Assembly (NCBI RefSeq): GCF_024521635.1 | Contig: NW_026250404.1 | Location: 1,178,001-1,242,000, forward strand | Length of the DNA stretch: 64,000 bases | Source: Tricharina praecox | Lineage: Eukaryota | Reading direction: 5' to 3' | Shown: piece by piece, positions 1 to 64,000 of the stretch | Layout of the letters: the number at the start of each line of letters is the position of its first letter | Position numbering within the stretch: the first letter of the stretch is position 1 | Position numbers and translations under genes: made by a program | The notes under the pieces: generated by a model | Seen by the model: the letters and a program-made list of their open reading frames with translations, nothing else | Database searches by the model: none | Told to the model about the DNA's origin: nothing

Positions 1-102
1 GGACCCTCAGGAATATGGCGTGAATAGATCTGTATTTAATGCTCAAGTCTGCCGTCAACTCTACCCATATCACGGCAGTTCCAACAGCATCTTTCGCTTA
101 CC

Positions 103-2342
103 ATGAGAGCTTCACACCTATTACTACGAGGCGCGAGTCTGGCGGTATTCGCATCCACATGTTTGACAGCAAGCACTACAGAAATTGATCCATGCGAGAA
201 GCTCGGCGGCATCCAACTCACAGGTCAGTAGTAAACTCTCACTCCCGGTCAGGCGTGATTGAAAGGCACATTACCGATACGGTGATACCAGAGGATGTCA
301 ACGGTCCGACAGCATTTACGCCCACGGAGGCCCTCAACTGCTTGAGATCGGTTCCATTCTCTGCCGACGACGCCACCGAGCTCATTGAAACTCTCCGTCA
401 CACGAATGCTTGGTATGCTGGGCAAGCCTTCTACAAGGTCCCTATAGAGCCCTTGCATGAGCTTCCAGCGTTCGACGTCGACAAGACCATCGACGGGATC
501 GAAGCCAAAGTCAAGAGCGGACACTACAAGAATGGATTCGACTTCTTCCGCGACATCGGCCTGGTACAGACGTCCTATCGCGACATGCACACATCGTTTT
601 ACCCAGCTTGTGGTGACTACTACCTATTCAAGTACACACATGATTATCCCCTCGTGGCCGTCTCGGATACGGCAGTTGGGACACGGGGTATCTATACCTT
701 GAAGAGAAATGGAACCACGGCGAAACCGAAGCTAGACAAGCAAGTCGAAACAATCAATAGACTTCCTGCGGAGGAGTTCCTGATCAGACTGGCGTCTGAT
801 CACCCTGATCTTTGGATGTACCACGATCCCGACACCAGGTTCAACATGCTGTTCGAAAACTATCCGTGGGAGCAGAACTCGGGTATCTTTAACTTTCGTC
901 AGTACTTTGTAGGAGAAGAGGAAGAAAAGCTAGAGATTGGCTTCGTGGGAGGCGAGAAAGTCCAAGTCCAGTGGAAGGCATATTTTCAGAATCTCGAGCT
1001 TCAATTCAACTCGACCGAAGAACTGATCCAGAATGTTTGTTATTTGTCTGCCGAGGAACTCAAGCCGCTTTCACCCAAGGTTGCCGGGCCTCTCTGGAAG
1101 GAGGATCCGAGTGGAGCTCTCTGGAGTAGCGCATTTTCCCCCGAGGTCGTCGAAAAGAGAACGGCCGCGCCCTTCCCCGCCACTACCGCTACCGACTCAC
1201 CTGCAACCGCTACCGACTCGGCAGAGACGTCGGCGACACCCACGACGTCAATAGTTGGTTATCCAACTCCGGTGTCCCGCAACGAAGATGAATCGCTCGT
1301 TTGGTTCCAGGATCCAGATGGTGATAATGAAACGGTGATTCTTCGGATTTCCACCTTTGACATAGAGGAAACCGACAGCTGGTCGCTCTTCCTCAACACG
1401 ACTTTGCAGGCTTTCCACGAGAAGGGTGCGAAGAGACTCATCATCGACGTCTCCGGAAATGGTGGAGGAACCGCCATACTTGCAAAGAGATTTGTTCGAG
1501 TCCTCTTCCCAGATCTATTTGACGGAACCGACGAGCCGGATTACTATGCGAACATGCGATATCACTCAGCCCTGGACAAAGTGTGGAAGGCTGAAAAAGA
1601 TTTTGATCCGGAGAACCTCCAACACACCCTGCTGAACGAGTACGTAAACCTGAACGGCACCAACTTCACAACTTTCGATGAGGTTCTTGGCCCATACCGC
1701 AACGTCGCATTCAACGACTCGTTTACCGCCATGTCTCTTTGGCGACCCGACCTGGACAAGACCGACTTCGGGTCCAATAGCGAATGGAGCAAGGAGAACA
1801 TCATTATCGTCGGGGCTGGCCAGTGCGCTTCTACCTGTCACAACTGGATGGAATTGATGAGGAACGTCGGCGTCCGCACGTACACGTTCGGTGGGAGGGC
1901 CAACAGCACAGCGATGCAACCCGTCGGTGGTACCAAGAGTGGCACCGTTCACGACTTCAAACAAATGGTTGAGAAAACTTGGGCAGCGCTTGGCGATACG
2001 ACAAACTACAAGGACGTTCTCAAGTACCCTCGCGCCCGTCTCGTCAATACCAGGATTGGCATAGAAAACCAGTTCCGGTTAGGTGAAAACAACTCGACGA
2101 CTGCAGTACCGCTGTTCTTCAGGTGGTCGCCTGGCTGCAAAAAGCTTCCGTACTCCAAAACGACGGTGAACGATCCAGCGGAGATGTGGCGGGCTGCCAA
2201 GGCTGCTGCGTGGACTACGGATGGCAAAGCTACGGAATGCGACAAGCAGGCAATCACGCCCCCAAAGAGTGGCGAGGAGACGCCTTTGACGAAAATTGGG
2301 AAGGTGATTTGGGAGCATATCCATTTTGGGCCGAAAAAGTAG
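103..2342 (+). CDS. Secreted peptidase, S41 family (fungal CPAF-like/tail-specific protease domain); 2 exons, intron 224-291
   Basis: ATG103 gives signal-peptide-like MRASHLLLRGASLAVFASTCLTA. A GTCAGT...CCAG intron joins it in phase to the 192..2342 ORF. Motifs RDMHT, LIIDVSGNGGG, CASTC (catalytic Ser region) and MQPVGGTK are typical of fungal S41 proteins; Ser/Thr-rich linker. Confidence 0.85.
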
Positions 2343-3349
2343 TGTGTGTGTGTGGGAGGATTTCTAGTAACTAAGTTGAGTAGTGCTGTTAGTTATCTCT
2401 TTTGGGTGTTTGTTTTGTATTTTATGGAGGCTCGTTCGGATATGACTTTATGCGCAGGAATGTTTGAGAACCCGTGGCTTTGAACGATTGGAAGGAAGTT
2501 GAATATTTGTGATTAAACTGCGCGATCGGCTTGCCATGAGTGTTCCTCGGGATCCAGACTGGGCGGCCACCATAGGGAATCGGATCATGCACAATCACTC
2601 AACATTCTCGCCAGGACAACGGAAAAAAAAGGCCCCGCCATCGAACTGCTTTCAACCATACCCAGACCGGGAAGCGGTGGGGATAATGGCATACATATTA
2701 AAGAAAGAAAATCTCCCGGCATGAGAGCTAGCGGGTTCTCCCGAGTCCCTCGGCGAAGTGCGTAGGCGGGCAGGTGCAGGTGCATCATAGGTAGTCCTTA
2801 GTCAACGCCCCACCTAAAAAAAATGCGCCGATAACTATTATACAGCTCCCCGCCGGCGAGAATAATAAAGCGACTGTGCCACAAGAACGGGATCGAGAAC
2901 TGCTGATTCCCGCGGTCCGCGCGAAGTGTAGGGAGCGGGGGGATGGCGCGGAACGGAGGCTTGCTTCCGGTCGGCGTCGAGATCGTCTCGACGAAGACGA
3001 GTGACCAGTCGCAGGTGGATATGGAGCGACGAACCCATCTGCATGGATGGATAGCTACTAGGAGAAGAAAGATTCTTTCACTGGGTGTAAATAGAAAGTA
3101 TCACGCGGATCGACATCCATTACTGCTTAAGGTAAACTCCGTTGAACTACTACTGGTTTTCGAGGACGTTCAATAAGAATATCATCGTTTTCAACCAAGG
3201 AGAAAAACTCTTTGCTGGGTATTTGAGGGCAAGAATTCAAACGTGACGTTCACGATCAATAGGTAGTCCAGAGTATCGCTGGAGAGTGTATGTACTCGGT
3301 GTTTATTCAGCACTTGCTTCGGAGGTGGGATCCCCGAATGCAGACCGCT

Positions 3350-5035
3350 CTATTTCTTGCAGTGCCTCATCTCCAGCCACCTCAGAGGGGGATACACCAA
3401 AGCGGCCCAGGCCATCATAATGGGCACCCCCAGATCTCCCTTCGCCCTTCTAGCGATTGGCCCTACCCACCAGACCTGGGACATGCCCAGGATGGCACCA
3501 GCCCATCCCACCAGGAAAGCTGCCAACGCGGCGATGCCAACAGGGAGCTTCTCCGGCTTATCCCAATCCTCCCATCTCCATTTACGGTGTCGGCGGAAGA
3601 CGAGCTCGTCGGAAAGTTGGATCGTTACCCAGCCGGCTACCCATGGTCCCATGAGCGCGAGGAAGTTCTCAAAGATTGTGAAGATGCTGTTGCGACCGAC
3701 GATGGCGCAGATCGTGTACACAAGAATGCCAAACACCTGGTACATATGATGTTAGAGCGGCCGAGAGACGTTGGGGTGAGGGGGGTCTCACGGTCCAGAC
3801 TGCACGCGGTACTTTTTCCCAGCCGCGACCCAGGATCTGCCACGCCAGGGCGGAGCTGTAGATGCCGGGAATAGTGTTTGCGACTAAAGATGTCAACCGA
3901 GGACCAGGGAGGAATAGGCGAGAGGAGGGTCACCCACTGGGACCTAGTGCCAGCACTACAGCGCAGAACTTCCCGAATCCACCCAGAGGCGTGTATGCTT
4001 CCGCCATCATGGCACCTGGACTGACGCTTAACGCATCCCCCCACTCGATCTTCGAAGCCGCACCCGAGGCGAGCCCAACGCCAATGAGCTCGGAGAAGAG
4101 GAGACCCAAACACACGCCGATGTGTGACATCGTTCCCACAACAGCCCGTGGCATGGTCTCGGAGTAGTAGACGAAGTAGTCGGCCGAGCACATACTCCAG
4201 ATAAACGCCGTGTTGAAGACGACGAAGAAGAAGCTGATTTGGTTCCCACGGATGACGTCGGGTGTGCCTAGGGACGGCGCTGTTGTGTTGAAGTTGGGCC
4301 CCGCACTGCCGATCATGATGAAATAGACGATGAGTGAGGGGATCATAGCGTACCTACAAATAAGTTAGATATGTTGTCGCAAAGATGGCAGCGGCTGACC
4401 CGACTGACTGACCGTTCGTAGACGTGGAAGACTCTCATTCCGACCACACAGACCACCATCACAACGATTCCCGCAATGATCACCCCCACGACAACGCTCA
4501 TCTTTCCATCCGTCGAAACCGCAGACAATATCTGCCCCGTAATCAATGCCGCCAACAGCCCATACCCCAGAGTTCCAATCAGCTGCAAGCAAGCGCAAAG
4601 CTTAGCCGGCCACCACCCAAACACGAAGCGCAAGATAACCATGGTCCTATTCCCGCTCTTGGGACCCAGGCCAGATATATACGCCGGGCCGACCGCACCG
4701 AGGATATTCCCAAACAGACACAGCAGGGCGGAATCCCTGAACGAGAGCCTGAAGACCCACGGCCCGAGCATACCGACGAGGGTATTATTCGCGACGAGAT
4801 TGATGGAGAACCAGCTGAGTGCGATCTGTACAGTCCCGAACAGCGACACCGGGTTGCGGTCGCTCGGAGGCACTCGCTGGATCCCGCGGGCTTCGACGCC
4901 GAAGCGGTCCTCCCATCCTTCGATGCGCTCGAGGAGTGTGCGCGAGCTACTGGATCCGTCCGGGAGTCCAATGTGAGGAAGCGGCGTCTTGCTCGGTGTC
5001 GGCTGCCGCTCGAGATTGGTGGGAGTGACCTCCAT
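3350..5035 (-). CDS. Purine-cytosine permease / NCS1 family transporter (Fcy2/Tpn1-like); introns 4354-4412, 3884-3937, 3737-3791
   Basis: Motifs GVEARGIQRVP, GPKSGNRTMVILRFVFGWW, ADYFVY, FENFLALMG, LPVGIAALAAF and YPPLRWLE; canonical splice sites join the four ORF pieces in frame. Confidence 0.92.
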
Positions 5036-6232
5036 GGCGGCGTGGATTGTTTGACTCTCAGAGCGGCAGTGTACTGTTTAAGTACCCCTCAATGCTCATA
5101 CCTAGTATCAGGAAGAAAAAAAAAGGTGACGGAGCACCCCTGCGGAGAAAACCCTCTTATCGGTTAACATAGAGTTAGATTATGATCCTTGCGTGCATGC
5201 AACGTGCCGGCTGACAATTGTCATACATATCCGCTGCCGGAGTCGGAATTTGCGGTGGCGGGAAATGATCATTCCAGATTCGACACAAGCGCCAGGCAAT
5301 ATAACCGCATCGGATTGTTTCATGACACATCACTCTACACGGTATCGGGGTCGAGTCCCTTCCTGCTCTGTACGGTAGTACATACGGGCTCGCCTCGAGA
5401 TTCTACATAACCACCAGCTAAAGACTGGCCAATATGCTCTCACTAGCAATACCTGGCTTAGAAAGTATCGGCCCATGGCGCGCTGCAGATGGTGTCATTA
5501 CAACACGCAGACTCAGCAGTAGTTACCATATCAAAAACTGTCCGCAGCGGATGGTACGACAGGAGACGCTCCGGACGCGGGTCGCCGCGGCCCACCGTCT
5601 GGGGTTGGAATACGGGTCAGATCAGCGGCCGCGATCACATGCCACAGACGTCAAAATCACGCCGAACCCTTCGTTAACAATATTCGTCGCACCAAAAAAC
5701 CAAACCAAGACACTGTCCTCGCCATGAATACCTAGATCAAATGGAGTCGCCAGGAGATGGAGATGGGTATGGAGTCCCTCGGGCTATGACACTATGTGGA
5801 GATTCAGAGTGGCCGACAATCGATGGCGGTTGTTGCGGCCGACCGAGTTGGAGTGTGGCGCTCGGCTGCTCGCAAAATTGTTGGGTGAGCAAGTATGATA
5901 CATAGAGTACCTAGTCAAGTGACGTAATCCTGGAAGTTAGTAGGCGGAAATGAAAGATGATGCAGAAGGTGAGGTTTATTCAACCTCGAAGAGTCATTTA
6001 GTATGGCTCGCCTTCGCTGCCTACAACGTTTGGTGTCACTCGATTCGGCTAGTCCGGCTGACACCACCATTCGGATCCACCGATCCGACTAGCCTCTCCT
6101 CCTTCCATCTTATCAGATTCTTCATCTTTCATGTGTTTCTCTCATAGTGGTAGCAGACGACGGTACTCTAGTGATTGAAACCTCTGGTAGCGAGTCATCC
6201 CGCACCTCCGGCTCGGCAAAACTGAGTATATA

Positions 6233-6531
6233 CTGAGGGAGCGCGGGGCCGAGGCGCCTCTGTGTTGCGGAGAGCGGGGAGCGGTGAGCGGCGGTATGGT
6301 GGGACTAATTGTTATGGCGGGCAGACCCGATGCGGTCGCTCAACGTTGAAATCTTTTCTGTTGATGCTTTTCTGTTTGTCTTGTCGGTCGGTCTCTTGTT
6401 CTATACATCAGACATTATTCAACACCACAGACATCCACAAAAAAGTTCATAAGCCTGCTTTTTTTCTTGTTCTTTGCTTTTCCAATTGAATCACGTTCTT
6501 CATATGCTCGTACCCGTCAAGGGTCTCTCAG
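6233..6531. mobile_element. ~300-bp non-coding dispersed repeat, MITE-like (copy 1)
   Basis: Clearly homologous to 12406-12691 (shared GGGCAGACCCGATGCGGTCGCT and GTACCCGTCRAGGGTCTCTCAGTA). Ends TA|CTGAGGGAGC ... GGTCTCTCAG|TA form an imperfect 10-bp inverted repeat flanked by TA. Confidence 0.6.
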
Positions 6532-7058
6532 TACATGCCTATGATATTTCTCACCTATCTTGAGTGCTCTCGGAAGGAGGTCATGAGCCATGGCAAGTTC
6601 ATGGCATGAAAGATTCTGGAAGAATCCACAATGCCATGAAAATCCCTTTGGACCCCTTACGCCGTTGTGCACATCCTCGAACTGTTTCGCGATGGATATG
6701 GTCGGCAAGCTCTGACGTGGAAATCCGTCGCAACTCATTGGTCCAGTGAAGTCGGAAGTCCTCGACTATGTAGAGTACTCCAAGCTTACCGACAGCCTTG
6801 TCGCGTACGCTGGGGTTGCTGCTGCTGCTGCTGAGGAGCTTGAGCTGCCATCGCAACCGAGAAACATTCGATTCGTTCGAACTCTCACCACGGCCGACAG
6901 CATCGCGCACGGACGGATCTTGCGTAAGCTTAGCCTCGCGCTTACTCTCATTTCGCCGGCCACCGGTGATCGTGGCTGAATCGACGGGTGCCTTAGGCGG
7001 CAGCCGGACGCGGGGTCCCGGGGCTGGGGGTGGGGGTCGGGACAGTCAATCGTTCGTC

Positions 7059-7193
7059 CAGTCCGTCTTTGAGGTTGCCCGGGACGGGACGGAATTAGTC
7101 GGGCTGAGGAGAACAAGGACTACGGTCTTCCGGGCTGGCGAAATGAGGATGGATACCCTATCGGGCCCGGAATTGACTGGGACACTAGGACAC
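7059..7193. repeat. Dispersed repeat family 2, copy A
   Basis: Homologous to 18589-18732 (CAGTCCGTCTTTG, GACGGGACGGA, TAGTCGGGCTGAGGAGAA, GGCGAAATG, GGATACC). Confidence 0.75.
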
Positions 7194-8376
7194 TGCTGGC
7201 GGCGTAGAGCCACGCAGCGGCGCCGGTGTGCGGATGTGTGGCTGCTAGAGGTGGATCGTTCGGGGCTCGTCAGGGCATCGGAGACAGGCCTGTTGGTGCC
7301 ATGGCCCAGTGGCATGCGTGCAGCCAAGTCTGACGTACCGGTGTGTATTTAGAGTACTCTCCTCTCCAGCGAGTCAAGCGGGAGCTCATTCATGATTGGT
7401 CATGGGGATTCGAAATCGGCCGGCTTTGATTTTCCTTGTCGATAGTTATGGTCTTTTGTCACGCTTGAACTTAATTGAGCTTTACTGTGCCAGCACGACC
7501 AGCAACCAGCAGGCCCCTTCCAGCAGAACCCTTCTAGCTGGACAGCGCCTCACGTGGTCCGCACGAGCTAAATGATCGGCGGGCTGCCGCCTGAAACCTG
7601 GCATGCAAGTGCTCAGCAGCTCACGCGAAAGGGTATCGGACGGCAACGGGCGGGCACGCCAGATCCGTCGCCGCCGCCGCTAGCCGGCCTCCCCGAGTCC
7701 CCGCCCCGCTGTGGGTAAATCAGCCCCGTCTCCGAACCGCGGCATCTTTTACTATCTATCCTACGGTCCACCTACATAAGAAGTACTTGCATCCCCAACT
7801 ACATAACGACCAACCAAACACACTGCCAGCAGGTTTTCTTTCAGAGGGTATCCTGGGTATCCTATAATCGATCACCACATGTGGTGGGCCAGCAGCCTCA
7901 TGCAGGATTACTTCCCCAATTAACTATCATGCACGATGCTGGTAGTTGGGCGCAGAAACATCGGTTTGCAATGTGCATGCTGGTGAGATCTCTATTTCTG
8001 CAACCGAAACACGAGACGAGAGCTGAAGCCAACGCAGTTCGCACTTCGCAGTTCGTATTTGACATCGCCCGTTCGCGGTGCGGACGAGCGAGCTAGCCAG
8101 TCTAGAGTACTTCCGGGTATCTCTCAGCTTCCTCATAGGGTGTGTAAGTAGTCGGGTTTACATACGGGTTCTCGAGTGAAAAGGATCCCGGTCAGTATGT
8201 AAGGCTGAGAGCCTGAGAGGGGGCCGTAGACATGTATCTAGAGTATCTATGTACTCATAGTACAGGCTACATTAGTTAGATACTAGTAGTACAGTGTTGA
8301 GGCTAAAAATATCCCTATTGCCGAACCTGAACACCTACTTCTAAGTTCTAACTTCATACTGTCTCAGACTCTCAGT

Positions 8377-8420
8377 GCTCACTGCCCACTGCTCACTGCC
8401 CACTGCTCACTGCTCACTGC
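8377..8420. repeat. 7-bp microsatellite (CYCACTG)n, ~6 units
   Basis: gctcactgcccactgctcactgcccactgctcactgctcactgc read directly. Confidence 0.8.
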
Positions 8421-9041
8421 TTTCAATCGCTACACAGCCACAGCCGCGATCCGTTCAAAGTATCCATAGTTACCTGGCCGCAGTAGAGTTACCCATCACC
8501 ACTGCTCGACTCTGGTATGTACTGGTTGTCGTCAAACTGAAATACCATACCCATTGACGTATTTGGCTGGGCGCCGCTTGCTCGTGCCCAATTACGCGAA
8601 TCACTCTGTTTGCCGGATCCGAATTGAGTTCGGTAGGTAGCGATTTCAATCCCCCATCTGTATCCTCTTGGTAGTCATACTTACAAAACCACATCCAAGT
8701 TCCATGGACGACCGGCTCCAAAAGCACAGGCCCACCAACGCCGCAGTCCCTGTCAAGCACACAGCCAATCCCGATCGGACGGGACCGAGAGGCTGACGGC
8801 CGACCCTGTGATGTCCCCCTCTCCGTCCCCTATTTTCCAGTGCAGCTCGCCCACTGCCCAGTGTGTCTGCCCCGCAATTTTCCTTCTTTGGGGGTGTGCA
8901 TGATCGAGTGCCACTGTGCCACACACGCCTTGAACGGGAAACCCTATCTGTGACCCATAAATACCTTTGCTCTCCTCCAACCTTCTTCGTGGCGGGCTCA
9001 TCCTCCGACTTCGACAAAAAAATTAAATTTTTTATCCGACG

Positions 9042-10754
9042 ATGGCGCTTCAGACCGGCTATCGATCGTCGACCACGGCGGTGCAGCAGCACGGCACGAC
9101 GGAGGTGCGGCCTCGTCGCCGGCCACGGCACTCGGAGCTCCCGCCGCTTCACACCAGCTTCTCGTCGCCAGTCCGCTCATCCGTGATCCACCCCCCGGCG
9201 CCGGTCACGGTCGAATACTACGCGCCGCAATACCCGGCTGCGGCGGCCCAGCGAGCACTGCCCGCCGGTTGGTCGTCGTCGTATCCACAGCTGCCGCCGA
9301 ATGAATCTCCGCAGCTGCTACCGCCACCATATCCGAAACATCGCCGATTTCCCACCCTTCCTCCGCCTGGGTTCCGTACCCTGCCCAACGGAGAGAACCC
9401 TTACAACTTGGCATCGAGGCCTACATTTATTGCAACGATCCCTCCGCCTCCAGCAGTGTGGGAACGGGAGGATTATGTTCCATTCGGAAGCCATAATCCT
9501 CTAGCTCCAACTCTAGCTTTGGCTCCGGAAACATTACCACTGATTCCCAGCCGGCCATCCCGTACCGATTCGACAAAGTCGGGTTCGGTCCAGGATTTGG
9601 CAGAGGAGATTGCCGCGATGGTGCAGGCAGAGATCGACGAGATAGAGCAAGAACTTCTGGCACGAGGAGCAGCGATACCCCCTCGAGATGGCCAGAGGTT
9701 AGCGGTGGAAACTGACGTTCACTCTGCCGTCTCGGCAAAGCTCCTCGCGCCTTTCAATGCCGTATACGCATACGCCGAGGTGAGCGATCATGATGAGCAC
9801 ACGAACGAAGATCCTGCTTCAGCCAATGGAAATAGATCGTCCCCCTCGTCGTCCGTATCTGATCGTTCCACTCGTTCGCTGGCCTCGTTCTTTGCAAGAC
9901 GCGACTCGTCGGATACATTCTCCAATTGCACTCGCCCGCCTTCGGTGGCATCGCTCGCGGATATTGAAGACTACAAAGTTAAAGTCGCTGGTGTTTCACT
10001 GGCCTTACCTGGGATCGCCTGTCCGAAGGAAGTCCAGGATGCCCCTGATAATTTTCGACACGCGGACAGTACTAAAGAAGCTACGGAACCTCTATACACG
10101 CGGCAACCACTAGTTGTATCCCCTTTGTGCTCGCCTACTTCATCGAACCCTCCGCCTACGACTACTACCGTCGAAGGCCAGCCCGACTACCGAAGGTACA
10201 TGGAAAAGATACCGTCGCCTCTTTCAGCTCCTCCGCTCCCAAATATTCCTTCTCCTCCGCCACCGATGCGTTTACCTCCTCCTCCTCCTCCTCCCTCTTA
10301 CCCGCCTCCACCGCCTCCTCTGCGTTTACATCCGCCTCCGCCTCCTCCCTCTTATCCGCCTCCGCCGCCTCCAAACATTGCACCCGCGTCGTTAGTCACG
10401 ACACCCACACCGGTCGCCTGCGATTCCACGTTCCTGATCCCCCAAACGCCAATCGAATCCTCCGCCGAATCCGAAGTTACGAAGACTCCGGAACCAGACT
10501 CAGATAATCATCTCAGTCTTTTCAGCCTGGTCCGTCAGACGTTGACGTTCGCCGAGAATCTATGGACCGATCTCGACGAGGAGAACGTTTTTAAGGATAA
10601 CGACGATAAATGCAGCATGATGACAACAACAACAACAACAACGGAAAAGGTCACCACGACAACACAAACGTCAGAGATAAAGAGGATATCTACAATTCGA
10701 CGAGTCGCCACCATCCGGCGAAAGCGGCGGGAAGACTCGACCTCGACCGCTTGA
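9042..10754 (+). CDS. Hypothetical proline-rich, largely disordered protein (570 aa) with a short acidic helix and PPxY motifs
   Basis: Single 570-codon ORF from ATG; polyproline repeats (PPPPPPPSYPPPPPP twice); helix VQDLAEEIAAMVQAEIDEIEQELL; T-rich 3' flank. No family recognised. Confidence 0.7.
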   Translation: MALQTGYRSSTTAVQQHGTTEVRPRRRPRHSELPPLHTSFSSPVRSSVIHPPAPVTVEYYAPQYPAAAAQRALPAGWSSSYPQLPPNESPQLLPPPYPKHRRFPTLPPPGFRTLPNGENPYNLASRPTFIATIPPPPAVWEREDYVPFGSHNPLAPTLALAPETLPLIPSRPSRTDSTKSGSVQDLAEEIAAMVQAEIDEIEQELLARGAAIPPRDGQRLAVETDVHSAVSAKLLAPFNAVYAYAEVSDHDEHTNEDPASANGNRSSPSSSVSDRSTRSLASFFARRDSSDTFSNCTRPPSVASLADIEDYKVKVAGVSLALPGIACPKEVQDAPDNFRHADSTKEATEPLYTRQPLVVSPLCSPTSSNPPPTTTTVEGQPDYRRYMEKIPSPLSAPPLPNIPSPPPPMRLPPPPPPPSYPPPPPPLRLHPPPPPPSYPPPPPPNIAPASLVTTPTPVACDSTFLIPQTPIESSAESEVTKTPEPDSDNHLSLFSLVRQTLTFAENLWTDLDEENVFKDNDDKCSMMTTTTTTTEKVTTTTQTSEIKRISTIRRVATIRRKRREDSTSTA

Positions 10755-12405
10755 CGGCGGCGCTATATTTCATAATGTGTATTTTTCTTTGTCTACAGGC
10801 TATCCTGTTCGCTCTCTTCTTTGTTTTCGGAGTTCTGGCTACATACTTCTTCTTGGGTCTCTCATTGTTCGGTGGGCAGCGATATATATAGGTTTATTTA
10901 TTAATATTTGGCATACCGGGGAAACAAGACGTTTTCTCCTCTTTAGAATTTCTTCTTCTTTGCTCGCGTAACTATTGCGGAATTTGACTAGTTTTTTTTT
11001 AATCTTTCTGTGTCCATCATCATTCGGGCCTGCATCATGTGGCTGGCTGACTTTTATTTTTATGTATTTTAATCATGCATTCTGCATTCGACCTTACCGG
11101 TATGATTCCGTACTAGGTATATCATGGCAGTAACATACACACCGGTTCTCTGACCCGTTGCAGAGTGGCCCGACGTGAGCACTGAGTTCCCCTCTGCCCC
11201 TCCGCCTGGAGGCTGGCCCAGCATGGCGATGCTGGCTTCTTTTTTGTCAATCATTGATTGATTTGCTTGCGACCTGTCTAAATCATACTCCGTTTCATTT
11301 CACTGTCCACTGTCCAACCTAACAACCTAATGCACGATGTTGGCTCTGCACACCTACAAAGGTCTTATGCAGCGTTGACCGGTCGGTCGGTCGGATTGTG
11401 CGAGTGAGATATCATGACTCCTTTATCCGCGAGTTCGATGGCCGCGCAACAAAGTCTGTGGTTTGTGCTTTTGCGGGCCGGCGGCGGTTTCCGATACATA
11501 CATTTTGGCAGGTTTTTCTTCCTCTCGGGATTTCCTTCCGACAGTTCACAGTGCACAGTTCACAGGTACGTCGTGGGCGCGTGCGCCTACATAAGAAATT
11601 CACCTCGAGGCGCGGCAAAAGTGCACTTTCCTACATAACCGTTACGCCTACATACCCGCTACTCGTGTGTATAACATACATAGCATAATAGCACGACTCA
11701 CGAGTACTTACTTTCTTACTTCTTACTATCGCCTTCCTGCCCTCCCCCCCGTGCGGCGGCCGCCGCCGGCAACTAACCAACCAACCAACCGGAGAAAACG
11801 TATTTGTCATCCGTTGCTACACACAGCTGCTCCCACCGACTTACGTACGGTATGATACGGTCACCGAGAGTAGAGGAAAGTAGAAATCGAGAGGCAACGA
11901 ACGGAGATACATGCGCTGGTATCCACAGGTACATTTATCATGAAGATACCTCAGAATCCGGGAGATGCCGCGTCCGTCCAACTCCACCGTCAGGGTCGCC
12001 GTCGGTCCGGGAGACCTAGGTATGCAGCTGCCGCGCTTAGCGTGTGCATGCCAACAATCTGGCTCTACATATCATACGCCTCTCGATTTCGGAGACTTTT
12101 CGCAGCGTCGCCGTCGTCGAGTCGTCGACGTGTCCAAGCCACCCACCGGCTCGGCTCCTCCTTCGGCAGGCACGGACTGGACTGGCGTCATCAATCGATC
12201 ACCATGTGGCGCTTTCTTCCCCATTATCCATCTAGGTGTGCATACCACTGGCTAATAACTAGAGTAACTAACTGCATATATAGCTGCATAACTGCAGGCG
12301 GCGTTGGTGTTTTTCTTTTTTTTTGCCTTCCCCGCTCTTCGCCCACACCCGAATCCACGTGGATGGATGGGCTCTGGAGAACTGCGTGAAGTAGTGTGGG
12401 ATTTG

Positions 12406-12691
12406 GGGGTCGAGGCGCTTCTGTGTTGTGGGGAACGGTGAGCGGTGAGCGACGGTATGGAGGGCCTAAGTGTTGCGGCGGGCAGACCCGATGCGGTCGC
12501 TGAACGTTGGAATGTTCTCTGTTGCTGCTTTTATGTCCGTCTAGTCTGTAGGTCTCTTGTTCAACACATCAGAAATTATCAACCACCACAGATATCCCCG
12601 AAAGTCATGGACCTGTTTTTTTCTTTCTTGTTGCTTTTCTAGTCAATTGAATCAGTTCATCCGCTGCCCGTACCCGTCGAGGGTCTCTCAG
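12406..12691. mobile_element. MITE-like dispersed repeat (copy 2, same orientation as 6233-6531)
   Basis: Colinear similarity to copy 1 over ~285 bp, with the identical right end GGGTCTCTCAG|TA; left boundary uncertain. Confidence 0.55.
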
Positions 12692-13531
12692 TAGTTGACG
12701 GCAGCGAGCGAGCAAGCCACGCTAGCGTCGCTACCGCCTAGACCGCGACCAGCTAGCCGGAACTACCAATAGAGTAGACAGTGAGCATGGGCTACCGCGG
12801 AGAAATGCCTGTATGTAACCACTATCCGGGCTTTTCCTCACCCGCGTGGGTGGTTCCGCGTCATCCGAGCTTCCCTGATCTCTCCCCTCAGCTGCAGCTC
12901 GGGTCGACCCACGGTATCTAGATAGAGTACATATCGTTCCTGGCATTCTGGCGGTTTTATGGCAACCGGTAGGTACTGAAACGGGTCTGCCAGACTGGCT
13001 TCGATAGGCGGTTCCTCCCCATACGTGAATCTTCAAAGTTCCTATGCATACTAGGTACATACTCACGTTCATATCCCCCAGCAATCCAAGGTGTTGTTGC
13101 GCCGGAGGCTGAAGATAACTACATAAAACTTGTCGGCTGCCAGTGGTAGAGATCAGTCGACGGGTCATGCCTATCACTACTAACTAGCTGGAACTTATCT
13201 TAACGCTGGATATACATATCATGCTTGTACCCAGCAACCTGCCTGCAATCGCGAGCTGCGATGCCACGAAGCTGCCCAGATGCAGCGATGGAAATAAATA
13301 CGCATTTATGCATGCACCTTTAGCTAGGTAGCAAGCAGGCGCATCGGGAAGCAGACAAGCGCCAAAGTTCCGGCACCGTGTAGGAGTAACGACCCTACCG
13401 CCCCATCCCGCTCCAGTATTTCTACTTTCTACTTAAGCCGACAGCCCACCGATCAGAACCCCAATCTCGACTCCACCCTCCATCCTCCCAGCTCCCCCCC
13501 ACAGACGCCCCCGCCGCCGGTCACAGACTCA

Positions 13532-15145
13532 ATGTCGACTTCACCCTCCACCACCACCACCACCATTCCCCAGCGAGCCACAGACACCCCCTCGGCGGCC
13601 AAAAACACAATGGCGACTTCAACTCCTCCCCCCTCCATCCTCCAGCTCGCCACGGATATATTGGCCCATGCGAAAACCATCCACCAGCACCTCGAGTCCA
13701 ACGGCATTCCGCAGCCCGGATTCGACCGCGATTCTCCCCTCCACTTTCCCTCGGATGCCGAAATCCAAGGTTCGCGTATGGCCTTGATCGAGGCCGCAAA
13801 AGCAATCTACGACCTTGCCGTCGGGCCAACCAACGGCATAACCTGGAGCTCTCTCACGGTAAGCCATCCTGTTCCTCCCCCCCACCCCCGGGGTGTTTGG
13901 CTTGTGGCAACCCATTATAACATCCCTACCAGAGTAAATTCGAGACCGTAGTCCTCCGCGCAATCACCACCTACAACCTCGCAGAAGCGGTACCGCTGCA
14001 CGGCGAAGCCTCGTTCGCACAGATCGCGGCGGCATCGAACCTGCACGAAGACTTTGTGACGCGCATAATCCGGTACGCGACGACATCACACATCTTCAAG
14101 GAGTCGCGGCCGGGCTGGGTGATCCATACGGCGGCGTCGCGGGCGATCCTCGAGGACCATCTGCTGCGCTCGTTCCTGGCGATCAACGCCGACGAGGGAC
14201 TTTCCGCCGCCGCAAAGATCAACGAGGCGAACGATAAGTATGGGCATACTGGCAGCAGGTATGAGACGGCGTTCTGCGTGGCGAATGGTCTGGAAGGAGA
14301 GGATATGTTTGGTTTCATGGAGAGGCCCGATCAGCAGTGGAGGAAGAAGAGGTTCGCCGAGTGCATGCAGTACCGCGCCAAGAACGAGGAGTCGACGAGC
14401 GCGGTCAACAAGGAGTGCGATCCGTTGCTGAATGGAAGCTTCGATTGGGATGCGATTGGTGAGGGGCTTGTGGTCGACGTGAGTCCCGAAAAACTCCCCC
14501 TGTTTCCGGAATACACGCTAATATCGATACAGATAGGAGGAGGCCTGGGACACATCTGTGCGTCTATCGCGCGAAACCACCCGAAGCCTCGGTTCCTGGT
14601 CCAGGATCTCGCATCGGTGGTGTCACAAGGCAAAACCTCAATCGAGTCCGAAGAGGAGTCCGTCAAGAGTCGCATCTCTTTCATAGAGAGCGACTTCTGG
14701 AGCCCGCAAACCGTCGAGGCTGATGTTTACTTCATGCGATTGGTCATGCACGACTGGTCGGATGAGGGCTGCGCTAAGATCCTGAAAAACATCATCCCTA
14801 AGATGAAGCCGAACAGCAGGATAGTCATTGTTGACGCCATCCTTGCCGAAGCGAATACCATTCCGAAGCTGTTTGAGAAGCTGCAGAGGTATGTTTCTTT
14901 TTTCTTTCACTGTAAACCGTGAGAGTGGGCCGCTGACTGCTAGCGTAAATAGGACGTTGGATCTGTCGATGATGATGCTTGTGGGCGGTAAAGAGAGGAC
15001 TGGACAGGACTGGGAGCTGCTGATGCGTAAGGCGGATCCGCGGCTGAGAATCGTCAAGATGTCTCTGCCGCCCGGTAGTCAGTTTGGGCTCATTGAAGTG
15101 GCATTGGACCGACGGTCGGCTCCATTCCTTTCGGGCAAACTGTAG
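13532..15145 (+). CDS. SAM-dependent O-methyltransferase, COMT/OmtA-like (Methyltransf_2); 4 exons, introns from 13859, ~14479 and ~14889
   Basis: N-terminal dimerisation/HTH region (LAEAVP...RIIRYA...IFKE), VVD|IGGGLGH SAM motif across an intron, VQDL, DFWSPQ, YFMRLVMHDWSD and GKERT. The start may instead be the downstream ATG near 13610. Confidence 0.92.
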
Positions 15146-16907
15146 GTTCGAATTTGAATGCAACGAATTTCGTTCCTGTGCAGTGACCTTGATCGAATTC
15201 ATCGGCGGTGAACGGTGGTGTCAACCTGGAGGGGCCGTGACATGTGACTCGTAAAAAAGAAAGAGCACGAACTTTAGATCGATAGAGATGATAGCAAGCG
15301 ATTGATACTAGGAAGATGGTATGAACCGTATCGGCTCCGTGCTGTCGGAACTTGAACTCTAGCATGGCTGTGCACTCGGCGTAGTGGAGGTATACCGAGC
15401 AGCCTGCAGGCGCTGCCCTTTGCCGAATCAGCTACTCGCATCTATTCGCAGCCCAAACATCACTCGGTTCCACCTACACGAGTGAGCTTCCGTGCCACAT
15501 CCATCTCGATTCCCGCCGCTCCCATTGATTGTAGGAAACAAAACCGGCACATACACGAAACAAAGGAAAACCACCATATGTCCCTCTTCCCCGCTTCCCC
15601 TCAAAGCGATTTCAGATCCAGCCCCAACCACTTCCCAGCTTGCATTACAGAGCCCACCTCCCACCATCCACTTCCCAGCCCGATATCACCACTCCCACCA
15701 GCGAAAATTTCAGGTCGCCAGCCGTCCACCACCAGCCTGCATGATACCACGAACCGATACCAGTACTCCCCACCACCCAACCGGCGTCCAGATGATGTAT
15801 AGGGCCGCGGCGGCCGCACAAAGTGTTGCTGCGGTGAGCAACACCTTGCACGGGAGCGAGTGTCTGCTGTCGCGCTCGAGAACCATGAGGCCGGGGGCGG
15901 GCTCCGACATCTTGGTGAAACTATTACTACTACTACTACCAGTAGTAGTAGCTGGTGGACGGCGGAACTGCGTGATCGGCGCCATTGATGGGCTATAACT
16001 AGTAACCAGTAGCTAACTGGCGATAAGTAAGTGGGTAGTCGTCAGTTTACATTCGTCTTTTTACGGAAAAGGGACCGTATATGTAGGTAGGTAGAGTAGT
16101 TATTACCTGCGTGGTCCTTTCGTTGTGATATCCGGTGAAGCTGCGGAGAAGCGGCGGTTCAAGAAATGGTTTTATGAGAGTCCGAGCGTGTCCTGTCAAC
16201 AACTGGGTATAATATGCAGCCGAACTTATTCCACACTTCGGTGTAGCCCCTTCCGAACCGACGTATATATAAGCAACGCCCCGCTCGACGTTACTGTGTT
16301 GTGTTGACAAGCGCCGACGGAATTAAGCACGCTGCACAGCCGCCTTGTCAAGTGCTGACCGACCGTAACGGCCCCCCGCGGTGTGCGACACACGACGTGC
16401 GACATGCGACTTGGGATGGCGTCAGACATCCCCTCTTCGCCCCGTGTGCCTACCTACCTACCTGCCTATAGCGCCTACCTACCTGTGATATCTGGTCGGG
16501 GCAGCCGGATATAGAGTTTGTTAGGTATGTAGCATAAGTAGGCATCATATCGACTCAGTCTGGATCGATCGTTGGCTGTAATTAGCCTGCAGCGTAAGAT
16601 TGGAGAAAGCAACGTAGGTAGCGCTCCAACCAATAGCGGGCGTCGATGTCTGTTCTGGACTCTTACTCTTGGTACGTTTAAATAGTCTCTTCCGACCGGA
16701 AGACTGAAGTAACTAGGGCTCGTATACGTATTGCTTCTATGCATATGTAATGGTGAAGTGTAGGAGTATGAAGATGGAAAGACTTGATTGCTCATCCTTC
16801 TCGAATCTCGTCTCAGCAGTAGGTAGGTCCTCTACTCTATATACATGTATCCAGATCATAGGTAGCTACCGGTTCACTATTCGGCGACCGGCCTCTAGCA
16901 CTGTCCC

Positions 16908-17062
16908 GGTGTCCTCCGGTGCCTAAGGTGTCCTCCGGTGCCTAAGGTGTCCTCCGGTGCCTAAGGTGTCCTCCGGTGCCTGAGGTATCCAAGGTGTCCT
17001 CCGGTGCCCACGGTGCCCGAGGTACCCAAGATGCCCGAGATACCCAAGGTGTCCTCCGGTGC
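16908..17062. repeat. Minisatellite, 19-bp unit GGTGTCCTCCGGTGCCTAA (~4 near-perfect units, then degenerate 9-10-bp subunits)
   Basis: Read directly from the sequence. Confidence 0.9.
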
Positions 17063-18588
17063 TATCGAACGTTTAGATCCGACAATCACGGTTGGTGGAG
17101 GCGAATGCTAAGCTTTCGACTAATCAGTTATGCATAGTAGTACCTACCGGTACTGTCGTGAAACTCCTCGTACAAACAAGGTATGTCTGTAGGCTAGAAA
17201 TAGGCTGTAGGGTTAGGGGTCTTCCGTTCCGGTGGGCTCCTACCGGTAACTATCCTAGTCTTGAGTCCTGGCTCCAACGGCGCACCGCCCCGCTGGCACC
17301 GCCACCGTCACCGTTTCTTACGGCGCAGTGAGGGACCAGGTACATAATACCTACTGCTTACAAACCCTAGGACTTTTATGTAAAGTTGTTCTTATGTACA
17401 TAAAAGTAGTTGCGCCGGTGACGCCGATGATTACCAATTCCATGGCGGCCCCCGTTCGATGCGGAGGTATCTGCAAGTTTTACGCATAAGCACTTGTTCG
17501 TATAGCCGTAGTGGTCCAGCCTATAATCAATTAGAAGGTAGGTACCTATCAGCCAGGATCTCTTTTCGTGCCCAGGAAGGGTTGATTCGAGCTATCCGCA
17601 TGGGGAATCACTCGTCCACCGGCTTTTTGGGTAGGGGGTCGCACCATTAATATAGATAGAGCAGTTGGAGGGCAGGGAGGGCTAGCTATCTCTGTACGGC
17701 ATACAAAAACGTAAAGCCAAAGTAAAATCCTGATATTGACAAATCACTCTTCTCCGCTGCCCCACGGCCGAGTGGGGTGGGCTCGGTGGGGTGCCACTCC
17801 TTTGGATACCTCATTGTCTCAAAGTTACCGGAAAATCGGACGAGGTATCAATGGACCGCGTGATGCGTCGGCGCAGCGAGAATAGGTAGTAAACGCATAA
17901 AGGTGGTGCGAATTCGGGCTAGTCTAGTGTTAGAGGCTCAGAGTCTAAGCACCTGTACCTAGTAGGTAGCTGAGGGTACGAGATCATCTGGGGAGGTCGA
18001 AAAGTCGGAGAAACCTAGGATGTGGCAATTGGGCCATGATTGTTCACCGCCTAGGAAGTGCAGCTGCCCCCCGACAGTCGCTGCTCTCCTGTAGTACGGA
18101 CCCTGATATCTCTTCTATCTTTCGGCAAGAGCGAAAGGGTCCCAAAAATGGTTCTGTAGGACGTTAACTCTCACAATCCGAGTGCGTCCGAGTGATGCGT
18201 GAAGGACTTCCGTCACAACGAAGTGCCTTATCCAAGTAAGGACTCACCTATCTACCCCTAGATTTCAGTAGAAGTAACATCGAAGATTGGAAAACCGCGA
18301 TCTTCCAGTCCGACACCATAAAACCCGTAGACCCATATATCCCCCATCCCACGACAAAGGAATGATAATGATACATTCTGATGATGGCTCAATGCTGCGA
18401 AGTCCCGGGCTACATACGACCATCAATCTACCGATGTGGCCATATTCTTAGTCGAAAGGTAGCGGTTGGATCGGTTATATATGATGAGCAAACAGCCTTT
18501 CGGATTGTTCTGGATGGTGGGTAGGTATCTTCTCACCACAGAGGTTGAAGGCCCGATCCCATGGGTGCAGGGCTGTTAATAGGGCCTT

Positions 18589-18732
18589 CAGTCCGTCTTT
18601 GGGGTGGCCCAAGACGGGACGGAGTTACTCTAGTCGGGCTGAGGAGAAAAAGGAGTATGTACAGGCTTTCGGGCCGGCGAAATGGGGACGGATACCTTAC
18701 AGGACCTGGAATGAAATGGGAAACTAAGACAC
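18589..18732. repeat. Dispersed repeat family 2, copy B (possibly the left part of an element extending to ~18898)
   Basis: Homologous to 7059-7193; weak inverted similarity between 18580-18604 and 18875-18898. Confidence 0.7.
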
Positions 18733-19154
18733 AGACTAGCCAGAATAGCACACTAATGTTATCGGGTACCATAGATACCTGTAGGGTATCCGCGCCATTC
18801 ATTCTCCGGACTGGACGGACTAATCGTCTGGAGATTCAAGAACCTGCCCGAGACGGCCCCGGCCTACATACAGTCCCCCAATTAGACTGGCGTCCTGACG
18901 GACGAGTCACCACCCTGCTATGATAGTAGACAAAATACCATTGTCTCAACGTTTGCACGGGCGAAGGGTGCCGAAACCCATCTCGAGCCATCAGCTGGGT
19001 GCGGGACTGGTGGACTGGTGGACTGTATTCGCAAAACCAGCGAAACAGGCACGTCCAAAAACCGAGAAGGGCGACAAAGAAGCATCAAGTACACTAGTAA
19101 AATAAAAAGATCAGGACGCAAAAGAAATATTCTGGAAAGAATATCTATATTTGA

Positions 19155-19235
19155 TGATTCAGCCGGGATTTGAACCCGGGTCGGGCGCAGAATGCTGGAT
19201 GGCAAGCGCCCATGATACCCCTACACTACTGAATC
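19155..19235 (-). tRNA. tRNA-Gly(GCC) with a 10-nt intron (19190-19199)
   Basis: Minus-strand cloverleaf: GATTCAG TA GTG-TAGGGGTAT-CAT G GGCGC TT GCC A [TCCAGCATTC] T GCGCC CGAC CCGGG TTCAAAT CCCGG CTGAATC A. All stems pair; T-rich tract downstream. Confidence 0.9.
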
Positions 19236-20988
19236 GAGTGATGGCGGAAGTGGCAACAGTCTTCTCATAGTATAAAATATATCTCCTCGCTCTTTGAAGA
19301 CACCACTATAACCGCCGATTTCGCTCTTGACGATGTCGGTATTATGACAAACCTGGATGATATGTACCTTGCTCCACCCACGGATGGACCTGCTTGCTGA
19401 TCACCACGACTTTTCATCCTCTCGTACTAAGCTGTCCATCAGTCGACAGCACGCCGAGGCCAATTGATCTACGGTATGTACCCCGCGCGGAAGAGACACT
19501 TCCGTCTTGGAGCCCTGGAACCTTTTGTATCTTGCTATGCCGTGCAAGCAAGCACATCTTGGCAATTTAAGCGCTGCATGCGAGGCGACAATCGACTTCC
19601 CCAAAGATCCATGCCCTCGTGTTCGCTCTGGATGATATGTATGCCATATGGCAAGTCATGTCTCCCGGCTGCCAATTCCGAGGCAGGGGGGTGGGGAGGA
19701 ACTTGCGTGGACGGTGCACTTAGTCGTCTGGAATCGCGTCTCCGGAACCCGAAACTCCAGACTGGAACGCCCCACAAACCGATGCTCGACGTGGTTCGAT
19801 TCGGGAAGGAGAATGGAATTGCAGCAGAATGTATGGACGTCTGGGGTACCACAGAGGTATAAAATATACAAGCCTCGCAATATAGCTGCGGAGTTCCACT
19901 CGCCACTGTACTGTGGGGTGCATGGAGATCAATACCGGCAAGCAGAGAAGCGTAGGTATGATGTACACAAGGGTATCTTTTGCGTTTCTTGGGTTCTCGT
20001 GTAGGGATTCACTGCGCTTGCAGCATACCGAGATCGGTAGGTTAGGCCCATAACGATGTTTCCTACGACAATTAATCCCGACGACGGTACTGGTCCTTCC
20101 TACGGTACTCGCCCTTTGCACTACCACTAACCCCAGCCGATAAAAAGCTCAAGTGGATTCGAGACTGAAGTGAGAAAATCCACTATACCGGCAATGTTAC
20201 AACTGCGGGTCTCTACTTGTTACCAGTATCGCAGTGGTACATCCTCTCACTTTTTTTGCTTGCTACATCGCCTGTAGACCGATCCCCTGTCGACTTGGCC
20301 AGCATATGCGGGTTTGCAGCGGTCGCCCACAACCATATCTCGACCTCAGCCGACGTGCCGCCTGCTGGTCGGGGGTGTATACCACCGGGATCAGCGTTGG
20401 TGACGACTCTTGTTCTCGCCAGATGGCTCAACGTTGACATTTCGCTAATCCCCAAAAGCGTGCCCTGTGTGTTGGATCAATCGAACGAGTTGGAACGCGA
20501 TTGCAAGCGCCTACTTTCGCCCTTAACGCGGGAACGACTGAAGCGAAAGTAAAAAAGCAATGCCTACACAATCCGTCCACCGGAGGATCATCGACGGGCC
20601 ATATTCATCGATAGAGTACCCGCCAGGCTCGCTGCATTCATCGGGGCTGAGGCATTCGCCACCACAATTTGACCAATCTATAGTATATGTCTGCCTGCAT
20701 CACCGTCTGGTGCGCATCGATAGAGTTACCCCAGAGCTGCGATGTTGCAAAGAAAGATGCGGTAGCTAGCCGTTGCCGCCTATTCGGTCGTGAACCGATA
20801 TCTCCAGTCCCAATTGGAAGACGAAAGGCGGGGAAGCCGGGATGGTGCTTGGGGAGGGGTGTGTGGGAAGGTTGTGTTGGATATTTTGAAACGGTTATAA
20901 AGTATCACTGCCGTCCGTCCGTCCCCATCTCTCTGGCCTTCGTCTTTTACTTTGCACTCGGTCCTTTGTTGCACCAGTGGTAGCAGTG

Positions 20989-23027
20989 ATGGTACGCCCT
21001 TCAACTCCTCCCACAGTGATGAACGAGAAATCGGACGGGCCGATGGAGGAAGTCGATATCGACAAAGCACCGGTCTCGCACATCGAGAAGGCCCGCTCGC
21101 ACGAAGAGCCTACGGATTCACAAGGAGAGTCGCGAATGACGAAGGCGAAATGGCTAGCCTGTATTGCACTCGGGCTTTCCTACACCACCGCCTTCCAGCA
21201 ACATGCGTGCACGGCTACGATCCTGAAGCACATCGATGATGCGTTGGGACCCACCGCTCACTACAATTGGATGTTGTCGGCCTACACCATCTCCGTGGCT
21301 GTATCCCTTCCGCTTGCCGGCGGTCTCTCCGATATTTTTGGACGACGATACTTCTTCATTGCCGGGTGCTTCGTCTCTCTGATCGGAACCATCGTTGCCG
21401 TGTCCGCACAGAATGTGCCGACGGTGATTGCTGGCATGGCCCTCAAGGGAGTTGGAGGCGCCAGCCAACAGCTCGCGTAAGGCCCCAAAGACTGGCGATC
21501 GAAGCAACCACTGATGATACGCAGACTGGCTGCAGTAGCTGAGTTGGTACCGAACAAGCATCGTGGTCATGCCCAGGCAGTCTTGGATATCTTGGTTCTA
21601 CCATGGACCATGTTTGGTGCCCTTACCGGTAAGCTTCATGGTTGGTACGGAGTGTTCGTCGAGCTGGGCTGATGGAGTCAGGCAACGCGATGGTCAAGTA
21701 TCAGGCTTTGAGTTTCAGAATCAACTGGTATCTCGGTATCGGTCTCAACGTTACCAGTATCGTCACCGCGTACCTCTGGTACCACCCAGTATGTTCTTCG
21801 TCTGCCCGTTCGCAAGCGATCATGGCTGATCTTATCCATCTAGCCGGCGTACATCAAGATCGAGGGCAAGAGCCGACTACGACAGCTCGCCGAGCTCGAC
21901 TGGATCGGCATCTTCTTCCTCGCTGTAGGCATCGTCCTTACGCTCATCGGAATCGCCTTCGGTGGCGTTGAGTTCCCGTGGAAGCACGTCGGAGTGATCC
22001 TCCCCATCATCCTCGGCATCTCCTCTCTCATTTGGTGCGGCGTGTGGGAGTGGAAATTTGCCCCTCGTCCCTTCCTCGCCCATGAGCTGTTCAAGAATAA
22101 GGGAAGAACCTTTTCTTTGATCCTCGTGATAACGTTTGTCGCCGGCATGGGACTGTATGCCGCTGCCGCGTTCTGGACGCAACAGGTACAGGGCATGTGG
22201 GATAGGGATCCAATTCGGATCGGTGTCTTGACTATCCCCGGAGGTTTCGGCGGTGCAGGTTGGTTCCCGTACCCATGGGATAGGTAGCTAGATGGAACTA
22301 ACACCAGGCAGTCGGCGGCTTCCTGGCGGGTATGTTGATCGGCAAGCACTGGATCTTCAAAACCAATCTTTGCCTCGTCTACGGCGCCACCATGAAGATC
22401 ATTGCCGACGGCTTCCTAACCACACTCACGCCGGAGACGGTCCCGCGGGCACTCGGCCTCGGCTTCATCTCGATGATCGCCACTGGGTGGACCTCCGTGT
22501 CCCTGATCATCTGTGTGCAGCTAGCCTGCGAAGACCGCAACATCGGGCTTGCCACGCTGCTCTGCGGGTGTGCACGCGCCATTGGCGGCAGTGTCGTCGT
22601 CACCATCTACTCATCGCTTCTCACAAACAAGATCGCCGACGACTCGGGGCCGCGCGTGGCGAAGGTCGTTGTGCCCCTCGGCTTTAAGATCCCGTTACTG
22701 CCGAAACTCATCGGATACCTCAGTCACGGCGACGTTCGCCACGCTGCGGCGCTGCCCGGAGCTACCCCGGGGATCATAGAGGTGGCGGCTAAGGCGCTGC
22801 AGTGGTCGTGGTCTGAGGCTTTTAAGTATCCACCCTCCCCCCCGATCCTTTAACGAAGGAACGCAACTAACGCGGTAGAAAGGCTGGTTTACATCTCGGC
22901 AACGGTATTTGCGGGACTGTCCCTGGCCGCGGCGCTGTTTGTTCAGGACGTGAGCCATAATATGACGGATAACGTTGCGGTAAGGTTGGCGAATGAGAAG
23001 GAGCGCGTCAATACTGTTGATGCGTGA
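20989..23027 (+). CDS. MFS drug:H+ antiporter, TRI12 (trichothecene efflux pump-like) family; multi-exon
   Basis: MFS motif A GGLSDIFGRRYFF, AAVAELVPNKHRG, ELDWIG, and C-terminal DVSHNMTDNVAVRL typical of TRI12-like pumps; about five GT-AG introns. Confidence 0.9.
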
Positions 23028-23756
23028 GGATGTGCGCTTTCAAGGAGGGAGATGCGCACGACCGGAAATCTGATGGTTGATGGTTGATGATTCACGACGG
23101 CTTTTTGTTTGTATCTGGCATTGGGCAGCGGGCTCGCATGTGGGACAACGTGGAGGAATATGTTGCAATTGAAATGAGAATCACAGTCTGCAAACTCGTG
23201 GGTACTTCTGTAAACAATACGTCTGATACCTAGGCTAGTTACCCAACACGCCCGAGTCACCCCCTGTAATGTAGTGTAGTGTAGTGTGAGGGTTGTGGGG
23301 GGGGTCGACGGCATGAGAAAGTTCGGAGTACTCTAAACTTAGTGAGCTGGGCACGAAATCTCTGTTGCAGAGCGATGGGGGGGGGGGGGGGGGGGTCCAG
23401 CGGTGCCGTGTGCTCTCTCAACCGTCTATGATGTATCTACTCGCTGAAGCAATAACTGGTCTTTAGACAAGATTGGGAACTTTCGTACTTCCTCCATATG
23501 TGCATACGTCCGATGTGAGTTCCATCCGTCGAGTGACACTGTGACACAAGCTTCTTGGGAGCTATATCACGTGCCCACTCGCAAGGTATGTAGTACGTGT
23601 CTCTAACGAATTCATCCCGAATCCACGCACGCCCGCCTCGCCGCTCACACACCCCGCCTCACTTCACGCCTCTACATATCCCCACCCGACCTCGCCTGTA
23701 CCTGCACCTGCACGCCCACCCGCCGTCGTCGGCAAACACGCTCCCCCACCCACAAT

Positions 23757-24672
23757 ATGGTGCACCCCTTCCCCCTCTCTATCAACCCAGACCAGCCAGC
23801 TCTCTGCCCTAACAGCTTAGCTAACCCCCCCGCCGTCTTGGCCTTATAGAACTCGCTCTTCAACTCTGCCCTAAAACAGACTGCATCACTGCAGCGGGAC
23901 CTCTCGGCGCTCGTGGCATCGCCGGCAACCGCGTCGCCAGCACTGCAGGGGCAAATCTCGGCGTCGATTGCGTCGCTGTCGCGCACGATCGCCGACTACG
24001 ACGCCATGGCGCGCCGCGAGCTCATCCCCGCAAAGAAGGAGAAGGCCGAGCTGCGCGTCAAAAATTTCCGCAGGGAGATGGCCGAGTACCGTGCGCAGTT
24101 CGAGAAGCTGAAGGCCGAGAGGGAGCAGGTGGTTGGTTTTGGCCTGATTCCGATAGAGGGGAGAGGGGGGTGGGGGAAGGGAAGGGGAAGGGGGGAAGGT
24201 GGCTGACGATAAGTGCGAAATACAGGCTCATACGGTTGCGCGCGGAGAACTGCTGGGTCGGAGAGGTCACTCGTCTGCTACACCTGAAAACCCGTATGCG
24301 AACAGCACGCACGCGCGGTCGTCGTCGAATCCGTTTGGTCCGGCGCCCGGGGGAGGGGGTGGTGGTGGGGGGAACGTGTCGATTTCGCAGGAGGACCATA
24401 CATTCCGCGAGCGGGACTTCCTGTCGCGGACGGATAACCAACTAGATGAGTTCCTGGACCGGGGGAGGGCGGTGCTGTCGGATCTGGCGGAGCAGAGGGG
24501 CATGCTGAAGGGGACGCAGAAGAGGCTGTATGGCGTCGCGAATACACTGGGAATCAGTGGCGATACTATCCGTATGATCGAGCGGAGGGCGAAGCAGGAT
24601 AAGTGGTTCTTCTATGGCGGTGTACTGGTGTTCTTTGTGTTTTGTTACTTCGTTTTGAGGTGGCTTGGTTAA
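23757..24672 (+). CDS. BOS1: Golgi/ER Qb-SNARE Bos1 (membrin); ATG-only first exon, introns 23760-23849 and ~24129-24225
   Basis: Spliced N-terminus MNSLFNSALKQ...; ARGELLGRR; SNARE motif LDEFLDRGRAVLSDLAEQRGMLKGTQKRLYGVANTLGISGDTIRMIERRAKQDKW; C-terminal TM anchor. Confidence 0.95.
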
Positions 24673-25744
24673 GGTGGGAGGGTTGCGGGTGGGAAGGGCG
24701 AGTGAGATGGTGAGATGGAGCGACTACATAGTACCTATACCAATAGTGGAAAATCAGTTGCAGCTATGGATCATCAAAAGGTGAAGGCTTCGACCTTGGC
24801 ATGGCAAATCGCCATGGGAAATTTACATCTCTTGGGATTTCCCGTATACCCGTATCCACTACACACAGTGACTTTTTCACGTGTGGTTTGGCATAACCAA
24901 CCGTGAAGAGATCTCACCATCACTACTAGTAATGGTCATGATTGCGAGTCTGGCGAGTATGATGTACCTCGGCAGGAGGGTAGGATGTGCGGAGCCACAT
25001 CTTTATAAACGGCTTCTATAGAGTTCAAGTTCTGCGCACCAAACGGTGGAGAAGAACCATATCTAGGCTATGGCGAATCCAGCTCCTCCCACCGCCCGCA
25101 GGCCGCACTCCATAATGCCGATCCCCGCCTCCTCCCTATCCCCCTCCCTATCCTCATGCCGGGATCTCATCCACCAGATCCCTCATCCACATTGCATTGC
25201 CACAACCATCAGACCAGCCTCTTATAACCCACCATTCAACTCCAACATTCCCCACAGTGATTGCCCCAGCTCACTAAACTCCTCATACTCCGATCCGCCC
25301 CCTGTGCAGTATAACCTCCAGGGTGGCGAGTGGGGTGATGTTAACCTCCCTAGACATCACACGCAGTATCCGCCCCCGCCCCTCACCCTCCACAACTAGC
25401 CGCAGTCATAGGTGTGTGTTCTGAGAAAAAAATATTCACTGTCAGAGGAATCAGAAACATCGTAACACCTCGCTGGATTGCCACCTCTACCTCTGGATAT
25501 CAAGACATAAAAGTACACACCAAAAAGCCAAATAAAACACCCAAGCGGAACATACACATTGCCAAAACTCATCCCACTCGTCATAAGGTCCATCCCCGTC
25601 ATCTCCATCATAAAGTCGTACAGACAGAAAACTCCAGTGCCGCGCCCAAACGCAACAAATAAACGAAAACGAAAAAGAAAAAAAGAAGAAAAAAAACTCC
25701 AGCAGTAGTAATTCCATTCCCATCATTAGATCGTGTCCTTCAAT

Positions 25745-28700
25745 TCAAACCCTCAAGAATTTCGAAAACGCCTTCTTGAAGAACCCGCCCTTCTCCGCAG
25801 AGCTTTCCTCAGCATCGCTAACGCCCCTCTTGTTGCGTTTCTCCGTCGTGGTGGGATCCGTTTTGCGTCTGGGTCTCGTCCTTGGCCTATCTCCGCGCTC
25901 GCCCTTGTCCCTGTCGGACCTGTCCTTGGCCCCTTCCGTCAGCGCCCTTTCCCTGCCCGTGGCCACCACCTCCGGCATCGCCGGCCTTTCCCGCTCCTTG
26001 CCCTTCCTAAGCCTCTCGTCCACAGGACTGAGGTAACCCGGGTCGATGCCCTCGCCGGGAATCTGTCGCCGCGCGCGTTTCGCCTCCTTGCGTAGCCTGT
26101 ACTCCTCCTCTTCTTCGGGGGTAGAGAAGCTCTTGCTGCGACTCCTGCCCGCCTTCTCTCGCTCCTTCGCTTTCTCCTTCTTCCCTTCGGATGAGAGAGA
26201 ATGCCCACTATCCTTCAGCACCTCTTCCGTCCGCGCCTGCTTGCGTGCTTTCCGCTCCGCTCGACGAGCCTTGTGCGCGAGCTCTGACGCCTCCAGCTCG
26301 TGCGCAGACGGTTCCTGCAGAAACGACGAGGGACCTGCAAACTGCGGGACTGGTGCTTCGAGGTCTTGCTGCAGGTGTTCAGAGGGCGGGTGGGCTACCT
26401 CTTCTGGCTCAAAAGCTATGGAGGCAGTTGCAGGTACGACCTCCGGTTGGATTTGCTGCTCCATGGCAACCGGAACTGGCACTGGACCGTTCGAACGAGC
26501 GGCAGTTTTGGCAGCCTTACGGGCTTTTCGTTGCTCTCGGTCGTCTGTGGGAAGTTAGCAACACGAAATCTGCACGGAAGTAGGTTGTTGCAACGCACCA
26601 TCATCCGGATGTCTAGACTTTGAGCGTGACTTCTTCTCTTTCTTTTCCTTCTCTCGGTCCCCCTTATCCTTGTGTCGATGACGTCGCTCCTCCTTCGCTT
26701 CATCCGACCCGTGCTTTTTTCTGCTACGATGATGGCGCTCTTCAGCGACCTCGGACCCGCCAGACACGTGACGGGACAGCGATCGCACTCGGGTCTTGGA
26801 TTTGTGCCGATGCTCTCTAGGCTCGGCATCAGTCTCATCGACCGGGTTTTTCGATCTGTGTCGGCGGTGTCGTGGTTCCTCCGCGCCCTCTTCGTCCTCC
26901 ATGCGCCGTTCTCTGTGACGCCGACGTCGTCGCGACTCTCGTGCCTCCTCCTCAGGGAAGCTGGATTGCGGTACCGGCGGCTCTTCGTCGACTGCAACAC
27001 CAGCCATGTCAGGGCGCAGGTCCTCGGCGGGATGCCTGGAGCCAGATCTCGCTCTAACCCCGGGCGACCTGGTCCTAGACCTACTCCTTGACAACGCTCT
27101 AACCACCTCAGCGCCATTCTTCAATCCCAGTATTCCTGCTGCCTTTCTTGAGATGCGTCCTTCGCGTAAGTCCTCCGGCGGAGGCATATCGGCCTCGCCC
27201 CTGCTCGGCCGCTTCTCCCGCTTCTCCTTCTTGTGCTTCCTTTTCCGCTCCGCTTTCTCCAGGGGAATCTCGGGATCAACGTCGGGGATATCCAACATGT
27301 CGTCGGGTATGTGGACAGGTTCGGGCATGGCATCAGGTACTGCCAGCGATTCCTCCTCGCGACGCTTCCTGTGGCGCCGCCTCTCCTTCGCTGCAAGCTC
27401 AGGCTCCATTCCCAACAACACCTCTGCTTTCTTCGACGACTTGCGACTGGAGGGCGTGGGCGTGTACGGTTCTAGCGGTATCGACGGTATCGGTTCTTCG
27501 TAGGCTTTGTTGTCACGCTTCCGTTTGACTTGCGAGCGAGTATCGGAAGGCGACTCTCCTGTCTCGATCGCGAGTTTCTCCGCTGCCTTCTTCGCCTTTC
27601 GTGCGGCGCGCTCCTCGGGTGTTTTGTGGCGACGTCTCCCTTCCTCTGGCTCGTCGTCGCGATGATGTCGCGACTTGTGGTGCCGAGGCTGCTGCGCGAC
27701 TTCTTCCTCTTCCTCGGGCTCTTCTTCGGCGGCGGCGTGCGACAAGCCGTAAATCTCCTCAGCTGTCTGTATTCCAGAGGGTACACTACGTCCACCAGCG
27801 TCGTGAAATTCTTCGTCGTTAAATTCTTCCTCGTGAAATTCTTCGTCGGGCGGTAATTCGCTAGGCATAGTGGTCTCAGGGGCGGGATCAGTGGCGATGT
27901 CAGTGGAGACAGGCGCAGGGGGAATGGCGGTGGGTTCGTCCGCCATTTTGATTGGTGGAGCTGCCGGGTTGGGGATAGCGTCGGGGCTTGTGATTGGTTG
28001 CCGCGCGGGGTAGTCGGGGTCAGCTGGGTTTGGAGCGTCGAATGTTGCAGCTGAAAAAGAAACAACAGTCGGCGGACTTGCGATCACAAGGGGTTCTTCG
28101 GTAATCAGTGTTCCCTCTGCCCCCTGTGAAGTTTCTGTCTCGTCCGCTGTGGTGGCGAGTTCACGATCCTCAGAATGTCCGTGCGCAGATGTTTCGTCGT
28201 CGGCGTCGGTGTCGACGTCAGCCTTCCCTAGTGTTTCGTCGTTTTCGTCTGGCGCACTCTCTGGCGTCGCTTCGGCTACAAAGACGACAGGGAAGGAAGG
28301 CTCGGGCTGTGGTTCTGGTTCCGGCTTGGTGTGTGGCGCCGAAGGATCTTCGTCCTCCGCGTTCGCTTCGACGGGTTGTTCCTCTGGCGCGGACTCGGGC
28401 GTGGACTCGGACTCGGGCCCGTGCTCGGGCTCGGGTTCAAGTTCGGCTTCGGGCGCAGGGGCAGGTGCAGATGCAAGCTCGGATTCTGGCGCAAGCTCAG
28501 GTGCAAGCGCAGGCTCAGGTACAGATGCAAGCTCAGGTTCGGGCGAAGGTTCGCGCGCTGGCTCTGGAGGAGTGTCCGGTTCGTCCGCAGGCGGTGGAGT
28601 GGAGGAGTGAAGGTCAGTTGGATGCGAAGGCTGTTCGCCCTCCTGGATGGGTTCTGCCTTCTCCTCTTCTTCTTTTGTTTCAGTGGCTGTTGGTCGCACA

Positions 28701-29853
28701 AGGAGGGTAGGTTAGCCCAGAAGGAACGAAAATCCGGATTCGATGATCCTGGTTGGTCTAAAAGGGAGTCGGGGAAAGGGCCCGGAGGAGGGGCGTGACG
28801 ATGGGATTGAAGGAGGGGGATGGGCTGGCGATGGTGGTGATCGGTACGATAGAGTAGGATGGTACACGATACACGATAGAGTACTCGAGCAGACAGAAAA
28901 AGAGAAAGAAAGCGGGGTCTTCAAGCAATCAAAGCGTATGAAGAACGGTAGTGGTACGCATGGAGCACAACGAGATAGAGCGGTAGGGCGGTGGAGTAAG
29001 AAGGACCGAAGAGAAAGAAGATATGTTACTATTACTGACCTGATGCCTCTTCCGAGACTTCTCTGGCTTGTTCCTCAGTGGCTTCTCTGGCTTCTTCGTG
29101 CTCTTCTGCAGCTACTACTGCAGTAGCTTCCTCTTCTTGGTGTTGAGGATTATTGTGCTCCTCTTCTTTGTCGTGGTCGTCGCTGTGGCCCTCGTCGCGG
29201 TTGGGGTTGTCGCCTTCGGTTGGCTCAGCTGGAGGCGGGGGCGGAGCAGAAGGTTCTTCACCTTCTTCCTCTTCTTCGACGCGAACTCCCCCCACAACAC
29301 TGCCATCGTCGTGGTTATCCTGACCGTTCTCCTCGCCGTCCTTTGGGCATTTCTCGGTTACCTCGATGCCTCCCCCCTCTTCGGCAGCTCGACATTCATC
29401 CACTACTACTCCTCCATCATGTTCTCCTCCTCCTCCTTCGACTTCTCCCGCTGATTCTCTAGGCCCTTCACCTTCGGCGTCTCCAGCCACAGTCTCCTCC
29501 GTCTTCTTCTCTTCCTGCTGCTCGCCTTGGCCCTCGCCCTTGGCATCGTCGAGCGCTGCTGCTGGCCGGTCGTTCTCGTTGCTGTCATCACTGGCACAGG
29601 TGTCCACCACGTCGCTGCCAGTAGCAGTAGCAGCAGCAGCATCATGTACCACTTCTGTAGCGCCAGCATCACCAGCGATGTCGGCGCCGTTCTTCGCTGG
29701 CTGCTGTTCCTGGTCTGGAAGTGGCGTCGCATCGTTCTCGCGCTCCTCCCCATTCGTGTTCTCGTCGGACGCCGACGAGACTTCACTCCCATCGACCACC
29801 TTTCCGTCCTCGGTCAACTCGAGCTCAGGGAGCTCCACCAGATCGCTGCCCAT
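25745..29853 (-). CDS. Large low-complexity/disordered protein (~1233 aa; acidic E/P-rich N-half, K/R/H-rich C-half); introns 28687-29039 and 26545-26598
   Basis: Three ORFs (273, 714 and 245 aa) joined by phase-compatible GT-AG introns with CTAAC branch points; spliced length 3702 nt is divisible by 3. No family recognised. Confidence 0.75.
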
Positions 29854-31684
29854 AGAGTGCGCGAGTATTTGTATGTATCGCCAGCGAACTCAGCAGCAGC
29901 AGCAGGCAGCAAGCAAGCAAACGGTAGGGGGGGGGCGGTGTATGTGGCGGCAAGCAGGAACCAGATCAGAAACCGAACGTGGCCGTTGCAGTGGAGCTCA
30001 TCTCAAAACGCGGAAATCGAGCAGAGAGGGGATGGTTATTGGGTGTAGCGGAGGGGGGAGGAGTGGATATTGGATTGGAGGGGTAAAAAGGGCACTGGAG
30101 AAGAGACTGGACTGTCTTGTCGCTCTGTGCTGTGTGTGGGCGGGTTGGGGGGGGGGGGGGGGGGGGGGGGGGAGATCAAACCGAACTGGATGGAATGCGG
30201 TGAATCGCTGACTGGTGATTATTGCGGTAAGAAGTATTTTTTTCATATTATTTTTTCCCTACTGCGCGGTGCTGCTGCTGCTGCTGCATGCGAGGTAAGT
30301 GAGGCGGTAGGTGTTGCCAGTTATTGGGCCACGTCGATGCTGGCGATGGGGCCAACCCGGGAACATCCTGATTGGCCGGGCACATCGAAACACAACTCTC
30401 TCACTTATCTCCGCCCCTCTCGCCTACTGTCAAGGAGTTTTTTTTCTTCTCGCTTTCTTCTTTGCTTTCCTTTCCTTTGTTTCCTCTTTGACGCCGTGGA
30501 AGAGCGATTGTGAAGAGTTTATGCGATCGTGGGACTGGCCGTCGGAAAGCTACCGTGGGGGACAGTCAGCTACCTAGACGCTTTTGATCACAACTGCAGA
30601 AAGAATCGTTTCGCCGGCGGCTTCCCTGGCGGGCCGCGGTCATGCTCGGCCGCGCGCGCGACGGCTCTCCCTCCCGCCCGCCGCCAACCAGCCAACCGAG
30701 GAAGAGTCTGCGGCCCCTGAAGACCCTGACAGGAGGGCACTCTATTTGAGTTGCGCAAGGCCCGAGCACACTCTATTTGTCTACATACTCCGAGTACCGC
30801 ACTGTGCAGACATACGCACTCAATCTACATATCAATCCATTCTTCGCAGTATCGCAGGGTCGGCATGGTATGGGTATGGCAGTCGGGTTATCTTCCCCGC
30901 GCCTGCGTGCATGTTTGTCTGCGTATGTAGGATCTGCATGCGATAGCGACGATCGCGTGCATCCGTCACATGCGTAGATACTCTACATGCTCTTGTTACC
31001 CAACGGAAACAGAACTGTCTTTGCTTTGCCGCTGTCGCTATCGTCTAGAACAATGCCTACCATGCAACGGCCGGTTGTTTTTGTTTTTTTGTCCTGTCAT
31101 TCTGTAGATAGAGTAGGTATTCGACCGTTTCCGATCACGGCAGTATCCACAGCCTACAGGAGTCCCTACTTGCCTCCGCCGATGCCCGTCCTCATCTCCG
31201 CTCAGGGTATAGAGATGATGACGAAGGAAAGAAAGCAAATTGAAAAATCCGCACTTCAGTTACCAGTGCCGTGTTGCTCGTGACCCTCTGTAGAGAACCT
31301 GCCAGCTCGCCCGTTAACTCCTCCCTCTTCCCCCCTCTTCTTTTGCAAGCTGTGCGGTCTCCCGCAAAACAACTCCATATGAACTTCGGAATCCCGCTTC
31401 TTAATCCTCTGCCCCGTCTCCATCTCCACGCACAGAAAGGCCTAAGTTCCCGAGCCATCCCAAGTTTTCTCGGTACCGTGGATACTCTACCACCAGCGCC
31501 GCCCGGGCAGGGCCGGCCATGGGATTGTAGTAACGGTTGGTATGTACCGCGAGTTGCGCATTTCGGCCGGGGTCGGATCCCAGGTCCTCTTCTGGTGCTT
31601 TCGTCCGTGCGTGGTCGATTAGTTATCCGTGAGCCTGTTCATGCAAGCTTTCCGTTCACTTCCTCTCGGTGATGTCTCGCTTCA

Positions 31685-32916
31685 CTACGGTTGGCTTAGC
31701 GAGGTTTCGCTCCACCAGCGGCGTAGAAGTTCGGCGCTTCGTTGGGATCCGTTGCTTTTAATGTCGGGCTCTGCCCGCGATTGTGTGTCGTGCTGTTCAA
31801 ATTTCACCTCCCCCTTCGGTTCTTTTGCCTTGGTCGCGGCGGGGGTACGGGGTGACTGAGAATCGGGGGTACGGGATGTCCAAGAACCGGGACCACCAGC
31901 GCTGCCACTGCCGGCACCACCACCGTCGGGGGTCTCTCCCCCAAGCTCCATCCACGCATCAGCGGCCTCCCACGGGGCAATGAGTAGATTCGACGCCCCG
32001 GTAAAGACTGCGATCAACTGTCCGGCGGAGTCCGCGATGCCCGCAGTTACCAGTCGATTCTCCACGATCATTCTCTCGACCGAGACCACCGCGACGACCG
32101 GGCCGAGCAGGAACACGATCGCGAAGTGGGCACACCCGGCGGCGAACTGTACACTGAACACTTGGCGCGTCCAGAATAGTCCCTGCAGCGACCGGATCAG
32201 ATTGTAGTCGCTCGGCCCGCTGGTGTAGTATGCGGCGCATGCCATGAGTATTACCGGGCCTTGCTGGAAACCCTTACGGGCGCGAACGAGGTGCGCAGCG
32301 AGGATCAGGGACAGCCAAGCGGCGAGGATGGCGGAGAGCGCTGTTGCCGCGCTGACCCAGGCCTCGTTCCCGCGCAGGCCGAAGGTGAACACTATTGCCA
32401 GGCGCTTGCCGGGGCACGCGGGCGGCGGCTGCTGCGTGCGCTGCATGCCCACCGCCCAGAACCACGCGCTGAACCACGAGTATACCTTTTTAGCTCTAGC
32501 GCGGGCATATTATATGTACTCCGGGCTGCAGGTCTCGTTCATCGCTATGACATTGAGCGGCAAAGTGGTGGGGCGGGGGAAGAGGAGTCAGTCGCTGTTT
32601 GTGAAGCTTACATACATCTTGACTGCATGCGCACTCGGCACTCGTCGCTTCATGATGACTGAGTGAGGGGGGTGTGAATGTGGCGAAGAAGGCGGTCGTT
32701 ATCACTTGAGGTCTGTCGGCCTTGCTCGTTGCTATGTACGGTACGGTATCGGTGGTCGGGGGGCTTGGTTAGTGCATCCACTCTACCCCGCTTACGCTTC
32801 TCACTCGCATCTGGCGGTGTGCCATTCTCCCCCATTCTTCCCCCAGAATCTTCTACACAGTCAGATACTGTCGCTGAACTCCCTCCCCCTCCCCTCCTTC
32901 TCCACCTAGCGCTCAT
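31685..32916 (-). CDS. Hypothetical multi-pass membrane protein; three short upstream exons precede the 255-aa ORF
   Basis: Several hydrophobic segments in 31685..32452 and a SAGQLIAVFTG motif; upstream GTAAGC, GTAAGC and GTACAT introns link in frame back to ATG32916. Start uncertain. Confidence 0.6.
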
Positions 32917-33839
32917 TCTAATCCACTGTCCACTGTCCACTGTCCAGAGGGTGTCCGGGAATCCGCTAGCTATGCATATCGACAGTTCCGGAAGTCGGCA
33001 CGTAGGGGAGAATGGGGGCAAGTGCGAGTGCGAATGCAGAGTGGTGAGATGACAAGGAATCATGCGGAATCATGCCAGTTCACTCGTGTCCTGTCCAGAC
33101 TCAGTCACTGTCGGACCACTTGTGTGTCTTCCGGTCTTACTATGGTTTACTAGAGTATAGATAGAGTGCGGCGGAATCTGTCGCTCGGTACGGCGTTAGT
33201 TAGGGCGGCAGTTAAGGCGGCAGTTAAGGCGGCAGACAGGGACGTCACCGTGGCGATTAGGGCGGCAGACTGGGTGGGTTGAGACAAGAGGCGAGTGATA
33301 TAGTGTGTATATGTGTGTAGGCGTGAATGCGGGCCAGCCCATCTTCAAACATCAACACCACCATTCCCCACAGATATTCACTGCACAGCCAGTGCTATAT
33401 CCACACCGAGGAGCGGTAGCAGAAAAGTTTGCAGACGATTCCTTTGCCAACTTCACTCCTCCAGGTTGGCGGCGGGATCAAGAGGAGAGCACACACTTCC
33501 TGTCGCTGACCCCTGTTTAGGTATTCTACTACAGCCAAGTAATTTAGTACCTGGCTCGGTGCAGCATCGTAATCTCCTCCGTCCCACTGCTTGGTCAAAA
33601 TGATCTGCATAAGTAGAAGTTAGACACTTCTCAACTCGAGCACAGGGTCGAGTGCTAGTTTGTGGATATCGCGAGAAATCAGGACTGTCTTCAACTGTTG
33701 TCTGGATCAAGGTGATATACAGTATGTTCTTCCTTCAACTAACTGAGAGGTAGGAGAATTGAGCAATCCAGTTGGATAAATGTAGTCCGTGTGATCAGCT
33801 ACGAGACCTACAGTGGTTCGACATACCCGTCTCGGAGCA

Positions 33840-34584
33840 TCAGGACGTATTGCCCGTCACAGTTTCCACATCCGCAGCCGTGTTTCTTTGGGGACTCCAC
33901 CATTCTCGCAGCCGTGGCTTCTGGTTTTCGGGCGACTTCCCAGGAGTGTTCGTCGCAGACGTCTCCTCCGTAGGTGTTGCCTCAGCCTCAGGCTTCTACC
34001 TGACAAACTTGTTCTTTGCAGGCGTTTCCCTCCATGTAGGCGTGCTTTTCGTAGGCGTCTTTCCCTCTTCATCAACTCTCTCATCCGCAAGTGTCTCCAC
34101 CACCGTCTCCTCGGCCGCAGCCTTCACCTTCGCAGCAGCAGCCTCTTCTTCGCCGGTGTAGCCTTCTCCCCATCTCCTTCTCCTTCATCTCCTCCCTCTC
34201 CTTCTCCTTCAACTCCCTCTCCCCCTCCTTCATTTCCTTCGCCTCTTCCCTCTCCCGCCTCCTCTCTGCCGCCAGCCGCCTCTTTTCCTCTCCCGCCTCC
34301 TTAGCCAGCCTACGTCCCTCTTTTAGCTCGCTATCACGGCGCAGAGTAGAAAGGACCTCCGGCCACGAGGATTCGCAGCCACAGGGCAGCACCCAGCGGG
34401 CTTCGTGCGAGACGTCGCTGGGCGCGGCTTCCACGGCGCGCTCGAGGCAGAACTGGCGGGCTTTGTGACCGCACGGCATCAGGAGCGGTGGCTGCGAGAT
34501 GGACACGGGATAGGGTGCGGGAAGGCAGTCGCACTGACCGGGTGCGGAGGCGGGGGCGGCATTGCTCGGCTGCGGCTGGGACAT
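33840..34584 (-). pseudogene. RING-like Cys/His motif + E/K coiled-coil ORF, with an apparent frameshift (~34170) and in-frame TAG (33996-33998) in the continuation
   Basis: CDC...PCGH...FC...PCGC in 34081..34584. The last ~30 codons look out of frame, while another frame reads on as GEEEAAAAKVKAAAEETVVETLADERVDEEGKTPTKS...FVR*KPEAEATPTEE to TGA33840. Confidence 0.4.
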
Positions 34585-35238
34585 CGCTGTTGGGGGTTAT
34601 ATCTGGTGTTTTTGATGAGTGCGGGGTTTGTTCGTGTATGCTTTCGGACGTTAACGTAGCGGGTAATGATATATCCTGCTGCTGGTTCGAGTTGAGCTAT
34701 ACAATCGAGATGAAGCTGAATTAGTGAGCCGTGGTTCACTCTAGATCACTCGTCCCCGCAGTACTTGTAACGGAAAATCAACACTTTATTACAATTCAGT
34801 TGAACACCATTAGAAAGAGAGACCTCAATAGCCTCACCACCTCCTCCATGGGACTCCAGTTAACTCCCCTCATTACCATGAAGGCAAGTAAAAAACCTCT
34901 CAATCTCGCCACCTCCATGCCACAATCAACCAATGAAAAAAAGGATATCACCGACGTCTCTACCGCATTCAAAAAAAACCCACCCCCAGCCAGCCCACGA
35001 AAGCATGAAATCAAACTAAACATTTCTCAATCCCAGGTAATCATATGGATATATCAAGGAAGAACAAAGAAAATCAGGCGTGCAAGAAAACCGACAACGC
35101 AGGCAAAAAAAAATGAAAGGGTTTAGCACTGGTAGCAATTAGCATGAGCATATAAAGTCAGCTGGTATGATGACTTACCCCTGTGTCTAAACCAACAGTG
35201 CTTTGAAAGGTTCGGCAGCAGCTTTTCTTTCGCTGCGC

Positions 35239-37430
35239 TCAACAGCCAAAGCTGCAGGGATCGGCGGTGAACTTGACACGGCACTGCTTCCACTCCCGCT
35301 CTTCGCTCTTGGCACGGGCAAGAGCGCTAGTGGCGGAACGGGCAGCAGCGATATTGATGAACCTGAGATATGCGGTTCCGGCCGTATGGTCGAATTCGAT
35401 GTTCTCGATGTGGCTCTTCTTGGGTAACTGCTTGTCAATCCAGCGAGAGATAAAGACAGCAGGGTATCTATTCTCCGGGAGTCCCATCATGGCTAGGCAA
35501 CGGGTCTCATCATCTCTGAACGGCTCCAGAAAAGGAGTCGTAAAACCGTCCTTGACTTCTGGTGGAAGCTCTCGAGAGACCGAAAGCTTGAATCCCATCA
35601 AGCAGATCGGTTGACGCGCGTGCCAGGCAACAAAGCGATCCGCAGAGTCGGAATCTTTGAAGTAGACAACCGCCTTTTTATCTCCACCTTGTATAGGGGC
35701 TTTGAACATCACCACACTGTGAATAGCTCCTCCGTGGATCTCTGAAAGGATCCTTGGGAGCGATATATTCGGTGGGACTCCCTGGATAAAGACGCCCACT
35801 GCAGCTTGTCAGTTACTGGTAAACCCGGTAGATACAGTGATTTGGGAGGAATACCTTCTGTGCGGGGGACGGTTCTCTCCGGTGGTCTCAATTGTACCAC
35901 CACCGTCTCTCCGGGACCACCGAAAAGTCGCGGTCTCGGGTGTCTCTGGACACCATCAGCCTTATTCCTGTTCTGTCCTCGATCGCCATTCTTGGCGGAC
36001 GGCCTTTGCTGCCTGGCCGGTCGTGGTTGCTGCTCGGGCCAAGCGGCCATGTAACCGGTACTTCTAGGAGCGGCGGTGGGAATGGCGACGGGTGCGGCGG
36101 TGGGTGCAGCGGCGGGTATGGTGATGGGAACCGAGGCGGGAACGGCGGTGGACAGAGAAGCGGCAGTCAGGGTAGTGGCCGTTGGGGAAGCAAGGTTGGC
36201 ATGAGGGCGAGAGCCAGGACGAGCAGCAGTGGGCTTCTTATTCCCGAAGATATCTGTGTCTTCTTCGCCCAAATCGGACCTGTCATATGCTTGCTCTTCT
36301 GAATCTTTACCAACATCAGGCGACTCCGTGAGCCGGTTATCGAACTCGGCTGGCTGCGAACCCCCCTGCTTGCTTCTGGAGCTGGGGAGTGACTGCAAGA
36401 GATCGTGAATCGGCCGATGCTCCATTTGAGTCGTATCCCCCTCATCTTTTGGAATACTATCCTGACAATTCGACACATCCTCAACTTCATCAACATCGGG
36501 AGCGGATGTGAAGATAACCTCTTCTTCGATGCTTGCCGTAGCGGTGGGTGTGGTGGTGGGTGCGGTGGTGGGTGTGGTGGTGGGAACCGAGGCGGGAACG
36601 GCAGTGGCCAGGGATGCGGCGGTCAGAGCAGTGACCGTTGGAGAAGCAAGGTTGGCATGAGGGCGAGAGCCAGGACGTGCAGCAGTGGGCCTCTTATTTC
36701 CGAAAATATCTGTGTCTTCTTCGCCCAAATCGGACCTGTTATGTGCTTCCCCTTCTCCATCTTTACCATCAGGCGACCCTGGTTGGTTATCGAACTCGGC
36801 TGGCTGCGAACCCGCCGGCTTGCTTCCGGAGCTGGGGAGTGACTGCAAGAGATCGTGAATCGGCCGATGCTCCATTCGAGTCTTAACCCCCTCCTCTTCT
36901 AGAATGCTATCCTGAAAATTTGACAAATCCTCAACTTCATCAACATCGGGAGCCGATGTGGAAATGACAGCTTCTTCAATGCTTGCAGAGCCACGACAAT
37001 GACGACGGCGACGGTGGGCCTCATCGTTTGCGAAGCGAAGAACATAAGCGAGTCCCTTTCGTTTTAGGCTGCTGACATGTACCTCAAAAGAGTATCTCTT
37101 GCGTTTGAGGATTTCGGCGAGGGCTTGAAGAAGTTCTTCACTGGTTGTGAGGTCGATGTATCTGGTCTCCGTGGGGCCCGTAGTAGACGTCTTCGTGGCC
37201 TGAAGCCTTGGCGAAGAGACAGAGTCCACAAGAACATGCTTCGTCGAGGGTGCGGAGGAAGACGGAGAGGCAGTTGTAGAATGCATCGGAGTGTTTGAAG
37301 CAAAGGAAGCAGTAACATTGGTGCTTACGGGCTGCCGAACAGCTTGAGCAGGCTGTCGGTTATTGGCCGGGTCTACCGCTGGGAGCACGTGAGGCGGAAT
37401 GTGTTCCGTCAGTTTGAGTGGGAGCGCCAT
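35239..37430 (-). CDS. Protein with a disordered, internally duplicated N-terminus and C-terminal tandem RRM pair (Nrd1/Mrn1-type); intron 35799-35854
   Basis: A GTATTC...ACTGAC...CTGCAG intron joins the 573-aa ORF to the 186-aa ORF. RRM features VFIQGVP, GGAIHSV, AVVYF, TRCLAMMGLP, AYLRFINIAAA and terminal VKFTADPC. Confidence 0.8.
36080..36987 (-). repeat. Intragenic tandem duplication, ~450 bp (150 aa) x2
   Basis: SIEE..TSAPDVDEVED..MEHRPIHDLLQSLPSS..SQPAEFDN..RSDLGEEDTDIFGNK.PTAARPGSRPHANLASPT occurs twice, 450 nt apart. Confidence 0.95.
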
Positions 37431-39016
37431 GGTCGATCTTGATCTGTAGAATCTAAGGCGATCAGTAAAGGTTGCTCAGATTGTTCATGGATTCCAAGAA
37501 GAATATGGGAGAAGGGTGTATCTCACATCTTTCGAGTGCGAAACGGGAGAAGGAAGGAGGTTGTAATTGTAGAGGGGGAAGGACGTTGTACTTGTAGGGG
37601 GGGAAGAGGTCTGTGTTGCTGGTCACGGAGGAGATTGGGGAATGGAAGAAACGAGCAAAGAAGATGGGAGGTGAAAGCGAGAGATAGAGAGAAGCAAGTG
37701 TGAGATGTGGAAGAAAGGAGAGATAGAAAGGGTCGATGTTGTGTGGTTCTGGTAGCAGGGCTGCGAGTGTGGAAGGAAGCAAGGGGAGTGAGAAAGAGTG
37801 TTAAAGATCATTGAATAGCTCCTACGTGAGCCTTGATGTGCTTGTGTTGGTTCGTGCAGCCAGCAAGACTTCTATGTTCACTAGCCTTAGCCAAAGCATT
37901 AAATATCGAGAAAAAGAGACAGCGAAGAGAAAAAAAGAGAAAAAAAGAGACTGTGTCTGACGGCCACCGTACGCGGCGCACAACCATGAGTTACACTCAT
38001 GCCGAGCGCCACCTCTAGTCGCGTATAAACAATCGAAAGAGCATCATCGGCAACGTCCTAGCAGAGCAATCGAAGAACACGGACGGTGTTAGAATGCAAT
38101 AAGGCGATTAGGTGCCTGCCAACAAAAACGTCAACAAAGGGAAATAATAAAATAATTTCTGCACACTCCGTACACCGGCCTGGATCACCAGAATGTATGC
38201 ATACGAGATGGTAAAATATCCTTACTTGCGGCCGAGTGTGCAATCGATCCACTCCAGCCATTCCTAGTCCTTAGGCCCGCATTCCTTTCCGCAATGGCGA
38301 GGTGCTCCTCTACCCCTTCACCATCGAAGGGCACTCTACACCAGCTAACCGTGCATCTTCCACCTCTTTTTGCATGGGCAGATAAAGCTGAAGGGGATCT
38401 TTCCATAGACTTCGGGTCTTCTTTGCCTTCTCAGTATTTTTCTCTCGCTTTCCCCTCCTTTCGTTCATGGCCCTATTATTCCTCTGATAAAAAGCCTGGT
38501 CTACTGAGATCGAAATCGAGAAAACTGTCACGGCTCACACCTATGGGTAGGAGAGAGAGATCTTTGGAGTCTATGGGTGGGAAACATTGTATGAATCCTT
38601 AGGTTAGATGGAATCGAGTGATCGATATTGGAAGGGTCGAACTCTCAAGGGTTATTGTGGAGAATCTAGTTCGATTTTAGGCTAGAGTTGCGTGGGAGCT
38701 ATGTTTCCCAACTGCTGGTTTCTTACGCGACATCTGTACTCAATCAATTCAGTTCCCGTCTCAAGGCAACCCCCGTGTTCTTGTCAGGCCTCAGCTCATT
38801 TCCTGCCTCTTTCCTACTTCCTTAGCCCCGTCTGCGACCCATCAGTCATTGATTTCTACCCTTCGACCCCGGATCGTTACAGAAACAAGCCGGGAACGTC
38901 CCTGAGGTCGAACCATGATTTGATTGATGTGGAGGTGAAAGTATAGGAAATCGTTAGGGTCATTGGTGGACAAGGTGGATTGGGGGTGATAAGGGAGAGA
39001 TGAGAGTCTGGTTGCG

Positions 39017-39073
39017 TTTGTGGTGGTTTAGGGGTTTTGTGGTGGTTTAGGGGTTTTGTGGTGGTTTAGGGGT
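39017..39073. repeat. 19-bp tandem repeat TTTGTGGTGGTTTAGGGGT x3
   Basis: Three perfect units, each containing TTAGGG. Confidence 0.9.
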
Positions 39074-40897
39074 TTGAGCAAACAGAACGACACCCGGTCT
39101 ATATGCATGAGTCCCGAAAAAATTTAACGAAACTTCCAAAGCCGGTATTGTCCTAGGTACCCGATTCTGTCAGGTTTGTGTGAGGCTCTTCGTATACCCG
39201 CCCATCCAACAATGATGTGGACAACGTTACTGCCAGCCACGTCTTCGCGCTGTGTCATGTTGCATTCTCAGCGCAAACACAGCCGCACCAGCCACACCAT
39301 CCACACGACGTCCGACCACTGGCCACATCATTGTTGGATGAGCGAGTATAGGTACATGAACTCATTTCCTCATTTATAAGACTGCAATTTGTAATATAAA
39401 GCTGGATTTTTGTTAAAACGCTAGAATCGACGCATTTTATTGGGGTATTTAGCCGAGTGACGAAGTAATGTATCGCAACTGATCGAGGTGCTATTGAGAC
39501 GATGTAAGAACCGATATTCAACTATATACGCGTTGTCAACTCACTCATAGACTTCTCATCTCTTCTGGGAGTACTGCTATGTCTGAAATCTCCCTCCTCT
39601 GACGTATGGTGTTACTGAGGCACATCATTGCCTTCCCAGGCATACAAGTGTGACATCGATACTATATTGTGTGCTGGCGACCGCAACGCGAACCGAGACG
39701 GCTATGGGCATCATCCACTGACTCGAGCAGCGGGATGCACAAACAGCGATCTTGTATCAGATTACCAGTTAAAAGCCTTCCGTGCCTATGAAGTGGTCGG
39801 GGTATTTATTAACATAATGTTGATTTCCCGAGGAAAGCAAAGATTTATTCAAGCGTGAGAAGCCATCGCTTGGTCGACAGCAGGGAGTTATCTGTTTGGA
39901 CAGTTATATTCCGTACATATCGGAATTGGCCTATTCGCAAACGTCCGGGGGAAATGCCGATTTATTGATATCGCATCGATCCTCGAATAACCAGAATGGG
40001 GTACAGTCTTGAGTCGGTAGTTATGTAGTTAGAGAACCCTGGTGCTTCGAAGAGGTGCTTTTAGCAGTCCGCACTCTAACTGATGCCCAAATGCCGGCAT
40101 ACACCAGTCCAGCATACACCAGTGTGTTCGGATTACGGGTTTGAATCCAGCTCAGATCACCGGATTGTTATCCAAGAGCATTCTTCGAGGTACATTCATA
40201 TCAATTAGTGTATACTGATTCCTCTACGAGAAGTATGTTTCCGGCTACTTACGACAAACAGGAGTTGCCTGTTATCGAGTGACCTTATGATTGGCAATGC
40301 CGTGTTGCGAGCTATCTTTCTATCTTCATCTGTGACGCTCTCTTGGCTCATATTCTAAAAGTATACAGGTATGGCCGATGGAAATATACCCCACGGTTCT
40401 AGTCTTCTTCTTCCTGCAACTGGGTCTCTCCAAGGGTTTTATGTACCTATTTTAAGGGAGTGGGGACGGGTGAGTGAGCGCAGGTGAGTGAGCGCGGATA
40501 AGTGCAACAGCGTGAGCGCTAGCGGCTAGCGAGCGGCGACGAGCGGGCGTTTGAGCCCTAAGAATACAACATCTCTCCGCTAGCTTAGATTCTGCAACAA
40601 CAAAATCAACAACCATCCGGATTGCTTCTCTTCTTCTTCTTCTTCTTCTTCCTTCTTCACCATCGGCAATTCACAGCTCCACTTGTGCCGCTTCAACTGC
40701 TCAACCTTCTTCTGCTCATCGCAACCTTCTTCTGCTCATCGCAACCACTCCCGCTTTTCGCTCATAACATCTTCCGTTTTTCGGCCACAACCTTTTCAGC
40801 TTTTCGACCACAACCTCTTCCGCTCTCAGAAAGTTTCCCGCTTATACTATTCTCTCTCAATCTCGCTACCTCCTCATACTTCCTTACCAAGAACACA

Positions 40898-43660
40898 ATG
40901 TCTGTCTTTCGAGGTGTCGACACCGAGCCGCTCAGAAGAGTGGTTGAAGCATTGCGCAGAATGTCACCCACGAGTACTCCACTAGAGGCGAACCCGAGCC
41001 CCTCGGTCTGCTCCTTCATATCTGGACAAGATTATCTCCAGAACCGTTTCAAGTATGTTACCATGAAGTCTGAGCTTCAAGAACGGATCGACTGCCTCGA
41101 GGCAAAGAACGGAGCGTACGAAAATCAGATCGAGACTCTCCTCGGGGAGCTCAAACGATGTGAGAATGCGAAGTCCGCGCTGATGCAGGCCGAACTTAAG
41201 GATATCCACGAGAAGTACCACCAGAACTTCCGACAGATCGTCAACAAACTGGTAAACGACCTTGATGCCGAGCGCAAGAACATGAATGCTTTGCAGAAGT
41301 CGCTCACGGAGTGGCAGAACATTGCGAATGGAATGAAGAAGCTTCACGATACGCTCAAAGTGAAGCATCAACAGCTTCTGAACAGTACGAAAGAGGAGAA
41401 ACTGCTTACGCAACAGCACAATCCGGAGCATTCTTCTCAGATTAGGGAGTTGCAGATCAAGGTTCACAATCTTCAGACGGATATCAGCAAGCTCAAGGCT
41501 CAGGAGAAGAACCAGAAGTACAAGTTCGGCGAACTAACAGCTCGGATTCTGACGCTGCAGATCGAGAAGAGCCGCCTTGCCGGTGAGATAGACGACCACC
41601 GTTTCGAGAACGATGGCCTCCTCAAAAATCAAGATTCTCTCGAGCAAGAGATTTCTCAGCTTCGTCTCGACCGAGCCCAGGAGCAAAAGCGTGCCGACTA
41701 AAAGTTTTCGCATCTTCGCGACGAGCATGAACGGCTTCGTGATCGTCTTAGGCTTGAGAATGCTAAGAGTTCTGGCAACAATCAACGTATCCTACGGGAG
41801 AAGGACCGCCTTGACCGGGAGGTTGAGGAGCTTCGTGAGGAGAAGTGTCATCTGAGTGGAGAAAAGGGCCTTCTTCGCTGCCAGGTGGATAGTCAGCGTC
41901 AAGAGATCGAACGTCTCCAGCTAGAGAATAGGCATTTTCTTGAAAAGGATGAAATTCATCGTCAAGAGATTAACGCATTGTCAGAACTGAATGAAGCGAT
42001 TCTCCAAGAACGCAACGATGCTGAGGAGAGAAATACCGCGTTGTAAGTACTGGCTTCTCTTTAAATTGTGTTCCTAAGCTGACGACCCCCAAGCCGACAA
42101 CAGATCGAACAGCTCAAGAGGGAGCTTGATAACTCACAAAACTCCTCCGAGAGGGATTTAGGCCACGAGAAATCTACGGATTCCGTTCCCAGACCCCAAT
42201 GCAGTTCGGATGACAGTTTGCAAGCTGAATTGGACCGTATCCTTCCGGAACAGAAGATATACGCCCGGAACAACGGATCCGAGCATGACAGGGACAATGA
42301 TGAGCCACGAGCCGTCCTACCGTCTGTTCCCCCTGCAGCCTCTAGAGAGATCAAGTACGCCGTGAATGCACACAACCGAGAGGAACCGAACGCTTTAACC
42401 AACGAGTCTGAAGGCAATGAAGGAGAGGACGAGTGTGACAATCCCGAGGGATCTGAGAACCTCGAGTCCGAACCAACAAAATCAGAACTGGAGGAGTTGG
42501 AAGGCCATGAGGAAGAACTTAAGGTTGCCAACGACGCGAGATGGAATAATATGCTAAGGCATTTGAATCGGTACTTCGTAACGACCGTTATTCCAATCGA
42601 CGAGGCAGACTTGCACCCTGTCAATACTCCACCCGAGCCATGTCTGGAATTCATGGAGTGTATGGAGGATACCGACTCCCTCGCTCCTTCGGATTCCTTA
42701 TCACAGTATCCGGGCTGGATTCCTTTCTCGGACGAAACGGCGCCGGATAAATTTGAACTGATCAGAGAGATCAAGTTCATTTCCGTCCCTGAAAACGTGT
42801 TTGATATCCGAAACGTTTTCAAGGGAATCTCGTGTGGTGTGGTCGAGTCGATCACCTACAGCAGAAGGAGACGGGAAATAGTGATACTATTTGTTGACCC
42901 GATTTGCGCCCGTGAGCAATATATAAGGCTCTTCAACCGTCCCTTGTGGCTCCCCGTGGCGGACGGCCACCTGAAGACTAGTCTCAACTGGGACTATTTT
43001 CATTGCCCCATTTCTCCGAGTCCTTTCAAGTGGACCAGAAATTCGGAGCCTGTGTCGGAGGAGCTGCGAAATGCTGTCTACCAGAATGGTGTCAGCCGGG
43101 CAGTGTACCTGTCTGGAGATCTCTCCGGCCTCTCGGTGGCCAAGGTCATGGAGGATGCCCTGTACCAGATAATGTCCCACACTGGTACCACTCGGTACCG
43201 GGCGTGGGACATTTTCGAGGTGGTAGAGTTTGTCGAGGAGACCCGCCAGTACCGCATCTTGTGTGCGGCGATTCTTTTCGCGTGTTACGCAAAAGAGGGA
43301 CTAAGTTCCCACCCTGACTACCAGGGTATCGAGGTCGGTTTCGGTCTGGATCCCTGTGACCGGCACCAGATACTGGACGAGCTGCGGAATCATGTAGACC
43401 TGACGCCGGGCGAACTTGTGGCCAAGTTTGGCACCGCACTCTCTCCCGATGATTCGGACTGGCCCTGGGCCTTGCCTTCGATGAGGGAGAAACAGTCCGC
43501 GAAGTACTGGGCCTGGAAGCAGGCGAAACTCATCAGGGGCATCCAACCGACCCCGATATCGGCGCAACGTCTTGCGGACGTTGTGAACTCGACCACACTC
43601 CCATCATCCGATGAGGATATTGTGGCCGAGGAGAACGATCATCGGGGCGGTATGGTTTGA
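40898..43660 (+). CDS. Coiled-coil + acidic linker + tandem RRM (Nrd1/Mrn1-type) protein, ~903 aa, interrupted by an in-frame TAA at 41699-41701; intron 42043-42093
   Basis: The frame continues stop-free past the TAA for 113 codons of coiled-coil sequence, then a GTAAGT...GCTGAC...AAG intron links in phase to the 42218..43660 frame. RRM features REIKFISVP, GVVESI, GVSRAVYLSG and VGFGLDPCD. Confidence 0.75.
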
Positions 43661-45105
43661 GGGGGGGTGAGGACTCTCGGGGGAGGGGACGACAGTTCCG
43701 GCGGAGTAGATTTTCGAAAATAATACGATAATACGATAATTTTTAATGACCATACAGTAAGCACTCAATATACTATGAGACATGACTGGATACTGACTTC
43801 TACGATAGTTACAAGTATGGTGGGGCGAGATACTATGCGTGAGCCATGTGCGGGCGAGAGGCACTGGGCACGTTTGTTCTGTTTTCGTACTAGTAGTTTC
43901 GGTTGGCAAGGGCGGAATCAAACCATTTTTACTCCATCATGGCTCTCTCGATATCGGCCAGTAGGCGAGTGATATTTAGTATTATGTAGGGAGAGGTGGT
44001 CAGACGTGAAGTAAAAGAGCAGCTTTAAGGAAACAGACTCCTACATATTCACCCAGGAGATCGCTCTGTGCCGGTTCCTCGGACATGAAAAGGTGCGGCT
44101 TCATCCCCATCGCTCGGCCATAGCATCCAAACCAACCCACCGCTCACTCCCCCAGCTTCTTCTAGAAAGAGGTGAGGTGTAAAAGAGGCGAGGAGGCGAG
44201 AGGAGAAGGAGGGCGGTGAGGTTGAGGAATGGGGTCCCACCACCGTTCCTTCGCACGCCCTTCTTCATGACATCACCTGACGAAGAGGCCGGGGGCGTAG
44301 CGAAATGTGGGGTGGAAACTTTCTTTTCCTAACTTTATTTCCTCAATTCGTTCTAAATATCTTTTAGGAATGCCAGGGCGGAGGGCAGCGAGGAGGAGCC
44401 ACAGCGAGCTGCTGCGGACTGATGGATGTCGGGTTGGACAGTGGACATGAAAACGGTTTACAAGTATTTAGGAAGGCTATGACCTAATTAGGTCGCAAGC
44501 ATCTAATGATTGCACCATGAAGAATACAGCATCACTTCTTAGGCGCAGAGCAAACGAGATGAGAGCAAACAAGATGAGGAGAGATGAAATTGCCATTTGT
44601 ACGAGTTAGGTACCCCAACCCAACGCCATCGCACGCATCCAGGGCACTGTTCGTTCCCTGAAAATCGTCTTCTTCTTCCAATCCCTACTTCTATCACACA
44701 CACCCAATATCGTACAATAAGCTACCTTCTCCTCCCCTTCTCGTCCTCCTTTCCATCAATGGTTGTCGCTGGTGATGGGATGGGCATAACAATCTTCAGA
44801 AGATGTACAGAGAAAACGATTGAAAATGAAAAGAAGAAACCCGATTATACCCAACCCATACCGTACAAGTTAAACTCAAGAAGCCTCACACGCTCCTCCT
44901 CCTACTTACGCTCCGCAATGAAGAAGAAAGAACATGGGAGTTTGAGTACAAAACTGGCGGGAAAAAAAACTGACAACAGAATCCGAAAAAAAAAACCGTT
45001 CAATCGTATCTATACACTGACTCCACTCTTCTCCTGCCTCCCCCGCCAACTTTTTATACCTTAATCTCCACACGCCCAATTATTGTTTTATATTGGTTGC
45101 ACTCT

Positions 45106-46152
45106 TTACGAGGACAAAGGCTTTTCCGTTGTCTCCTCGGCTTGTGCCTCGGCATCAGCCTCGGACTTCACGGGCTCCCCCGAAGCCTCTGAGTCCTCGG
45201 CCTCGTTGCGCTCCTCGTACTGCTTCTTGCGCTCATCCGGGGGCACAGAGTAGTCGATGCGGATCTGACGGCCGTACAACTGAGTACCAGCGAGCTGCTC
45301 CTTAGCTTTAACGGCACTGGGAACGTCCGCGAAGTCGGCGTGGACGAAACCCCGGGGTTGACCAGTGCGGCGGTCCATGGCGACACGAACGTCAACGCAG
45401 CCGGCAACGTCCTTGAAAAGCTCGTTCAGGTCCTCATCGGTGGTGTTGAAAGAAAGGTTACCGATGAACAGAGTCTTGCTCTCGGGGTTGTTCTTGATGC
45501 GCATGTCGGAGCGGTTCACGTACTGGACGTTCAAGCGACGGCCAAGGAACGAAGCCATGTGCATAGCCTCGATAGCCTCGGCGGCCTCCTCCAAAGCACC
45601 GAACTCAACGTAGGCAAATCTAAACACAATCTTCGTCACTCCATGTACATGTGAAGGGTGGCAGAAGAAAATTTCATGAGAGCGGAAGCGGGAAAACCAT
45701 ACCCTCGGGCAATACCGGTCTCGCTGGTGCGGGGAATGCGGACACCACGGACATCACCAAACTCGCGGAACTTCTCCTCGATATCCTTCTCGGTGACCTC
45801 GTACTTGAGGTTTCCAACGTACACAACCTTTGTGGGGGTGGTGTTGTTCTGGCGCTGCTGCCACGCCGGTCGGTCTGAGCCGTTGTCACCTACTCTCCGG
45901 TACGCATCCTGTCGTCCGTCGCCGGAGGACTGGTTGTCATACGAGTAGAAACGGGTCTGGAGCAGCGACTCAAAGGAGCGGAGTTCTGCAAGATTTTGGG
46001 GGCGGGCGTGACGGGTCAATCCCAATGCGGCAGCGGGGCGACCGGCGCTGCGGCTGGCTGTCGTTGCGAGACGGCGAAGAGCGAACCTACGATTGCGAAG
46101 GTTAGCCAAAGCGTCCAGATGATGGTGCGGAATGCAATGGTGAAGCCTACAT
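45106..46152 (-). CDS. Two-RRM RNA-binding protein with a mitochondrial-type presequence; introns 46087-46150 (splits AT|G) and 45620-45702
   Basis: MFALRRLATTASRSA... is R/S/T/L-rich; RNP2/RNP1 motifs VYVGNL / RGFAYVEF and LFIGNL / RGFVHADF. Confidence 0.88.
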
Positions 46153-46584
46153 TGTGAGAGATGTGATGGATGGTGGGTGGATTGAGGGAGAGTGTTGTGA
46201 GAGGGAAGTGGGGAGAACGTGAGTTGGGGAAGGAAGGTGGGTGAAGTGAGCTGGGACCGAAATTCTTTTGTGTGAGAAATTTTGAATAGGCGGCTCAACC
46301 CGGTTAGCGGCTTGGCAGATCCGAGTGCTGACTGATGTTTGTCCGTGTCTGCCGTGAACCTGCAGGAAAGAAACTTTGGGCGTTTTAGTAGGAAATTCTG
46401 GCCCACGGATACCAGGGCTTGTGAGACCATAAAAAGTCCTCTGCAGTCGATACAAACAGCCGAACGCCTCCCAGGGTCTAGAATGATACGGACGTAAGGA
46501 AAACACGAAAGACCTTAAACGAGCCGAATGAACAGGCCCTGAAACCTTCAAGCAAACCGGTAATGCCGGCGAGAAACAGCCTTA

Positions 46585-47730
46585 TCAATGTTTACTTCTG
46601 AGATACGACTTGGACGCTACCTCATCCTCTCCTCCCCTCTCTGTGCCCAGCCCTACAGTATCTGCCCTGCGGCAAGCCTCCTTCATAACATCTTCCAACC
46701 TCTTGACCGCCTCAGCCGAGTTCTGGAAGTGACACATGATCCGTTCACCGCCTAGTTTAACTCCGATGTCCTCCCCAACCTGCTGCCAAATCTCTAAGCT
46801 GACCCCTCGGCCTTCAAGGTCAAGCCACACGGCATTGGTATCCACCGGCAGTGTCACCGTCCCTCCGCATCTCACCCATGCAGCCTCCACTTGCTTGGCA
46901 TATACATTTGACTCTTCCAATCTTCCAGCTAGATACACCTCGTCTAGTCCAACCTCCGCCATTGCCGTCAAGATCCCGGCCTGCCGGATCCCGCCCCCGA
47001 GAAGTTTCCGCATGTGAGTCGCCTTTGCGACCAGTTTCTCTGATCCCACGATGAAAGAGCCTACAGGACAACCCAACGACTTGCTAACACACACCGACAC
47101 CGAGTCCGCCTCACGTGCATATTCCGCAAGCGATGGCGACGAGGGAACGGAGCATGCATTCCACAATCTTGCGCCGTCCAGGTGCACGCCGATCCCATGC
47201 TCTCGAGCAAAAGCACATATCCGCTTGATCTCGTCGAGGGGATGAATCACACCCGAAATGGTGTTCTCCAAGCATATAATCTTAGTAGGCGCGTAGTGGA
47301 TGTCATCCGAGATGATAACGTGTTTCTTCACGTCCTCGAGAGTGAGATAGAGTCCGTTGCGGGGTATCACTGGGGTGATGGTTGCCTGTGAGATTAACGC
47401 CGTTGCGCCCGCTTCAGACGTACAGATGTGGGCCCGGTGATCGCAAAGTACCGAGTACGGCGGCTGCTCGAGAAGCGCACGGATACAGAGCTGATTCCCC
47501 ATCGTCCCTGAAAGAACGAATAGCGCGACTTCTTTCCCAAAGAGTTTCGCGATACGGGTGGAGAGGGCATTCGTGGTCGTTGATTCTTGGTAGACGTCAT
47601 CGCCGAGGGAGGCATTGGAGAGTGCGGCGAGCATAGAGGGTGTCGGCGAGGTCACGGTGTCAGAGCGGAAGTCGAATTCAGCAGGCGAACGTGTCCACTC
47701 ATTACTGCGTGGGGCGCATGTGCTGTACAT
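46585..47730 (-). CDS. GLY1: Low-specificity L-threonine aldolase (PLP)
   Basis: DFRSDTVT, GDDVY, SGTMGNQL, LENT, HLDGARLWNA, SKSLGCPVGS (PLP Lys) and RKLLGGGIRQAG. Confidence 0.96.
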   Translation of the reverse strand: MYSTCAPRSNEWTRSPAEFDFRSDTVTSPTPSMLAALSNASLGDDVYQESTTTNALSTRIAKLFGKEVALFVLSGTMGNQLCIRALLEQPPYSVLCDHRAHICTSEAGATALISQATITPVIPRNGLYLTLEDVKKHVIISDDIHYAPTKIICLENTISGVIHPLDEIKRICAFAREHGIGVHLDGARLWNACSVPSSPSLAEYAREADSVSVCVSKSLGCPVGSFIVGSEKLVAKATHMRKLLGGGIRQAGILTAMAEVGLDEVYLAGRLEESNVYAKQVEAAWVRCGGTVTLPVDTNAVWLDLEGRGVSLEIWQQVGEDIGVKLGGERIMCHFQNSAEAVKRLEDVMKEACRRADTVGLGTERGGEDEVASKSYLRSKH

Positions 47731-48468
47731 CGTACGCGATACTGATTTCGTAAGCTATTGACTCGCAATAGGGTCTTATGATGGATGACAGTATGTGGAC
47801 AATGGAATATGCGGCATACTGGACAACAGAGAGCAAGTCTGGGCAAGGGGTGTTATAACTGCGAGGAGTCAGTTGTAGACAGCGCCTCCGCCGCATGAGC
47901 CTACCTCGGGAGCGAAACGCCGAAAAAGCTGCTCGGTGGCCAAAAGTAAGAAGCATTCGCGGTAGCTTGTGGCGGGAGAGAATGAGATGAGGCGGTTAGT
48001 TGTGGGGAATGCCCCGCGGCCATTAGGACACCTTTTGGTGCCTGCAGGGAGATGCAGGGATAAGCAGCATCCCCCGCTTTACCGTCATCAGCGGAGTGGG
48101 CCGGAGATTGCCGTGCCAACCCGTCGTTCAACATCCGAGAGCAAGTAATGATAGGTATCCTTTACAGTTCACCATATCTGCAACCATACTTCTTAGATGG
48201 TGGCTAACTGGTTGCACTGCCCACAATATGGCTACTTTTCCGTTCCTTACCTCCGTAACACGAGCTTCCTGGTAGTATTGTGTGAGGATTCATGTTAGAG
48301 CTTCAACAAAGCCACCACCAATCGCAGAACTACTGCTCATTCGTAGTTTCAATGCACTTATGAACTTTCTAACACTGTTCACTCGAAGATCTTTTGTATG
48401 TAGGTATGTACCCGAGGCAAACGCTCTTTGCTATATCCACCACAGTGCCCACCATCGTTACCAGCCTA

Positions 48469-50530
48469 CTACGGAGAGCACCCCTTCCACTCCGGCTCAT
48501 TATCATATTCACCGTCGTCTTCACTTCCACTCGTATCTCCGTCCTCATCCTCATCATCCTCCTCATCCTCCTCATCCTCGCCTCCCTCTTCATCGTCATC
48601 TTCCTCATCACTCTCCCCATCCTCAAGCTTCTCCATCCCAAACTCCCCGACCAAGTCCCACCGATCACCCTTCGCAGAAGCACTAACATATTTAACGAAC
48701 TTCAGCACACCCTGGTCGCGCAACGCAAGGCTGAGAGAGTTCCATCCAGGGTAGTTAACAAACAGCACTCCATCCTCTTCCTCATCTCCTCCAGCCTTGT
48801 ATACCGCGGGATCATTGGTGGGATCATCGTCTTCCGCAGCCATATACATCTCGTATCCTCCAAGAGTGCGGGCGGAGTCGTCGAACCGCTTCTCCTTCTC
48901 TTCTCGAACGAAATCCGGGTTGAGCCTGCTCTTACCCTTGCCCTTGGCTTTCTTTTTCTCCTTCTTTTTCATACCTTCTTCCTCCTCAGGATTAGGGGAT
49001 TCCCAGCCAGTAGTAGGCGTGAGGTTGAGAGTGAGCTCCAACTGCATGGGGTTATCTTCGGTGGCGGGAGAAGATGAGCTCAATCCTGTAGCCAGTGTGT
49101 AATCCATTCCTCGCCGGAACCGTCGTGCAAGAATGTTGCGAGATGTCAGTTTTAGTCCAGTGGCGTGTTGGATCAGTTTCTTGAACTGTGGCGAAGGAAG
49201 GAGAACGGTGACGAGTTCTTCAAGCGGAGTCATCCCCTTGCCGCCGCTAGAGGACTGTAGGTAGAGGTATTTCTGCTTATGCGGTGGTACGGCGACGGGC
49301 CAAGTGCTCGGCTTGCCATCGTTCGACTCAATGTACTCTCGCAGCGGCTTCTCAAAAGTGTTGCGTAGAAATGATGAGATCTGTATCGCCGAATCGCCCG
49401 CAAACTGCTCTGCTAGCTGTTCGAGGGTAGCGGGCGTCAAGAACGTCGGGTGGATATATTTGAGCAAGAAGTCGATCTCTTCTGGTGAGAACGCATCATC
49501 GTCGTCTTCATCTTCCTCCTTGCCCTTCCCTTTTTTGTCCACCTGCTTGTATGACACCACCTGCGGCTGTGGCCGGTCATAGCAATCACTCTTGGTTTGC
49601 AAGCTCGCTAGCGAACTCTTCTTGCCCAGCTCTTCTTCCAGCCCTTCGATGAAACCGTCTTCGCCGCGCTGTGGAATGTGAAACCACCCACTGATTGCCA
49701 TTCTAGTACGCTCGGTTCCATCTTCGGGATCGTAAACCTCCTCGACATCGTGAAAGCTCTCGCCGGGCACAACCTTAAAGAACGCTAACTGATTCCAAGC
49801 AGGAGGACAAACGCGTGACCACTCTGCCGTCGGCACTTTCGTCCCGTCGTCCGCCAATTCCGTAGGATACAGCCGTAGCGCACCTCCCCATTCAGGCCTC
49901 CACGGCTCGTCCTCGCTGCCACACAGGTAGAGGATGTAGCTCACTCTGCGACTGCCAATGACATCGTCGTGCGTGAGTAGGTGGCATCCGGGTGTGTAAA
50001 CATTGATGGCCATATCCGTCTTCGTGCCGCTCAATGGTCCACATCCGGAGACAGCGCACACATAGTCGCGGAATTTCTGGGAGTATAGCGCATCGCGGAG
50101 GCGGCGGAGCGAAGGGAGCTTTGCGGCAAGCTCCTGTGGAAGCCCGGAGAGGTTGGCGAGATCGCCCGTCTGGTGTAGCCGGTAGATGTCGGTTTCTTTC
50201 GCTGTGAAGGAGAGGTGCGTGAGAATCTCGTTCTTGACTGAGTGCAGCAGCGGCGATGAAATGAGGGTGGGGATCACGGCGTGCGGGTAGCTAGGCTAGT
50301 GTCAGTGCAATAGCGAGAGGCAGGAGCGGGAGGGACGAAACACACGGGCCAGAATCACGATATTGCGTGTTGTATTCCTTGAGCACATCTTTCTCGAAAA
50401 GACCGGGACGGAAGGAGGATTCGATGTCGTTCTCAATGGGTGCTTTGGTGGGGGACGCGGTTGGCTTTCCCTTCTTTTTGGAGGGCGCCGAAGACGAAGC
50501 TTGCGAGCTTGAGTGCTTTCGTTTGGCCAT
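48469..50530 (-). CDS. TPA1: Prolyl 3,4-dihydroxylase Tpa1/Ofd1 (uS12 hydroxylase, 2OG-Fe(II)); intron 50291-50345
   Basis: KETDIYRLHQTGDLANL, HLLTHDDVIGSRRVSYILYL, WGGALRL, SFHDVEEV, RMAISGWFH; C-terminal Ofd1 domain (RRFRRGMDYTLA, DDDPAVY-like, LRDQGVLKFVKYVS). Confidence 0.97.
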
Positions 50531-52481
50531 TATGATAACGTGAGGGAATTGGAGCGGTGGAGAACAGTTGGAGAAAATCTGTGGTCACTGGTGGGAAAGG
50601 TCTCTGGTCAGACCATGTCGTTCGAGTTCCAAATGACGAGCTAAAACTTTTCTTGAGGCTCTTCGGGCCGTGGCCTGTGAAACCGGACAACTCTCAATTC
50701 CACAAGGCACTAGTCCCGATGCCGGCACACTACCGCTACAACCGCCACGCCTGCGATACAACCTCCTATGGCGACGTGATTGAGGCATGGCGCAAGATTA
50801 GCCGCGCAGGCGAGAACTTTGGTCTCGAATGTAGGCACGCGTGAACAAAAGGAAACACAGCTACTATTACCCCTCTCACTTCAACCTCATGCACCGTTAC
50901 CTTTTTTCATCACCCCTCAAGGGTCCCGGGCTTCTCAGCCCTGCTTCGGGCCTTCCGACTTTCAGACTGGTGGTTAGATGCCGGATACTATTGTACAGTA
51001 CTCGCCTGTGCGGTACCCATGCTAGACAACTACCACGAAGAGGCGCGGTGTTGCAGGAAGTATTTCCCCAATCGACCGTTACCACTCGACGATATGGCCG
51101 ACAACGGAGACATGCCTCACCACAGATTATTTCCAATTGCTCTCGATCGCTCTAATTCTCTCAAGTTACCAATGGGCAAACGGAAACACTCAAGCTCGCA
51201 CTCCCGTCCTCCGCTATGGCGACTCTTAGATGGAGAAGCGCACCAAGAAAATCGAGAAAGACAGACTGGATACCACCCTTCCCTCAGGTCATGAACTGAG
51301 TGTATAGTGTTTAGTTGACCTACTGGCGCCAAAGGAATCTGCTGCCTTATGCCACCTTTCATTTGTCGAACTCACACTACCTACTTTGTTGTTTCCGCTA
51401 CATCCGCATCGTCCACTACGCCCCGGATAGACGGGGGAAACGGTCATGTGACTACCATGATCTAACAAGTTCGAATACAATCATAATTAAGCAAAAAGGA
51501 AAGCCCCGTTTCTAAGGAATTGGGGAATTTTGATTTACCGAGTGAGATTGCATGTTCTACTTCGGCTGCTGGTGCCAACTAGCCCGTCGGCCTTGAAACC
51601 GATCCTGCTGGGGCAACATACCACTAACCCACTGATTGCGCTCGAGACATACCAAATTAGTCGCGAGGATCCAGGGACCGCCGCCCTTGCTCGCTAAGCA
51701 TCGGTAGAATGCTTTCTCACTTTGGTCCAGTATTGATGGGTAGAGAATTGGAAAGGCAGTAGTTTACCATTGCAATGCAAACTGACTTCCCCTGAGCTCT
51801 CCACTGGCGGTTTCCCCCCTCCATACTGCATATAACCTTTCACCATCATACAAAGCACATTCCCGAGCATCCTACCCGTAGTCTGAATGACCAGCTCGAG
51901 GCAGGAACCTACGATCTTCACTCGGGGAAACAGCAGTAAACAAAAATCGTCAAAATGCGAGTGAGCGCTCATGATTCGCCACTGATAATGGGCTTGATTC
52001 TAGGGTGGACGTTTGCTATTAACACTGAAGTTTGATATCACGGCGTTTTCTGCATTGTAGCGGTGATTTTCAAGACGGAGGAAGTTGCAGTGTTGGAGGC
52101 TGGAACGTATTGGGTGAACTTATGCATACCATGTTGGAATTTGTGAGCATTGGTGCGTGAAGGAGTAGTAGGGCTCATGTCATGGCTACTACGCAGATGG
52201 GTGCCAACTATTATTCAATCGATCAATCAGTCGATCAATTATGGGAAATGGTCAAAGAAATTAATGGGTCGACAATTAATGTGAGCAAAGGCGATTATGG
52301 TTATTTCACGAATAAATCCGACTCATGACAGAAGTGAGGCACAGGCGCATCAAGTTTGTCAACTGTTCCGCCCCGAAAATGTAATTCAACTCCCGGCTCG
52401 CGCAATTTCAATCATGACATCGTAAAGAAACAGGGGGTAGCATCCATATTCGCTGTATCCTACAACAATCCGCACCGCGCA

Positions 52482-53144
52482 TTACCTCGCTTTTGCGCCC
52501 GCCGTATTGGCCGCCTCCCTCCTCGTCGCATCCTCGAGTAGCGCAGTGTCGACCGCATTGGCGGGTAGATGAACGTAGCGCACGACCGAGCCACGGATGA
52601 AGACGTTTTTTACTGCCGCCTATTATATCCGTGAGTTAAAGACCTTATCATACCAAATTCGGAGGAGGTGGCTTACAAGGTGCGGATACCGCGCCTCATC
52701 CTTAACCCGGATCTCGTCGAGCTTGATGTTAAGGAATTGGTCGACACTCTTGAGCGTGCCGGTTATGCAGAGATCATTCTTGAGTTCTATTGTAACCTGT
52801 GCCCGTCAACGTCCGTGCTCCGTGCTCAGTTCATCTGCGTTTTGCAGAACAGGCGGGTAGAATAGAAGAAGCCCTCAGAGATAAACTGTGCGTCGTCTCG
52901 TCCTGGCGTCAGCGACCTCACGAGTGAAGACCTGACGCTGCGTCTAAGGATGACTTGCGGAGTTCTCATCATTGGGTGGGTGGGCGAGGTGCGGGTGCGG
53001 GTGAGCGCGGGGTTGAGAAAAAGAACGTACTTCGTGGTCGACGAGGGTCTTGAAGAAACTATACACGTGTAAGCACGGTCAGTTGATGATGAAAGAGGAA
53101 ATATCGTGACTAAGGAAGGGAATGGAATACCTGAAGAAAAGCAT
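52482..53144 (-). CDS. LSM2: U6 snRNA-associated Sm-like protein Lsm2; exons 53144-53131, 53058-53031, 52796-52677, 52619-52482 (absent from the ORF track)
   Basis: Manual splicing gives MLFFSFFKTLVDHEVTIELKNDLCITGTLKSVDQFLNIKLDEIRVKDEARYPHLAAVKNVFIRGSVVRYVHLPANAVDTALLEDATRREAANTAGAKAR*, a typical Lsm2 sequence. Confidence 0.97.
52872..52976 (-). ncRNA. Intronic box C/D snoRNA in LSM2 intron 2 (candidate U6 guide)
   Basis: Perfect C box ATGATGA (52972-52966), D box CTGA (52878-52875), CCC/GGG terminal stem and internal hairpin GCGTCAG...CTGACGC. The host intron is 234 nt against 57 and 72 nt for the other two. Confidence 0.75.
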
Positions 53145-53554
53145 GGCGATGGCGGCACGTTGAAGTTAGTGGGGGACGGCCGTGATCGTGGGTGAGGTTA
53201 GCTTTGGGGTCGAGCTTTGTGGATGGTTCGTGTTCGTGGTAGGGTAATTGAGGGTGGGTTGTTGAGCCGCATGCATGTGTGGGGGTCGGGCCCGGAGAGT
53301 ACGTGATTAGGTGCGAAGACCGCACATGTTTTAGCGTCATTGATCATCGCGGATTGGCTATCAATTAGGCTTAAGAATCTCTTTATTCTTTGAGCGTTCA
53401 TGTTCCTTTCCCCGAGGAAGAATACGGCCGCGTCATGGAGGAGGAGGATAAGTTTTGATCTCCAGGTCACAGCGCTCAACTAAACTTTGAGACTCAAAGT
53501 AATGCACATGTATCGGCCTATCGAACAAAACCTCATGTACAAATACACAACCAT

Positions 53555-54338
53555 TTACATTTGAGCCAAGAAGTTGCCCTCCTTAATGTTGGCCCTTCCC
53601 TTCTTGCGCAGCGCTTTCTTAATCTCCTGCCTTGCCATGGCCGCCTCGACACCGGTAACCTGGAAATTACCTTCACCACCAATAGTGACAGTCGTAGGCA
53701 CAATCTTGAGCTTCGTCTTGCCAGCCCCCAATCTCGCGGTAACACCTCCAACAGCAGCAACAGTCCTCGTGAGTGGCGAAGGAGCCGCCGGGCCACCATG
53801 CAACGGGTCCATGATGGTGGTGAAGGGAAGATCAATAGTCTGCTCGTGGATAGGAACTTTCTTTTCTGGGTCTAACGCTTCGAGGGCTGCCATTCTCGCG
53901 GCGCGCTTTTTGGCGAGTGATCGGGCTTTCTTGGACTTGGCTGCGGGCTGGCGGTCAGTTGGCTGGCTGTATGCGAGGTGTGGGTGTAGCAAGGGAAGAG
54001 GACGCATGTAACATACAATAGAGATCCCCGACATCCTCGGCCGCATTGCTAGTTGACTTATTGCTGTCGTCCAGCGCAGCCCACAGCCACTCCGGGTACT
54101 CGCTATCCTCCAGAGCAACCGGGTCCTGCTTGTTCTTGAAGTAGTTGATGTTGTTCAGCTTGGTGCCGGCGAGCGTGGAACTTCTAATGATCGTGGCATC
54201 GGCGGCAGGCTTGACGGGACCGGGAGTGAGCGGGGTGGTCAGCGGGGAGGCGTCATCGGAGTACAGCCGCGAGGCGCCGATGAGGAATCGGCGGGGAGAA
54301 GTGCGGCTGACGCAGCGGATACACAGGGCAGTCGCCAT
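53555..54338 (-). CDS. MRPL37: Mitochondrial large-subunit ribosomal protein mL54; intron 53941-54016
   Basis: Presequence-like N-terminus; SSTLAGTKLNNINYFKNKQDPVALEDSEYPEWLW; C-terminal RANIKEGNFLAQM. Confidence 0.92.
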
Positions 54339-54885
54339 ATCCGAGATAGAGTGGATGCGAAAGTGGGGTGGTGACGACTGTTGCGTGTTTCGTGGGTTGT
54401 AACGGGATGGAGGCTCTCTACGAAATTTGCTGAAGTTCTGAAGAGTTCGGTTATCCTGCGTAGACCAAAACCATAGGCATCTAATCCAACATCTTATCAA
54501 GATGATCTGCCACTCACATGGTGGGTCATCTCCTCAATTCACCTCTTGCCCCAATGAAGCTAATCTTATCGTCGGATGGCTCCGTACATGGGCGAGAACC
54601 CTGGAAGCTTAAGCTTGCTGTAGCGTGAACTGAGTTTTCTCCATTTTTACCTTTCTTTTTTTTGCCGCGAAAAAAAAACGGCCCCCAGCCTCTTCGCGCC
54701 CGCCTTTTAATCCCCACATCGCTCCTCCAAACACGTCTTTCCCCCACCATCCTCTCTCTCTTCACCTCTTCACCACTCCCTTCTCCCTCCCTACTTGCCT
54801 TATTGCCGCACACTCGCACTCAAATCAGAAGAAGATTCATCACTGGGGGATTACCTTTCCAATTGGCTTTTTTTGACGATTCCAT

Positions 54886-55056
54886 CTGAGGGCTTCATAC
54901 TTGGTTCACTCAATTCTCCACGATTGTTTGACTCTGTTGGGCACTGAGGGCTTGTTCCGCATTCGCACATCTGTTACTATTGGGTTTCCGAGGGCTTCAT
55001 TCTTAACGATCCGTTAGAACTGAAACTGAGGGCTTAACGTTCCGATCCGAGGGCTT
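54886..55056 (+). promoter_or_regulatory. Array of five CYGAGGGCTT motifs upstream of the nucleolin ATG
   Basis: Copies start at 54886, 54944, 54988, 55026 and 55047, all in the same orientation with unrelated spacers. Function unknown. Confidence 0.6.
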
Positions 55057-55147
55057 TTCCACATTTTTTCCACTCACATCCCATCTCTTCTCTACCGCCT
55101 TTCCCCACAACCAGGTTTGTATATTCATACAATCTAACACCGCAGTA

Positions 55148-56832
55148 ATGGGTCCTACTACAAAGAAAGCTACCAAGCCCGCCAAGGGCGCCGACAAGAA
55201 GGTTCTCTCCACCGTCAAGAAGGCTGGCATCACCAAGCCTGCGAAGGAGGCCGCGAAGACCAAGGAAGTCGCCAAGAAGGCCGTCGCCGCTGTCACGGAG
55301 AAGAAGTCCGACAAGAAGGACAAGAAGAAGAAGGTCGTCAAGGAGCCCACTCCCGAGCCTGAGTCCGACTCTGAGTCCGAGGATGACTCTGACGATTCGT
55401 CCGACTCTGAGTCCGAGCAGGAGGAGGTGAAGCCCGCCGCCAAGGCCGTTGCTAAGCCCGCCGCGAAGAAGGCCGACACCAGCGACTCCGACTCCGACTC
55501 CGACTCTGACTCTGAGTCTGAGGACGAGAAGCCCGCTGCTAAGAAGGAGGTCGCCAAGGTCGCCTCCAAGGAGGACTCTTCCGACGACTCCGACTCCGAC
55601 AGCGACGAGGAGATGGCCGATGCCGATGCACCCAAGGCTGAGGCCAAGAAGGCCGACTCCAGCGACTCCGACTCCGACTCTGACTCCGAGTCCGAGGACG
55701 AGAAGCCTGCCGCTAAGGCTGCTGCCGGAGCCAAGAAGACTGAGGTATGTCACTCTCCACCACCGTGTTCGGGCGCATGTTACTGACATTGCATAGACTT
55801 CCGACTCCGACTCTTCCGACTCCGATGACAGCGCTTCCGACTCTTCCGAGGAGGCCTCTCCCAAAGAGGACAACAAGAAGCGCAAGGCTGAGGTCGCTGC
55901 TTCCCCCGTCCAGAAGAAGTCCAAGAAGGAGGATGAGCCTGTTGAGGAGAACTCGAAGAACCTCTTCGTTGGTTCCCTGTCCTGGAACGTCGACGACGAC
56001 TGGCTGCGAAGCGAGTTCGAGACTTTCGGAGAGCTCACCCGCTGCACCGTCATGTCCGACCGTGCCACTGGTCGCTCCAAGGGGTATATTCATCCATTGT
56101 CTTGAACGTTAATCAGTGCTGATTTTGTTCCAGTTTCGGATACGTTGAGTACAGCACCGCCGCTTCTGCCAAGGCCGCTATGGACGCCATGCAGGGTAAG
56201 GAGCTCGACGGACGCACCCTGAACGTTGACTTCTCTACTCCTCGCCCCGAGCGCCCCGCTCAGAACGACCGTGCTTCCAAGTTCGGTGACCAGCGCAGCA
56301 CCGAGAGCGACACCGTCTTCGTTGCCAACTTGAGCTTCGAGGTTGACGAGGACATCGTCCGTAACGAGTTCGAGAAGTTCGGAGACATCATTGGCCTCCG
56401 TCTCCCCACTGACGCGTAATTACCCCCTTCTGAACAACTTGACCTGTCCGGATGCTAACTATTGGCAGTGAGTCTGGTCAGCGCAAGGGTTTCGGTTACA
56501 TCCAGTTCGGTTCCATCGCCGAGGCCAAGGAGGCTGTCGAGGGTATGTCTGGTGCCTTCGTCAACGGACGTGCCATCCGCACCGACTTCTCTACTCCCCG
56601 TGACCCCAGCAGCAGCGGAGGCCGAGGAGGAGGCCGTGGTGGCCGTGGTGGCTTCAACGACCGCGGTGGACGTGGCGGTGGTCGTGGCGGCCGTGGTGGC
56701 TTCGGTGACCGTGGTGGACGTGGCGGTCGTGGTGGCTTCAGTGACCGTGGTGGCGGCCGTGGCGGTCGTGGCGGAACCACCAACCGCGGAGGCTTCGGGG
56801 ACTTCAAGGGAAAGAAGGTCTCCTTTGATTAA
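55148..56832 (+). CDS. NSR1: Nucleolin-like protein Nsr1/Gar2; introns 55745-55796, 56084-56133, 56416-56468
   Basis: Alternating basic and acidic Ser-rich tracts, two RRMs (LFVGSLSWNVDDDWL / KGFGYVEY; VFVANLSF / KGFGYIQF), RGG tail and GKKVSFD end. Confidence 0.96.
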
Positions 56833-58244
56833 ACGTGTTGCACACACTCCATCTCCCCTTCTACTACACTAGGACATGGTGAGTTGCAGGCACGATAATC
56901 TTGTATGATAAAGTGGGCTTTTTCTTTGCGTGTTTCTGTGGTCCATGATGGTACGACTCTAATGTCTCCCTTCCCGTTCCCGTTGGTCTTTTGTCTTTTG
57001 TCTTGAATCTCGTTTCGGGGGATACCAAAAAGTGTTTTTTTGTTGGGTGGTTGGAGTTCTTTCTTTTTATTATTAAGTTTGCAATAAATGTCCGCGTCAA
57101 GTGGGTACGAGTTGACGTTCAATTCATGATCCTTCGTCGCTCTACATACTTTGACGATCCACGCGTGGGGTTTGTGTGACGAAACACTCCGGTCGCCGGT
57201 TTTCTGTAGAGTACAGAGAAGCGAGAGTGGAGTACGGGGGAGATACGAATCAATGACATCAACCTAACCAACCCCAAGTCGCGCCGTCTGAGTCGACATG
57301 ATGCGACGAACACATGACCACGTCCGTTCCGTTCTCTGCAGTCCGAGTTCAACTCCGAGCCGGAGTCCGAGCACGAAAAAACAGTCGACATTTGGCCGTG
57401 CATACTTTACTTCATACATATTCCCAACCTTAAACCCACTCTCTCTCTTTTTTTTTGTTGGGAGCTCTCTCTGGGCTTCTGGGCTGAGGTTTACATATGC
57501 GGTGCGAGAGAGATGGAGTCTGCACCCGGCTGGGATTTGATGTCCCTGTCCCTCCCCGAGATATGCGGTGGATAGATAGAGGTACGCAAGACAATATGCG
57601 CTGGGGTCGGGGGGGCGGTGATGGGCAGCGATCATGAGACTTGAGAGCTCTCTCGCTCGGGTGTTGGTTGGCTGTTGGCCGTCGTTGCATCTGACTGTCT
57701 CTCTCGAGGCCCAGCGGTCAACGGCAGAGATAGAGATAGAGATTCCCACCCACCCGCGGGCAGCCGAGGAGGCTTGTCTCTCTCAAGGATAGGGAGTTGA
57801 AGGGAATGGAGGGAGGTAGGAATAGAACAGGGGAACGACTCTTGTGAGCTGCTTTTAGCTATATCATAGCTATAGTTGCACCCTCTTAACCCGCGCGACC
57901 TTCCTCTGCCACCACTTGGACTCGTACACCGCTGCACGCCAGAAGCCACTCTGCTAGTAACTAGAAGGTTGCCGGATCCGTTACTTAGACCACGCCGCCC
58001 ACGCCTACGGGGCGACTGACCGACCGAATCACCGACCAAGGCAGGCATCTACGAGTACTAGTTACCGTGTCGTCGTGTCGTCGCTGCTTCATCCACAACC
58101 ACCTCACCATCACCACCATCACCTCCACCATCACCACTACCTCTACCACCACCGCCAGCAGTAGAGAAAGAGAGAGAGCGGAGCGAGCGAGAGATATCGA
58201 CAATCTACCCACCACACACCAACACCCATCCCCACTACTACAAA

Positions 58245-59252
58245 ATGCAGCGTCCCCAACCCCGCACGCACTTCTCCTCGTCGCCATCACGTCCCGGTTC
58301 GTTCGCTCTCCCTCCCTCCCTCGCCCTCCACCCTCCACCCCCCCCCCCGATCCTTAGCGCTAATTAACGCCGTACAGAAGACAGCTGGATCGAGATCTCT
58401 GGCTCCGACGAAGAGGAGGAGGAGCAAGAGGAGATCATTACCTCTGGCCTGCGCATCCGTCGTCCACAACACCTACAGCAGCGACACCACACGTATCCCT
58501 CCTCGCAGCAGCACCAGCAGCAGCACCAGCGTGCCTACCCCAACCACAACCACAACCATCACCTCGCTGAGACGATACTGATCGACAGCATTGCGTCGCT
58601 TTCGTCGTCGACCTCCTCCTTGTCGCGGGGAGAGGAATCGTCGGAGGAATCGGAGGCGGAGGAGTATGAGGGCGAGGGCGAAGACGTAGCCTCGTTCCTC
58701 GCGTCGCAGCCACTGAGCGACTCGGAGTGTTCGGCTGACGACGTGGCGAGCGAGGACGATACCGAGGAGGACGACGAGGAGGAGGGTGGGCCGCTGCGCC
58801 CCGTGTTTGCCGAGAAGGCGCGGCTGGAGATGGAGCACGACGCGGCGCTACGGGCGTCGCTGAGCACGCTGCTCAGCTGTGCTGCTGCGGCAAGGGGCGC
58901 GGGCGCACATGTTCAGCGCGACCGCGTCGAGGGCCTGCGTGTGGTGCAGAGCGTTAGTCCGCCGGCTACCACGACCAGTGCGTCCGTGTCGCAGTCGGTC
59001 AGTAGTGAGGAGGGCAGGAGAACGAGGAAGGGCGGCAGAAGCAGGAGGCCGAAGAAGGAGGTCAAGAATGAAGTCCTCCGCACCACCCTCGTAACTCTTG
59101 CATTCTCGGCGGGGGCTATCGTGCTCCTGAGTGCGGTGAGCTTCTCGGCGGGGTATTGGGTCAGGAGGCTCGAGGGCGGCGGTGGGGCCGGCAGCGGCAG
59201 CGGCAGGGTCGTCGATGGTGTTCGCAGGGCGAGGGGCGTGAGGGTTGTTTAG
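58245..59252 (+). CDS. Hypothetical tail-anchored protein (~308 aa) with an N-terminal acidic WxxI motif; intron 58297-58377
   Basis: A GTTCGT...CTAAT...CAG intron gives ...RPEDSWIEISGSDEEEEE..., continuous with the 58620..59252 ORF; helix HDAALRASLSTLLSCAAAARG; single TM near the C-terminus. Confidence 0.8.
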
Positions 59253-60159
59253 TGCTGTCGTGCTGTATGTGGCGCCGTGGGATGATGATGATGCTTCTGC
59301 TGCTTCTATGTCGTTTGCTTGCTTGCTTTCGCTCGTTTCATTTTCTCTTTTCTATTTTTTTCTTCTTCCGATGATGGGCGGGCGGGCGCCGGGGGGAGGG
59401 GGTGCCACGCACATATACGTAATTGGATGACTGACGGGTCGGGCCTGTGTTCGTTCTGTGTCCGTTCGTTCGTGGCGGATTTGGGACTGCGGATTGTTGG
59501 ATGGATGGATGGATTTCTTTTGCTCGTTCTACCGATCGATACTTTACGACGACGACCATCTACATAAGGCAGAAATTTGGGTTTTATACTCTACTCTATC
59601 CACTCTACGTTTTTTTCTTCTCTTCGTTTCCGGTGTGCGGGCCGATGCGGAACCGGGACAGCCTACAGGGCTGCAGATGTTTTGTATGTATGTATGAGTT
59701 TGCGTTTGTGGCGTGGTGGATGAGAAGGGAAGGATACATGCGGCCGATCGCTGGTGCGCTACGGTAGGTACTCTGGGCTTGTAGTAGGTAGCGGGCAGGA
59801 GATCGCGATGGTTATGCAGATAGGAAATCGAATTGCTTCGGATTCTATTATGTAGATGTTGGGATGCATACTATGTAGACACAAAGCTGAAGCGCAACCC
59901 TCCAGTCCGCCGCGTCCACGCCATAGATAGTCACCGAGCTCTGACCAGCTACAGTATCCGACCAAATCCACCAAATCCACCACCCGAACCTAAAGTTCGT
60001 GCTTGTGACACCTCCACCTCCACTGACCCACAGCGCTCACATTTAACAGTGGGGGATAGCACTCCATCTTCCCTACATACCTCAACAACTCCGCCTCGAG
60101 CCCCGCACGCCAGCCCGCCAGCTACATACCGGCACATACCCACGCACACCCCACGAACG

Positions 60160-62472
60160 ATGGCGCGAACCAAAAAGCCGCGGCCCTCCGCGCGCGACCT
60201 CTTCAGCCGGTCGTCGTACGACCGCGACGCGCCCGCCTACACTGCGGTCGACACCGGCCCCTCCCACACCCTCCCACCCGTCTCCGCCCGCCCCTCCACC
60301 TCCTCCACTTCCTCGGGCGACGACGAGGAAGGCGCAGACGTCCTCCGTGAGGAAGAAGAGCGCGAGAAGCTGCTAGCAGGCGGACTGTTCGGGGGGAAGG
60401 GCAGCATCAAGATCGGGAAGAAGGTGCGCGGGCACCGCAGGAAAAGGAGTGCGGGACAGGTCGCCAGTATGATGGGTGGGAAACGGCTCGGTATGGAGGC
60501 CGGCGGCGAGTATGGGATTGGTGATGAGAGTAGTGATGGTGATGAGGATGAGCGCCTGGGCGGCGCGTGGGGCGAGAAGGGAGGGGTTAAGGTACGTGCT
60601 CGACATGATGGGGGGCGGGGGAAGTGGGGGGTGCTGACGCACCAGGTGAAGCCGAGGAAACCGACATTCAGAAAGATCATACTGTTTACGTCGCTGCTGC
60701 TGAGTTTTCTGGTCGTGATGATATTCGCGTCGCTGGCGCTATCGCAAGAGCGTGGGGCGGGGCCAGCGATGGTGTTCCACAACGGCACGCACGCGTTCGC
60801 AAAGACGACGCTGCTGATCTCGCTCGACGGGCTGCGCGCGGACTTCCTGAACCGACATCTGACGCCCACGCTGACGTCGTTCATCAATTCTGGCGTGTCG
60901 CCGCCGTACATGGTCCCGTCTTTCCCGTCCGTCACGTTCCCGAACCACTGGACTATCGTTACGGGACTGTATCCGGAGAACCATGGCATAGTCAGTAATT
61001 CGTTCTATGATCCGAAGCTGAAGGCCGAGTTTTATTACACCGACCCCGCAAGGAGTCTGCAGCGGCAATGGTGGGGTGGCGAGCCTATATGGCAGACATT
61101 GGAGAAGCAGGGTGGCAGGGCTGCCGTCCACATGTGGCCGGGCTCTGAGGCCGATGGGCATGGGGCGGCGGTGGTCGATCGGTTCAACTCTACGGAGAGG
61201 CTGGATATCAAGGTGGACCGCATCCTGGGATTACTGGATCTGCCGGTGCAGAAACGGCCGCAGTTGGTCGCCGCGTATGTTCCGGATGTCGACGTGAGTG
61301 GACATAAGTTCGGCCCCAACACTACAGAGACGGACAATACGATCAGGGACGTGGACGGCATGCTGCACTCGCTATTCCTCGGCCTCGAAGCACGGAACCT
61401 CAGCGAGATCGTCAACGTCGTCGTCGTGTCGGACCACGGCATGGCCAGCACCGACCGATCCCGGCTGTTCTACTTCGAAGATCTCATGGACACCTCACTG
61501 ATCGAGCACGTCGATGGGTGGCCTCTGTACGGTCTACGCCCCTACCCGCAACACAACCTCACCGAGATCTACGTAGGGCTCAAAGCGCAAGAAACGCCGG
61601 ACGGGCACTGGTCGGTGTACCTGCGCGACGTGGACATGCCCGCGCGCTACCACTTCAGCCGCAATCCGCGGATCGCGCCGCTATGGATCGTGCCCGAAAC
61701 CGGCTATGTCATCGTCACGAAGAAGGAGTACCCGCCGGACTCGACGGAGCCGTACCATCCCCGCGGCCTCCACGGCTACGATAACCTCCACCCGCTCATG
61801 CGCGCTATGTTTGTTGCCCGCGGCCCGGCGTTCCAACACCTCCACGGCGAGGGGAAGGAGTGGCTCGGCCTCGATAGGCACTCGGGCGCCGTCACGGTCA
61901 ATGAGACGCTCACGAAGGGCGCGGTGCGCGCGGGAAGAGTCCAGCCGTTTACGAATGTCGAGGTGTATCGGCTGCTGTGCCAGAGTCTGGGGATTAAGGA
62001 GGCGGCTAGTGATGCCACCCTGGTGGAGCTGAAGTTGGTTGGCGAGGATGAGCCGGAGCCAGAAGTTAAGCCTGGCGCGGGCGATGACTTCGAGCACACA
62101 TCTACTGCGTCAACAACCGCTTCTTCTTCCTCGGACTCTTCCTCGGACTCCTCCGCTGCGCAGGAGCCAACAAAGAGCATCGGCATACAAACCCCGGAGC
62201 CACTACCCGTGCGACCAACCAAGATCTCGGATCCCAACGCGCCAGTGGTGACGGGCACACCGCAGAATATTGGCATATCGCCGCCGACCCCGCCCGAGGG
62301 GGAGGAGGAGGGCGGTGATGACAAGGGTGGTGATAAGACGTGGTGGGAGCTGCTCAAGAGTAAGGCTGAGCGCCTCAAGGGGAAGCTCGAGGGCTGGTGG
62401 AGTAGTGTTTGGGTCGATGATGCGAGTGCGGATGCGGATGCGGATCTAGATGATACGCCGGGGCCTACGTGA
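60160..62472 (+). CDS. NPP1: Ectonucleotide pyrophosphatase/phosphodiesterase (type I phosphodiesterase family), type II membrane protein; probable intron 60592-60645
   Basis: LISLDGLRAD, FPSVTFPNHWTIVTGLYPENHGIVSN (catalytic Thr), DVSGH, VVSDHGM and GLHGYDN; TM anchor ahead of the catalytic domain. Confidence 0.95.
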   Translation: MARTKKPRPSARDLFSRSSYDRDAPAYTAVDTGPSHTLPPVSARPSTSSTSSGDDEEGADVLREEEEREKLLAGGLFGGKGSIKIGKKVRGHRRKRSAGQVASMMGGKRLGMEAGGEYGIGDESSDGDEDERLGGAWGEKGGVKVRARHDGGRGKWGVLTHQVKPRKPTFRKIILFTSLLLSFLVVMIFASLALSQERGAGPAMVFHNGTHAFAKTTLLISLDGLRADFLNRHLTPTLTSFINSGVSPPYMVPSFPSVTFPNHWTIVTGLYPENHGIVSNSFYDPKLKAEFYYTDPARSLQRQWWGGEPIWQTLEKQGGRAAVHMWPGSEADGHGAAVVDRFNSTERLDIKVDRILGLLDLPVQKRPQLVAAYVPDVDVSGHKFGPNTTETDNTIRDVDGMLHSLFLGLEARNLSEIVNVVVVSDHGMASTDRSRLFYFEDLMDTSLIEHVDGWPLYGLRPYPQHNLTEIYVGLKAQETPDGHWSVYLRDVDMPARYHFSRNPRIAPLWIVPETGYVIVTKKEYPPDSTEPYHPRGLHGYDNLHPLMRAMFVARGPAFQHLHGEGKEWLGLDRHSGAVTVNETLTKGAVRAGRVQPFTNVEVYRLLCQSLGIKEAASDATLVELKLVGEDEPEPEVKPGAGDDFEHTSTASTTASSSSDSSSDSSAAQEPTKSIGIQTPEPLPVRPTKISDPNAPVVTGTPQNIGISPPTPPEGEEEGGDDKGGDKTWWELLKSKAERLKGKLEGWWSSVWVDDASADADADLDDTPGPT

Positions 62473-62785
62473 GGGGATGGGGCGGGGTGGTGGTGGTAAT
62501 GGTAGGGGTGGGTGGGTTTTTGTCTTTGACGTTGGTTTCCGTTTTCACTTCTTTGCGCGCATGGAACAAGGCTGCTTTGGGGGTATCATTGATTTTGCGT
62601 GATGGGTTTGATTCTTCTTGCGTGAAAGTAGGGATGTGGGTGATGTACGATGATTTCGGGCTGGAATTAAACAAAAATTTAAGATGGATTTAGGCAGTAT
62701 AGCGTGTATATCCGTACACATAGCATCATAATTCATGACCGAGTCATCACCAACGCGGCACCTTGCCCGCCGCCCCCACGACATC

Positions 62786-64000
62786 CTACTCCGCAGTGTC
62801 CATGTCCACCGGCACCAGCCTTACCCATAGCGTCTCCGGCGCAATCGTAAGCGTAGTCTGAATCCTAGTCACGCCTCTATCCTTCGCCAACTCCATCCCC
62901 TTGAACCTCTGCAGCAACTTAACGACGGTGTAGCCGGCCTCAGTGAGGGCATACTGCTGACCGAGACAGATCCTCGGGCCGCCATTGAACGGCAAATACT
63001 CCCAGCCGCGCCCGATCGCCTTGCCCTCACCCCACCGCTCCGGCCGGAACTCTGCCGCGTCGGCCCCGTACAGGTCTGTCCGTCGGTGCAGCGCGAATAC
63101 GCTGTATTGTACCCGCTGTCCCCGGTGCACGTGCATCGGCTGTTGCCCGTCGACCCCGCCGCCGCGCGGGAGCACGGTGTCGCGGATCGCGGTGCGCAGG
63201 TTGAGGGGGACCGCGGGGTAGAGGCGTAGCGCTAGGTTCCGCATCAGCTATCATATTTGCGCGGGGGTGGGGGAGGAGGGGCACGCAAACCTTCGTTCAG
63301 CACGTGCCGCAGGTACACGACGTCCTTCAGCTCCTCGAAGCTGGGGCTCCTCCAGGCGCCGGGCACGCCGGTGCCGAACGCGGCCTCCAGCTCGCCGCGG
63401 AGCTTGGCATACACCCGTGCGTCACCCGCGAGCAGGTACATCGTCCAGCCGATCAGGCCCGCGGTGGTATCGCGGCCGGCCAGGAGGATATTGAGCATCT
63501 GGTCTCTTAGGAGCTTCGGGTCCTGCGAATGCGCAGCCACCGCGTCGAGGAAGACATATCTCTCCGCGTCCCTCTTCCTTGTTGGGTCAAGGGCGTGGGC
63601 TACATAGCCGTCGACAAAGCGGTGGACAAACTCGTTGCAGCGGCGCATAGCCGCGGGCTTCCACCGCATCACGAGCGGGAACGCCCGCAGCCGCAGCCGG
63701 AACATGATCCACTCCAGGCCCTGGTTGAAGTTGTATGCGAACCCCTCGCGGTCGTCGGCGCCGCGCAGCAGCGACCCCGCCGTCTCGCCGAACAGGAACT
63801 CGGTCGCCGAGTCCAGCGTCAGCGCGAAGAACAGCGGCTGCAGGTCTACCGGTTGGCCGCGGGGCACCGCGGCCAGGTGCGCGAGCACCCGCGATACGTG
63901 CACAGAGAGCATCCCGACGTCCGCCACCTGCTTGCGCGAGAACTGTGGCCGCAGCAGCGCGCGCGAGTGCTCCCACCCCGCGCCGTCGAGCGTGAAGATG
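62786..64000 (-). CDS. Cytochrome P450, CYP52 clan (alkane/fatty-acid hydroxylase-like), 5'-truncated by the window edge; intron 63232-63290
   Basis: [31 protein letters not shown] (I-helix), EALRLYP (ExxR), FRPERW and [14 protein letters not shown] (heme Cys). Confidence 0.95.

Follow-up and report, generated by a model that had tools for sequence, protein, structure and literature searches.

The window analyzed in this study, a 64,000-nt stretch of Tricharina praecox DNA, carries the gene LSM2 on its minus strand at 53144-52482, where four exons encode a 99-aa protein. The identity of the gene was assigned through a match to Pfam PF01423, and exon 3 matches a Tricharina praecox protein at 100% identity and Geopyxis and Morchella proteins at 90%. 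A predicted box C/D snoRNA lies within the second intron. The parts of the host gene are as follows:

53131..53144, minus: LSM2 exon 1, coding part, with the ATG at 53144 (contig joints and gene model)
53059..53130, minus: LSM2 intron 1, 72 nt (joint in runs X1 and X2)
53031..53058, minus: LSM2 exon 2, 28 nt
52797..53030, minus: LSM2 intron 2, 234 nt, the snoRNA host (joint in X1 and X2)
52677..52796, minus: LSM2 exon 3, 120 nt
52620..52676, minus: LSM2 intron 3, 57 nt
52482..52619, minus: LSM2 exon 4, coding part through the stop codon

The elements of the snoRNA, with their state in the three sequences compared (the window and the homologous loci L014 and L022), are listed below:

52872..52976, minus: predicted box C/D snoRNA, ~105 nt, spanning both terminal-stem arms (from boxes and conservation; ends predicted)
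52974..52976, minus: terminal stem 5' arm CCC, pairing with 52874-52872; C-G changed to U-A in L022
52966..52972, minus: C box ATGATGA, invariant in all three sequences
52944..52954, minus: D' antisense element GTCATCCTTAG, forming an 11-bp perfect duplex with the species' own U6; invariant in all three
52939..52942, minus: degenerate D' box CGCA, invariant; paired to the C' box by C-G and G-C in each of the three
52906..52938, minus: internal hairpin between D' and C', with compensatory changes
52898..52904, minus: degenerate C' box AGGACGA (GGGACGA in L022)
52880..52891, minus: D-side element GCACAGTTTATC, named as a second guide by the original prediction; present, not conserved
52875..52878, minus: D box CTGA, invariant in all three sequences
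52872..52874, minus: terminal stem 3' arm GGG

The host intron and its predicted box C/D RNA

The second intron of LSM2 is long for this gene (234 nt, against 72 nt for intron 1 and 57 nt for intron 3). All three splice joints, with 72, 234 and 57 nt skipped, were found in contigs from both sequencing runs (X1 and X2); the RNA nature of these runs, none of which is recorded as RNA, is a tool's guess and they may hold DNA, while the spliced joints fit RNA. One X1 contig (52769-53048) crosses the unspliced intron 2, which shows the presence of this form and not its level; contig depth is no measure of intron retention, and contigs cannot show RNA ends. Introns 1 and 3 had zero contig cover, which says nothing on their retention. 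The branch-point A of intron 2 is likely at 52806, 68 nt past the D box, judging from a TTGAC word.

The boxes, terminal stem and internal hairpin of the proposed intronic snoRNA were all found, and the boxes are kept in two related fungi, in agreement with the original prediction. In all three sequences the C box lies near the 5' end and the D box near the 3' end, and a terminal stem joins the two ends, with one clear compensatory change across the set. The stem-forming region is extended by GAGA at 52967-52964, which ends and follows the C box and pairs with TCTC at 52881-52878, thus lengthening stem II; the TCTC side includes the last bases of GCACAGTTTATC, whose pairing with the C-box GAGA is kept in all three sequences. 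A C box and D box pair arose in 31 of 20000 shuffles of intron 2.

The hairpin at 52938-52906 has a predicted energy of -17.2 kcal/mol, and the whole 131-nt stretch folds no better than its shuffles (z -0.04). In the RNAalifold structure of the protein-free RNA, some of the guide bases are paired to the C' region, so that the free snoRNA may hide its guide in this way. One strand of the hairpin carries AG-GTC and the other GGTCGCT, with a U-U mismatch and a bulged G, and these are kept in all three sequences (the motif was spotted by eye after shifting an insertion in L022); AG-GTC/GGTCGCT is possibly a candidate protein-binding motif.

Searches with Rfam returned only a tRNA for the whole window. 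For the snoRNA region no family reached its gathering score, none that was relevant appeared at E values up to 10, and the local matches were at chance level; the check for a known rRNA-guide family that would explain the antisense element thus gave no match.

Conservation and reach of the LSM2-hosted RNA

Homologous genes were collected by scanning metagenomes once with an alignment of 21 fungal Lsm2 sequences, and the best 80 of at least 434 relatives, which hold 62 distinct exon-3 sequences, were compared. Among these best 80, an intron at the intron-2 position was found in three (L014, which equals L015, and L022; two distinct sequences), and all three carry the snoRNA unit. L014 is syntenic with the window. 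From C box to D box, identity to the window is 90/98 (92%) for L014 and 76/97 (78%) for L022, compared with 63-74% and 58-72%, respectively, for intron 1 and the flanks of intron 2; all of these figures come from global alignments, which allow gaps freely. In exon 3, the third codon positions agree at 31/40 (L014) and 20/40 (L022). The conservation centers on the U6 element, where 19 consecutive guide and D' bases are invariant in all three sequences.

Pairing is also retained: 92.8% of the cells in the drawn structure pair, with two-sided changes in 6 of 23 pairs (three sequences only). None of 500 shuffles reached as much, and slid controls paired at 30-49%; the structure was drawn from the same three related sequences, so that these controls lean in its favor and no P value is attached to them. 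The gene structure, boxes, complementarity, conservation and compensatory pairs described here are observations.

The suggestion of a second guide before the D box was not borne out. The D-side element GCACAGTTTATC differs in both L014 and L022, and no target shared by the three sequences was found among U6, U4, 18S, 25S and 5.8S. A double-guide snoRNA was rejected on the ground that no conserved second element lies upstream of D. An exact complement of the D-side element occurs at two other places in the genome, neither with a model match.

A link between the snoRNA and LSM2 throughout Pezizomycotina, which had been implied, did not hold either, as Tuber-like, Peziza-like and other fungal LSM2 loci have no intron 2. 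Altogether, 77 of the 80 loci (best 80 of at least 434) have no intron at this position; many of the 80 are non-fungal or possibly cDNA, and the ranking favors intron-poor genes. However, L016 and L018-L020, with exon 3 identical to Tuber proteins, and L034 (Peziza) are all genomic, keep intron 1 and lack intron 2. One further locus, L073, has an intron a few codons later than the intron-2 position. The LSM2-snoRNA link is thus clade-limited in this sample, with which both gain and loss of intron 2 are compatible.

Wider searches were made with a covariance model (R1) and with patterns. Over 83 sources, consisting of the window, 79 of the 80 LSM2 loci (the duplicate L015 left out) and L093-L095, R1 recovered only its three training sequences and one 14.9-bit match. 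The pattern scan of prokaryotic genomes gave 2 matches, 0 of which were scored by the model, and that of viral contigs gave 70 + 2 matches, with model scores of at most 19.7 bits on the 70; the pattern matches L138, L171 and L172 look like chance on reading. No LSM2 was found in viral contigs. In the species' own genome, a pattern resembling the N. crassa snoRNA CD54 gave one match (L093), equal to the control count and with no D box seen, a CD11-like pattern gave no match, and RF00288 gave none over its cut-off.

Complementarity to U6 and the predicted target base

The element GTCATCCTTAG at 52954-52944, followed by AC-GCAG, was said to be antisense to the U6 internal stem-loop, and absence of the site from the species' own U6 had been named as refuting. 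The genome has a single U6 copy over the cut-off (L001, 93 bits), and this U6 does carry the site: counting from the first base of the Rfam hit, its positions 61-71 are perfectly complementary to the 11-nt element, which is itself kept in the two relatives. A degenerate second U6-like copy (L002; G000:C72:1145597-1145659, minus; 29.5 bits, under the cut-off) keeps ACAGAGA, has an altered AGC triad and is no longer similar beyond the stem-loop 5' strand; it is probably a U6 pseudogene. By comparison with the one intact U6, five U4 copies exceeded the cut-off (L166, L167 and three more, on G000:C83 and C1), with four of them on contig C83, and the two copies compared differ at the 5' ends that pair with U6.

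Chance expectations were assessed with dinucleotide shuffles. An 11-nt perfect U6 match arose in 3/5000 shuffles of the 98-nt C-to-D segment and in 12/5000 of the whole intron, and an 11-nt match to pooled U6, U4, 18S and 25S arose in 396/5000 (~8%). Because the rRNA targets raise the chance expectation to this level, the U6 match alone is weaker evidence, and it is therefore conservation, not the match by itself, that carries the argument. No rRNA match at the guide position is common to the three homologues, and the U6 match is identical in all of them. Genome-wide, the 11-mer has 7 copies (11 for the reversed control), namely the one described here, U6 and five at other places without model support; among the exact copies only that in the LSM2 intron sits 3-30 nt behind a C box. 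Guides of this class pair over 10-21 bp directly before D or D' and address the base at +5; the element agrees with this, offering 11 bp and one unpaired base before D'.

The D' box had been described as degenerate, either TAGA or CGCA, with an uncertain target base. The degeneracy was confirmed, and the uncertainty was narrowed. With TAGA, the guide would be cut to 8 nt, the target would be U68 and the box would misfit with the hairpin, and this reading was rejected; D' is best read as CGCA, on the basis of the following geometry. After the hairpin, all three sequences read C-R-G and then GACGA. In a kink-turn, a 3-nt bulge precedes the C' core. Here a 3-nt bulge, C-R-G at 52905-52903, lies between the hairpin and GA, and its last two bases open the C' box. 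When CGCA is set against C', the contacts are G-A, then A-C where A-G would be usual, and finally the pairs C-G and G-C. The CGCA/AGGACGA pair is invariant except at the R position and has fitting kink-turn spacing, with two departures from consensus in each box, and we infer that it forms a C'/D' kink-turn.

With D' read as CGCA, the D'+5 base at 52947 faces U6 A64, which pairs with U57 to close the 6-nt loop of the stem-loop and is followed by GG. Human U6 is described as having a U64-A70 pair, a methylated A70 and G72 (PMC13109388; PMC5855946), and the predicted target here is likewise the adenosine closing the U6 stem-loop, which in the human RNA stands two bases before G72. The description of S. 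pombe A41 as human A47 (PMC5855946) bears on the numbering: since A41 and A47 show the same offset, S. pombe A64 would correspond to human A70. The predicted target, U6 A64, would thus be the equivalent of both human A70 and S. pombe A64. Against this reading, D' lacks the canonical GA, and the invariant GCAG across it could instead extend the U6 duplex by 4 bp (-23.3 versus -18.0 kcal/mol).

A candidate guide for U6 A64 and its alternatives

Considering these observations together, we hold with good confidence that a single-guide box C/D snoRNA from LSM2 intron 2 directs 2'-O-methylation of U6 A64. In this proposal we infer the mature RNA, the D' register, the methylation and the helper proteins. 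The spliced intron 2 would be debranched and trimmed to a ~105-nt snoRNA, on which Snu13, Nop56, Nop58 and Nop1 would assemble at the canonical C/D motif and at the degenerate C'/D' motif, the latter presumably with a G-C pair in place of U-U, A-C for one sheared A-G and the 3-nt bulge after the hairpin. [quoted passage not shown] The U4 5' end pairs with U6 at ~52-68, and because the guide duplex overlaps this region the snoRNA should act on free U6, before U4/U6 forms; action before U4/U6 assembly has been proposed for S. pombe (PMC10484740). Proteins of the Bmc1/Pof8 type docked on Lsm2-8 would probably assist. The genome encodes a Bin3 domain (54.7 bits; L168, G000:C16) and an xRRM (87.1 bits; L170, G000:C22), and these are candidates for Bmc1 and Pof8/LARP7, respectively.

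The invariance of the D' sequence could be read differently, in that a stable box C/D particle with a non-catalytic, degenerate D'/C' might bind U6 without methylating it, its 11+4-nt pairing chaperoning U6 by keeping the stem-loop open or by competing with U4. The D' sequence is complementary to U6 56-59 and invariant, and the guide duplex, comparable in energy to that with U4 (-22.1 and -24.6 kcal/mol), covers part of the U4 stem II site, both of which would suit such a particle. However, D'+5 falls exactly on the site methylated in human and S. pombe, which a non-catalytic RNA would not need, the C'/D' pairs are kept in all three sequences, and U4/U6 pairing in S. pombe is described as undisturbed by loss of sno530 (PMC10484740); we regard this explanation as improbable. 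Lower still do we place an action of the element mainly in cis on the LSM2 pre-mRNA, where the snoRNP or U6 pairing would alter the rate of intron-2 splicing and tie Lsm2 output to U6 status, a reading that is compatible with a guide role. Here the host does encode a U6-binding subunit, both A64 methylation and sno530 binding in S. pombe need the Pof8-Lsm2-8 contact (PMC10484740), and the X1 contig spans the unspliced intron. Against this, the contig's depth is no retention measure and X1 may hold DNA, snoRNAs of N. crassa are intronic as a rule (PMC2780460), so that hosting needs no special purpose, and 77 of the best 80 of at least 434 LSM2 loci lack intron 2.

That the true target is an rRNA or another RNA, or that the boxes are a chance set and the U6 match a coincidence, seems to us very improbable. 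The pooled shuffles gave an 11-nt match to U6, U4 or rRNA in ~8% of cases, and the target scan covered U6, U4 and the rRNAs, but the three sequences share no rRNA guide match, the U6 match is the same in all, and the conservation is centered on the U6 element.

Several known U6 guides come close to this RNA. Mouse Snord23 is positioned on U6 A70 via its D' box, an assignment based on chimeras below the significance cut-off together with a high RiboMeth-seq score, and a divergent D' (UUGC) is described as working in Snord89 (PMC11863803); an earlier SNORD23 prediction was U64 (PMC5389715). As in SNORD23/Snord23, the D' element of the predicted box C/D RNA in LSM2 would be placed on the stem-loop adenosine (A70 there, A64 here), but the RNA has no Rfam model match and a different host, LSM2, and the likeness is one of predicted function. 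Membership in the SNORD23 Rfam family was rejected, as the covariance-model score was not reached.

Another is S. pombe sno530 (SPNCRNA.530), whose deletion abolishes U6 A64 methylation and which acts with Bmc1-Pof8-Thc1 and Lsm2-8, according to PMC10484740. Compared by description rather than by sequence or locus, the two RNAs share the predicted A64 target, the complementarity (~12 nt in sno530) and divergent C'/D'-like motifs; the C box of sno530 is described as departing from consensus and its fold as atypical, whereas the RNA reported here has canonical C/D boxes and a terminal stem.

Within Pezizomycotina, the box C/D RNA N. crassa CD54 (CD_54; PMC2780460, PMC5824354) likewise directs its D' element at U6 and has a long spacer between D' and C'. 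As described there, CD54 differs in its guide sequence, in being intergenic and in its target, which lies on the stem-loop 5' strand (N. crassa U6-55) and is not A64; membership in CD_54 was rejected since element and target strand differ in a by-eye comparison with the CD54 sequence. N. crassa CD11/snR53 and S. pombe snoZ30/mgU6-47 (RF00288) are likewise fungal box C/D U6 guides, but the U6 sites described for them precede the stem-loop. In their main texts, the surveys of fungal snoRNAs considered here give U6 methylation guides for two upstream sites only (PMC2780460, PMC5824354), and the parts of the A. fumigatus survey considered here report no U6-targeting C/D snoRNA (PMC2377427). In the literature covered, which takes in part of the 55 N. 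crassa sequences, we found no LSM2-hosted snoRNA and no A64/A70 guide in filamentous fungi; an orphan entry among the N. crassa or snoStrip sequences could belong to the same family.

The predicted snoRNA would be a further member of the box C/D U6 guides, a kind already known, with a host gene that suits its job. LSM2 is apt because, as described for S. pombe, both the methylation of A64 and the binding of sno530 require the part of Pof8 that binds Lsm2-8 (PMC10484740), and with it the contact between Pof8 and Lsm2-8. Co-expression of the guide with a U6-binding protein would follow from the gene layout, and a purpose behind it is hypothetical. It is rather unlikely that LSM2 and the A64 guide constitute one regulated unit, in which a single transcript yields both the protein ring and the guide that the ring helps to deliver, and the intron-2 element senses free U6 and tunes LSM2 splicing.

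Fission yeast offers a further point of comparison, in the gene SPCC1620.01c, which we take to be lsm2. It has a 352-nt intron (III:2144357-2144709) with a retention ratio of ~0.25, rising to ~0.38 on heat shock, and the other two introns listed for it have ratios of 0.03-0.04 (PMC10484740). Reads from a snoRNA within the intron could by themselves push a ratio of this kind upward. The exons listed there, of ~102 and 103 nt, do not match the 28 and 120 nt found here, and enrichment of SPCC1620.01c in Bmc1 RIP-seq (logFC 0.85, row 94 of 4202, with many mRNAs higher) is too modest to use. Should a U6 guide be present in the SPCC1620.01c intron as well, this would point to an ancient link that most filamentous fungi have lost.

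The locus provides a candidate guide for the conserved U6 stem-loop adenosine in filamentous fungi, and its canonical C/D boxes, unlike those of sno530, should make it easier to dissect. It also offers a natural C'/D' variant, with a G-C pair in place of U-U, and an invariant hairpin motif that could dock a protein of the Pof8/LARP7 type. Its seat in LSM2 makes it testable whether the choice of a snoRNA host is functionally matched or incidental. The phenotype of its loss is likely to be mild, because U6 snRNP assembly in S. pombe is described as undisturbed by loss of A64 methylation alone (PMC10484740).

Several other features were observed in the window. Two more C-box/D-box pairs with short stems lie at 9790-9862 and 4315-4411 (plus) and are probably due to chance; in the former, a 13-nt complement to 18S 990-1002 overlaps its own D box, so that it cannot be a normal guide. 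Ser(GCT) is the ARAGORN call for a tRNA at 19155-19235 (minus), for which the Rfam alignment points to GCC as the anticodon, with a short loop insertion or intron. About 2 kb from LSM2, a gene at 55007-56832 (plus) has acidic serine-rich repeats, an RRM and a Gly-Arg tail, and is presumably like nucleolin/Nsr1. Lastly, a 608-aa frame at 48469-50295 (minus) looks like what we assume to be a Tpa1/OGFOD1-type prolyl hydroxylase.
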